Both the position numbers and the translations under genes were made by a program. From Takakia lepidozioides (Eukaryota > Plantae > Bryophyta), in contig CM060734.1 of NCBI GenBank assembly GCA_030704615.1, positions 41,354,001-41,418,000 on the forward strand: a DNA stretch of 64,000 nucleotides, read 5' to 3'. A model generated the notes under the pieces. The model had not been told where the DNA came from. It saw nothing but the letters and a program-made list of their open reading frames with translations, and did no database searches. This document shows, piece after piece, positions 1 to 64,000 of the stretch (position 1 is its first letter; each line of letters opens with the position of its first letter).

Positions 1-204
1 CACATAAATGTCAAGCTGAATGATTTGCTGCTAGCCATGGTCAGGTCCATACTTAGGAAGAGAGCTGATGGAGGTGAGTATGTGGCATACTTACCTAATT
101 CTCTGTTGCTACAAAGCTAAGAATCTGTCCTGTTTATGGTGCTGATGAAGGCCATAGGAAGTGCTTGTAGGAACGACTACTGATGGAGGATGTGGGTCAT
201 GCAG

Positions 205-2386
205 TTCTTGTATAACCATGCACGCTATTATCAGGCTTACTACGGGCCTCAGGCGGTAAGTCAGAGTTCAAGTTACCTGGATGTTATTTTTCCAAGCTGT
301 ATTCCCCCCCCTCTCCGATTCATGACTGCCGTACTCACAATAGCAGCAATGAATTCCAGGAAACGAGAAATGATCAGGTGGGATGAAAAATAGTTGGAGG
401 TGTGGGCAGCATTAAAATAGAAAACTGAGATTAGGTGATGTGGGGATGACCACAAGAGCTCACTTGCCTTTGAGTGACATGATCGGATGGGTTTCTACAC
501 CAGGACAGTCCCTATGAGCACAAGGTTTAGTTTCATTTGGTGATATTGTTTTCATGGGCTTGCAGGATTTACGGGCGGTCCTTGGAGGGCTGTTGGTTGT
601 GTTATCGTGCTTTCAGTATTTGAATCAATGCACTCGATATGGTCAGGTGATTCACGCGGCACTTTATCTTGCAGATTCCGTATATGTACTTTCACAAATG
701 GCATGGACATGTGCTAACGCTTTAACAGAGGCAGTGTTTTTTTTTTGAAATTTGCAAAACAACAGGAGTGGCTACTGAGTTTTGCAGGAAATAGGCATAT
801 TTTCTGTTCATCCACTGAAATTTGGATAGAATCATCCTGCTCGGTACTTTCATCCATGTATATCATCCATATTTGGCGAATTCATCGAAGATTGATATTC
901 TATGCGGAAAAGTTTGGCGATTTCATCCATGAAAAAACAAGGAATTTACGAGAGAATATTCTATTTTATTTCTTGAGGTCGAAAAAGTGCGAAATTTCGC
1001 CTGACCAGAGGCATTCGGCATGAGTCTGATTTGAACAAGAACACTGTTTCTGTGCAGATGCTAAACATGGTGAAGCAGACACCAGCGTATAAGAACAAGC
1101 TTAAGGCATTGGAACTGGAACGAAGTGGTGCAGTACCCAACAAGAAGAAGGGCTCAAAATCTAAGATCCGGTCAGCAGTGACTGTCTTTTTTGTGTGTTT
1201 TCTTGCCCTTCCGTGTTAAGAGTGGTGGCATGTGGAGCTGGTAACCAACTTGAAATGGAATTTTCTTTGAAATCTTTGACCTCTTCCCCTCTCTACGGAG
1301 AATGGAAGACATGCCTCACTTGTCATATTTGCATGATTTGATTTGAGAGATGGAGATGATGTGGCTGGAGGGACAGGCCACTGCCAGCATCAACTCAATC
1401 TACTTTGTACTGAAATGTTGAATATTTCCTCAATTGTGTGGCCATGATAACACAGACAGTATGGTCACTTTGGACTGTGCAGGGCAGATGTATCGGAGGA
1501 GGTGAGCAAAGAACTTGAGTTGCAGATCCAAGGGGCTGATAAGCCAACTGTTTGGCAATTGATTGGCGTTCGTTTCCTGCTGCTTCCTTACACCCTTGGC
1601 AAGGTTAGCTTTCCTATCCATTAATAGGGCAGGATCACCCAGTACCCGATGCCTATAACTAGCTTCTAAGATGCTTGTGAAATGACTCTCTAATATGTTG
1701 ACATGGTGCTCCCAACTCCTGGGGTGGTTGGATGAGCCACATGCTGTAGCTTTTGACTTGGCAAGGGCAGTGGATCTGGCGGTATTGGATAAGGCAGCAG
1801 CCATATGCTTGGGGGGATGCAGCATATTTGACCTGCTACCACCTTGGAATCCCTTCTTCTGCTTGGAGAAGCATGAGTAAGTTTTTCATGTTCCTCAATC
1901 CAAGTGAGTCCACCTTTTATATCCTACTTCTGGACTAATCTAGTGAAACCAGCCCACAACTGGTTTTTGTGTTCTCAATGCAAACCCTACATTCTGGGCA
2001 AATGGCGTCACATTACTGCACTACAGTGGGTTTCCGGTGTATTGTTGTTTATCTCAGTACCTCCATGCATCACTCACTAGTTGAGTGAAGCTGAGTCTCA
2101 GGTATGTTTGCTTAGAGAGGTAATGCCTGTGACTCAATGGGAATGGGGAGGATATGCTTGCAAGTTTTGTGCTTTGCCATTACAGACATACAGTATCCTG
2201 GTGGCAAGTGAAACCATGAAACTTGTTACTTCGTGTATTCACTGATATCAAATTGCTCATGATGTGGTCATGTGAATGGCAGGTGACCCATCGCAAGAAG
2301 ATTTGGTTGATAAGAGACTTTGGGTACGGGCTAATCTTGGGGAGTATCACAGAGAGTTGAGGAAAGAAGCAAGACGTCGGAGATAA
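205..2386 (+). CDS. DnaJ C50/ERdj7 (DNAJC25-like) J-domain co-chaperone, 3' exons; 5' part lies upstream of the window
   Basis: GT-AG exons at about 205-255, 567-647, 1058-1170, 1489-1603, 1750-1876 and 2283-2386 translate to FLYNHARYYQAYYGPQA / DLRAVLGGLLVVLSCFQYLNQ / VKQTPAYKNKLKALELERSG / ELELQIQGADKPTVWQLIGVRFLLLPY / WIWRYWIRQQPYAWGDAAYLT / DLVDKRLW...RKEARRRR*. This matches the recalled C-terminal half of plant DnaJ50/ERdj7. The J-domain itself is not in the window. Confidence 0.85.
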
Positions 2387-2934
2387 CATCTGGTGTTGGT
2401 CTAATTTTTAATTTTCAATTTAACTACCTTCTGATTCCCCAAGGTACCAGAGGGCACATCTCACCAGCCAAGAATCTTCCCGCATCTGGAACACATTTTG
2501 GATCCTAATCGATTTTAACACCTGCATTCTTCCTCTTATTAATTTTGAGTAAAAGGCATCTCTTGTTAATATATATAATGAATTTTGATTTTTCTTCCAG
2601 TGGTCCAACAATTATACCCCTGATAGAGACAAGGTAACGACATGACAAAATAGACATTCAGAGTCAGTTTTTTAAACAAGCGCCCGGTCCATGCAGTGTA
2701 TGAGAATATAGATGATATAATAAACATGTCAAAATGAATGAGAAAGTATACACTTAATTCTATGGAGTGACTAGGCAAACATCTATAAAACTTGCCAAGA
2801 GAGAAATATAAGAAGGAAGGTCTATATTCCAGGTTCTGGGAAAGGCTCTATTATTGTGTGAATCACGTTGTGTGCCTCCAACTGCCCAAGAAGGTCCCCC
2901 ATGCAGCCAAACTGCTCCAGTGATCTCCAAAGCA

Positions 2935-3040
2935 TCTCCAAAGCTGGAATTGTACCAGATGTGATTCTGAACAATACCCTTGTGGACATGTATGCCAAAT
3001 GTGGGTGCATCGAGGATGCAAAGGGAGTGTTTGACATCTC
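2935..3040 (+). pseudogene. Isolated PLS-PPR fragment
   Basis: Translates [31 protein letters not shown] (end of an L motif plus an S motif), with no flanking ORF. Confidence 0.75.
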
Positions 3041-3149
3041 ATGGAATCATAATAGCAGTGATGCCCTTTGAACACCCACTAGACCCACATTGCTCTGCGT
3101 AGAGAGAAGACATATAGTGCTACCATCTGCTTTGCAGCCTTCACATTGC

Positions 3150-3295
3150 ATATCTTGAAATAGTTGGATGGCCTCCTATGACAACTTCATCAATGCATTC
3201 CATGAGACCTTGGCACATTATCAAACACCTGTTGCGCATTCTGGACGCCTTCGCATACTAATACCATAAATGTCAACAAGGGCAGTTCTCACTAG
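3150..3295 (-). pseudogene. Degenerate PPR fragment, opposite orientation to the previous one
   Basis: The reverse strand reads RTALVDIYG...VQNAQQVFDNVP..SWNALM with frameshifts. Confidence 0.55.
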
Positions 3296-3876
3296 CAAGG
3301 TGAAGTGGCTCTTAGTGCCGGGGGGGCTTGGCAAGAGTCTTCTCTCTATTGTGACTCCTATTTACACTACAATCGCAACATGTTACCTGCTACTGGCCCT
3401 TCCAGGGTGGGCTCTATATGCGACTAGTGGAAGTCCCATCACGATATGCTAGTACAAACTACAAACACGTGTTCTCTAACCGGATTGCCTCATGCTAAAG
3501 TGCTTCTTGAGCGTAGGGACCTGCAGTTTTTCAACAATCCTTTCAAGAGCTGGAATCAGGAAGCTTGGTGCTGTACTTAGCCATGTTTGACTTCACTATC
3601 AAACATTCAAGAGCATTATGTTGAGGATAGTGAAGGAAAGTTTTTTGATCATCCAATGAAAGATATCCGGGAACACATAGATAGTACCAAACTTGACCAT
3701 TTTTTAGTAAGGAATGGTGGGGTTAGTGACTGATAGTATATCATGTGGTTCCTTCCTCTCATCTAATTGAATACACCGAGCTTAGATTGCACAGGACATA
3801 CTTGGGACCTCCCTCAACTATAACTCCCTGTCTCCTATCTTCCTCTGTCTTCTCTCTGGGTTTCGAAGAGGGTGGC

Positions 3877-5087
3877 ATGGACAGTATGCAAAGGGAGGAG
3901 CTCGAGCGGCTTATGTTCTTTGAGCAGACCCGCGAGAAGTCTGCTGCGGAATACATTCGCTCACCCACAGATCCTGACGTAATGTCTCCCTCCCCATCAT
4001 GTCTTTCCTTGCTTGGTAGTTATCCCTTCGCATTGCGCCAGTGTGGGGACGTTCTTGTAGCGAGATTCAATTATACCGGATGTGTTTAGATTTCATTGCA
4101 GAAGGTTCAAAAATGGCTTTTGGTGAACTAGAGGAAAATTCTGGGATTATGAGTACTGATGGTATTCAGGGTTTCTCCATATCACCCTCGGTGTGGGGAT
4201 GGTGTAATTGGCAGGGACGTCGTTCCATTTCTTTAGGGTCAGGATTAGTAGGATTTAAGGACGCAGGGTAGTTCCCAGAGTCCGAAAATGCCTCAAAGCC
4301 CGGATAACAGTTGAGGAATCACCAAACATATGTGGTATGGTCCAGTATCCATAGTTGGAACATCAGTAGTCTGGAGATGTTTGTAGATTCTTCGGAACTG
4401 CACTCATGTGTCTCTCTGTGGCCCCTTTTCCCTTTCTTCAAAGATGCTCTCGAAGCAAGGTAATTGTTGAAATGGTTGCGTACCTGGCTGGGATGGCAGA
4501 ATTTGACAAGATGGGGTGGGGCGCTACTGGAACTGGCACACTTCAGGCAGGGCCAGGACTCCATTGACATGGTCCAAGGTTTGTTTTTTATCTCTCTAAC
4601 TCCATTGGTGTCCATTGCACAAACTCTTTCTGGCCATGGATTTTTTCTGTATATGCTTAAGATATTGATCTACTAGGGGGTTCCCATCTTTTCTGCTGTC
4701 TTTTCTACCTCCTCAACTACCCTTCATGTTTCTTAGTCTCTCCACCCACAACTGAAAGTCAACCACCACCACCCTGACTTCCCCATGTTTCCCCCTCTTC
4801 GCATAAAACTTACTAGACATTTTTGTTGTAACACACCCTTTACAGAGTACGAATCCTCCTGCGACACACAGAGAGAGAATGTACTCATAAGACGTTGTTT
4901 CCCATAGCCTTGTGGCCATTGACCCCACGCCCAGTTTGAGCGGAACACAAAGGGACATAAACTGCCTTTGTCAGGGGCTGACGCCGGTAGTATGAATTAC
5001 CTTGAAACAGACAATTGATCCGAGTTTTCCAGATATCCTTTAGAAATCCCTTCACACAAACATCAATCTGCTGTGTCTGATTTGCCC

Positions 5088-5122
<35 letters not shown>

Positions 5123-6740
5123 TGTGTGTGTGAATGACATCCACACAGAGACTGGAGAGAGAGAAAGAGATCTTTTTGGTAATGTGTAAAATTCCGCTTG
5201 TTTTATGCACCCCTGATGTATTGACGGATAAGATGTGTGGGTTATTAAGATGCGGTTTCAAAGCTGGAGGAGGCCCTCCAAATAAATCCCCGCAAGCATG
5301 ATGCACTTTGGTGCCTTGGTAACGCCCACACGTCCCAAGGATTTCTGGTGACTGAAACTGACAAGGCCAATGATTTTTTCAAGAAAGCTGCACGCTGCTT
5401 TCAACAGGCAATTGATGAGGTGCCCCTCTGTCTCACTTCCTGCAATTTACTTGAAGTCTGCCAAGACAGTGAACCTTTCCTTGACTAAGGAAACTCCTGT
5501 GAATTTGCATCAGTTACTGGGACCGTGTCTGAGTCCATAGCCCATCATCAATAATCAGATGCGTAAGTCAATCTTAAGGTTCTTGACAAGGTTCAATACC
5601 TCATCTCCCTTATTGACAAGGTTCATACCTTATTTCTCTGGAGGGATAGTATGTAGCTCAGTAGCACTGTGGCCACATCAGCTGTGGTCCTGGGTTGAAA
5701 CCGCTCGTCGTCTTCTGGCCAAATAACATGGTCTCCAGGGGTTGGAAGGTGGGATAGACCTTCCCAAACTAGGTCATTGTGGTTGATATTCCTCTGTTGA
5801 AAAGAAGTCTCAGGTCTCATTTCTGACATGACGATAAAGTTACATAACTGTTGCCTGCCCCTGGATGGCTTACAGATGGCAGCTACTAACTAGGTTATGG
5901 TTGACTACCATTCTTCTTCACCTCTCTCTTCTCTTTGGGGGTAAACTTAGACCTCAAATTAGATGTTCTTCTTGCTGTTTCGGTTAGGCAGAGTGCCCGG
6001 ACTTCTTTTTCTTTTGACTACCTTGGCCATGAAATGCGTTGAATAGGAGAAGGGAACCAGGTCTTGAATTTGTTATGTGGTTGGTGCGCAGGAACCCCAA
6101 AATGAGCTCTATCAGAAGGCCCTAGAGATGACTGACAAGGTACTATCAATTTTCATGATTGGAATTGGTGTTAAACTTCAAGAAGGCACAGATATAGACA
6201 GAGAGATTATAATGGCTGTCACAGTGTTTGACTTTTATGAATTGGTGTGATGATGGTGCAGGCACCATCACTGCATCAAGAACTCCAGAGACAGCTTGCC
6301 TCTCAGCAGGTGGTGTTGGGAGGTGGTTCAGCTCCAACTGGTGGTGCCGCTCCAAAGGTACTATGGATCATGCCACATTTGATAGTGGTTTCTAACCATT
6401 TATTGGCAACTGCCAATCCTCTAGATCTTCTTAGAAAAGGAAAAGTGTTGTTATTATATGGCAAAGGTGAAGAATTTTTGCTCTCAGTGAGATGTTATAA
6501 AGGACGATTGAGGCTGAAGGTCTTGCTTGAGACGAATTCACCCCTGCATGTTATATTTTTTGACTTTGATTGTTGCTCTTGGTATCTGGTTTGCAGGGGA
6601 GTAAGAAGAAAAAGGATGACAGTGACTTCAAGTACGATGTGATGGGGTGGATTGTGCTGGCTATTGGAGTAATGGCCTGGGTGGGCTTGGCCAAGTCGTC
6701 CATGCCGCCCCCACCAGTTTCCCCATCAATTCTTAGATAG
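3877..6740 (+). CDS. TOM20: Plant mitochondrial import receptor TOM20
   Basis: Six exons (about 3877-3978, 4500-4578, 5250-5419, 6092-6139, 6262-6357, 6597-6740): [20 protein letters not shown]; [15 protein letters not shown]; [15 protein letters not shown]; [10 protein letters not shown]; [11 protein letters not shown]; [31 protein letters not shown] (C-terminal TM anchor). Confidence 0.93.
4868..5090 (-). mobile_element. 5'-truncated LINE 3'-end copy in TOM20 intron 2
   Basis: Reverse-complement match to 8450-8665 and direct match to 12950-13140; abuts a (GA)n/(TG)n tract at 5091-5132. Confidence 0.75.
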
Positions 6741-7149
6741 AGTGGGTGTAGCAGTGAGGAATCTGAGATTTTTTTGTATCTACCTCTCTTTGCTACATGG
6801 TCTGAATGGGGGGACCCCGACTATGTTATTTCTACAACTGATCAATGCCTTGGATAAAAAATGCATGATCTGATCTGATTTTGTAATTACTAATATGATT
6901 GCTTGATTCTTTTTGGGGGAGTGCACATTGGACAACGAAGTCTCACAGCCAAGTCTCAGACTATAAAGATGGCATAACCAATTAGTGTCTGTTGAGTAAC
7001 CAGCGGAAGTGCAACTTGGTCTTGATTAGAAGGGCTTGGTTTGTGAGTAAGTTGACCCTTAAGATGTGGAATATTCTTGCCATACTGACCGCCCATTAGT
7101 TTTTCTGAGATTGCTGAAGCAACAGAACATCTTAGAACAACTAAAGGGC

Positions 7150-8058
7150 TATAATGCTAGTGGTATTGTCATTAAGTTAATTAAGCATGGTGGCAATGCT
7201 ATGGTAGTGGAAGGCAAGGGATTTGGGTTGAAGGTGGGTCATGCCACCATACCAGCTCTTATGTCTGGTGATGAATTCGTAGGGGCAGGGCCCTAGCGCA
7301 TTTCTCATCCAATCATGGGGAGTTGATTGATTGTGCAAGGAGGTGCTTCAACCTGTGGAGGCTACAAGCCAATGTTAGAAAATGCATGGTGGTGGCCCAT
7401 CCTGGGGAGGAGGTGGGGATCTCAAATGGACATGGGGCAGTGAAGAAATGCCATGTGCTCCTTTCCTACAAATGTCTAGGCTAGGTGTTGAGTTTTCCTC
7501 CAATTGTAACTGTGATGCCCTAAGATGATGAAACTGTCTTGGAAGCAAGACCGTTCTGTTTAAACAGGCAAAGTCCTGGTGGAAGAAGGTCGAGGAGATT
7601 TTCAAGTACCTGAAGGAAGGAGGCTGTAGTGTCTGAGGCCATGTCAGAAGCACAGAGAAAGGGGAGATTGTCAATGCCCAATGTGCGGGCAGATTGAAGA
7701 CAACAACGATTCATGATGTCCAGGTTATCCCCAGAGTGACCCCCTTTGGGAGTCGGGACTTGGGACCATCAAGAACATAGTCCACCTCCGTTCAAGAATC
7801 TCAAAATCTCAATGCCAGTCTAAAGCCCTGGCCCTGTTGGGTCTAATTGTTGGGCGGCTCAAATATTGATGCTTGTGTGAAGGGATTTCTAGAGGAAATC
7901 TGGAAAGCCCGCACCAATTGTTTATAACAAGGTAAGTCCCACCACTGGAGTGAACCAGGTAGTGTCCGTTCCCTCTTGTTCCGCCCAAACTGGGCACTGG
8001 TGTATGGCCACAAGGCTAGAGCAGACAATGTATCATCAGCACATTCTCCCTCTCTCTC
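7150..8058 (+). mobile_element. Heavily decayed non-LTR retrotransposon (RT remnant plus 3' end)
   Basis: GFGLKVGHATIPALMSGDEFV resembles the RT motif ...IPALxxADDxV, and LGVEFS resembles YLGVxF. 7830-8058 matches the 3' end of the repeat family at 8440-8665 and ends in (CT)n. Confidence 0.55.
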
Positions 8059-8214
8059 ACAGCTCTGAGGCCGTTGTTTGGTTGTCATTGCCACTCAACC
8101 CCACACTTTGTTTCATCCCATGATATCTAAGCTTTAAGGCTACAGTACACTTTGGAGGCTAACTCTTCCAGCTTCTTTGCATTCCTCCCTCTCTATCTAA
8201 TAGTAACTCAGGGC

Positions 8215-8665
8215 GTGAAGCCTACCTTTGAACAGCAAACAGATGCAGAGAGGAACGAGGGATTGCAATTGCCCGTTGTGTGGGCAACCTGAAGACAATA
8301 CTCATTTTCTGATTCATTGTCCCGGGTACTCTCATGAGAGAGACGCCGTCTTCAAATCCATCAAGGGAAATGTGCCTGAACCTCTGTTTACCAACTTGAA
8401 AGTCTCGAGGCTGAGCCAAAAGCCCAGGCCCATTTGGGGCCTGGTTATTGGGCAAACCACACACACAGCAGATTGATGCTTGTGTGAAAAGATTTCTAGA
8501 GGATATCCGGAAAATTTCGATTAATAATCGGTTCCAAGGTAAGTAATACTACTGGCGTCAGCCCCCGACAAAGGTAGTTTCTGTCCCTTTGTGTTCAGCT
8601 CAAACTTGTGCGGGGACAACGGCCACACGGCTATGGCAAACAATATCTTATGAGTACATTCTATC
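8215..8665 (+). mobile_element. LINE ORF2 C-terminus (CCHC zinc finger) and 3' UTR
   Basis: CPLCGQPEDNTHFLIHC (Cx2C...Hx4C) is followed by IDACVKRFLEDI and a 3' UTR shared with four other copies in the window. Confidence 0.75.
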
Positions 8666-8935
8666 TACTAGTAACTGCACACATCTGAGGAAAAACAGAG
8701 AGTCAACCAATCACATATATTGATATCTTCAGGCAACAGGTCACTGGGTCGGATACATCTCATCAAATGGACAGGATCAAGACAGTCATTGGCTCTGAAA
8801 AACCTAACAGTACTCCCTCTCCACTTAGCAGAGAATATTAAACAGCCAACTCTGGAAAATCTCTAGGCTACATCCTGGATACGTGCCCCCAGAAGAGATA
8901 TCAAAATTTAGGGTCCACTGCTGTGAGATGAACCC

Positions 8936-9832
8936 TCATTCCTCAAGAATCCCCAGAATGTCATCATCGCGATATAGCACAAACCTGCCAGCCACACATC
9001 CATTCATTGTGACATAATGCATAACCATATAACTCTACGACCCAGCTGTATATGATGTATTATTTAACAAAGAGCTATAGAGCTTTCATCAAGATGATCT
9101 AGAGGGTGGATGACTCATAGAAGGTGATGTATGTACATCTGACTAACATCCGTCCTCTCTCTCCAACCTCACTTGTAGCATCACACCAGATAAAGAAGGT
9201 TTGCTCAGATTGACCACTGCCATTGAAAAAATAAGGGGGCAGTACTCTTACTCTTTATCTCCCAGAAGTATCTGGGTACCACCATATTCAGGAAGGAGGA
9301 CATTGTCACCCTCTTTCACACTAACCGGTATCTTGTTTCCATCTCTCGTCCGACCACCATTGCCAACAGCAATTACAACACCTGTGTTAACCTACAAGGA
9401 GTCCAAAAAAAACTAAGTTTCATGTACCATAGTAGACATATAGAACCGCATGCAACAGGATGTTTGGGCAGCCACCAAACAAATTCTTTCTCTACCAGAC
9501 TATGGTCAAGAGACAATGGTCGGTATCAGCCTACAGCAGAGTATCCAGGACTTGTAATGGACAAGAGGAAAAGAAGATTACGCAGACAGACGGGAAAGGA
9601 TTAAGAACTCCTTTACTATGTCATGCTATACCTGTACCTCCCTGGGTGATTCTGTGCATAATTTTCCAGAGAAAGACATGACGACTCCACACTGCCTGTC
9701 ATGTGGTGGAATGTTTACCTTAGAAATGGTCTCGGGAAGAAGAACACCGCTAGGCGTTCTGGTAGGTGCGATGACCCTCTCCACCAGCACCCTGTCAAGA
9801 AGTGGTCTCAGCCTCTTTGCCAACAACGTCAT
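8936..9832 (-). CDS. CPN10: 10 kDa chaperonin (mitochondrial CPN10/GroES family)
   Basis: Three exons: MTLLAKRLRPLLDRVLVERVIAPTRTPSGVLLPETISK; VNTGVVIAVGNGGRTRDGNKIPVSVKEGDNVLLPEYGGTQILLGDKE; FVLYRDDDILGILEE*. Confidence 0.95.
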
Positions 9833-10469
9833 TTTCCACTCAACCCAACACGAACAAACCCTCTAAAACTCTCTCACGACACTCCCGTCCCTGCTGTGGA
9901 TTCCCAGCTGCAGCTTCAGACCTCCAATGCAACGGCGCAAGAAGAAGTTAGCGACCAACGGCAGCTTCGTCTTTCCCACACTTCTTCCACACTCTTCTAG
10001 AAAAGGTCGTCCTCACTTCCACTACGCACATTCCACCTTATTCCGGCTAAAACCCTAATAACCACCACCAACTCTGTCTACAGACTGGTTCAAACCCTGC
10101 TGTCAGTTAGTTAGCGGTTTTACGCGACACAAACAATCTTAACGGGAAATGGCAACCAGCTTAGTTTCTGTTTGCTAACGAAATATTCTGACAGAGTTAT
10201 GAAGTGGCTTGGGATTAATTAGGGTTAGGGTCTCTGTTCTTGATTAGGGTTTTAGTAGTGAGCAAATGGAGAGTACTCGTCTCTCCAGCTGTGAAGGTGC
10301 TCGGTAGGGGATTAGAGCAGACAGTGTTGTGGAGGAAGTGCAAGAAGAGAGTGTAGGTATGTGTGTGTGAAGGAGAGAGGGTGGGAGAAAGGGATCTGAG
10401 GTTAAGAGGGCGGGGATTGGCAAGAGGGAGAGAGAAGAAAAAAGAGAGAAGTAATTGGAGGTCCCGAGG
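9833..10469. promoter_or_regulatory. Short divergent (bidirectional) promoter region between CPN10 and SYF1, with telo-boxes
   Basis: The start codons are about 640 bp apart head-to-head. AAACCCTAA at 10050-10058; TTAGGGTT(T) at 10219-10231 and 10244-10252. Confidence 0.6.
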
Positions 10470-13212
10470 ATGCCGTCCATCCCTCAGGACCTCTACCCTT
10501 CAGATGAGGACCTGCTGTATGAGGAAGAGATTCTGAGAAATCCTTATACACTGAAGTTGTGGTGGCGGTATATTCAGGCACGGCGGGAGGCGCCAGTGAA
10601 GAAGCGGTCGATTCTGTTTGAGAGAGCGGTGAAAGCGCTACCAGGAAGCTACAAGTTGTGGCATGCATATCTTCGAGAGAAGCTGGACGGGGTGAGGGGG
10701 CTCTCTCTTTCTAACTCGCAGTATGAGGCTCTGAACAACACATTTGAGAGGGCTCTTGTGACTATGCACAAAATGCCCCGAATTTGGATAATGTATTTGA
10801 AAACCCTAACTGAGCAGAAATTGCTGACGAGGACACGCAGGATGTTCGATCGAGCGCTTTGCTCACTGCCTGTAACTCAGCATGACAGAATCTGGGAAGC
10901 GTATTTGAAGTTTGTGTCACAACATGGTGTTCCAATTGAGACCTCCTTGAGAGTGTACAGACGGTTCCTCAAGTTCGATCCCACTCACATCGAGGATTTC
11001 ATTGAGTTTCTCCAATCTTCGGAGCTATGGCAAGAGACTGCAGATAGGCTATCAAACGTGTTGAATGATGAGACCTTCCTCTCGCGTAAGGGCAAGACAC
11101 GACATCAGCTATGGCTGGAGCTTTGCAACTTGCTCACAAAGCATGCAAACGAGGTCTCCGGGTTGCAGGTGGATCCCATTATCCGGGGTGGGATTGGGAA
11201 GTTCACTGATGAGGTAGGCCGCCTGTGGACATCGCTTGCTGATTACTACATCAGGCGATCGCTCTTCGAAAAAGCGAGAGATGTTTATGAGGAGGGTATG
11301 ATGAAAGTCATTACCGTTAGAGATTTTAGCATGATATTCGATGCCTACACTCAGTTTGAGGAGAGTATGCTGGCTGCTAAAATGGAGGACCTGAATGAGG
11401 AAGAAACCCATGATGTAGAGGATGAGAAGACCATTCAAGCAGTTTCTCTGACCAAGAATGTTGACGGAGAGCTGGCCAAGGGAGATCCAACCAGAAAGGC
11501 TCTAAAGAAGGGGAGTCAAAAGGACCCTCTAGAAAACTTGGAGAGGGAGATGTTGTCCGGGTTCTGGCTCAATGATGAAGATGATATAGATCTCCGCCTG
11601 GCACGGCTGGAGAACTTGATGGATCGACGACCTGAGCTAGTGAGCAGTGTATTATTGCGACAGAACCCCCACAACGTTCATGAATGGCACAAACGGGTGA
11701 AGTTGTTTGCAGGCGACCCCACCAAACAGGCTCATACCTTCACTGAAGCTGTAAGAACGGTGGACCCATTCAAAGCAGTGGGGAAGCTTCACACACTCTG
11801 GGTTGCATTTGCACGTTTGTATGAAGCGCATGCTGATCTGGGGCATGCACGGGTAATTTTTGAGAAGGCAGTGCAGGTTGGATATAAGGCAGTGGATGAC
11901 CTGGCAAGTGTGTGGTGTGAGTGGGCAGAGATGGAGCTTAGGCATAAGAATTTTAAAGGTGCACTGGACCTCATGCGACGTGCTACAGCTGAGCCTTCGG
12001 TTGCAGTCAAGCGGCAAGGTAAATTGTTTTCGTTTGGGGAGGAAACTGTTCCAAATACATGTGGGAAGAATGGGAAAGTGCTTCAAAGATTCAGGTCTTT
12101 TAAGCAAAAAATCAAGAAGCCTTTCTTGTTTCCTTTGTACTGGTTTTAGTGTTGTCTCTTTGTGACGAGTAAGGCAAGGCAGATGGAACATAGATTTGAA
12201 CTTACCCGTTGTATCTCCCTGGCATTGGCCATGCAGTTTCAACAGAAGGTGAAGAGCCAGTTCAAATGAGACTGTTCAAATCGTTGAAGCTGTGGTCCTT
12301 CTATGTTGATTTGGAGGAGAGCTTGGGCACACTGGATGCCACCCGCAGGATCTACGAGCGCATGCTCGACCTCAAGATTGCCACCCCTCAGATTATACTC
12401 AACTATTCCTCGCTGCTTGAGGTACTCCATCTCTTTCTTTCCAGTCACCCCACTGATATCCTTGAGGCTGTAACTTGGAGCAGATCACAAACCTTACATG
12501 CCCTAAACCTGTCAGCTTTGCCACTGGTAAAAGTGATTGGCTGATGTTTGCACTTTGAGCCTGCAGGAGCACAAGTACTTTGAGGATGCATTCAAAGTGT
12601 ACGAGAGAGGGGTCCAAATTTTCAAGTACCCTCATGTTCGAGATATTTGGACCACGTATTTGTCCAAATTTGTGACTCGTTATGGAGGGAAGAAGCTGGA
12701 GCGTGCACGGGACTTGTTTGAGCAGGCTGTTGAGAAGGTTTGACAGGCTAGACACATATTTCGGACACATATTCTTGCTATTTAGCCTGTGTTTGTTGAG
12801 GGGATCACCTAGGGCAATCATTTGTTATTGGAGCTGAGGAGATGCATGAGAAGGTGCTCTTGGTGAACATCGCAAGTATTCATGTACAAAAGAGAGATCA
12901 TTAGCATTACCTGCAGCAACCTAGTGGCTGTAGAAACCACACCTTTCTTGAGAGAGATGGTACTCATAAGACGTTGTTTGCCATAGCCTTCCCCGTGCCC
13001 AGTTTGAACGGAACACTAAGGGACAGAAACTACCTATGTCAGGGGCTTATGCCAGTAGTATGACTTACCTTGAGAGATGCAATTGATCCGAGTTTTCCCA
13101 ATATCCTCTTTCACACAACCATCAATCTGCTGTGTGTGTTTTTTGAGAGAGAAATGAAATGAAATGGTACTTCATAACATCCACAGAAAACTCAAAGAGC
13201 TTATGGGACAAA

Positions 13213-13247
<35 letters not shown>

Positions 13248-14868
13248 CTTGACAGAAGACTAAGGTAACTTACAACTTGCCATGGAATTTTTTGGGACGG
13301 TTTTACAGGTACCAACAGAGGATTCTAAGCCCCTATATCTGCAGTATGCAAAGTTGGAAGAGGAGTATGGACTGGCTCGTCATGCCATGGCTGTCTACGA
13401 CCGTGCTACTAAGGCTGTGGCTGACCATGAGAAAATGAGCATCTATGAGATTTATATTGCCCGCGCTGCTGAATTTCTTGGAGTTCCCAAAACACGTGAT
13501 ATCTATGAGGTTAGTTTGCGTGCCCTTAGGTAATGCATTTGTGGCTCTCTGCATTTTTGTGGAGCATTTGTCATTGACAGTCTCTGTCTCTGTTTGCGGG
13601 GCCTGCGATTAAAATTTCCTCTCTGATTGAAGTGGCACTTGTCAATTAGACCTTCATGTGGCACCTAGGCAAGTCTATCAATCAATATTCGGGAGATTCC
13701 CTTTTCTCAGCTTGTATATCTCCCTCCGTCAATTGAGCCCCACTGTAGTCCATCTTCCTTTTTATTTTCCCTCCTGAGTAGACCAAGGTGTGATACAAGA
13801 GCTGAATTGTCATTTTGTTGGACACAAACAGGGTTGAGTTGACTCCAGCCCTATCATTCATTCTCCTTCATGTCTCATTAGTGTCAGTCTTCAACATCTT
13901 ACTGTTGTCAGTGGGCCTGCTTTGAGCAGCATGCAATCAATGCCGGGCTCCCGGACAAGGATGTGAAAACCATGTGCATCAAATATGCTGAGCTTGAACG
14001 CAATCTGGGGGAGATTGACCGCGCTCGCGCAATCTATGTTCATGCATCGCAAATGGCTGATCCACGCTCAGATGCCGAGTTTTGGAGCAAGTGGAATGAC
14101 TTTGAAGTGCAGCATGGAAATGAGGACACCTTCCGGGAGATGCTTCGCATCAAGCGCAGTGTCTCTGCAAGCTACAGTCAGGTACATATCAATCGTCTTC
14201 TATACATTTCCCTTCTGTTGCAGTTCTGAGCTGTCCACTCTGGATAGGTCTTCTTTTGTGTTTTGTCTATTTCATGCATGACTTTTAATGCATAGGGCAG
14301 TTTCTCACCCCCGATCTTCTGGGTCCTAAGGGTTGATCGTGCTTGGATGTGAGCTGACTTTCAAAGGTTGACATGAGTTTCATGTGTCTGTGACCAGATG
14401 CATTTCATACTTCCGGAGTACTTGATGCAAAGGGAGGCTGGGAAGGTTTCACTAGAAGAAGCTGTGGATACACTCAAGCGCGCAGGCGTACCTGAAGATG
14501 AAATGGCTGCACTTGAACGACAAATGGCTCCAGCACCTCTGAAGGAGGGCATGAGATCACTGGGCTTTGTAAGTGGGGGTGTCGAGGCACAAAGAGAAGC
14601 TGGGCAGGCAGTTGGAAACCCCATGACGAGACCAACCACGAATCCTGATGAGATTGAGATAGGGGAGGAGAGTGAAGGAGAGGAGGAAGAAGGGGAGGGA
14701 GCAGGGGTGGAAGTGGCACAAAAATCAGTGCCTGATGCTGTTTATGGGGACTTAGCCGGCAAGGCCCGGGAGCTAGAACAGGCGGACGGGAGGGGGGTGC
14801 AGAGAGAGCGCGAAAATGAGGAGCATTTGGGTGCCAAAGAGAGATTCAAAAGGCAAAAACAGCAATGA
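10470..14868 (+). CDS. SYF1: Pre-mRNA splicing factor SYF1/XAB2 (HAT repeats)
   Basis: [83 protein letters not shown]; multiple GT-AG exons. Confidence 0.97.
12950..13178 (-). mobile_element. LINE 3'-end copy plus a second ultra-short tail with (CATTT)n, in a SYF1 intron
   Basis: Near-identical to 4868-5070. It is followed by GAAATGAAATGAAATGGTACTTCATAAC and (GA)n at 13216-13243. Confidence 0.75.
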
Positions 14869-15186
14869 TTTTTCACTTTTTATCCTCTTATAATTTTGTT
14901 GGGCAACAGGTCTTTTAACAATTGTGCATGTGGTGATGTCTGTTGTCAATGGCATTGATTAGATTAGAAGGCAGTACTGCTTAACTGAACACATTTGGAA
15001 ATACATTCACATGGTAAATTCTATCCTCTCATATGTAACCTCTTAATCATCTCCCTGCTTGCACGTAGCATGTTGACCTGTTCCAGTGCTGAGAAGTCTC
15101 CACCATAAAATTATATAGTACCCGTACATCAGAAAGCTGTGGGAGTGCCAAAACCTTCTGTTGAATGTATTATTATAGGTATAATT

Positions 15187-18100
15187 TCAGACAGCAGGAA
15201 GAATGCAATGATAGTGCTGTTTAGAATGTGTCTCAAGAGCAAGCTGAAGTGCAGTCTCTGCTCCAACACCCTGTCTGAACAAGGCATCGTACAAGACCCC
15301 AATAAATGCAGCGACCTCCTTTTCATCACTTTGCTGCCTCTCCAGTCGACCGTCCTGTTTCTCAAAGTCACTATCCTCCCAGTCACTACCAGGACTGCCT
15401 GGGCCCTCATCATCATCCTCATCATCAGTTATCACAAATCGGCTTGTGTCATTAGTATCATCGCCGTCGATACCAAACAACATCATGTCCCCACTCGTAC
15501 GCCGTGGTTCCGTAGGCTCTACAGTGGATGCGATCACGGCTTTCGCTCCTGCATCCAGAAAGGCCTTCACCAAAGCACTGGAGGGCCCACATTGCCCAGT
15601 ACATAACACAAGGCGCTCTCGCCATGCACCTACCTGTGCAAACATGGATAGAGATATGAGCAATGTGCCGGTCTCAAATTCAACCAAGAGCAACGATATT
15701 TCTTTGACAAGAACAAACTGAAACAATCTTGGTACAAGAGCAGACGGCACGAATCCTGCTGAACTAATTTGCGAAATGTGGGCAGTAAGCCATTAACCAA
15801 GACCCAGCATGGATAGGCAGTAAGATGGGATACATGGCACATACCATCCAGCGTACATCATCTGGAGTAAGGTGAACGGAGGGAAGTGTCCTCCGGAACA
15901 TATACGCACCCACCTCCTGGCCATCTGTTAAAATCTGCCATGCACCTTTCCTTCAATCAGTCCAATTGTGCTGCAGGGCCAAGAAATTGATGTCCAGCCC
16001 GTACTCACCCTTTATAGGGTGAAAAGAGGGAAAGGTCATGTGGAACCCACAGCTGCCAAGCACCTTACTGTGAATCAGTCCACATTATTGCGGGGTATAG
16101 AAGTAATCTACTGTACCTCTTGCTAGTTTCTAGAGAAAGGAAAATGAAGGAAAACCTGGGTATGCCGACCCATGAACCGATACAGAGTTCCTCCCAGCAC
16201 AAACCGTGGAAACTCTGTCACCAAATTGGCCAAGGTGGTCAGTTGTGGTAGGCGGCAGGGCCTCTTCCCTACTGCATTCATGCGCATGCTGGCCAACACA
16301 CTCTGCAGAAACTCCTCTGCCATCAACCCCGGCTCTGCAACCGCCATTATGTCGCTACGCCAGCTGCTCGTACCCACATTCCTCAGATGAACAGCGGACC
16401 TTGTTTTACGGAAAACTTGTCGGTAGTGCTAAAAACCATCCCTGTTCTCGTCTACCTAAACTGTCTGAAAGCCTCTTTATATGAACAAAAGGAGTCTGGT
16501 TAGCTGTGGTATCGTGACCATTTTGTGCTGGAAACGAGGAAAAATGGTAGGTTGGCAACTGAAAACTTGTACTACGATGAATTTCAGATCTTGAACTCCA
16601 ACCACTCCTTACTGCAGTTTTAGCTAAATTTAGTGAAAGTCACTACTACGGTGACTGATGAGAAGAACTAACCTGAGTACAAGGCCTGCAACGTCACTAT
16701 GTAGGGCTAAATGGACAACACCCACTTGTGGAGATGCCTGCAATTTTTCCTGTAGTGCCAGAATAGGTGGTGCCAGCTGCCGAGGGCCCATTGTTGGGGA
16801 CCATGGGGGAGATTGAGGCCCCTTTGCAGACACCTGGCTATGTCCACCATCCAGGCTGAGGGGTGGCAATGTCTCCATGCGGGCCTGCTGCTGTGACCCA
16901 GGCTCTGGGCTATATAGCACTGGGCTAGGTGGAATGCTGGAGCCAAATGATGGTGAAGCAAATGGTGAGGTGGTCGCTGATGGTGCAGCAACCATCTGAG
17001 GAACAGTCCCACTGCTAAACAGTTCCAGTTTGACACCATGGCGGCCGCAAAAAGCTTCCAAAAAGCGGGTATGACGCCAGGGTTTAATAAGTTCCGGACT
17101 GCGGCATGCCTCTACTAGCAGCACTCGTCGCCTCCATCCGAGTCCAGCCACGGTCTCCTCTGATCCTGCTATGCCATTTTCTATAAATGATGAGGATCCT
17201 CAGACACACGCAGCTAACACTTGCAGGACTCATAGAGAGATTGAATGGCCTGTCCATAATAGAATTCACAGATTGAATGGTTAAGAACATGGCTTATCAG
17301 TAGGCTAGCATGACCTCAGAGGCTTTTTGATTTATGGTTAAACTCATAACACACATGGACCCCTATGTAGATTAGCCTCACATCATACCTTTGCCAAATG
17401 GCCTGCCTTTGGCAGACATACCCCGTGCACCACGATTTCTATCAAACCAGAGGTCTTCCTCCTGCTGCAGTGGCACAAGAGTTTCACAAGCAGCTTCGAA
17501 TGCTGCACTGTTGGCATCCACATACTCTTGTGTGGCAGCCTCCAGCCGAACCCACACAGCTGGATCTGTCTCATCCAGCTCCATTCCACACCTCTCGTCA
17601 ACTGCATCCATGAGAGCCCACTCGGTCATCAAGTTTCATCCACTGTTGCAACATGATGAAGTGCAATCTGTCAACTAGCAGATCAAAACAAACCAATCTT
17701 GAGGGAATCAGATGTAAGCATACTGGGGTTGAAGCGAAAATACTGGACACCCGGAAGCATGGGCAGGAGAGTGTCAAGAGCTTCTTCTGTGCGCTCCACA
17801 GAACAAGCACTCTCAATTAACACTTGCCCTGTGTCCAAATACCGCCATCCTCCTTTGCCCCGTGCCTGTCCACATCAACATCCACCCCAAGATCATTACT
17901 CTTACTTGCACCCTATGGGAAGTAGCCAGTCCTATCACTCACAAGCTAAGCAGAGAGAGAAGATGCCGGCCAGAGCCGGCGTAACTAAGAGGCACTTGGC
18001 CGTGCAGCTACTGCCCCCTTTCAGAGGTGGGCCCTATCATAACACAGACGCCATGGCACCTGCAACTGTGTTGCTTAGGTTTGAGATTGTTCTAATTTTT

Positions 18101-21100
18101 GTTTGTTAGAAATGAGGGCTGTAAGGGACCTGATGGCAGCAAGATGGATGTCTTTAAAGCACTTATAAATGGCATTGGCGGGGGCAATGATGTTGTTAGC
18201 ATTAATGCTAGCATTGTGGATGGCACCTCTTGTACCTGATGTCATGATAGTTAGGGGACCAGTGCACCGCCCCTGTCGCCGAATGGTGAGGATGAGGGGG
18301 CCGTAAATTTCGCGTTTAGTCAAGATACCATTGTTTGGGTATCGGTTATTGCAGTATGTGAATTCTATAAGGTGGATGATAAGATTGTCTGGGGGGCAGC
18401 TACAACCTAAGCACAGTGAGTAGTGCACGGAAAGATCAGATATACCTTGGTGGGTACATTCCCACAACCTATGGAGACAAGGCACCCAATTTGTGAGTCC
18501 GGCCACAGGAGTTGCGCCTCACGAATAGCAATGATGGTGGGATTATTTGCTACAATAGCCCCATCCTGCCACCGATTTGTGTCTGCCACACACACATTTA
18601 CGCACAATCATGTCCACAAGCAAGAATAGTGGCAATAAAACCTGATCACACAGCCACCTCACAATAGAGAGTGATTGGAAACAAGTGAAAAATTTAAAAT
18701 GGAGAAGGAATGCATACCACAGGAGAAGTCATCAAGATAGTAGGGAGCAGCAGATGAGGCACGGATGGCTTCCCAGGTGCGGTGCTTGCAGCTGCCTATG
18801 AAGGCACTCCTGCGTGGGCCCACCTGTGTTGTCAGGGGGGTTGCTGTTGCTGGAGTTCCTGAAATAGCTGCCGCCGGTCCATCTGTGGTCCAGGACACTG
18901 TCTCAGGTGTTCCAGGCGGATACTGCCCAACCAATCAAGACCCACAATTTTTCTTCTCATTCTTCCTGGTACAAAAACCATGTGCTCCCAAACATTCCTA
19001 CTCGACTGCTGCTAAGTTTGATTCCAAAAAACCCTTGCAAAATTTGTTGGTAACAGGGGTTTATAGTATTTGAACTCATAGTAACAACAAGTCTGTGAAG
19101 GAGCATGACATAACTTTCCTTTTGCATACATAGTGTGATTGAGCTTCCAAATTTTGTCTTGTGAAACATGACGACACAGGAAGTATTAACTCCCAACACA
19201 GAAATGCTTCAAGATCACATAAACAACCCACATATCCTTGTTCTTCAATTATGAAGCATAAAGTACTGCAACTTATGACCATGCACAGATCACAACTGAT
19301 TGGGGTGGCATCATCAATAATAAATAATGGCAGCTCATAAGCTTACTTCCTTAGACAATCATCCTATACCTGATAATTTCGAAAAACAAAAGGCTGTGCA
19401 GGAGTCACGCTGACGAGTGTGGAAACAACGAAGACTTTGGGAGCTCCCTTCACTGCAGATTCAATCAAAAGATCACCCTCCTCATCTGTGCACAGCTCCT
19501 TTAACAGCCGCTCAAACTCGTCTGCATTATGCTATTCACATACCCCACCCTCCATGTGCCCTCATCAGTCTTCACTCCCAAGGTTAGTAAGTGCTGGTAC
19601 ATGCCCTTCCTCCTCTGCTTGTGCTTCTTGTAGCCTTAATACCACAGCACCCACTCAGAATGAGCAGAGTAATGAGGATTTTGGGTTAACAATATCATCC
19701 AAGGTGCTACATCAATTGGACACTCACCCTAATGATTGTCGCCACCAGGCTTACGAAGTTTCTTGTCACTTTAAAGCTGGCAAGCCCCTCAGAAAATGAG
19801 AAAGCTTTGTTGATTTCTTCCTGCTAGTCTTGGCTGTCACTCAAAGATCCTGTCCTTTTGCAGCAATGTCTTATAAGAGCAATTTCATACTCTCCAACTC
19901 TCCACAATGGGATAGTGTCTCTAGGATTCTAGAGTAAGGTGTCTCACATTCAGCTCTCATTTTCAAAGTCAACTTGATGGCTCAAAACCTTCCAGAACAA
20001 CGTGCAATTATCACGAGACAGGTGTACACCTTAGCGTGCGTTCTCACAACAAAGCGCACTTTCTCAGCCTATACTAAACTAGACAAACCTGCGGTGCAAG
20101 TCATGGGCCTTGTGGGTTGTAGGAGTGTAATGTTCACCCACTCACCTCCCTGATATAGGGAGGGGAGGCTTACCTTGGAGCCATGAACCACAACTCGAAA
20201 ATTCTGAGAGGAACTCTTGTAAAGCTGGTCAATCTTCTCTCGCCATGTGGCTGCTTCATTATCTTTTGGAGTGGGCTCCGCAAAGACAACCTTTCCTGCA
20301 ATCCACCAAATAGTTCAGTGCTATATCTGCAGTCTCCAAAGCATAATAGGCACAAGGGAAAAAGTACACAAGGCTCATTACCTAAGGTCTTGTAGGTCTC
20401 TTCACACTGATCAAGTCCCAGGTGATTGATACCCAAGGCAACAGCAAGCATGCCACCAGTGGAGGTGCCACAGATAAGATCAAACATTTCATGGACACGG
20501 TGCCCAGTGCCCTGTTCAATCCTCCGCAGCATTTGCACAGTTGCCAATCCCCTCATGCCGCCTCCATCCATCGATAGAATTCGCAAACCTTGCTTGGCCA
20601 CAGGTCTGCCCCTTATTGCACGCCGCAAATACTCATTCTCACCTGCAAGCTAAGAAACAGGGATTTGGTAAAAATTCACTGACATTCTATGTCCTTCTTT
20701 AAACTTAACCCATTATTTAACACAAGGAATGTAAGCATGTGTACCAAGAATGGCTAGAGCCCGTGCTGCCGCTTTACAGACGCATTCATTGGTCCCAGAA
20801 GATAGCCGTAGCAGGAGATCCCGCAAGCTCTCAGATGCAACTAATGTCCGCCGATTTTCCCAGCAGAATGCAAGATTTCCCACAACCAAAAGCGCATGCC
20901 GTTGCACCTGCTCATCCAAATCCAACCTTGCATTAGTATCTACGCATGCTCTTTTTTCAGATGCAGTGGGACAAAGCACTCAGTGGGTCATTCAGGAGGA
21001 CGACTGGAAAAGGGAAGAGTTGCCATTATGGTCGTTTGCAGCCTCATTCTCCAGTCATTAGCGGGTCCCGTAACCCAACAGTGCTTGTCAAAGAACCCCT

Positions 21101-24100
21101 GGACCATCTGATTGATTCCAACTGTCCCCATATTAATGCTGCTCACTGTCATCCAGAAAATGGCCCTATTGAAATAATGTGGTACGCATTCTCTTTGGAC
21201 TCCTCTTCATCTCTAAGGACTATCACAGAAATGACTGGCTTTCAAATTTCGTACATTTTTAGCATCTGCTACTGCCCTATTCTCTTTGAAGTCCCTTCAT
21301 TCCTAAGGGATGGCTCTTGAGACCAAATTATACCACTGGTTATAACCAACCTCAGAACTCTTGTGAGCACATAGCAGCTTTAGGCGCTTGAGGATTTCCT
21401 TTGTGAGCACGCGGGCAGCCACAGCATCGGAGGTAAAGGCAAGGTTGAATAGCACCTGCAGCACTGAGATAAGGAGCTCCTCAGCACTGCTGGCATTGCG
21501 CAGCACCATCTCAATTGATTGCACCAAATCTGCACGCATCAAACGCAGCCCCACTGCTCCATCCACTGCCAGTGATGCCAATGCCACGCAGGCTTGCTCC
21601 ACCTGTGAGAAGTAGCAATAGAGTGAACAAGGCCACAAGGACTTGCAGAACATTGGACAAGGATGCATGTAAGATTAGATACTCAACCAACCTTCCACAC
21701 TGCATACAGCTAAAAAAGTATGGCAAAACCAAAGAGAGTATAACCTACTACATATAACGCATGGCCATTACACTACTTGACACCATTGAGCTTTACTCTT
21801 GCTGACCACAAATCCAAATTTGGACATGTAGTGAAGCTTCCAGATATAGGGAGGAATACTCTTGCCACAGCCCCAGGAGGGAGAGGGAGATGAAATGAAA
21901 GACATTGTTGGGTCAGTAGTACGACCACCCAGTGCCATATCCATGGATGACTTTGAAGACGTGTACAAATTGGTAGGAACTAACACAGTTGCATGTGGCC
22001 CGCCCTCTACCTGAATGGACTAGCTACTTCCTCAATTCTGTTGATATGATTGGGACAGAGTCAAAGTACAAACCACATGACGGTTGTCACTTAGCATCAT
22101 GCTGAGAAGTTGGCGGAGTGCACTCTCATCCTTGCCAATGGCTGCCCGATTGCTGTCATCTTGAGCCATCTTAGCCAAAGCAGATGCGAGCAGCGGATGT
22201 TGGCAGGAGGAAAACCGAAATATAAGCGCAAAAAATGCACTAAGCTTGTGTTTGGATGGCACGAAATAGGATGCACTCTCAGCCTGCAGCCAAACATTTG
22301 TATTGAAGAACACAAGACAAACCAGTAGTCCTTGTTTCATTAATTGCCTCTTTTCTTCACACATTGTTCCTGACAAGCAATGGCCTCGTTATAGAGTTGC
22401 CAAACTGACTATGACATAGGCCTGGATCGTCAACCATACAATCCACGTGACACAGCAGCTGAGAGGACACATGACCAGATGGAAGGTGAAACAGACACAG
22501 CTGGTCCCAAAACCTATCTATCCACCTGCTTGTTTCAAAGGCCTTTCAACGCATTTCTTAATTGCGTGTATTTTGGCCTTGTCAAGGGGGTACTTCAGGG
22601 CAGCACATATGACCCATTCTTGAATACCACTTGCAAAACCTGAAACTCTGCTGCATGAGTGTTGGACATAGAACACCATTATATCTACCAGAAACTGACA
22701 CTTGGTGCTGGACGTATTCAAGGCAGTCTGTTGATGCTACATTACCGACACCTTGTCAGTGGCCCTTCCTAGTCTTTTCTGACAGCTAGTAGATCAAACA
22801 GGGCATGTTCTCTCTTTCTGTATGCTTTCTCTTGTCCATAAGCTCTTTGAGCTTTCCACCGACTTTATTAAAGTAGCATTTCATTTTCATTTCTTGAGAT
22901 TCCCATGGACGTTATAAAGTTCCTGTCCTTCCTTTCCTACTCTTCTGACAAGTCTGCCACAACTCAAAGCAAGGTCATGGACTGTGCTTTAGACGTCCAA
23001 TTGGTCCTTTAAGAGAAGCTGACCAAGACGGAGAGTGGCTGGACTTGAGATCGCATCTACCATATCCGCATGCTTCTAACACCACCATAATGCTGTAATT
23101 CGGGCTCCCTATGCAAGCCACACCATTGAGGTAAAATGCCAGTGACAAACTTGCTGAGCAGAGTACCCATAGAATGCAATAAGTACATGAGTGATTTACC
23201 TCAATGTTAACGTTGACAGTGGAGAGAGCTTGGTCACTTTCAATACGAACATTAGCCAATGAGAGATGGCGCAGATTGGTGCATGGTAAGATCTCTGGTA
23301 GGAATTCCAAAGGATTGCCAAACAGCCGCAAGACTCGTAGTTCTGCCATTGCCCTGACCACCATTCATGCCCACTTTAAATAGTTGATCAACTTTCTGCC
23401 AATGCATGCTGCCCTGGGAAGTGACTTTGAATGAACTTGGTCTAAGCAAGGACTGTCTGGTCTCCACTTGCAAAGCTGATAGGCAGACAAGGTCTCACAA
23501 ATGAATCACGACATGGCAAGCACCTGAAGTCCAGAAAAGGCCGCACCAGCTTGTTATGCTCCAGCGACAGCTCCTCCAGTTCAATGCACTCTCGGAGTTC
23601 AGCTGCACAATTCAACCATAGATGTATCCCCAACATCACTTCCAAGGTGGGATATGGAGGCGAGGAAAAGCTAGTGACCAATTGAGACCATAATTCAATG
23701 TCGAATACCCAACAAAGTAAGAATTTAACCACAAATATCACTGGATGTAGATCCACAAATCTCCTGCTTTGGATGGTGAGTACAGACCAGGTACAGATAC
23801 AAGACAGTTGTGGTCAACTTGGAGAACCCGCAAGTGGGTAAGCTGGCCCAATTCTGGCAGCAGCAGCGCAATCTTGTTATTGTCCAGATACAGCTTCTCC
23901 AGCATGGGTAGCCGCATCAAGTCAACTGGCACTGCCTGCAGTCCGCAACATCACACACTCTTGTCAGAACAGAGGCTTGCATCAAAAAACATGAGTGTCT
24001 GTTTGTGGTGTTGCAATGACACCCATGGATCAGCCCAATCATTCCCCATGATTTACAGGTGAATTGGCCCACAAATCATCAGAAGGAGCACCATGAACCA

Positions 24101-24930
24101 ACCAAATAGATGAACATCATTCATAGACAGATAGCCAAAACCCCTCCCCCTGTTGTGCAATCCATTCAAAACTAAATACAAGCATCCATTGTCCAACTAG
24201 ACAATCCTGTCTCTTGTACATGGTTTCCAAGCATCGATACATCCAAAAAAGTCTCCAAAGAGGAGTAAATGGAATGTACTAAAAGAGACTGTTGTTCTGT
24301 GGATATCTGTGCCTTTATTGCAGGAAAGCAAATGGAGATAGAAAAATTGGAGCGACTTACAGTGAGGGAACAATTTGAGAGATTCAGCACAGAGAGAGAG
24401 CGCCAATGTTGAGTATAACCCAGCAGCTCTGTTGTGACACTGGTGTTGGCCACCTTTTCAACAGAACCTGGGTCTAGCACTCGGGTTAGAACGCCCAATC
24501 CATCCCCTGATGGGCCGGATCCGGGGGTTCTTGATAAGGAGACCACTTTCAGTTGCTCCCTGCGCTTCTGCACTGCCATACTCAAGTGCACCCCCTCCTC
24601 ACTTTCCAATGGAGCACCATTGGAAGACTCACTTCCTTCCCGGGCTGCTGTGGATTGGAGAAGAACCTGAACTACATCATGGGGCACGGGCAGGGTGACC
24701 ATAAGCAGTGACTGCAGCTTGAGGGCCACCTGGTCTTCATCATCCCCCGCTTGCCAATCAATCTGGACGCGAAATTTGCAGGAAGCTACCAATTCTTCAA
24801 CCGCATCCTGCTTCAGTGGCTGCCCATTTTTCAGAAGCTCGAGACTGGGAGAAGGCTCTTGCTCCCCATAGCCCAGGGTCAGATGGAACACGTCCACCTG
24901 CCTCTTCCAGCCTCCCAATGCCCACGACAT
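15187..24930 (-). CDS. PLA1: Phospholipase A I (LRR + ARM + patatin domain)
   Basis: Starts MSWALGGWKR; LRR exons (LEKLYLDNNKI, LRVLRLFGNPLEFLPEIL); ARM exons; patatin motifs DGGGMRG, GTSTG, RASSAAPYY and WQDGAIVANNP; acidic C-terminal region. Many GT-AG introns. Confidence 0.93.
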
Positions 24931-26743
24931 TGCTAAGTATCCTCTTCACCAGATCACGTGCTGATCTTGGTGATGAAAACCCCTCTACCTCCTGACTTGT
25001 GGGGCATCCTCCTCATTTCGGCCCAATTGCCTGCCCCTCGATAGCCTACCATTTGGTCCTGGGGGCACCTCCACCAGTGGCGATCCCAGTCGGATATCAT
25101 ATGATCTGATCTGCGGAACACGCCAGTCCGTAGAACACCCAATTGCCCTCGAAGAAGCCCTCCAACAAACCAAAATTCACGCCACTACGCGTCCCAGGTC
25201 TCTCACTTGCAAACACAATGCGGGAAGCCGTAAAGATCCACTGCTCAATCCAGAAGTGCTCTCAAACCTTCCTAATTACTGAATCCAGACAGCCCAGATT
25301 TGATCAGATGCTCTCTGGCTCTCTTCATGAAATTCAACACCAACAGTTCGCGTCTTTCTTCCTGTACCACATTGTACCACCCCCCTGCTGCTGGACCCAT
25401 CAAGAAACTTCGGGTGCAGGCGCCCATCAAACTTCCCGGCACTGAGGAGAGAGAGGCTGGTAGCAGGAGTAGATTCCAGACTGAGGTGCACAGTGGTGGT
25501 TGAACACACGGAGTTATGCTACGAGAACGTCTATCGCAGAGAGACTTAATACTACACAGAGATCTCGGTTTCCAAAAACAGGAAACAAATCTAATGCACC
25601 TCCAATCATACCATCAAGCAAATCACACCATAACCTCCATCACCATACCTCCTGCCAACCAATCCATGGCCGGCAACCCAGAGAATCTCTTATGTATTTA
25701 AAAGCTAGCCTATTCACAATGCCACATACTAATCTACCTATTCATAACCAAGAGTATCTACCATGTCTGCCATATTTCCCAAACTCACATGGTTGACCCC
25801 ATCTCAATCTGGGGCCTTTTTTCGAGGTGGATGACAGAAAATTTGTGATTCTTTGCCACCGCTCTCCCCTGTTTGAGATTATTAGGCGCTGCATGAACAT
25901 GATATGAAGTAAGGTGCATGCATCTAGGTACTCTTCTTCTAGCTTGTTGTGCAGGTATCAAAGTAGTCCACCTGCTACCAACACTGATCTGGCTTTGGGG
26001 TCAATAATTCCGCAAGACAGCAGCTCTGATGGAATTGCCTCACACTTCCTTATCAGTTGAGCCAGTCAACCGTGTCCTGTTATCCATTCCTGAATGGGGG
26101 ACCTCTCTGCAACATGCAAACTGCCCTCAAGGTCTTCACTTCAAAAGACCAAGATTCCAAAACTTTTGGGAAGCAGTTTGCAAAACATGACTTCACAGAA
26201 GCCTTTGTGACATCTTATAACTTTGACTACCATCTCAAAGGATTTTTCGTTGCAAACAAGGGGTAGGCAGTTTATGCACTGAAAAGCTCTTGAAAAACCA
26301 ACTCTGTCAAGCCATAGCTGGACAAGTCCAGTTGATTGCCAGCTTATGGTACTGATCATGATTTGAAGGGGCTTCCCCTTCCAGTTATCCAGAAATTCAA
26401 TTGGGTGGTCACATTTACTCAAATCTTTTATTCGCGCTGATTGCTGGTCCATGGTGCTGATCATTCACCACCTGGCTTGCCATGTATCTTGCCATCATCC
26501 TCTAGGTTGATGGACGATGGCAAGAACTCCTCTGCCATAAGGTCTTCATCGACTTCATGGCGACTATAGAATGATCCCAATTTCGTAATGCTCTTCGGCA
26601 TGGGATGCCCACCAAGTGAATTGCTGGCTATTGCATTTAACGACATACATTGTTTCTTCCGACTGTACTGTTTGTTTACCAAGACATTCATAATTTATCA
26701 CCATTCCTCACTCATGTGAAGCCACTTCTGTTATGCTGCTTGT

Positions 26744-29700
26744 TCACCAGTAATCACCACAAGAACAAACCCCATCCTGGAAATGGTGAAAGCGGTTGGC
26801 ATCCCGTACAACAATTGCTCGGCCAACAATCTTCGAGATGAACTTGGTGGCCGTGTGGCAGTCACCACACACCCGAAGATTCTTGATGACACGGATATGG
26901 GTCCCAGGAACCGTGCTGATCAACCCAAAAGCAATGGCCAGCTTCTCACTGTGGTGGCCAAGAGAAAATTCCTTCTGCTCCTCCTCCAAGTCACGCAACA
27001 CAAAACGCATGTCAGGCATGTACCCAGCCTCCTTCATCTGCCCAGACAATCTGTTCAGCTCAGCGTGGATTTCCTCAATTTGTGGATGCAATTCGTCTTC
27101 TGCAACAAATTTATGCACCCGATTGTCCACCTCAATGCAGCTGCACCCTGGCTCCTTTCTGACTCCTCTGCCCTCCATCATTTTTCTCACCTTTGCAGTG
27201 TCATCCCACCTGCCAGCTGCAGCATAGATGTTTGAAAGCAGCACATAAGTGGCAGCGTGCTGTGGATCCCACTTGAGAACAGATTTTGCCGCACGTTCTG
27301 CCACCTCCACGAGGCCATAAATTCTGGAGGCACCAAGCAAGGCTCCCCACACGGAAGCAGATGGATCAATTGGCATACTGTTGATTAAGTCCTCTGCCTC
27401 CTCCAGTCGCCCTGCACGGCCAAGAAGGTCTACCATACAGCTAAAATGCTCTGCTGTTGGAGTGAGGCCATAATCTTGACTCATGGAATCAAAGTAGTGA
27501 CCACCTTCATGCACAAGGCCAACATGGCTACATGCAGAAAGGACACATACAAAGGTGACACCATCCGGCTTCAAGCCTTCCTGTTGCATTCGTTCAAATA
27601 GTTGCAGGGCCTCCCTACCACACCCATTCTGTGCATATCCTGCAATCATCACGGTCCATGAGACCACATCTCGCCTAGCCATATTGTCGAACACTTGAAG
27701 TGCATCCTTTATGCTCCCACATTTCGCATACATGGAAACAAGGGCAGTCTCCAGGATAGTACCTGCTGCAATTCCAGCTTTGATGATGTCAACATGGACC
27801 TCTTTGCCCTTTTCCAAAGCTGCCAGGCTGGCACAAGCACTGAGAATGCTACTGAGGGTGACCTCATTGGGTGTCACCCCTTCACATATCATTTGTTCAT
27901 AGGTCTCCAAAGCCTCACTACAACACCCCTGCTGAGTGTATCCTGCTATCATTGCATTCCATGAGACAACATTTCGTTCGGTCATAGTGTCAAACACTTG
28001 ACGCGCATCCTTCATGTTCCTGCATTTGGCATACATGTCAACAAGGGAAGTTTCCAGAATGATATCTGGTGCAATTCCAAATTTCATGACATCAGCATGT
28101 ACCTCCTTACCCTTTTCCAGGGCTGCCAGGCCGGCACATGCATTGAGAACACAAACGAACGTGATCTTGTCGGGCATCATCCCTTCCCGTATCATCTGCT
28201 GATACGTGTTTAAAGCCTCCCTACCACACCCATGCTGAGCATATCCTGCTATCATCGCATTCCATGAGACCACATTCGGCTTCAAGCCTTCCTCTTGCAT
28301 TTGTTCAAATAGTTGCAGGGCCTGCCTACTGCACCCATGCTGAGCATATCCTGCTATCATCGCACTCCACGAGATGACATCTCGGTTAGCCATATTGTCA
28401 AACACTCGATGTGCATCTTTCATGCTCCCACATTTGGCATACATGTTAACGAGGGTATTCTCCAGAATGATATCCAGCGCAATTCCAGCTTTCGCTATGT
28501 GAGCATGGACCTCTTTGCCCTTTTCCAGGGCTGCCAGGCTGGCACACGCATTCACAGCACAAATGAATGTGATCCTGTCAGGGGTCACCCCTTCCTGTAT
28601 CATCTGCTCATAGATCTCAAAAGCCTCCCCACCAAGACCATGCCGAGCATATCCTGCAATCATCGCACTCCACGAGACCACATTTCGTTGCACCATTTTG
28701 TCAAACACTTGACGGGCCTCCTTTACACCCTTACATTTGGCATACATATTGACGAGGGCAGTCTCTAGAATTACATCTGGCTGAATCCCAACTTCTATGA
28801 TGTCTGCATGGACCTGTTTGCCTTTATCCAGGGCTGCCAGGCTGGCACATGCATTGAGAAGACAAATAAATGTGACCTTGTCCGGCATCATCCCTTCCCG
28901 TCTCATCTGCTCATAGACCTCAAAAGCCTCCCTACCAAACCCATTCTGAGTAAATCCTGCAATCATCGCACTCCATGAGACCACACTTCGTTCAGCCATA
29001 TTGTCAAACACTTGCCGTGCATCCTTCATACTCCCACATTTTGCATACATACTGACAAGGGCAGTCTCCAGAATGATATCTGGCCGAATTCGAGCTTTGA
29101 TAATGTGACCATGGACTTCCCTGCCATATTCCAGAGCTGCCAGGCTGGCACACGCCTTGAGAATGCAAATGAATGCAACTCTGTCAGGCATCACCCCTTC
29201 ACGTACCCTCTGCTCATAGATTTCTAGGGCCTCCCCACCAGACCCATGCTTGGCATATCCTGTCATCATTATATTCCAAGTAAAAATATCTCGTTCAGGC
29301 ATTTTGTCAAACACTAGGCGAGCATCCACCATACTCCCACACTTGGCATGCATGTTGATGAGGGTATTGTGTAGAAAGATGTTCGGTTTGAATCCACTTC
29401 GGAAAATGTGGGTTTGCACCTGCTTTCCCTCTGCTAGGCCTTTAATCTTGATGCACTCCTGCAAGAGACACACACATGTATCGCAGTCTACTGACATGTC
29501 TCCTTGGTTCAAAATGTCCAAAGCCTCTTTAAGTCGCCCTGACTTACATAGCCCCCTCAAATCCCAACAAGTCCCAGAAGTATTCTTAGGGACTCCCTCT
29601 CTTGGTCCTCTTTCAAAGACAGTGGCCATGTTGGAGGTGCCTGCTTTAAATGGTGCTGCTGTTGCTTCAAGTTGACCTATCCATGCAGGCTTCTTGTAGC

Positions 29701-31695
29701 TATCAATCCACAGTGCCTCAATGGTATTCTTGAGCTCGAACTCTGGTTGTTTAGGATTGATCTGCACCCAGACTTCATCCCTGCCTCCTTCAGCTATCCG
29801 TGCAACCTGAATAAATCCCTCCCCGTGCCACACGGAGCAAAAACCACCCCCACTAGCCACTAGTTCCTCGCTGAATTGGTTGCTTATAAAAAGTTTGTCT
29901 GAGTGAAGATGATCACAAACATTGCTACTGTCTACCCATGTAGGACTAATCCCCACGGGATACTAGGACTCCAGGGTTGCCCGCCCTTTTTCAAGCTACC
30001 AGGGTATAAAGGCCAATATGTCCATACTGCTCAAATTAATGACAGGGGATTCAGTGTTGATTTAATGACTGGCAAAAGCATAATGCTCAATAGGACTATG
30101 TCAATAACGCCACTGCCACTGCAGGCCTCCACCTTGAATATGACACATGGCTGTGGGCAATACGAGTTGCACCTCACACCAAAGTAATAGTTACTGACCA
30201 TTGCCACACATCACCTCAAAGGATTAGAAAAGTTCCCCTCTCCAAGACAGATCCACCTGACAAGGCAACTTCCAGGCCATGAGGTAGTGTGCCTCTCGTT
30301 TCCACTAACCCCAACCAATAAATAAAAGAGAAAAACAAATTTTCACAAGAAAGGGCCAAATTACATGGAGATGATATTGTCAAGGCAAAGAGGATAACCG
30401 GTAAGGAACCTAAGAAAAGAGCCATCCTTAGCGACATGCCTGCGAGTAGTTTAATTGATGACAGCGGTTAAAGATGCCATTAGAATCAACCTCACAGTTA
30501 GACCTGATTCATTTCATTGAGAGTTAGGTGATGCTTACCCCTAGCTGCTTCCAGCTTCTCCATTTGAACACCTAGCCAAACAGGTTTCTTATAGCTGTCA
30601 AACGACAAGGCCACATCGGTACTCTTATGTTTGGAATCTAGTCCTCTTGGATGGATCTGCATTCACGCTCCATCCCTGCGGTATTCAACTACCCCTGTTT
30701 ACACAACCAACATGGAGAAATCATCCCGCTCATCGCAAGTAATGACGCAGGTAACCCATAATTTACATAGAGAAAACCACCCATCTGCCCGAGACTAGTT
30801 CCTATGCCAAATTGGTGGCAAGACTAGAACAAAGTGTGCAGAAGAGAGAATGAGAGAATATAGGTCCCTGCAAGCCTTGGCTACAGCATACACTTGCATG
30901 ACTAATCCTCTGCATATTAAACCTAGCTCCATCCAGCACCCATGATCCTCTAGACCTCTAGCTTGCAGGAGAGTGACAACTGTGAATGTGATTGACCAGT
31001 CACAGAAAATAGTGTTAAATTAGTGAACTGGCATGCCCTCCTACTAGAGCACGAGGTCCATCCAGAACTGCTCTACTAGCCCTCTAGATTGTAATGTATA
31101 TGGCACATCTGTGACGATGGGTGAACAACCAGTCCGAGTGTTGAGGAGAAAGGCCCAGCGATAAGAGAGAGAGTGGGCGCTATCCTTAATTAGAGGGAAA
31201 TTTTCTCAGAACATCCGGTTGTCTACTTCTGTACAAAACATAAAAGGCATTCACCTCGTCGCTTCGATTGTCCCACCATTGACTGGGTTTTGAAAAATTC
31301 TCATTGCAAAAATTCTCCAAGTCTACGTTTTGGCTTCTTGGACATTTTCCTTCGTTGGCAACTTCCTTGCTGAATCTGAGCAGGGTAGGTGGACCCTCAT
31401 TGTCCTCCACCTCCAAGTTGCCTCCTTGGTCATTCCCCTCTCGATAGACAGCTTTCTCCTCTACTGGTCTCAGCCCTGCAATTGGCTTGAAACCGTTTGG
31501 AACAAATGTCACTGCGGGGAGACTTGGAAAATGCAGAGGGGCGGCCAGAGTGTGCCGCCCACCCTTTCTTGAAGCTTCCATTCCAGAACCAGTCATGGAA
31601 GCAGCGTTGCCTGAGGTTAAACAAGTAGAGGATATGTCCCCCATGGGTGCAATCCGTAGTGCGGGCGAGGCCATGCTTGCTCCTTCTCCGGCCAT
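26744..31695 (-). CDS. PLS-class PPR protein with E1/E2/DYW deaminase (C-to-U editing factor) and an N-terminal PDF-like motif; two coding exons (31695-31255, 29761-26744)
   Basis: About 21 P/L/S motifs, PG box EPGCSCIE, intact HSEKLA...CGDCH...DYW. A phase-0 GT donor at 31254 and CAG acceptor at 29764-29762 join [10 protein letters not shown] to INPKQPEF in frame. The start codon is uncertain. Confidence 0.9.
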
Positions 31696-34600
31696 CAAGC
31701 AACCCAAATTCTGACAATCATTCTCAGTAAGGAAACAGGAGAACTGGTCAGCAGGAGAGGCTTGCTCATTACAGCACTATACTCTTCTGCTCCTCAAGAG
31801 CGCTTAACTCTGCTGCACCTCTTCTCTCCAAGCGCCCGAATGGCTTGCCCTCTAGGACAAACAGCGGGACATAGGCAAACCCTGCAACTTCATTGGCGTC
31901 ACGAGCAGACTGCTCAAAATTTGTTGCTGCAGCGTAAGACATCTATAGACCTGTCATTATGCTCACACGGGCAGTTTCTGTGCAGGGCAAATCCTAACCT
32001 TCTAATTTCTTTTCTTTCCTAAAAAGTTTCTTTATCTCTTAAGCTTTATCCTTTCTTTATTTTTTAGAGCGAGACCAAGCAGACCTGAAATTGTCTTACA
32101 TTGACTCAATGATTTCAAGTGAAGAGCATAGTCTCAGTTACGAAGAGCATCGTCTCAGTAGCTCAATGCTGCAAGAATTAGCAAGATCACAACTACAATA
32201 TTCTACTTCTTGAACTACATGTATTATTGCGATATACAAAGCTATTTAAAGCTATTAGACGGGGATTCCCCCTATACGTGCAACACAAGCAGCCTCGAGC
32301 CAAGCAGCCAGCCCTACACCTACAGGAACATGATCTTTTTGTATCTTAAGAGCAGGAAGCTTGACATTGGATGTGGTAGAAACAATCAGATTGGTGGTGA
32401 ACTTGCAAGAACTTTGCCATCTGTTAGAAGACTGACTGCCATAGAGGGATCCACGATTGTAAGAGTGATATTGCAATTGTGTAGATTATGAAATTGATGG
32501 TCAACTTGGGAGTGAGAATTAGATGTCTGGCCTGCAAACTTGTGAGCGAGCCTGTGAGTAGCTCCAGAACAACTTGTTCATCATGCTTCTTCATAAGATC
32601 CATCATGATAGATACACCAGTTTTGGAAGCCCAAAATTCAGCGTCAGGAAGATTATGATCAAGCTCAGCTTCTTGCTCCAATAAAACCTCATGATTATGA
32701 TTGATCATTGTCGCCTTCTCAGAAACCACAATCTCATTACCCGGAAGAATCTTATCAAATTTATTCTCAATCTACATGGGGTTCTTCTCAGAAATGCATG
32801 GGTTCTTCTCCGAAATGACCTCAGCCCCCTTGATATCAGATTCTTCCATAGCACGTCGTTTGGCCAATTCTTGATCCAAAGCATCTTGGTACATCAATGG
32901 TTTTCCATTTAAAGTTTCTCCAGAAATAATCCTTTGACAAGCACGATCAAGAGTAGTCTTATCGACCTGGTTGTATTTTGCATAGGACTTTGGGTCACGG
33001 TGACCAGTGATCCTCATTCACCACCTTTGGGGACTGTGTATGACTGGGACCCGATGGATCACTAGATTCCCACTCCGGGAGAAGGGTCCCCCGAAGTGAT
33101 GGACGGGCGCCGCCCCTAGGAGAGGTGGACCGAAGTTGTTTCGCACGGTTGGTCCGCACCTTCGCCGGCCTGATGACGGCACCGTACGTCATCGTGGTGC
33201 TAGGGAGCTATTCACGATGGGAGTCCAACCCCATTTCTAGCAATGTCTTGTGCCTTGTCCAGTTCCGATTCCCGAGGGTGAGCCCTTTCTTTTTTGGGGT
33301 CACATGTATTGCGTGATGGAGGCAATGGACCCTAGTATGGGTCGCGGACTTTTTTTGATGGAGGATGTAGTTTTGGGGGGAGGAGAGGATTCTGTGGATT
33401 TGTTCCCCTATTTTGGGCCGAGGTACACCCACCGGGAGTGGCAATTATTGCAGACACACGGCCTTGGGTCCTTGATCCATCCTTACATCCTTGTTGTGAA
33501 CAACAATGATGTAAGGGCGAGAATTTTGGGCTGCAAAGCCCATATTTATTGTGACGGAAACCTTCGTTGCGGACTTCTCTCTTTGAGGTACCCAGTCTCT
33601 GATTCGCGGATTGTTTCGTAGAAGGCGCCAGGATAGAAGGTGCATTTGGCGGGCAAATGAAGTCCCCAACAGCCCTGTATATGATGCTATCCGATGGTGG
33701 AACTCGTCATTCCTTGCCGTCGCCGAAATCATCGTGGAGCACAACAATACTTTCGACTACAACTCCGTTTGAATCCTTCCTTTCATCCTCCAAAAATACC
33801 GACCCCGGTTTCAGGTGGTATCGAACGCAGAGATATTTCTCCATCACCCAGCAGATGTCCCCTCTGCACGGAAATGTAGCTTTATGCTCGTGAGGAGGGT
33901 ATTACACTATAGCGCTCGGGTTTTCTGCCATGGGAGATGTGCACACAAGACTGTCAGGATGGCGTTCGGGCAAGCGCCCTGGGAGAAGGGGGATGCAGCG
34001 AGGGGAAGGAATGCAGGGCTGATTTTTCCGAGCGACGAAGCCTATTCATGAATCCGGGGAGCCCACTCTCCAAAAAATCCACTGTCAGAATGTTAATGAA
34101 CCTTGTCTCCGGAATGCGGCCCCTGGCCTTTGCGCAATAACTGCCAACGGTATTTAGTCAGAAGGTATATGACCAGTGCAGATGCGCTGCGCAAACCAAT
34201 AATTGTGGCGTCTGACAAGAAGCGTGGGGGGCAAGCGTGCAAGCACCTTCCCCATTGACAGAGGGAACTGACAAAGGTGGCATTCCAGTGGGTCTGATTG
34301 CAAGATTGAGTGCCAGACCCTCGCTGCCAAAAGTCAACATTCAACAATATGCAACATTGCACAAAAAGTGAAACTTTGGTTCAAATGAGACATTTTTATT
34401 AATAATGAACTGTGACAAGTATGCATGCCCTCACAAACCGAGGGAAGCCAAAAGTATGCATGCAATCCATGCTCAGGTAAGTTGGAGATTTGTTCCCGTG
34501 TTGCACTGTTCTCACCAAGAAGCTGGAACCTCGATTGGCCTCTCAACAAGCTCATGACTGACAGAGTGTCAATAGGTGAAGACAATGGATGCAGCCCGTT

Positions 34601-35159
34601 CGCCTTTAGTGTAGTGGACAACGGTGTTATGTCCTCCGATATATGCACCATCGTAAATCGAGACCTTTGCTGTGGAGACTCTATGTCCATAGGACTCATC
34701 CTCGTAGCTTATGAGAATGTCCCCATACACTGTTTGGGATGGAATCCTCTCTGGCATGTACGTACACCCGATGCAATCCTTGTAGGCCCACTGGCAGCAC
34801 CTCCAATGATGTAGTAAGGCCGTGCGGCTTTTGGGGATATTCCATGCAGGCGGATACTGCAGATCAACGATTCGCAGGCACCAAAGCCGCGCAAGCCCGT
34901 CCCCACGAAGCTGATCGTGGAAGCCAGGAAGGTACTCAAGAGCGGACAGGTGCTGCTTGTTTGGGCAGTTGCTGGGATACCGGCACGACATCGTCGACTA
35001 TTGAAAGGGCTGCCAGGAAGCAGACAGCGTGCAAAGGGAGGGGGGAGTGTGGGGAAGCTGAAGTGAGAGGAGCTCGGAGCGAGGAAGTGTTGTTGTTGAC
35101 TCGGTTTGAAACGCGTGGGTCACGAGAGAAGGTCGGGCAAGTGGCAAAGAAAAAGAGCA

Positions 35160-36505
35160 ACATTTAATATAACCGTATCCAGGAATGAGGGGCAGAATTT
35201 AATTCGACATGGCGTCAAATCGGAGGGTGATGGCCCCACGTGCCTGCCAGAGAATATCCCCCGGATGGAAAAACGGCGCCGAATTTCCATCCGCGGCCGG
35301 TCGGATGGAGTCGTCTCGGGGGGAGAGGCCGACACCTGGCCGACAGAGAACATCCCCCGGATGGAAAAACCGCACCGGATTTCCATCCAGGGCCGGTCGG
35401 ATGAAGTCGTCCCGGGGGGAGAGGCCGACACATGGCCGACAGATATCATCCCCCGGATGGAAAAACAACGCCGAATTTCCATCCTGCAGGTAAGCGGAGG
35501 CGCGGGCGGATGGGAAACCGGCGCCGAATTTCCATCTAGGAGGTAAGCGGGAGGGCGGCCGGATGGAAAACCGGCGCCGAATTTCCATCCTGCAGGAAAA
35601 TTCGGTCCACCTAATGGATGGATAACCGGCACCGAATTTGTCTATAGCGGACGACAATGGTGGGAATAACGTGCAAAAAAGTGTCCTGCAGGCAAAAAAC
35701 TCCAAGTTTAGTGTCTGGTTAGACCTAAAAAACGCGAAAAACTTGATGCAACGACTGAAAATTGTTGATGAAGGGTCGATACGGATGGATATTCGGCGCC
35801 TTTTTTCCATCCTGCAAATGATATCCGTCGACCTATCCCCCCGAGACGACCAGCCCCTGATGGAAATTTGGCGCCGTTTTTCCATCCGGGGGATGTTCTC
35901 TGTCGGCCTCTCCCCCCGAGACGACTTCATCCGACCGGCCTCGGATGGAAATTCGGCGCCGTTTTTTCCGTCCGGAGGATGATCTCTGTCGGCCATGTGT
36001 CGGCCTCTCCCCCGAGACGACTTCATCCGACCGGCCCCGGATGGAAATTCGGCGCCATTTTTCCATCCAGGGGATGATCTCTGTCGGCCATGTGTCGGCC
36101 TCTCCCCCTGAGACGACTTCATCTGAGCTGCCCCGGATGGAAATTCGGCGCCGTTTTTCCATCCGGGGGATGTTCTCTATCGGCTAGGTGTCGGCCTCTC
36201 CCCCTGAGACGACTTCATCCGGGCGGCCTCGGATGGATATTCGGCGCCGGTTTTCCATCCTGCAGCGCTCCGGTTTACCTGCAGGATGGAAATTTGTTGC
36301 TGATTTTCCATCCGACGGCTCCAGGATGAGAACGTCTCGGGTGGAGGGAGGGCCACGTTGCGTCCTACTTCATCCGCTGGATGGAAATTCGGCGCTGTTT
36401 TCTCCATCCAGCGGGCAAATGATGAATTCTCGAGGGGGGGCAGGTGGCGCTTGTGGCCGACCTCCATATCTATGACATTTAAGGGCGCGGTTGCACATTA
36501 AATGT
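35160..36505. repeat. Fold-back array: ~95-bp units in two inverted arms, each unit carrying a GGATGGAAA-N~14-TTTCCATCC hairpin
   Basis: Left arm ~35250-35630 and right arm ~35780-36430 are reverse complements around a ~150-bp unique spacer. The outer edges share an imperfect inverted ACATTTAAT...AACCG. Confidence 0.9.
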
Positions 36506-36904
36506 CCTCCACCGTCAATTTTGAATCGTTTGTTCCGCACGGATTTCGCGCTTCCTTCCCGGATACGCCTTCGACACCTGATGTGATGGGTGGATGAAGT
36601 TCCACTCGAGGCCTGTACGCACGCATTCTGTGGGTGATTTTTTCTTTTACTGGGACTTATGCCGCGTGGAGAAGGGCGTGGCTCTCCTGAGAGAAACCCC
36701 ACATCCAGACCGCGGCGCAAACTGAAGCTCCAGCAGGAGATCCCATTATCTTGCTCACAGCCCGCGCCACTTGAAGCCGAGCACTCTCAGGCAAGCCCCT
36801 TCCTCTTTCGCTTTGTGTAACATGTGCGGTCTTCTTCGCTTTGTTTTGTTTGTTTTGGCATCTTTAGCCTGACAGCCCTGGAAGTGCATGGTTGCATCGC
36901 AAAA

Positions 36905-37073
36905 GCACGAGTTGGTGAGAAGAGTGATGAAGGTCTGAGGGGTTAGAAAGGAGCCAAGTCGTTGCTGCATTGAGATTTGCAACAGGGTGCTCACCTTCGT
37001 TGTAGATGACAGGTTGCATTCCAGAATTAAGGAAATCCATGCTGAGCTGAGAAGATTGTCTGGGCAGATGAAG
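36905..37073 (+). pseudogene. Captured PPR E+/PG-box fragment inside the nested insert
   Basis: ELVRRVMKV*GVRKEPSRCCIEICNRVLTFVVDDRLHSRIKEIHAELRRLSGQMK aligns to [54 protein letters not shown] of the PPR gene in this window. Confidence 0.9.
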
Positions 37074-37668
37074 TGCCTTCAAAACATTTCACCGTGTTTT
37101 CCCGTCTCATCGAAATCGTCCTTAAATTTTCATGTTGATTTCTGCAAGTTACTGGTTGAGTGAACCTTTCATAGTTTGCAATGGGTGTGCAAAGCCGGCA
37201 GCTCTGGAGAAGGCTGCTTCTGCATGTGATTGTTAGGCATTGCTTGGGTTTGTTTTCATCGTTGTTCCATGCCACTCCATACTTGGTTTTGTTTTGTTTT
37301 CATTGTTGTTCCACGATTGTTGCGATGGTGGTTGCGATGGTGGTTCTCACGATTGTTGGGGATGACAGAGTGAAGACGAGCGCGACACGGTGGTGGTATC
37401 ATCGACAACTCCAACTGCTCGAGTAGTCACTCCAAAAGCCGCTAGTCATCAATCGCAGTCGGAGAGTCATCGGCAGCAGACGTCGGAGCTGGTGCTTTGC
37501 ATGTTTGGATCGCCCAACTTGGGGCGGGAGGGCAAACTAAATCTTGCTCCTTTTGTTGGTGGACGGGAGGACCTGCAGCAAGAGTACGATAGAATAGGCA
37601 TTCGGGAGGTTGGTGCAGGCGGCATGGCAGGTGAAGGGCGTCGGATGAGGACAACATGAGATCCGACA

Positions 37669-40177
37669 ATGGAGGAAGCTGATGCACATGCAGTAGGGCC
37701 CGCCCACGCAAAGAAGAAGAAGAAAGCCAAGCACATGCAATCCCCGGCGAGAGAGCCGTCACAGGCTGCAGAGGGGGGAGTGAGCAGGGCGCTCGAGGGT
37801 GTCAGTTCGCCTCAATCAAAGGTGGTCGTCCTGGAGGCCTCCCCTGCTGCTACCCCTAGTAAGAAACAGAAGGCCCGTGAGAGGGCAAAAGAGAGGGCAA
37901 AGGAACAGGCTAGACAGAAGGCTAGCCAGGAGGCAAGAGAGAAGGCCACTGAAGAGGCCAGGGGTGTCAAAATGACAGATGCCCATGTGAGCGAAAGACG
38001 GTGGATCCCTCCAAGACACCAGAAATAGGCAGTAACACATCGGCTGCATCCTTACCGATTACACCATCGCGGGTGGGAGCAGCCCCCGCAATTACACATA
38101 CGGTGGAGAGTGGAGGAGGGGAAAGAACACCACAAAGACCACGGATTGTGGGAGTTCGAGGTGAAGCCGGCGAGAGGGCAGTACAGACGGGGAGAGTGCT
38201 CGAGGTGCTTCTGCCGGTGGTTGACCATGTTGAGGACGACGACACGGAGCTTTTTGACCATGATGACATCCTCCCGGACATCCCCAGGCCCCAAACCCGG
38301 AGCATACAGGCTGGATTTGGCGGTCCTGGTGGGCTGCCGGAGAACCCCCCTACAACAGACGTCATGTCGGAGGCAGATATGAAGTTGGCTGCTACGAAGA
38401 TGTTGGAGGCAACCCACAACAACATTGGCAAGGTCCTGGGGGGCATGGTGTACCCGGCCAAGCTTCGGACTCCCCTTTGCCGCTTGGTATCATTGCAGGT
38501 GGTGAGACCCGCCCTCCCAGGCGATATCGACAAGCTGAAATTCTCTTTCCGGGAGGGATATCGAATGGGGTCTGCCGCGTTTTATGTTTCCATTGAGAAC
38601 GACCACGGAGCTTCTCGTCCCCACACTTCCGATGAGGTGGACAAATGGGGTCCCCATTGGCAAAGGCGAAATGAAGAGTTCGAGAGATTGATTGCTACTG
38701 ATCATCTTTTCCAGCACTTGTCCGGAAAGATGTTTTACGTGTGGGACGACAATCATCACCTCCTGGCATGGATGGAGTACATAGCCCAAGCCCACCCCAA
38801 CGACCTGGATTGGCATTTCGCCGTGGAATGTGTTGTGCTGAAGGTTGCGGGGCCCAAAGATCGCAGTCTTCTCAAAGCTGCAATGGCAGACATCAACTCG
38901 TAAGTTACAATGCCTCTTGCTTTGGAACTTTGAATTTGAAACAGTCATTTCATTGCCAATGAAATGTCATATTTGTTTCAAATTCTCATTTCAGTATTGT
39001 TTAATGGAAATGTGGCATTGCAGGGTGACTGAGAATGCTTTCATTGCCACCAACTTGTCCTATATGCTCTTCCGAGTGAAGGATGTCGGGAAGCAGGGGG
39101 TGCAAGAGTTTGCCAATTCGCTCAGTGCCGACCTCCTTCACAAGTCGGAGGCAAAGGCAGACAGAACTTGGTATAGGCTGAGCATGGACGCCATGGTGGA
39201 CTACATATTTCGGGTAAAGCTCCTGTCTATTTTGTTCAGCTAATCTGTCTCTCTTCCCCCAATAGAAGAAAAAGTGTTGACCAAGATTTCTAATCTTATG
39301 TGCGCATTCTTGCCAGACAAAAATTCAGCAGGATTTGGCATATGCGCGGAGGTTCTACATGGAGTCAGAGGAGAAGAAACTAACTCTCCCGGCACTGGAA
39401 TCGTATCTCAAAGCTGTGGAGGCGAAGGCCCGCATATAGTACAAGTCGCGGATGGTAAAGTACGTGGCCATAGTTGATCCCGCCGCCGACTTTCTGGTGG
39501 AGGTGGGGAAGCACTACTCCCGCACTCTGAAGCCCACGATGACAATGGAGAAGCTGCACCATAAACCCTAAACCCTAAACCCTAAACCCATCGTCTAGCC
39601 TCATCCTGTGTGGATGCAACAGAAAAGGTTATACATTCTTAACCAAATTGTCGTGGCAACAATTCGTTTTTGTGGTGTTTGGCGCTTACTAATATGTTGG
39701 GTGGTTGGACAGACCTGGCTCCAAATCTGGAATGGTTCCCAAAGTACAAGGGACATGTGGAGCTTCCCCAAACCCGACAAACTGTCTGACCCCACATTCG
39801 ACATGTGGATGAACCGCATGACATGGTGGTTTCAGGTAGTTTCCCATGCTTCATTTGCCGGTTCTATGCTTGTACCGGGTGGATTTACTGTATTTTTTGA
39901 GGAAAGCGGTCTGATGGAGAATTTCCACAGGTGACGACGAATGCGCAAGAGCAGCTTGACACACAAGCACATCAGTTCAAGTTGGAGATTTCTGGTGAAG
40001 CAGAGAGCCTACACGACTATGTGACGAGGTACTTTCTGCTCTAAAAAACCGACCTATTCTTTTGAGAGATACCCCATGCCCGGCGGAGCCACGAGTTCAC
40101 CGACCAGCCGAACGCGTTGTACGGCAACATGGCTGGGCTCATCAACAGTTCAGTTACCTTACCGCCGGGCCACACCG
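37669..40177 (+). pseudogene. Decayed intron-containing gene with a Lys/Glu-rich N-terminus and a ParB/sulfiredoxin-like domain
   Basis: VVRPALPGDIDKLKFSFREGY...FYVS...MFYVWDDNHHLLAW resembles the ParB-N signature (VR...L...GY...xDGNHRxxA). Frameshift near 38010, further exons to ~40170, truncated at the insert border. Confidence 0.55.
39562..39589 (+). repeat. Interstitial plant telomeric repeat (TAAACCC)4
   Basis: Four perfect tandem copies of the TTTAGGG-type repeat. Confidence 0.9.
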
Positions 40178-43059
40178 CCAACGTGCAGGTATAAGGCTTC
40201 CTCCATTCTGGTTATTTCGACGCCTCGCCCTGTCTTGTTAGTAATTTTCATTCCTTTCAAGTCCAGATCGACTGTCATCTCCTTAGTCACAGCAGCCAAG
40301 GTATTCTTTCCCATTGGAGTTTTCAAAAATGAAATTTCATCAGTAAGTTAGCCCTAGCCAATTGTTTTGGAGCAAGGAATAAAGGATGAGGCCCTGACTC
40401 ATTCTCTGAGAAAATAGGGAGATGGCGCATAAGAATCTTGTAAGTCCGTCATTATGACAGTCCACGGGCTTACGTTGATTGTCGGGTCCACAACGGCTCA
40501 CATCGAGCTTCCAGTTAGATGGAGCTGGATAGTACCTTGAAACACCAAAAAACACTCAGAATGTCAGCATTTAAAATACAAAATCGATTTCGAAACAATG
40601 ATCGAACTACGTATTTCACAACAAAATGACAAAGCACAGAGACAAAGAATTTGCACCTCAGAAATTCTCCATAGCCTTCATCGTGCAATGAGAAATCGCA
40701 GTCATCGACATTTCGCATCTCAGCACCTGCTCTGATAAAAAAAAATTCGAGATGCAAAGAATATGAACCGATGCGTAACACCTGTAGGTGTCTTGATGGA
40801 TGCTCTTTCAGACATGAGCATCATTGTCTCTTGGCTACGATTAAGAACATCACTGACCTGTCTGGGCAACACGCAACACAGCCTCATCCGCAGCTAGTTT
40901 ACAGCGCGGTATCTCACATCTGTTATGGAATATTAGGCTTGCATCCAGTAGATACAATTCGCTGCTCTTCTCGTCCACGGATGAGCCGGCCAATCGCACG
41001 AAGAAGTGCCTGAATGCTGGAAAATAAAGCAACATAGTTAGAAGTCAAACTTAAATAGAGAAATATAAAAGTAGAACTAGTTACAAATAAGTACATAATA
41101 TATCAACACTCACGTAGTTAGGAGGATATAATGCTCCGTCTTTTTTCTTGATCTGCAACATGGAAAGCATCTCCACTAGAGGCTTCAAATCTGATGCTTC
41201 GGAAAGATCTGCTATGGATTGCTCAGTGAAATGGCCTCTAAATTTCCGCCATTCATCGAATGCATTATGTGCCCCTCCGACTGTTTGCTCTGACGCCGTC
41301 CTCCATTAGTTACATTTTGCAATTCACCTTGATCAATGTCTTGAAAACGCTTCGGACGATCTTCACCCTGCACCGTAACTTGAATACCATCATCAAGCTT
41401 CTATTTCTTTGTTTCTTTGGAAAATTTATTGTCAGGAGGCACATATGCCGTACCATGAACATGATCGAAAAGGTGATCCTTCTAGTCATTGCCATCATTC
41501 AGGTCACTGCCCCATGACATATTATCATCAAGAATAGGGACGTTGCTATTCACAGTCTGATCAACAACTGACTCCTCATCTTGCAACAAAACTGCAGCAT
41601 CCTCTAAGATTTTCAAATCAAAAGGATCCACACTAGTGGATACAAATCACTGCTATGCAATGCTTGTAAGCAACAACACAAATCAAACTGACGGGAGCAA
41701 CGGGAAAAATAATCGTAGAGAGAAAAACAGACGACGAAAGTGGATCCAATCAAAGCTAATCGTAGCCGTCAATTATCCATTAAGATCAGCCGTCCAATTG
41801 AGGGTAACGGGCTTTACGCAGCGGGAGTCCCTGCTCAAATTATTGACTCGGATAGGAACCCGTTGCTGGTGCGAGTTATGGATGTTGCAAACTTTGAAAA
41901 TGTTGCTGATGTATTTTCGATAAAGAGGTCTCTATGTCAAGCGGGGTACCATTTCTTTCTGTCTCAACCCCTCCTGTTGTTCCATGATCCCCCAGGAGCA
42001 AGGAGAGTCCATTGGAGCCCAAACTTGCAAGGTCGATGGATACTTTTTGCCAATGACCCTACTTTTTGTTTTCCATTGCAGACTACCCTCGCACAAATGA
42101 CGCAGAGACACATTATACAATTATACACATTAACACGTTTACACTTTACAGAGAAAAACCATCCCAATCCATTGCACGTAATACAAACCCAAGACGAGCT
42201 AACACAACGACGGTGGAGAGTTTTAAGCGTGTCAAAATCCATCATTGGAGCCTCATCTGGTTTGTTGCATACACTGCATGTTCTGAATGCCCGTACTCGG
42301 GCTGGATCGAGTGTGGTTGGTGGCATTCTGCACATGAATATTTGACTAGTAGAAATGACATTCCAATCCGAATGTATTTGAAAAATATGCAAGAGGGTAG
42401 GAGGGGGACGTGTTTGTGCATAGGGTTATGACGGCATAGGGTTGGAAACACTATCCCCACAAAGATTCATTGAGGTGTGGGGATTTTTCCTCAAGTCATG
42501 AAAGGAATGCTGATATATGTAGATTGTGATGGATCCATGATGCCCATACAGGAATCTTCACTGACTTAACAGAGACGATTGAGTTGGAGAATTTATCATG
42601 AGGGGTATGCATGCCTCCTTCAGGGTGACTGCCTCACTTTCTATGACCACTATTAGTCCCCATGGTGCAAGGTCTCTCAACGTCCTACTTGTTTGAACGG
42701 ATCTATTTAGGTTGAGTCCTACAAAGAAGGTGACTAACGGCTGTGATGCTTGCCCCAATCCTCTTCCAAGGACTGATTGATTCACCCAATGGCCACCTTT
42801 AGTAACTGGGTTGGCTATAATGGGGGTGACGTCGACTCCCTAGACCAAGACTAGTTGCAAGATGGCCTATGCTGGCAATGCCTGAGAATTGCAACAAAAC
42901 TCCATAACAACTTGTTTCACAAACCACAAAGTTGCCACCCGTGAAGTGATGGGCTTACAGTTTCTGGGTAGTTGCATATCACCAATGTAGTTTTAGTGTC
43001 CATTCACACTTCACACCCAAGCAAAAAGAATGTCAAGAATTTGGAGCAGATGGACATAA

Positions 43060-43140
43060 CATTACTTCGTAACACGTTTGCTGTAACCTTGTGGCCATAG
43101 ACCCTACGCCCGGTTTGGCGGAGCAAGCAAGAATCGCCTG
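43060..43140 (-). mobile_element. Short diverged LINE 3'-end copy
   Basis: CCTTGTGGCCATAGACCCTACGCCCGGTTTG matches CCTTGTGGCCATTGACCCCACGCCCAGTTTG at ~4908-4938. Confidence 0.6.
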
Positions 43141-43687
43141 CCATAGAAAGAGTGGTAATATAGCGGTCATTTCAGTTTGCAAAACCATGTTCCAGATTAG
43201 AGGTGTTACTTGGTGAAGGTAGAACAGGAATGCGTAGTCTCCTCTCATAAGTGAGAGATTCAATTTGTAGGTGGTGGGAAGTTAAGCATCTTACAATTTC
43301 ATGCCCCCAGACATGAAAAAGAAAGAAATCCCGGGTATCCATCGTGCCTGCCTTCCTGTACCTGCTCGAAATCTCTCGTCTCACTCTCCCTTACGCTATG
43401 GCAGAAACACCGAACATAAACCCTCACTCTAAACCCCTGAGCCCCTTACAACCCAAGTTGTATATATGTATGCAGAAAATTCTTTCGTCAGTGGTAGAGA
43501 AGTACCACGACTTCAACAAGGCACTCCAGCAAGCTGGCGAATGTGCGACATTGACAGAAAGAACGATGAGACAGGCCGTGGAGCGTGGAAAATGCATTTG
43601 GAACGCTTGGGGATGTGCTTCCTGTAGCTGTAAGTGCCAGGCTCATGGAGAAGACTGATCACTGTCATAGGAGTTTTTTCCTGGGAA

Positions 43688-43906
43688 CAAGCTCTTCGCC
43701 ACCACAGCTAAAAGCTGGCCATGACTTTTGGGCTCATTAGCGTACCCCATGGGGCATCTATCCGTTTCAATCAGCAACCTCCGGGTATGTGGCAATTGCC
43801 AGTCTGCCACCAAGTTCATTTCAAAGCTTGTTGGGTGAGAAATGTTACATGGGATGCCAACCGTTGTCATCATTGCAGGGATAGAGTTTGTTCTTACAGT
43901 GTATAA
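43688..43906 (+). pseudogene. DYW deaminase domain pseudogene fragment
   Basis: LRHHS*KLAMTFGLISVPHGASIR..NLRVCGNCQSATKFISKLVG*E..WDANRCHHCRDRVCSY, with stops and frameshifts; the catalytic Glu codon is a stop. Confidence 0.9.
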
Positions 43907-44645
43907 TTCATACAACCTCTACGATATTTGCAGTTGTCTCGAGTCCTCTCACCCCAGGGCAGTCATGATGCAACAAGTGGTGGATTACACTTCGTAAACT
44001 CACACATGGAAATGTCGGAACTGTCGATGTAGCTGTGTGTTTAGAGCACGTTTGGAAATTACTGAATCACTAGATATGTAGGGCAAAAGCAATGATCTTA
44101 GGTAGGGAGTAACTGGAGCCAGAATCATGTTCCACATTGTGCAAAGTTGGGTGTGCCTTCAAAACCACGGATTTTCCTCAGACAGTTGTAGTTTAGGTTG
44201 CAATTTCACAGGACTATCCCACACCATATCCTTGCCACGCAAAACAGCACACTCCTTATTATCTGGAGGTCGTGGAGGCATCTACAGGAAAACATTCATA
44301 CAAGTCCGTTAGTATTGGCTCACACTTTGTGAGAGGGAGAGAGAGAGAGAGAGAGAGGGTTGGATCATGTGCCCTACGCAGAAGGACAAAATCAGAGAGA
44401 TGAAAGAGTTTGGTGAGTTCTGTTCAGAATTCTGTCAAATTTCAGGTTGAAGAGAAGGACACACTACTAGGCAGTGTGTTGTGATAGTTTGCAAAATGAC
44501 CCTTCTACAGATTCGTCCATTATAGCACCAGTTCCACCAGCACCTCCTCCTGTGTTACCTCCAATCTCTGGGGGTGACAATTTAAGGCCAAAATTGTCTA
44601 AGGTCATAAAGACACCAAGCATATATCTCATAGGTAGGAGAGGGA

Positions 44646-44677
44646 GAAATGAAATGAAATGAAATGAAATGGTACTT

Positions 44678-44712
<35 letters not shown>
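44646..44712 (-). repeat. (GAAAT)5 tail plus LINE terminal motif, adjoining a (GA)n microsatellite
   Basis: GAAATGAAAT...GGTACTTTATAAC followed by (GA)n; same motif as 13151-13178. Confidence 0.7.
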
Positions 44713-44716
<4 letters not shown>

Positions 44717-45276
44717 CTCCTTTTCCTCCTGGAGGGAAAGCTTCATTCCAGCACTCGGAGCCCCACTCTCCATTCCAAAAAACTTCTCTAGAGTGCCATT
44801 TCCTGCAGATCAGCATCCAGAATTCAAAGCCATGAATTAAAAGTTGTTTATGGAACTGCGGAAAAAGGGAGGGAGAGGATGGAGCGTCAGTGCCAGCTCC
44901 CTATGACCCTTGACTAACACATGCTGGGCCTGCCTGGCGTTCTCACTTCTCACCCCAAGGCATGAAACTTAGCTAAACAATGACCGGGGCACCTGCTCAC
45001 TGCCCACAGCAGCTTCAGAGATTGTAGTTTCATGGATAACATTCACACGAGAGTAGATATCAACCCAATGATATCAACACTGCTACTGTAGTGGTTGAGC
45101 TGCCAGTCCCTGTATAGTGCAAAGGCAGTGACAGAGGAACACTATATTTATATTAGCACATCTCGTGTCTGTTACCCTCCTTATGCCCAAAGACTTGACA
45201 CTTGTGTTGGACTAACTGCCAGTGACAGATCAGTGTAAATGGACCTGGGGGGAGAAAGAGAATAAGGCTGAAATAT

Positions 45277-47286
45277 TTACTCTGGGATCATTTCCCTGGG
45301 TTTGTAAGTGGCATCTTCCTCATCTGCATTAATGTGGCCATGCATTGTGCTCCTGAATATTGCATATGGCCAATTTGGTGGCTCCATTATCTCCCTTGCC
45401 ATGGCCTTGTCGAAGACCTTGTCACCCATGAACACTTTCTCCCTCTTGTCCTGCTCAACCATCCATCATAATCATTGCCTGCCAACTTGCATCCATTTAC
45501 AAACCTTCGTATTAAATACTACGCCATTCTCTGAGTTAGGCAGTCATCCATCAGCAACAACTGAGGTACATGCTTACTCGAGTGGAAATTGGAGAAGAGA
45601 GTGGGAAAGGGAGATGCAGATTAGCATAAAAAAAGATATGCCTCTCTATCTGGTTGAAGTACCTTAGCAGACCTTATCCAAGGTATGTGTGGGTTGAGGG
45701 GTTAGCAGCCATGAATATAATTTGGTAATTTCAATCACAGAGGGAAAATTGTTCACTGGCACCTTGAGCAAATCGTGCTTGACAGGATCAAATATCTTTG
45801 CATTGGAGGAGTGGACACCAGTCCCCTGTAGCTCAAAGGGGTCATAATCCATGTGAGGGTAGTCTCGGTAAATGGGCCTCTTCATTGCTTCATTTGCATA
45901 GCACATCTGCTGGTATCCTGTGTATTTACCCCCTTTCCATCTTAGCATGGCTCCCTCTCGTCCCCTAAGCTCTTTGACAGACTTGACCAAGATCCTTTGA
46001 AGATCCTTCCTTCTCTATGTTCCATATACCTCTTTCAATCGGAACACCACATCCGGTATGCCCTCTGTGTGCTATGCTTTCTCCCTCCCCCTCCCTCCAA
46101 ATCCACTTATGAACTAACGTGTTCAAAAGAGGAAGTCAAAAATATATTTGGAGTCTATATAACACCACCTGCATAGCTCTTCTTCTTCACTTGAGTTGTG
46201 GCTGGACTGGTTAAGGATGTACCGGTTGATGTTTTCTTGGCAGTATCAACTTTGTGAGTCCATACTACTTCCAAAGGTGAAATCACCCTTTTACTTTAAT
46301 ATGGGGTGGGATGATTTCTTTGATGAACCCGCAAGCTTCTAAGCGAATCCCAAGCAGGAGATGAAAGATAGAAAGAAATCACAGACTTCTGGATTGGTGG
46401 AGTTCCAATATGTTGGCCGACTAGTGCAGTAGCACTACAGGACTCTCTAAGCTATTTGACCTCCCCAAAGACGTTGTAAATTTTAATTCTCTTCTGCCTT
46501 TCTCAGCTCCAGTTATATCCGATCCTTCCGATTAAGTGGTCATTCGCTACTAGTAGGGGATACATCCTTATCGCCTGAGGTGACAGAGCGATGCAACTGG
46601 TAATGAAAGGGAGGGCCTTTCGTTTGTGGAACTGCGGTAGTCTGAGGAGGCCGGGCAGTGAAGGCAGCAGGGTCATCAACTGGAACAAGAGGATCTATGT
46701 ACTTATCAACCACTGGAGACCTCTTGAATCTGCTCTTTTCTCGCAAGGGAAAGCGCAGAACATTCTTGTTGCCATAGACGGTAGGAACTTTCCAGATCTC
46801 TTCAGGCTGATCAATCTCAATCGGCCCATTTTCAGCCCACTGCTTTGGCTTCGCTAGGTCAATTTCTTCCCCCGTCTCTGGATCTGAAAACCGTGGTGGT
46901 TCATCATCATTTTTCTTAACCGGTTGGACGGTTGCCGGTACCTCCGCTGTGGCCTCCCTCTCCAATTCCTCTTCCCCGGGCATTGTTTCTGACAAACTTT
47001 AACAAATCAATTCAAACACAATATACAAAGTCTTGGTTTGCGGAGCTCTCTCGGGTGCGTATGACGTTAAGCCCGCATTTCCTGTAAGTGACTCGCAAGC
47101 ACTTCCAAAAGCTTCCATCGAGAACCGCCATAGCTTGTCCACTTTAGGTGGCCAATTTCTGGATGAGAGATCCTCAACATGTGCAGCTTTCCTCCCTGTG
47201 CATTTGATTCGAAACATTGAGAGCAAGAAAGATGTAATGTTCCATGCCAGCAGCGCCCTTAATTTTGAGTGGTTTCGGTTCTTCAA
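45277..47286 (-). pseudogene. Long decayed ORF of unknown family
   Basis: ORFs 46999-47286 and 46540-46995 are in the same frame, separated by one stop. Further protein-like segments lie at 45664-45990 and 45277-45462. No recognisable motif. Confidence 0.35.
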
Positions 47287-48149
47287 GACATCAGCCCACC
47301 ATACTTCTCATACTGTTATATTTTGTCCCTATCTCTCCACACCCATACGCCCCTCTTGTACGCTGATCCATCTCTCCCTAAGTACTAGTACCATTTCTCC
47401 CAAATAAACAGACTGTACGAGGCTCCACCTTCACAACAGAAAAAGACTCCTAGTGCAGATCCTACCATGGCGCGGCCAGCCCTATGTAATCGAAAGAGAG
47501 GCTGATCATTGTCATGTTCAAACTCCTATTAACCCCAAGTGCCAAAACTCATTTTCACCGTGGCCCACTGGGCAGCAATTATATTTTTGAGAACTCGTGA
47601 TACGGCCTGTGAAATTTCTCAACAGCCACACAAAACTGGATGTACATGGTGACAAAGGTTTGCACACATGTAAACATCCACTTTGCTGTGGCTGCTGACA
47701 AATCTCACAAACCGTATGGCACAACCCCCCCCCCACTTCACCCTCACCACCAATTTGCGCACGACGACCTGGTTACCTTGGATTTGTAAAAGAGAGAAGA
47801 CAAGCCCAGAGAGGACGAGGTGGCCAGGCACGAGGTGCTGGTCAACACCCTGACCTCCACGTCCTGGCCATGTTGAGCTTGCCCTTGGCCTCCTACTTCT
47901 GGACAATACGAAAATATGGACAAATATGGATAAATACGGATTAATATCGAAAAAAATGAAAAAAAATGAAAAAATATAGATACATACGAATACATATGGA
48001 TAAATATAAAAAGAAATTAAAAAATGAAGATTTGCAAGATTTTGCACGATGTGGGGATGGCATTGGCTCGGCCTGCTGTACCCAAAAGGTGTTCTCCACG
48101 TCATTGCAGATTTGGTAACCAGGATTATTTTTTTCCTTGAGTGAATTAA

Positions 48150-48385
48150 TCGTTCAATCAGCTGTAAGTGTTACTTTAATGTAAGTGCACAGTGTGTCGC
48201 CCTGGTGGTTCGGGGTTCAAACCCGCTGCCCTGCCTGGTGGGTGGATTGTTCGTAACTGGCTGGTCGGGTGTGTGCCTAATGGCTTATCTGAAAGGGGGT
48301 TAATTTTTCCCCCTCCTCAAGGGCCTGAATTGTGAGCAGTCGCTCCCGGTTTCCTTTTGAAAAAAAAAAAAGAAAAAAAAAAGAA
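48150..48385 (+). mobile_element. Putative tRNA-derived SINE
   Basis: Pol III B-box-like GGTTCAAACCC at 48214-48224 and an A-rich tail at 48360-48385. The A-box and TSD are not clear. Confidence 0.45.
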
Positions 48386-48825
48386 GGTCACATACCTTAT
48401 ATACAAATCTGGGAAAGCCTTGGTGTCTGAAGGATAGTGAATAACTTTCAAGCCATCATTCTCAAGAATATCATGGCAGACTTGTTTAAGGTCAAATTCC
48501 ACACCCAGTTCTTAGAAATTCCTGTACAATGATATGATGAAAATGTGTAGGTAACTGGTGTATGACAAGTCAGCAGTTTTGCTAAATCCTGACGCCTGGA
48601 GTGGGTAGAGTGAAGCTCACTCCAAGGTTCTTCTCATGGAAGACATTGCTCCCTGTGCAAGTCAAGTGGCCCTTTGTGGTATGTAAGTAAATATGTTGTG
48701 TAAATATGTTGTGTTGTCCATGCAGTCATGGTCCAGATTCCACCAGTTCAGGTGGGCTTGAGGGGAGTGAGTCGTTAGAAAGTTTGGTTACATTTTGTCA
48801 GACAATTAGGGTGGGTCCATGAGAT

Positions 48826-51393
48826 ATGGCGGCATCAATTCAACGCTTTAGAGGGGGGCTTGCATTGCAAGGCTCCATCATTGATGATGCAGCCAATGAA
48901 TTTGGGCGAACCTTAAAAATTCGTAAGAATCCAAGCATGGCATACCACATTAGTGTGTTAAGCAAGGAAGAATACCGGTCTGTTGGGATGCGAGATGACG
49001 ACGTGCCAACAATTCCCATTGATCACTTGTATTTCGTCGGGCTAGGTGGTTGCAATCTCCTGTCAGATACAGCAGTTTACTGGGTTGTTTGCATCTGGGG
49101 TGCAGGTAACATTTGGAGGAAATCACGCGGTCTGCCAGTGAAGGATTTCCACATCACACTCACCAACAATGACATCCACAACGTCGCGAAATTTGCTTCC
49201 TCTCTTTTGGATTCAACGAAATTGATATCAGCTTTTCCTGATTTTGCACCGGAGAAGCAAAACCATGTTCTTCAACATGTTCATGCCATCCGGAGCGATC
49301 TCACATTGCCACTTGCTGTGGCTAGTGCAGTTGGGCAGTTAGGATCTGCAAGGCACTTTATTCGTTTGGGAGATGCGGCTGTTGCTGCAAATCCGAAGTT
49401 GTCCATGCTCTCGTACGCCCATGCACTTCGCCTGGATCCTTCATTGGAGGGGTACGTTGCTCGTCGGTTTCGTCACCTATCGACTCTGACCCACTTTGGG
49501 CCAGTGATGTTGGTGTCGGAACGAGAATCTATCCCTGCTGAGCTTGTTGACATCCTTGTTGGACCTTGGTGTGACGATGCCCGTCGGATTGGACATACTC
49601 TGATGCCTCTTGAGCCTCCCGGAGCAATTGTGGCAGAAGGTCGAGAGCGCTTGTGGTATGGATCGCATGAGCTGCCTCGATTTTTTTCTTGGATTGTTCC
49701 CTACTTCCTGGCTGGAATGTCGACACCACGCAGTGAGAAAGATATAGACGCACTTGCCGAGCTCGGCATTAACCGAATTCTGACACTGACACAAGAAGAG
49801 CCACTTCCGGTGTCATGGTTTGCGTACAAGACAATCCAGAACATTTTCATTCCGATTGCAAATTACAAGGCGCCCACGTTCAAAGAAGTGGACTATTTCA
49901 TCGACGCCATCAATGAGGAAGATACTTGTTGGTTGGTTCATTGCAGAGGAGGCAAAGGGAGAGCTGGGACGTTCCTCGCATGTTACATCGCACTCTATGG
50001 CTTTCAAAACCCGGATTCGCAAGCTCAAGAGCAACCCAAGCCTTGTTGTGATGCAGGAACTGTTATCAGATGGCTACGCACCATGAGACCAGGCTCAATT
50101 GAGAGCATGGAACAAGAGAAATTCATCTCAAAATGGATCAGATATCGGTGGAAGCAAAAGACCGAGGCATTGCCTGAGCCCACAGGTTCAGGGTTTAGTG
50201 TTGAAGGCCATGTTCCTGAGAATCCTCAACTTATCTTACTAGTCGGTCTCCCAGGAAGTGGAAAAAGCTGGTTTAGTTCTGCTCTACTGAAGCGGAAAGA
50301 GGGAGTAGTGGCTGTCATCTCACAAGATGACAGTGGTTCAAGGGCGCTATGTGAGACTGCCATCGGCCAGCGACAAGCTGGGAAATTGATGATCCTCGAC
50401 CGCTGCAACCCATCCAGGGAGGACCGCAAGAATTGGCTGGCGCTCGCCGACGTTGGCGAGAAAGCCCTGGCGGTGTACTTCGATGTCGACCATACTCTTT
50501 GCACTCAACGACTGGACCGACGTATCCAGCATCCGACTCTTCGAGCGGGCCGATCGTTTCACGCAGTAGAGCAGATGAAGAAACAAATGGAAATACCAAC
50601 ACTAGACGAAGGCTTGAATGCCGTCATCACCATTACCTCTTTCGAAGCATCCCGAGAAGTCATCAAATTACTTGGCGGAGTACCCCCACTGTTCAAATTT
50701 CCTCGGACCCAACACCTCATCAACTTGGGTGCGGCAACAGCGGACGACAAGGTTTGCGACAAAGGGTGCTTAGCTCGCTACGGGGCCACAGTGGTGATCG
50801 AAGAGAAGATTGATGGGGCAAATTTGGGCATCACTCTCGACCACAATGGCAATCTTCTGGTACAAAACAGGAGCCACATTGTCACCTCCCGATCACATGC
50901 ACAGTTCCGGCGCTTGTATATGTGGCTGGAACGACACTCGAAGGAGCTACATACAATATTGCACCGGGACGAACAGTTTCCTGAGAGATACATCCTGTTT
51001 GGAGAGTGGCTTGCTGCCACACATGCGATCCATTACGAGAAGCTGCCAGATTTGTTCTTGGTGTTTGATTTTTACGACCGTGTCTCGAATACATTCGCAT
51101 CAAGGGAGCATGTATCTCGGCTGCTGCAAGGTACCACAATCCATCAGGTACCTCTTATCCGAACTAGCTCAGAGGGGGTCACCGAGGAGGAGCTGAAGTC
51201 ATACATGAGCAGAACTTCGTCTTTTTATGATGGACCCATTGAAGGTGTCTATGTCCGGTTCGAGGATGCCGACAGAACATGCACGATTGAGCGCGGCAAG
51301 GTGGTGCGTGCGGGCTTCATCGCAGGTAACGAGCATTGGGCCAAGGGCATCATCAGAGAAAATGGTGTTGTGCACACCAAGGAGGTGGTATAA
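48826..51393 (+). CDS. Intronless multidomain RNA repair enzyme: 2H phosphoesterase + CX5R (PTP/DSP-fold) phosphatase + P-loop polynucleotide-kinase-like domain + ATP-dependent RNA ligase ('Swiss-army-knife' type)
   Basis: Uninterrupted 855-aa ORF. 2H motifs YHISV (48943) and FHITL (49147); HCRGGKGRAG (49939); GLPGSGKS (50245) with SQDD and ILDRCN; ligase KFPRTQHL, motif I EEKIDGAN (Lys at 50806), LFGEW, FLVFDFYD, IEGVYVR, RGKVV. Confidence 0.92.
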   Translation: MAASIQRFRGGLALQGSIIDDAANEFGRTLKIRKNPSMAYHISVLSKEEYRSVGMRDDDVPTIPIDHLYFVGLGGCNLLSDTAVYWVVCIWGAGNIWRKSRGLPVKDFHITLTNNDIHNVAKFASSLLDSTKLISAFPDFAPEKQNHVLQHVHAIRSDLTLPLAVASAVGQLGSARHFIRLGDAAVAANPKLSMLSYAHALRLDPSLEGYVARRFRHLSTLTHFGPVMLVSERESIPAELVDILVGPWCDDARRIGHTLMPLEPPGAIVAEGRERLWYGSHELPRFFSWIVPYFLAGMSTPRSEKDIDALAELGINRILTLTQEEPLPVSWFAYKTIQNIFIPIANYKAPTFKEVDYFIDAINEEDTCWLVHCRGGKGRAGTFLACYIALYGFQNPDSQAQEQPKPCCDAGTVIRWLRTMRPGSIESMEQEKFISKWIRYRWKQKTEALPEPTGSGFSVEGHVPENPQLILLVGLPGSGKSWFSSALLKRKEGVVAVISQDDSGSRALCETAIGQRQAGKLMILDRCNPSREDRKNWLALADVGEKALAVYFDVDHTLCTQRLDRRIQHPTLRAGRSFHAVEQMKKQMEIPTLDEGLNAVITITSFEASREVIKLLGGVPPLFKFPRTQHLINLGAATADDKVCDKGCLARYGATVVIEEKIDGANLGITLDHNGNLLVQNRSHIVTSRSHAQFRRLYMWLERHSKELHTILHRDEQFPERYILFGEWLAATHAIHYEKLPDLFLVFDFYDRVSNTFASREHVSRLLQGTTIHQVPLIRTSSEGVTEEELKSYMSRTSSFYDGPIEGVYVRFEDADRTCTIERGKVVRAGFIAGNEHWAKGIIRENGVVHTKEVV

Positions 51394-54300
51394 TTCATGG
51401 GATGAACGCAAATTTCACAGCAGGGGTGACAATCGACGAGAGAATCCTTCAGCCAGAGGGCATCATCGAGCTAGTGTGAGTTTTGACACTTGAATCTGCA
51501 GTGCAAATCCTATGCCTGTGACATGGGGGCAAGCAGGTGTTTATCAAACAAGGAACAACAAATCCAATACACACCTGAAAATTGTAAGGAATTTCAGAGC
51601 AGCGTCTGGTGGGGATTGACACCCATGAGGTACAGCAACCCCTACTAATAAGTCAGGACCAAATCCAGACATCCTTGGGTCAGCTCTGATCTGCCACAAG
51701 CATGCCTGTTGCTGGAGGTCATCCTTTTGTTCCATGTGAAGAAGGAAAAATCTGAGAACATAATAGCATTCTCTTTGTTGGCGATGGTGACGTGCATTAT
51801 TGTGGGAATGCTGGCTCAGAAATAGGGAGAGTAGGACCCCTACACAGAAGGGTAGTCTGGAAACACATTGGAAATGACTAGAAAAACTAGCAATTAAATA
51901 TTTGAAGAAAAAAGTTCTTTCTGGGAGTAGACATTGGTTGAGCAGCATTGACAAAATGTGATGCCACCACTCATTAAACTATAATTGTTGGCAAATTTTG
52001 GCAGTGACCTGATTTTGGGCTGCAGGATGCCTATTACACTCCGGTGGACTCCATATAAAGAAGGCACTTCTCAAAAATTGATGTGTACAAAAGCCACATG
52101 AGAACTATGAACTACATCATCCAGATTGGCCGTGGCCCCTACCTATGCCTTCTTTGAGTTTGGTCTCTTTTTCTGTCCAGCTTTTGGTGCAGGTTTACTC
52201 GCTGGTGCTGGAGTTGGAGGGGGAAGGGTGGCAGTGAGGTGCTGCTGAATGGCAGCAAATGGGTTCGACTTAAACTGTGGGTGAGCAAGGACTGCTGCCA
52301 GCTGCTTAGTCTCCTTCTCACTACAGAAGGCACATTAAAATGATCAGTTCTGACTTGCCAAAAGAACTATCACAAATTGAAATCAATTTGGCTCCAGACC
52401 ACAAAAACAAATGTGGACACTTTCATGACATGGCTAAGGCAATATAATGCCTAATTGTTGTCGACATTTGAAGGCATCAAGCTCCCGCACTTCAGTAATC
52501 TGCTTAGAATTTGATTTCAATGAGTTCAGTGTCCCACTTGGATATGTTAGGACAAATGCGTATTCAGCTGACTGCGCTATTGCACAGCTATGGATTTCTC
52601 TGCACATGGAGAATGGGTTTAGGCTCATACACTGTATGATATACATCTCCATTTCATGCAAAATAATGTAATCTGCTCACACTTGAGGGATCAACCTGGT
52701 AACAGGGAACTTACACTATTTTTTGCTTTGCTTTGCTTCGAAGGATTTTAGTGGCTGGAGCAGCAGTTGGAGTGCCAAGTGTGGGCAAAAACTCCGCAAG
52801 AGATGAGAGATCATTGAGTGTTTTGCCAGACTGTGATCTCCGTCTCTTCTGCAATTTTCAATTGCAAAACATCTCATTTGAGGAAGTATAGCATCAATCA
52901 GTACAACATTTGATTTTCTAGGGTTCACATAAGGAATCCCGCTTGAAAGTACTCCCTGGGGATATGACTTCTACTCAACAGTGAGTCATACTTGTGTAGT
53001 GTAAAAGAGTGATGAGTCTAGAAAAGCAGATGCAGGATTATGATTGACACCAATCTTTTAATCATGTGTTTATCCAGCTATTCTCTGACTGAGAAACAGA
53101 TTGCAAAAGGTCAAAAACTTGGGAAAAAAATTCATGAATGTTTGAGAATAAACCTTTGAGATGGTTTTCTTGGCAGATAGCACTCGTTGTGTCTCTTGCA
53201 ACTCTGCAAAGAACACAAAAAGGCAACACATAAGTGGATATCGCTATACATGCAAAGACAAAGGCCACAGGTGCCAGATGCCAGTAGAAGTCTAAACTTC
53301 TGTAGAAATCTACAAGAGCTCCTAAATGGGTGCAGCCAGGACTTTCTAAGGGACACATATTTGGGAAGAACCATGGGAAAAATGAGAGGAGATGGATAAA
53401 AAAATTTACTTAACAGGAAGCGAAGCTGCTTAGCCATTTTTCTCTTCACACTTGCACGCTCCACAGACTTTGACACCCCTTGTTCTTCACCATCCCATTG
53501 ACTGACACAAATCCACATGTAAAAGATGTAAGAAATATAGTCTTCTCATATTGCCAGCCTAAACACAAGAATCTGTACCTTAAAAACTGGAGAAGTCCTT
53601 TTCATTCAAGAACATTCTATCACACCCATTTCTTGGTAAATCTCCCCATATTATTCTTGATGTTAGTCACGGATGTGTACGACTACAAAGAATGTGCACT
53701 TAATGTAGAAACCTAAAACCCAATGTCATCTGATGCACAAAGTACAAGTACAAAATCGAGACGAGATTCCTTTAAAAGAATTATCCAGGTTACCCTGCAA
53801 TCGCAATTGCAACTAGTGGTTGAGTCGGAACACACCTTGTTGTATCATCTTGTGTCATGGGTTCCGCGTCTCCCTGCAACCACACCAACACCAGGGCTTC
53901 AGGAAAGAGGGGCATTCGTGGAACACTAAAATTCACTAACCTTTGTTTTTTCCTGAAATGACGAAACCAGGGTGTACAAGACATTCCATGTGATAAAAGA
54001 AAATTCATGCGGAGACATCACCTTAGCGGATGTTTCATTTTTCGTCGCTTTCTCCCGAACTTTCTGTCGGGCTGTCTTTTTCTTCACCGCTGTCCCATTC
54101 CATTCGCTGTGTCCTCACTTTATCATATTCTCAAATGCAACTAGCTGCCATTCCTTTCTATAGTCCGCATAACTATTTACTAATCTCTAGGGCGCGCACA
54201 AGGTAATTTTTCCCACAATATGGCTGTCCAGTATTCAGACTGTAAATACTAACAAACTCTGTACTAGCACGTTATCTGTGGCTACTCAATCTTGTGCTGA

Positions 54301-54899
54301 TAGTGTTCAGTCCTCCATTCAATTTCTCACCGAACATGTAACCACACCGACCTTTCTAGTACAGCCCCAGCAATTACTTACAATTTGTATACACTCAAAA
54401 GCCCATGCCTTTGCTCTCCGGGGCTGGGATGGGTGGACCACTGTCATGTGCAGGATGTGTTGGTCAACTTACAGTGATTGTGAAACCTCCCTACAAGCTC
54501 GTTCTCAGAATTCTCCCCAAATTGCAAAGTATATACATGGCCTCTCGACAGGCCAAACCATTTGCTTTCACAGCCACCACTCTATCCCTGAAAAGTCATA
54601 CTGCAGATCCAGACATGGTGGACTTATTTTGTGAGAATGATATACTTGCTAAGCTGGATTTTAGGCCGACTGTTCCTGAGTCTCATGAAGGACGGGCATA
54701 TCGGTCACCCAACACCAGCAAACATGCCACCTTTCATGCATCACCTCAACAAGACAAACCACCAAGGGAAGTGCCCTCATGCTGAATGCCTATTTTGCTG
54801 CCCACCTCTATGACTCAAGCGGCGCTTATACCTCTGCTATCATTACTTTCCTTGTTGTTGATACTGTAAATTCTTACAATCCACCTTTTCAACAGTACT

Positions 54900-55200
54900 C
54901 AAAAGACATTTCAGGTCCCCATCTTGAGTCCTAATTGTTGCACATTATATTATGTCCCACACTATATGCCCTATGCAGTGCAGACCCGGACTTTTCTCAC
55001 GCTGCCAATCCTGACTGGTTCCCAACAGCGCCTAAACCGCAACAAATTCGCTGCCATGACTGTAGATCTCAATCTCAACAAGAACTGGTGCAATCAACTC
55101 ATTCCTGGCCAGTCATCTCCAACTCAAATTCGCTACCGAGAGATGTCCAGAAATGCTCGACTATCCCTTAGACCTTCGAAAGGAACAATGACAAATCGAG
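54900..55200 (+). mobile_element. Possible degenerate L1-type ORF1 remnant
   Basis: MTVDLNLNKNW...IPGQSSPTQIRYREM resembles the segment preceding the zinc knuckle of plant LINE ORF1; weak. Confidence 0.25.
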
Positions 55201-56124
55201 GCTTCAAGACCTCAAGAATCCTATTAGGGTGTGGCCACAAAATAAAACACAGGGTTGCTGGGTTGATAATCCTGTATCTTGGCACTCGGACACATCTTGG
55301 CATCCGGATGATGATGATTTGAATCGCAATCTCAGCCCCTCAACCGACCGTAGAGAAATTTCACAATCTCCCACGGACCTTTGCCAACAAAAGTATAGAG
55401 AATTTTTCACAACGATCTACTATCCCTTGCTCGACGGAACTCACAGCAAAGCTGCTTGACTAGCCTCCTCAGTTCTTCCTTCACTTCTAGCGCTGCTGGA
55501 ACTGCAACATGAGCACCAGCACTCCCCTCACCCTCAATCCTTCCATGCGATTGTAGGCACGCCCAAGCACACCACTATCCCCCGCCCCCGTGCTGCAAAA
55601 TGTCATCATATGTTTATAAATTCACCTCACTTCGTTTCTGGGACGTATACAAAACGAACTGGTAGGATTTTGAGCGGAGCCCAAAATGCTGAAAGATATT
55701 CGCTGCCTATGAACCTCACTGCACTAACTTGAGACTACATTTGTGCTCCCATACACTACTTCTGTTCCTCATTCTTTGTTGTGGGTTTGTGCGATAAACA
55801 TGAACGCAATTGCTGTGATGTCTGAGACAATCTCGCACCTGCAATATAATTTTCCATACACTCTCTACAAAGTGTATGGCTCAGCCTGTTTTAGCTATAA
55901 ACAAACATGGGGGGCCTGGTGGACCCGCTTGGCGCCAGCGTGGCGTAGAGAACGTGGGGCAGCGGGCAGGCGGGCAGGTGGGAGGGGAGGGGGGGCAGCC
56001 CGGGCAGCCCGGGGAGTATCCCCTCAGTGTGTGTGGCATAGTTCTTAGGCTCGCCCGACAAGAGCTAAACCCTCTCTTCGCTTTCTCTCTTCGGGGCTAG
56101 GGTTTCTCAGATCCTTGCCCTGCG

Positions 56125-59100
56125 ATGGCGGAGGCTCGGAACGGTGAGTCCAAAGGCGTTGGAGGGAGTGGTTCCGGAGGAGTTCAGATTAGTCTAGAAC
56201 TGTATGGTAAGAGGCTGAAGGCATTGTATGGGAACTGGAAAGAGCACAAAAAGGAGGTATGGGGGGGTGCGGATGCGCTTGCTGTAGTCACCCCTCCATC
56301 GTCGGAGGACCTCCGCTACCTGAAATCTTCAGCATTGCATCTTTGGTTTCTGGGTTACGAGTTTCCTGAGACAGTCATGGTGTTCGTGCCTGGAGCGCTG
56401 CACATTCTGTGTAGCCAGAAGAAGGCCAACCATCTTGACGGGGTCCAGAAGTCGTCCAAGATTCTTACAGGAGTGGACATCATCCTCTACATCAAGGAGC
56501 GGAAAGATGATGGCGGAAAACATATGCAAACAATTTTGGATGTTGTGCAAGCCCAAAGTAAATCCAAACCCGCGACAATTGGGGTGCTGTCCCGAGAGGC
56601 TCCGGAGGGTGCTCTCATGGAGAAGTGGTCTGAATGCCTTAGTGATGCAGGTGCTTCTACAGTGGATATATCCGGTGGATTTTCTGAGATTTTTGCCATC
56701 AAGGACGAGGTAAGTAAGAGGCTGCAAAAAGAATCTGCTTTCAGTTTGTATTGCTAGATTTTTTAGCCACCATGACTCGCACTTAGGGTTTAAAGATGGA
56801 CACTGGTCGTCAGATTTAGGGCAATGACCATAAAGGCTACTATGGGGGGTTTGAGTATTTTCAGAGACTGAATACATTTTTCCCGGGCCGTCCTCTCTAT
56901 CTCTCTCTCTCTTCTCTTCCCCTGAGGAAGGAAATCTAGCAGACAGTTTTACCTTCACCCTGCTTGAAGAATGGGCGTACAGAATTGACTTAAAATCAGA
57001 TGTAGTGCGAAGGTGTTTGTATCAAGATTTGTGTTTCATTGAACATGTGTCCCTGCAGTTCTTGACGCCTCACAGGTGGACTACTTAGGGCTTCTGTAGT
57101 TGAGACAAAATAGGCTTTGGATACCAACATGATCGACAAGTTTGGAAAGCTCCAGAAACCCTAGATTGCCATAAGTTACTATATATTGGTCTTGGGAGGG
57201 GCGCACTTTCTAAATACTAAAACTACCTCAATTGTGGCCTAACTGGTGACAGGAGGAGGCCACCAACATCAGGAACGCATCATATTTGACTGCTGCAGTG
57301 CTGAAGAATTATGTTGTGCCAAAGCTGGAAGTGGTAATTGATGAGGAGAAGGTGATTACACATTCAGAGCTGATGGAGAGTACTGAGGATGTGATACTGA
57401 ACCCAACTAAAGCCCTCGTAAAATATAAGCCTGAGGACGTGGACATTTGTTACCCCCCCGTGTTTCAAAGTGGGGGTGTGTTTGACCTCAGGGCTAGTGC
57501 AGTGAGCAATGATGACCCTCTCTATTTTGATGCAATGGGAGTAATTATTTGTGCAATTGGTGCACGATACCATTCCTATTGCTCCAACATAGCGAGAACA
57601 ATCATGATTGATGCTGATAAAGTCCAAGAAAAGGCATACAAAACTCTCTTGAAGGCCCATGAAGCTGCTATAGCTGCACTGCGTCCTGGCAATCCAATGT
57701 CTGCAGTGTACAAAGCCGCGCTTGCTGTTGTGGAGGCCAATGGACCCGAGTTTTCTCCTCATTTCACCAAGAGTGCTGGGACAGGCATTGGCCTTGAGTT
57801 TCGAGAGTCTGGTCTGACATTGAATGCTAAGAATGAACGGCAGCTTAGGGCAGGCATGGTTTTCAATCTTTCAGTAGGGTTTCAAAACTTGACAACAGAA
57901 TCCGAGAATCCTAAGTCAGTGAACTTCTCACTGTTACTGGCGGACACAGTGATTTTGACCGAAAAAGGCCCTGAGGTTTCCACGTCACGGTGCTCGAAAG
58001 CCTTCACAGATGTAGCGTACTCGTTCAAGGATGGAGAAGAAGAAGATGTCAAGGAAGAACGGAAGCCAAAGCAAAATGTGGAGCCTAATGGGTCTGCAGA
58101 GCCTGCTTTCCGAATGGCAACCTTGCGATCAGACAATCAAGAGATGACAAAAGAGGAGGTACTGTGAGATTGGCTTTGTGGAGGGGTGGACTGATGGCTT
58201 CGAGAATACGTCTTAGAAATAAAATAGGAATGATGGCTTGGAGAACACTCTATTTTTCTCTTTAGTCTACATAAGCCATTGTCAAGAGCCTAGTTTCCTT
58301 CTCTCCTCCTTCCCTATAGAAGTCATTTCTTTTGCTTGACTTTCCTCTCTTGCTTGACTTTCCTCTTTTGCTGATGCATATGTTACCATGAGGCAGGTTC
58401 GACGACAGCATCAAGCAGAGTTAGCCAGGCAGAAGAACCAAGAAACAGCCAGAAGACTGGCAGCAGGAGGGCTGGGGAATGGAGATGGTCAGGGCTCCGT
58501 TAGAGCAACGGGGGACATTGTGGCATATCGAAATGTTGATGACATCCCATCCCGGGAGCTCATGATTCAGGTAACTAAGAGTGACTTAGGTTTTTCCCTG
58601 AGTTTATGCTAACTCCATTTTGTATCCTTCACTCAATTGAACTGCTTAATAGTCCCTTCAGCTTCAGAAAGGATGTTGGATGTAATGTTTTTTTAATTCT
58701 TCCAGAACATGTGTAGTTGATCTTCTAATGTCTTCCTTTTGGGCTGTCCTTGTGGAAAATTGACAAAGTAGAAAAGCTTTGTCTTATGGTTCCTCAAGTC
58801 ACAGTACCCCTGGTCTGTTGCAGGTTGATCAGAAGAATGAAGCAGTATTGTTGCCAATCTATGGTTTGCTCGTCCCTTTCCACATTGCCACCATAAAGAG
58901 TGTTTCAAGTCAACAAGATGGCGGCCATTCCTACATTCGCATCATCTTCAATGTGCCAGGGGCAGGCTTCGGGGTTAATGATACCCCTTCACTAAAGTTC
59001 CCTCGTTCTATTTATGTGAAGGAAGTCTCCTTTCGGTCAAACGACACCCGTCACTCTAACCAGGTAGTGCAGCTCATCAAGACCCTGCGTCGACAGGTGG

Positions 59101-61343
59101 CACAGCGAGAGTCAGAGAGGGCAGAGAGGGCTACACTTGTTACGCAAGAGAAGCTGCAGACAGGGAAGGGAAGGCCAGTCAGGTATGCTCCTCCCTCTCT
59201 CCTTTCGTGGGGGGATGTGTGTATGGCATTGATCAAGCTGTAAAATTTCAATATGTGCTGGAAGTTTCAGGATGAGCTCAGTATAGTGCTGTGTATATGG
59301 TACTGTCTATATGAGTTGGCGGTGGTTTGGAATACTCCACTTTCAACTTCGTGGAATTCCTTTCATTCAGGGTATCTCATACCATGAATTGTACAATGTA
59401 CTAGTGTACTTCAAATATATTTCAATCTGCTTGCAGGTTGTCAGATCTTTGGATTCGGCCTCCTTTTGGTGGGCGGGGGAGGAAGATGAGTGGGACATTG
59501 GAGGCCCACACGAATGGGTTTCGCTATTCAACTATGAGACAAGAAGAGAAAGTGGACATTATGTTCCGTAATATAAAGCATGCCTTCTTTCAGCCAGCAG
59601 AGAAAGAAATGATCACGCTGCTCCACTTCCATTTGCATAATTTCATCATGGTCGGCACCAAGAAGACCAAGGATGTTCAATTTTATGTTGAGGTACATTC
59701 TTAAAGACCCCATGGAGCTTCGAGTGCTATTTTTGGTCCAATTGAGATGCTTGTCCTCAACAGGGAATTACAACGAAATGGGACAGCCCCATTCTGACAA
59801 GTTTTGTGTGCTGTGTGATGAACCTAGGTGATGGAGGTGGTTCAAACCCTGGGTGGGAATAGGCGGTTGATGGGTGACCCTGACGAAATTCAGGAAGAAC
59901 AGCAAGAGAGGGAGAGGCGCAACAAAATAAACAAAGAATTTGACGGTTTTGTAAGGAGGATGGTTGAGCTGTGGGACCAACCCCCATGGCGAGAGCTAGA
60001 CCTTGAATTTGATGTCCCTTTTCGAGAACTGGGATTCCACGGAGTGCCCAACAAATCAGCGGCCTTCATTGTGCCTACTGTGAACTGCCTAGTTGAGCTT
60101 GTGGAAACACCTTTTCTTGTTGTGAGCTTGAACGACATTGAGATAGTGAACCTTGAAAGAGTTGGACTGGGCCAGAAGGCTTTTGACATGGCAATTGTCT
60201 TCAAGGATTTTAAGCGTGACGTGCTTCGGATTGATGCCATTCCATCAACATCACTCGATGGCATCAAAGAGTGGCTGAATTCAATGAATATCAAGTACTA
60301 TGAGAGCAGGATGAACTTGAACTGGCGACCAATTCTCAAGACAATTCTTGAGGTTTACTCTCTGATCCCTTCTGTTGGCGTGTTGGACATTGCTTGTTTG
60401 ACCTTGCTGTACCTTCATGGATTTCAACTAAGAATATAAATTGGGATGTCGTGTGAAGAGAGTGAGGAACATTACCTTGATCTCACGAGAAAGAAGTAGG
60501 AATCACAGTGTTTACCTACTCTGGCTGTTGGTTTGGCAGGACCCTCCAAAATTCATAGAGGATGGTGGCTGGGAGTTTCTCAACATGGAGGCCAGTGACT
60601 CTGACTCGGAGAAATCGGAAGAATCTGATGAAGGTTACGAACCTTCGGACGTCGATGTGGTGTCTGAGTCTGAGGATGATGATTCTGACGACGAATCAGT
60701 TGTGGAGTCGGAGGAGGAAGAGGTAAAGTTGTGTTTTCGCTTTTGATAGAAATACCCTAATTTCGTGCTGTACCTTGTGGGGCACATATCCTGGAATCTG
60801 AATGGCCATTGGTTGATATGGTGAACTAAGATAGCAATGGGTGAGACTTGGGAATATTGGCACTAGAGTTGGGATCAGAGTCCGCCTATCCTACTTACTA
60901 CACTTGTGTGGGCTGGACTTAGAGCCAGCAGGTCATGTCTCAGCCCTTGTAATCAAAACCAACCCCCTCCAATATCGAGATTATTTTTTGAAAGGTATGT
61001 GATGTGGTGACGAGCTTTCTGCTCAGGTGTCCCCCTGGATTCATTGCAAGAATAATTCCGTAGACTGTTGTGTAAATCAGAATTGCAGGTGTATTCTGAC
61101 GCGCGTTGTTTGGTGTCACATCTTAACCTGCTCTTATAGGAGGATGAGGAGGAAGAGGATGAAGAAGGCCTGACTTGGGACCAGTTGGAAGCAAATGCCC
61201 AGAGAGAAGACAGGGAGAAAGGGGACGAGGATGACAGTGAGGATGAGCGTCGGCGCCGAAAGGCAAAGGTTGCAGGGAAGGGACGGGCACTGGATACAAG
61301 GGATTCCAGAGGCATGCCTAACAAAAGGCCAAAAGTTAGGTGA
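56125..61343 (+). CDS. SPT16: FACT complex subunit SPT16
   Basis: SEDLRYLKSSALHLWFLGYEFPET; DICYPPVFQSGG; GTGIGLEFRE; RRQHQAELARQKN; VPFHIATIKSVS; LEAHTNGFRY; FIVPTVNCLVEL; FIEDGGWEFLN; acidic tail; ends KRPKVR* at 61343. Telo-box-like motifs lie upstream (~56067, ~56098). Confidence 0.97.
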
Positions 61344-63294
61344 TTTTTTGCAGCAGAAGTAGCTGTACTTTTTTTTTCCCTCTGTACAATTTCTGTTGCT
61401 TATCTCACATGCTTGGTTCAGGCATCAAAAAGGCTCTTAGGTCTTACGGGACCCACAGATTTGGTAGATCATGTAAAGGGCAGCAGTGGGAGAAAAAGAT
61501 GGGGGAAGTGGCAAATTGCATAATCACTGCCAAGGTAGTCCATGAGTAAGTCTCTTTTCTGACATTCTTCTTTCCAGTGATGGTAGCGGACAACAAGGGA
61601 GCAGTTGTTTTCTAGCATAAGTTTGTTGATATCAGGCCATGCATGGTTGAGTTTTTGGTGCCACAGTGACACGTCCAGATGAACTTCTCTAGAGGCCACT
61701 GCCCAGTGACATGCTCTGCCGTTGTAAAGTACATTATAGTTGAAGTTCTTATCAAGACAGCTTATTGAGCATGAGCAGCTGTCAGTCAAAAGAATGGTGG
61801 AGTTGTGCACTTCACAGACAATGATTTTGGCAGTAATTTGTTGGATGCTGGCTGGGACTCCATGACTACGTGTTTATCAGGGTGGATTGAAAACTTCTGG
61901 AGCTGTCAGGTGATACTATATAATGGTAGCATACAGGAAAGGGACCAAGTTATAAGTCTGTTCCCTAAATGAAAATGGCCACATTGCATGTGCGAGAGTA
62001 CCGGGGATGATCCAGGAGAGGTGGGGGTGCCTGCAAGTGCACTCATGGCAATCAGGCCATTGGCTTGTTGACAGATCAAAGCATGAGATGTTGTGAGGGA
62101 CAAAACATACCTCTCCTGCTGTCTTCTATGGGGTGGAGCTGCAGTGCAGCTTCGAGCAATGGAGGACAAGTAAGCAATTCGAAGACTTGCCACGCATTGA
62201 ATGTGTGGGCCCTGTCCATTAGAGGATGGTCCAGGAATTAAAAAGGGGGATATATAGTAATCTACACAAGGATTTGAATAAATAACCCCCGTGTAAGGGG
62301 TCGATAAAAAAGACAGCAGGAAGGCGATAGCTATTAAATGAGGATGGTTCAGACCCCAAATTCGGGTAAGCAAAGTACAGGTGTCAAGTGGCGGTGGCCG
62401 GGCAACTTTCTAGAAATGCTTACTCTATGAGGGGGTATATAGAGAAGAGGAGCGCTCTCCTCCCCTCCTTCTTAACACTAACTTATTAAGTTAGTACCTA
62501 CTTTAGTGGGCTCTGCACAGGCAGGGCCCCAAAAAGAGATGCAAACATGAACCAAAGGTGGGGAGTCCTAAAAGATAGGAGTATCTCTCTGAGATCTAAA
62601 AGAACATGAAGATGTAATACAACATTGCATGTTTCTAAAGCTACTGAGCTTCTGGTTTCATGGTGGCTTGGGGGTCATAAGCTTTCAGAAGAAGCATATG
62701 TACGAATCCACCATAGTAAGAAGAATAAATATTATGAAGATTAGGTTGCTAACCTGCTTGCCAGATAGCTTTTAGTAAGAAAGATATTTTGTAAATTCCA
62801 CAGGAAGGCCCAGGACAGAGTAGAACAAGATAAGCATCTATGGTTATTCCAATCGTTTATTGTGGACGGGTGGATAGTAAGACTAATCTCCTCGTTCTCT
62901 GCAGCCTGTAGCTAGAGTTCATTGCCCGCAAAATCACACACACCTACTATCCAGCACATGAGAATGCAGACAAACAATGTTAACAACAACAGCACAGAAG
63001 TAAAACCTCTCAATCAATAAAACGTGAAGCGCAGAGGCAGCAGATGATCTACCTACAACTGCAGAATACATATACTACATGTGGCATTCCATAACACAAA
63101 ATGGCAGCTATGATAGTCGCTTGCGCTCAACCCTCCTAATTTTGAATCAACAGTGTTGTTGGCAAGAAAACATGGGAGTGATCATCTTGGGATCCAGCGA
63201 GTCTTCTTCAATCTATGCAGACAACCCCTAACTTAGCTCTCATTCTTTCGCCTGACCGTCCTCTCCCAAATGGCTGGTGTTTGGCACAATACAC

Positions 63295-64000
63295 CTTACA
63301 GGTCAGTAATATTCCTTCCCTGTTGGGGTCTCACTCTTATATCGACTATCACGGCAGCTGCAGCCAGTCCTGCCCCAACCCCCCACGCAACCCTTCTACC
63401 TATACCGGAAGTCTCGATCAACAGTTAGGAAGATGTGGAGAGAGAAAAATCACAATTCAATGTATCCATCTCACAGCATGTAGGCTGTTAAACAACCAGC
63501 AACCAATTAGACCTTGCACAGTTCTCCTCGCTCAGGGACTTGCTCAACTTTCTTCAAATTACACCAACATAGATCAGAAGGCGTGTTTAACTGCGAAGTC
63601 GCACTGTATTGATGAGTCTTAATGCACCCACCCAGCTGCTTGCTCCCACCAAACGAGAAGGCGATTTGCTCAACCCTACCTCGAAACCGGAACACACGGA
63701 GCCTGACGTGAAACCACCCAGTATACCGTTCCAAACATCTTTCTTCTCTCGGATCGAGGGCGCTGCTACTGCATCTAAATGTGAAGGCAAAGATACCCCC
63801 GAACGCGGCGTAGGTCTCACCATGATTCAGCATCATACTTCGTGTCCTGCCACGCCGCAGTTATGGCTCCAAGGACGTTGCCCATCACAAAGCTAGACAC
63901 CGTTGCACTCCCCGTCTTTGAAGGTGATGCAGGTATCACACTCTAGGTCTCGTATTTCGGCGGGGCCATACAAGTCGGGATCCGGGACCTTATCAGTTGA
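63295..64000 (-). pseudogene. OEP16-3 / complex I B14.7 (Tim17/22/23 family) pseudogene, 5' end at the window edge
   Basis: PAEIRDLE..KTGSATVSSFVMGNVLGAITAAWQD / MMLNHGETYAAFGGIFAFT / IREKKDVWNGILGGFTSG / GVGAGLAAAAVIVD..GKEYY, joined only through several frameshifts and an internal deletion. Confidence 0.7.

Follow-up and report, generated by a model that had tools for sequence, protein, structure and literature searches.

A Swiss-army-knife family RNA repair gene in mosses, most likely acquired from a fungus

The "Swiss-army-knife" (SAK) family of RNA repair proteins is said to have been defined computationally by Burroughs and Aravind in Nucleic Acids Res in 2016, and its architecture is predicted to form a complete RNA repair kit. 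The same logic is followed by T4 Pnkp with Rnl1/Rnl2 and by bacterial Pnkp/Hen1, where the 2',3' phosphate is taken off, the 5'-OH is phosphorylated, and ligation follows. The tRNA ligases Trl1 and AtRNL are likewise heal-and-seal enzymes for breaks that carry a 2',3'-cyclic phosphate and a 5'-OH and, according to PMC11571804, combine a 2H-type CPD, a P-loop kinase and a ligase in one polypeptide; a comparable activity is predicted for the moss protein described here. Trl1 is devoid of a phosphatase, and it both needs and leaves a 2'-PO4, which is later removed by Tpt1.

We describe herein a gene of the moss Takakia lepidozioides that does not fit the canonical plant tRNA ligase. With a probability of roughly 0.75, we read it as a resident bryophyte nuclear gene for a SAK RNA repair enzyme, which passed from a fungus to mosses and was kept by selection. 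The gene is a single intact ORF (48826..51393, + strand) that begins with ATG, contains no internal stop, encodes 855 aa plus a stop, and has no intron. It is the sole copy within the window, i.e., the whole stretch of 64,000 nucleotides that was analysed. A first-pass annotation of this DNA had noted the intact 855-aa ORF and had assigned to it four catalytic modules in the order 2H, CX5R phosphatase, P-loop kinase and ligase. Both claims held up, the latter through Pfam matches and through the motifs, all of which are in place. The count of modules rises from four to five, as a TPR-like helical domain, absent from that annotation, sits between the 2H and phosphatase modules. The features are as follows.

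47782..48363, strand not given: dispersed high-copy repeat, context only and not part of the gene (source-sample read depth)
48826..51393, + strand: SAK-family multi-domain RNA repair protein (intact intronless ORF and Pfam)
48859..49179, + strand: 2H phosphoesterase, 2H-SAK (PF22547), aa 12-118 (Pfam 7.8e-17, above cut-off)
48946-48954, + strand: 2H motif H41-I-S43
49150-49158, + strand: 2H motif H109-I-T111
49216..49620, + strand: TPR-like helical domain, aa ~131-265 (profile matches, AF2 and VIA-align)
49675..50127, + strand: Cys-based DSP/PTP phosphatase, PTP-SAK (PF22784), aa 284-434 (Pfam 5.6e-57, full model 1-153)
49939-49962, + strand: CX5R loop HCRGGKGR, H372-C373-RGGKG-R379
50230..50598, + strand: P-loop polynucleotide 5'-OH kinase, AAA_33, aa 469-591 (Pfam 2.4e-13)
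50245-50268, + strand: P-loop GLPGSGKS, G474-LPGSGK-S481
50788..51273, + strand: ATP-dependent RNA ligase nucleotidyltransferase, PF09414, aa 655-816 (Pfam 6.9e-29)
50806-50817, + strand: ligase motif I KIDG, K661-I-D-G664

The two histidines of the 2H module, H41 and H109, are invariant across 39 aligned family members. The assignment of the 2H fold rests on Pfam, these motifs and weak Foldseek similarity to Acb1 and Usb1, both 2H enzymes, because Foldseek gave nothing below 1e-3 for the two-domain N-terminal model and VIA-align of this model was dominated by its TPR part. The TPR-like domain itself (aa ~131-265) produced profile matches to TPR proteins down to 1e-9, and its AF2 model (pLDDT 92) aligned with TPR domains at VIA-align Z scores of up to 9.2. 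The phosphatase module matched DUSP23 (1.3e-14), and its H372, C373 and R379 are near-invariant, being kept in at least 94% of 49 aligned rows.

In the kinase module, residues G474-S481 and D501 are conserved in the family alignment. This module matched the RNA 5'-OH kinase RazKIN (PDB 9d8a; 1.3e-15), mammalian PNKP (5e-6) and, in NCBIfam, PNK-3'Pase and Pnkp. Ligase residues D663, G664, E727, E806, G807 and K825 are invariant, and K661 is kept in at least 90% of 45 aligned rows. Among PDB sequences, the ligase profile found at best a putative Aquifex ligase, and that weakly (E 0.011); for that reason structure prediction was applied to this module. The AF2 model (pLDDT 90.4) retrieved as its top folds the Naegleria RNA ligase, archaeal Rnl3, REL1 and T4 Rnl2. 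The order 2H-PTP-kinase-ligase within one polypeptide is collinear with that of fungal members at 95-100% coverage. Taken together, the Pfam 2H-SAK, PTP-SAK, kinase and ligase matches bear out the earlier placement in the "Swiss-army-knife" RNA repair family, and, judged by its sequence, the 855-aa protein is a SAK-family member.

Membership in the family does not by itself settle what the protein does, and its true job might be DNA-end processing, as by PNKP, or a programmed RNA step, such as non-canonical splicing or circularisation. Of the characterised relatives, the one nearest to the kinase phosphorylates 5'-OH ends of RNA and DNA alike (PMC11571804), mammalian PNKP, which also matches the kinase module, is a DNA repair enzyme, many fungal homologues are annotated as "ATP dependent DNA ligase", and "RNA circularization protein" is the name given to some bacterial relatives that consist of the ligase only. 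However, the cyclic or 2'-linked phosphates targeted by 2H enzymes occur only in RNA, and in the structural search with the ligase module every top match was an RNA ligase, with DNA ligases ranked much further down. As a general expectation, the host presumably already has a canonical tRNA ligase. We thus regard a job of either kind as rather improbable and keep to the reading of a repair enzyme for broken RNA.

The substrate of such an enzyme would be an RNA break with a 2',3'-cyclic phosphate and a 5'-OH, as generated by metal-independent RNases or ribotoxins. The 2H module would first convert the cyclic phosphate to a 2' or 3' phosphomonoester, which the Cys373 phosphatase would then strip to leave a 3'-OH. 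The kinase module would phosphorylate the 5'-OH, and the ligase, once adenylylated at Lys661, would seal the nick. The TPR-like module probably brings in a partner or a substrate complex. This four-step pathway rests on homology, because the literature searched yielded no enzymatic assay of a SAK protein; the predicted substrate and a putative biological or defence role of the moss protein are read from sequence in the same way.

Three other plant genes, PPR-DYW, SYF1 and SPT16, lie in the window alongside the SAK ORF. The nearest relative of this SYF1 is that of Sphagnum (82% identity), and these neighbours point to a bryophyte host. The setting of the SAK gene had been described in the first-pass annotation as decayed TE debris in an accessory zone, and a partial check gave a mixed outcome. 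In favor of that description, a high-copy repeat lies upstream, at 47782-48363, where read depth in the source-sample run contigs reaches 34,660 versus 27.6 for the SAK gene, and the ORFs that flank the gene have no Pfam match. On the other hand, the flanks have no repeats in common with the remainder of the window, and SPT16, a conserved housekeeping gene, starts only 4.7 kb downstream of the SAK ORF. The upstream repeat has loose ends with a tRNA-like look. ARAGORN and Rfam searches over 44-56 kb found no tRNA and no Rfam family.

Beyond T. lepidozioides, ten plant copies of the gene were found, all moss-like; the moss label for those other than that of Ceratodon purpureus derives from clustering, synteny and plant-type neighbours. 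The C. purpureus orthologue maps to a 16-Mb chromosome, where the plant genes on either side of it (ABC1, TPP-enzyme and BOP1) carry introns, and the TPP-enzyme neighbour is common to three plant loci. All plant copies are intronless, and they fall into two deep groups. Sphagnum, Physcomitrium, Marchantia and algae contributed no SAK protein to the matches, with the proteomes of the first three present in the database. Nor did protein searches and an exhaustive search of representatives, both of which cover predicted proteins only, detect an orthologue in other land plants or green algae. Among 1.84 billion representatives, the plant proteins form one 50% cluster, and the next relative is fungal (~46%).

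These relatives bear on the possibility that contamination or chimeric assembly attached a fungal contig to plant DNA. Short-read contigs do fail to bridge the high-copy repeat at 47.8-48.4 kb. Nevertheless, the source sample has a 6.4-kb contig that extends from 48318 to beyond 53000, and the GC3 of the SAK gene (0.51) equals that of its host, represented by plant genes nearby (0.46-0.55). Moreover, the protein differs by 54% from any fungal one and is 62-74% identical to the products of genes that sit within other moss assemblies, in one case on a chromosome. Genuine host genes surround the gene in at least two assemblies or samples, and an independent sample of the same organism, from another study, carries it with four SNPs, three of which are synonymous. 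No sign of a chimeric join was seen, and we consider the chance of one negligible.

The phylogeny of the family was inferred by maximum likelihood. In a careful IQ-TREE analysis, plants were monophyletic (100/100) and grouped with a 17-row fungal clade, clade B (Elsinoe, Myriangium, Bisporella, Tilletia and Kockovaella), again with support of 100/100. The plant clade sits on a stem of 0.39. In a 241-row tree rooted with the stramenopile Heterosigma, plants fell inside a 153-row clade of fungi and rotifers, with supports of 99, 86 and 100; to arrive at this nesting, the tree must be rooted by outgroup or midpoint, and parsimony of distribution invoked. Without a root, the tree has a three-way node that joins plants, fungal clade B and the rest, and by itself it is compatible with a root placed on the plant stem.

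Such a root would suit vertical inheritance, in which the ancestor shared by plants and fungi already had the gene, which was then lost from all Archaeplastida except some mosses. In addition, the family occurs in a stramenopile and in oomycetes and is thus not strictly fungal. Vertical inheritance would, however, require many independent losses, in all algae, liverworts, hornworts and vascular plants as well as in Sphagnum and Physcomitrium. It would also have to accommodate plant proteins that are ~46% identical to their nearest fungal counterparts yet group with one fungal subclade (100/100) rather than outside fungi, an outgroup that places plants three supported nodes deep in fungi, and the lack of introns in every plant copy. 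We hold this scenario to be very unlikely. Orthologues spread across streptophyte algae and land plants, which the first-pass annotation had named as evidence against its proposal of a horizontal transfer from a fungus or microbe, were not seen among predicted proteins; a fungal source gains support from the position of the plant proteins beside fungal sequences, their single plant-only cluster, and their fungal next relatives. Most likely, therefore, on sequence evidence, a moss ancestor took the gene from a fungus by horizontal transfer.

Ascomycota and Basidiomycota are mixed in the fungal gene tree, which therefore points to no exact donor. The source might even have been a non-fungal carrier of a SAK gene of the clade-B type, such as a protist, a virus or a vector associated with fungi. 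Many members of the sister clade are metagenome or SRA proteins, clade B mixes distant fungal classes, as if the gene moved between lineages, and bdelloid rotifers acquired the gene separately. Nonetheless, in the sister clade and in the two clades that successively enclose it, every member with a name is a fungus, and we give a non-fungal donor little credence.

The fungus-to-moss transfer is old, neither recent nor species-specific, because it predates a deep split within mosses, dS is saturated, and the composition of the gene is fully host-like. Where dS is unsaturated, dN/dS between plant copies is 0.13-0.20, far below 1. The purifying selection that had been suggested is thereby supported, and the alternative outcome, a ratio near 1, was not observed. 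From its entry into a moss ancestor onwards, the gene would have passed down vertically, still intronless and with purifying selection acting on it, while in some moss lineages it was lost or decayed.

As to expression, run X5, from the independent sample, covers the ORF and contains GT-AG splice joints in the adjoining region; its RNA label is a guess backed by this splice-joint argument, and its contigs are unstranded. The view that X5 is a DNA skim was rejected on account of the canonical minus-strand GT-AG joints and the coverage gaps. A second RNA-like run, X7, provided no coverage of the SAK gene. For one plant relative, three runs yield the same ~4.2-kb contig, with shared ends and collinear with a longer contig. 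The independent sample probably carries the SAK gene as RNA, and expression in the host species is probable.

Transfers of this kind are common from fungi to bryophytes, and 1,809 HGT-derived families have been recorded in streptophytes (PMC12513842). The SAK family was also already described and in Pfam, so nothing is overturned by the present case. Its occurrence in plants is apparently unreported: no published report was found in the literature searched. The gene provides a clean multi-domain example of an old fungus-to-moss transfer, and its parallel capture by bdelloid rotifers suggests that the enzyme is useful as a stand-alone module. As a speculation that we advance tentatively, mosses and bdelloid rotifers, both desiccation-tolerant and always in contact with fungi, may each have acquired this five-module enzyme from fungi on their own and put it to use as a self-sufficient defence by RNA repair, directed at fungal ribotoxins or at breaks caused by drying and rehydration, with the Cys-based PTP performing an undescribed type of RNA 2'/3'-phosphate healing. 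If so, thanks to PTP healing the enzyme could dispense with the 2'-phosphate and Tpt1 step on which sealing by canonical eukaryotic tRNA ligases depends. Being conserved, single-copy and intronless, and present in transformable mosses such as Ceratodon, the gene offers a tractable plant system for the questions raised here, namely the target of repair, PTP-type healing of RNA ends, and the part of RNA repair in ribotoxin defence or desiccation tolerance.

Of the systems described, the SAK family is the closest. The moss protein shares with it the 2H domain, helical linker, PTP, P-loop kinase and PF09414 ligase, in the same order and in ~850 aa, as well as the catalytic residues, and aligns over its full length with fungal members at 40-46% identity. 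It differs in its moss hosts, as the other named members come from fungi, bdelloid rotifers, a stramenopile and oomycetes, and in its first 2H motif, which is HxS in the window protein and HxT in nearly all other members.

Among individual modules, the kinase (aa 468-595) has RazKIN of Mucorales as its nearest solved relative. The P-loop is shared, and the essential Asp36 of MciKIN corresponds to D501 in the moss kinase. The Mucorales kinase differs from it in being a stand-alone 176-aa protein that is GTP-dependent and acts in tRNA splicing (PMC11571804). For the ligase, the best structural matches are the Naegleria gruberi RNA ligase (Rnl5 family), archaeal Rnl3 and T4 Rnl2 (Foldseek E 1.5e-8 to 1e-5; TM 0.50-0.57), which have the covalent nucleotidyltransferase motifs I, III, IV and V in common with the moss module; identity is 13-18%, and their accessory N- or C-terminal domains are missing from it.

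The kinase is weakly similar to bacterial Pnkp. The T4 and bacterial systems employ DxDxT or metallophosphoesterase phosphatases and separate polypeptides, whereas the moss protein has a Cys-based PTP and a 2H esterase fused to its kinase and ligase. An order of modules unlike that of the canonical plant tRNA ligase had been pointed out at the outset, and the comparison, which takes in the fungal enzyme too, agrees: Trl1 and AtRNL are arranged as ligase-kinase-CPD, the reverse of moss SAK, and have no TPR module, the ligase domain of Trl1 is a distant fold match to the moss module (rank 26 or lower, TM ~0.48), and the PTP phosphatase is present in the moss protein.

We show herein that the window contains one copy of a gene for a Swiss Army Knife (SAK) RNA repair protein, in which the catalytic motifs of all four activities claimed by the first-pass annotation can be located. 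The four Pfam domains, each above its curated cut-off, reproduce exactly the proposed order of 2H esterase, phosphatase, kinase and ligase. The protein matches both Pfam models named for the "Swiss Army Knife", and the family given in that annotation is therefore correct.

Features of the window and of the SAK protein (aa, residues of the plus-strand ORF; motifs were read in the ORF)
26744-29956, minus strand: PPR-E-DYW RNA editing factor, 1070 aa, intact, intronless (DYW deaminase domain, E 1.2e-41)
48826-51393, plus strand: SAK ORF, ATG start, 855 codons, no internal stop
aa 12-118, plus strand: 2H-SAK domain (E 7.8e-17)
H41-I-S43 and H109-I-T111, plus strand: 2H motifs
aa 284-434, plus strand: PTP-SAK domain (E 5.6e-57)
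H372-C373-x5-R379, plus strand: Cys-phosphatase loop
aa 469-591, plus strand: AAA_33 kinase domain (E 2.4e-13)
G474-LPGSGK-S481, plus strand: P-loop
aa 655-816, plus strand: RNA_ligase domain, PF09414 (E 6.9e-29)
K661-I-D-G664, plus strand: ligase motif I

The four-activity description holds for these modules and omits a fifth. A profile of aa 1-290 from 39 family members matched TPR proteins over aa ~143-215 (best E 1e-9); in the N-terminal AlphaFold model (pLDDT 92.1) a small alpha/beta domain precedes stacked helix pairs, and aa ~131-265 of this model were aligned by VIA-align to many TPR domains (Z up to 9.2). Together, the profile, the model and the alignment place a predicted TPR-like module after the 2H esterase and ahead of the phosphatase. 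The weak Foldseek matches of the alpha/beta part were to 2H enzymes, namely phage Acb1 (probability 0.98) and Usb1, and the phosphatase module is similar to DUSP23-type Cys phosphatases. The best match of the kinase is RazKIN (E 1.3e-15), an RNA 5'-OH kinase from Rhizopus with a crystal structure; mammalian PNKP and bacterial Pnkp are more remote. PMC11571804 demonstrates GTP-dependent phosphorylation of RNA and DNA 5'-OH ends by RazKIN and its homologue in Mucor, for which an Asp is essential; the equivalent residue here, D501, is conserved in the SAK alignment. By sequence, no close relative of the ligase module was found among solved structures; the top folds for its model (pLDDT 90.4) were Naegleria Rnl5, archaeal Rnl3, trypanosome REL1 and T4 Rnl2, with E values of 1.5e-8 to 1e-5 for the RNA ligases and DNA ligases much lower in the ranking. 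Among 45-49 family members, D663, G664, E727, E806, G807 and K825 are invariant, K661 is nearly so, and the P-loop and HCx5R loop are likewise conserved. In all but a few degenerate members, both 2H histidines, H41 and H109, are retained. The first 2H motif has a Ser in the window protein versus a Thr in nearly all other members, a variant that still fits the HxT/S definition.

The PPR-E-DYW gene confirms a land-plant nuclear context. The window also holds a long exon of the splicing factor SYF1 and exons of SPT16, the first of which lies 4.7 kb downstream of the SAK gene. SYF1 shares 82% identity with its Sphagnum counterparts, versus 70-75% with those of other mosses, liverworts, lycophytes, ferns and seed plants, which puts the host among the bryophytes, on an early branch of the mosses outside Sphagnum. 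The GC content (0.50) and GC3 (0.51) of the SAK ORF are the values of these neighbouring plant genes. Moreover, a single 6.4-kb contig from the source-sample run extends from 48318 to past 53000, and X5, a run on a different sample of this species from a separate study, contains 65% of the SAK gene words and differs at four single bases, of which three are synonymous changes. Given this contig and the second sample with its SNPs, contamination, or a chimeric join of the gene to plant DNA, is therefore very unlikely, and the plant neighbours with equal GC and GC3 likewise speak against it. Directly upstream lies a high-copy dispersed repeat (47782-48363), whose contig depth in the source-sample run was 13,880-34,660 versus 27.6 over the SAK gene. 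Its loose ends are tRNA-like (…GGTAGCTCAGCTG and …GTTCAATCCC…CCA); ARAGORN and Rfam called no tRNA or RNA family on the repeat, which may represent a tRNA-derived SINE family. At 47506-47507 the source-sample run and X5 both carry an extra 10 bases compared with the window, which may reflect a small assembly error or a heterozygous indel.

Expression was judged from unstranded run contigs. X5 contains joints from 52320 and 52599 to 52715 with minus-strand ends GTAAGT...CAG, that is, alternative introns at 52321-52714 and 52600-52714, and has no coverage of 48364-48914; it therefore is, or at least contains, RNA. Contigs of X5 span the ORF from 48915 to past the stop, which makes transcription of the SAK gene in Takakia lepidozioides probable; those of a second RNA-like run, X7, have no coverage of the gene. 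For one relative, a ~4.2-kb contig recurs in three runs with ends agreeing within ~20 bases (5') and ~11 bases (3'), is collinear with a 10.4-kb contig extending beyond it, and resembles an unspliced mRNA carrying long UTRs. A spliced minus-strand transcript (~51500-52850), whose flanking exons are covered by X7, is convergent with the SAK gene; the ORFs in this interval had no Pfam match.

Nine plant protein clusters are 62-74% identical to the window protein over its full length, and a tenth relative is interrupted by a single in-frame stop. The Ceratodon purpureus copy (M758_8G169100) also has 855 aa and no intron, and is flanked on a 16-Mb chromosome by the intron-containing genes ABC1, TPP-enzyme and BOP1. 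The TPP-enzyme gene is also found upstream of the SAK copies in a 201-kb ENA contig and in L017, the contig of the interrupted relative, and the common gene order speaks for vertical descent within that group; another plant copy adjoins a GH17-X8 glucanase gene. The plant copies form two deep groups, the window gene with P0001 and Ceratodon with the rest, between which dS is saturated. Wherever dS was measurable (0.64-1.6), dN/dS was 0.13-0.20, far below 1, which indicates long-term purifying selection on the entire five-module protein. In P0001, the closest relative of the window gene (799 aa, contig L003), the 2H domain is missing its first half and first motif and gives no 2H-SAK Pfam match, and stop codons occur in every frame of the 149 bases preceding the P0001 start; this lineage may be doing without, or losing, the 2H module, or the contig may not be complete. 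The L017 copy (5732-8293; 81% identical to that of Ceratodon) has a stop in place of a conserved Trp (W416 of the window protein), dividing it into a 2H-PTP half and a kinase-ligase half; a recent pseudogene, a polymorphism or an error in assembly could each explain this.

A HMMER search against 1.84 billion 50%-identity representatives gave 507 clusters below 1e-30; all plant SAK sequences fell in one cluster, and the next match was a fungal protein (46%). Named members are overwhelmingly fungi (Agaricomycetes, Tremellomycetes, Ustilaginomycotina, Microbotryomycetes, Dothideo-, Leotio-, Eurotio- and Pezizomycetes, one mucoromycote, one blastoclad), with bdelloid rotifers among the remainder; a raphidophyte alga has a PTP-kinase-ligase version, and Phytophthora and bacteria have the ligase module alone. 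Orthologues across streptophyte algae and land plants, the case named at first pass as contradicting a transfer, were not seen: among predicted proteins, including the Sphagnum, Physcomitrium and Marchantia proteomes, green algae and land plants outside the moss clade gave no SAK match.

Plants were monophyletic (100/100, ultrafast bootstrap/SH-aLRT) in an IQ-TREE analysis (LG+C20+F+G4, PMSF; 59 rows, 832 columns) and grouped with a 17-row fungal clade, clade B, of Elsinoe, Myriangium, Bisporella, Tilletia and Kockovaella (100/100); a quick tree search agreed with this. In a 241-row FastTree rooted on Heterosigma, the plant clade lies three supported nodes deep (99, 86, 100), within a 153-row clade whose named members are otherwise only fungi and rotifers. 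With this root the plants are nested in fungal sequences, in line with the proposed fungus-to-plant transfer. Topology alone leaves room for a root on the plant stem instead, since plants, clade B and the rest join at a three-way node; outgroup or midpoint rooting, together with the large number of losses implied, is all that excludes this root. The fungal part of the tree is discordant with the fungal species tree, so that, under a transfer from fungi, the donor is narrowed no further than a fungus with a clade-B copy. Clade B itself mixes Dothideomycetes, Leotiomycetes, Ustilaginomycotina and Tremellomycetes, apart from the Agaricomycete, Eurotiomycete and Pezizomycete copies, which suggests ancient paralogy or gene transfer among fungi. 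Full-length rotifer proteins (P0042, P0057, P0084, P0097; Adineta and Rotaria) form their own clade (100/100) beside Agaricomycetes (89/84), away from the moss clade, a position that points to another transfer of the five-module gene, into an animal and independent of that into mosses.

The SAK family is already known and has Pfam models, and transfers from fungi to bryophytes are common, with 1,809 HGT-derived families in streptophytes reported in PMC12513842. As far as the searchable literature shows, what is new is an old, conserved, moss-wide but patchy SAK gene, together with its independent capture by rotifers. A role in defence against fungal ribotoxins, or in repair after desiccation, is attractive; similar ideas have been put forward on RNA ligases that bdelloid rotifers gained by horizontal transfer (PMC11258130; PMC10809525), where other ligase genes are concerned or the SAK gene is not identified. 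The literature searched contained no assay of enzymatic activity for any SAK member, and biochemistry or a defence phenotype would raise the interest of the gene.

The module set would suffice to convert a 2',3'-cyclic-phosphate/5'-OH break to 3'-OH/5'-phosphate ends and seal it. The 2H module would open the cyclic phosphate, the Cys373 phosphatase would remove the resulting monoester, the kinase would phosphorylate the 5' end, and the ligase, adenylylated at Lys661, would seal the break. The window protein has every testable feature of SAK-family membership and lacks those defining the canonical plant tRNA ligase, from which it had been distinguished at first pass. Compared with Trl1-type tRNA ligases, the SAK design would dispense with the 2'-phosphate and with Tpt1.
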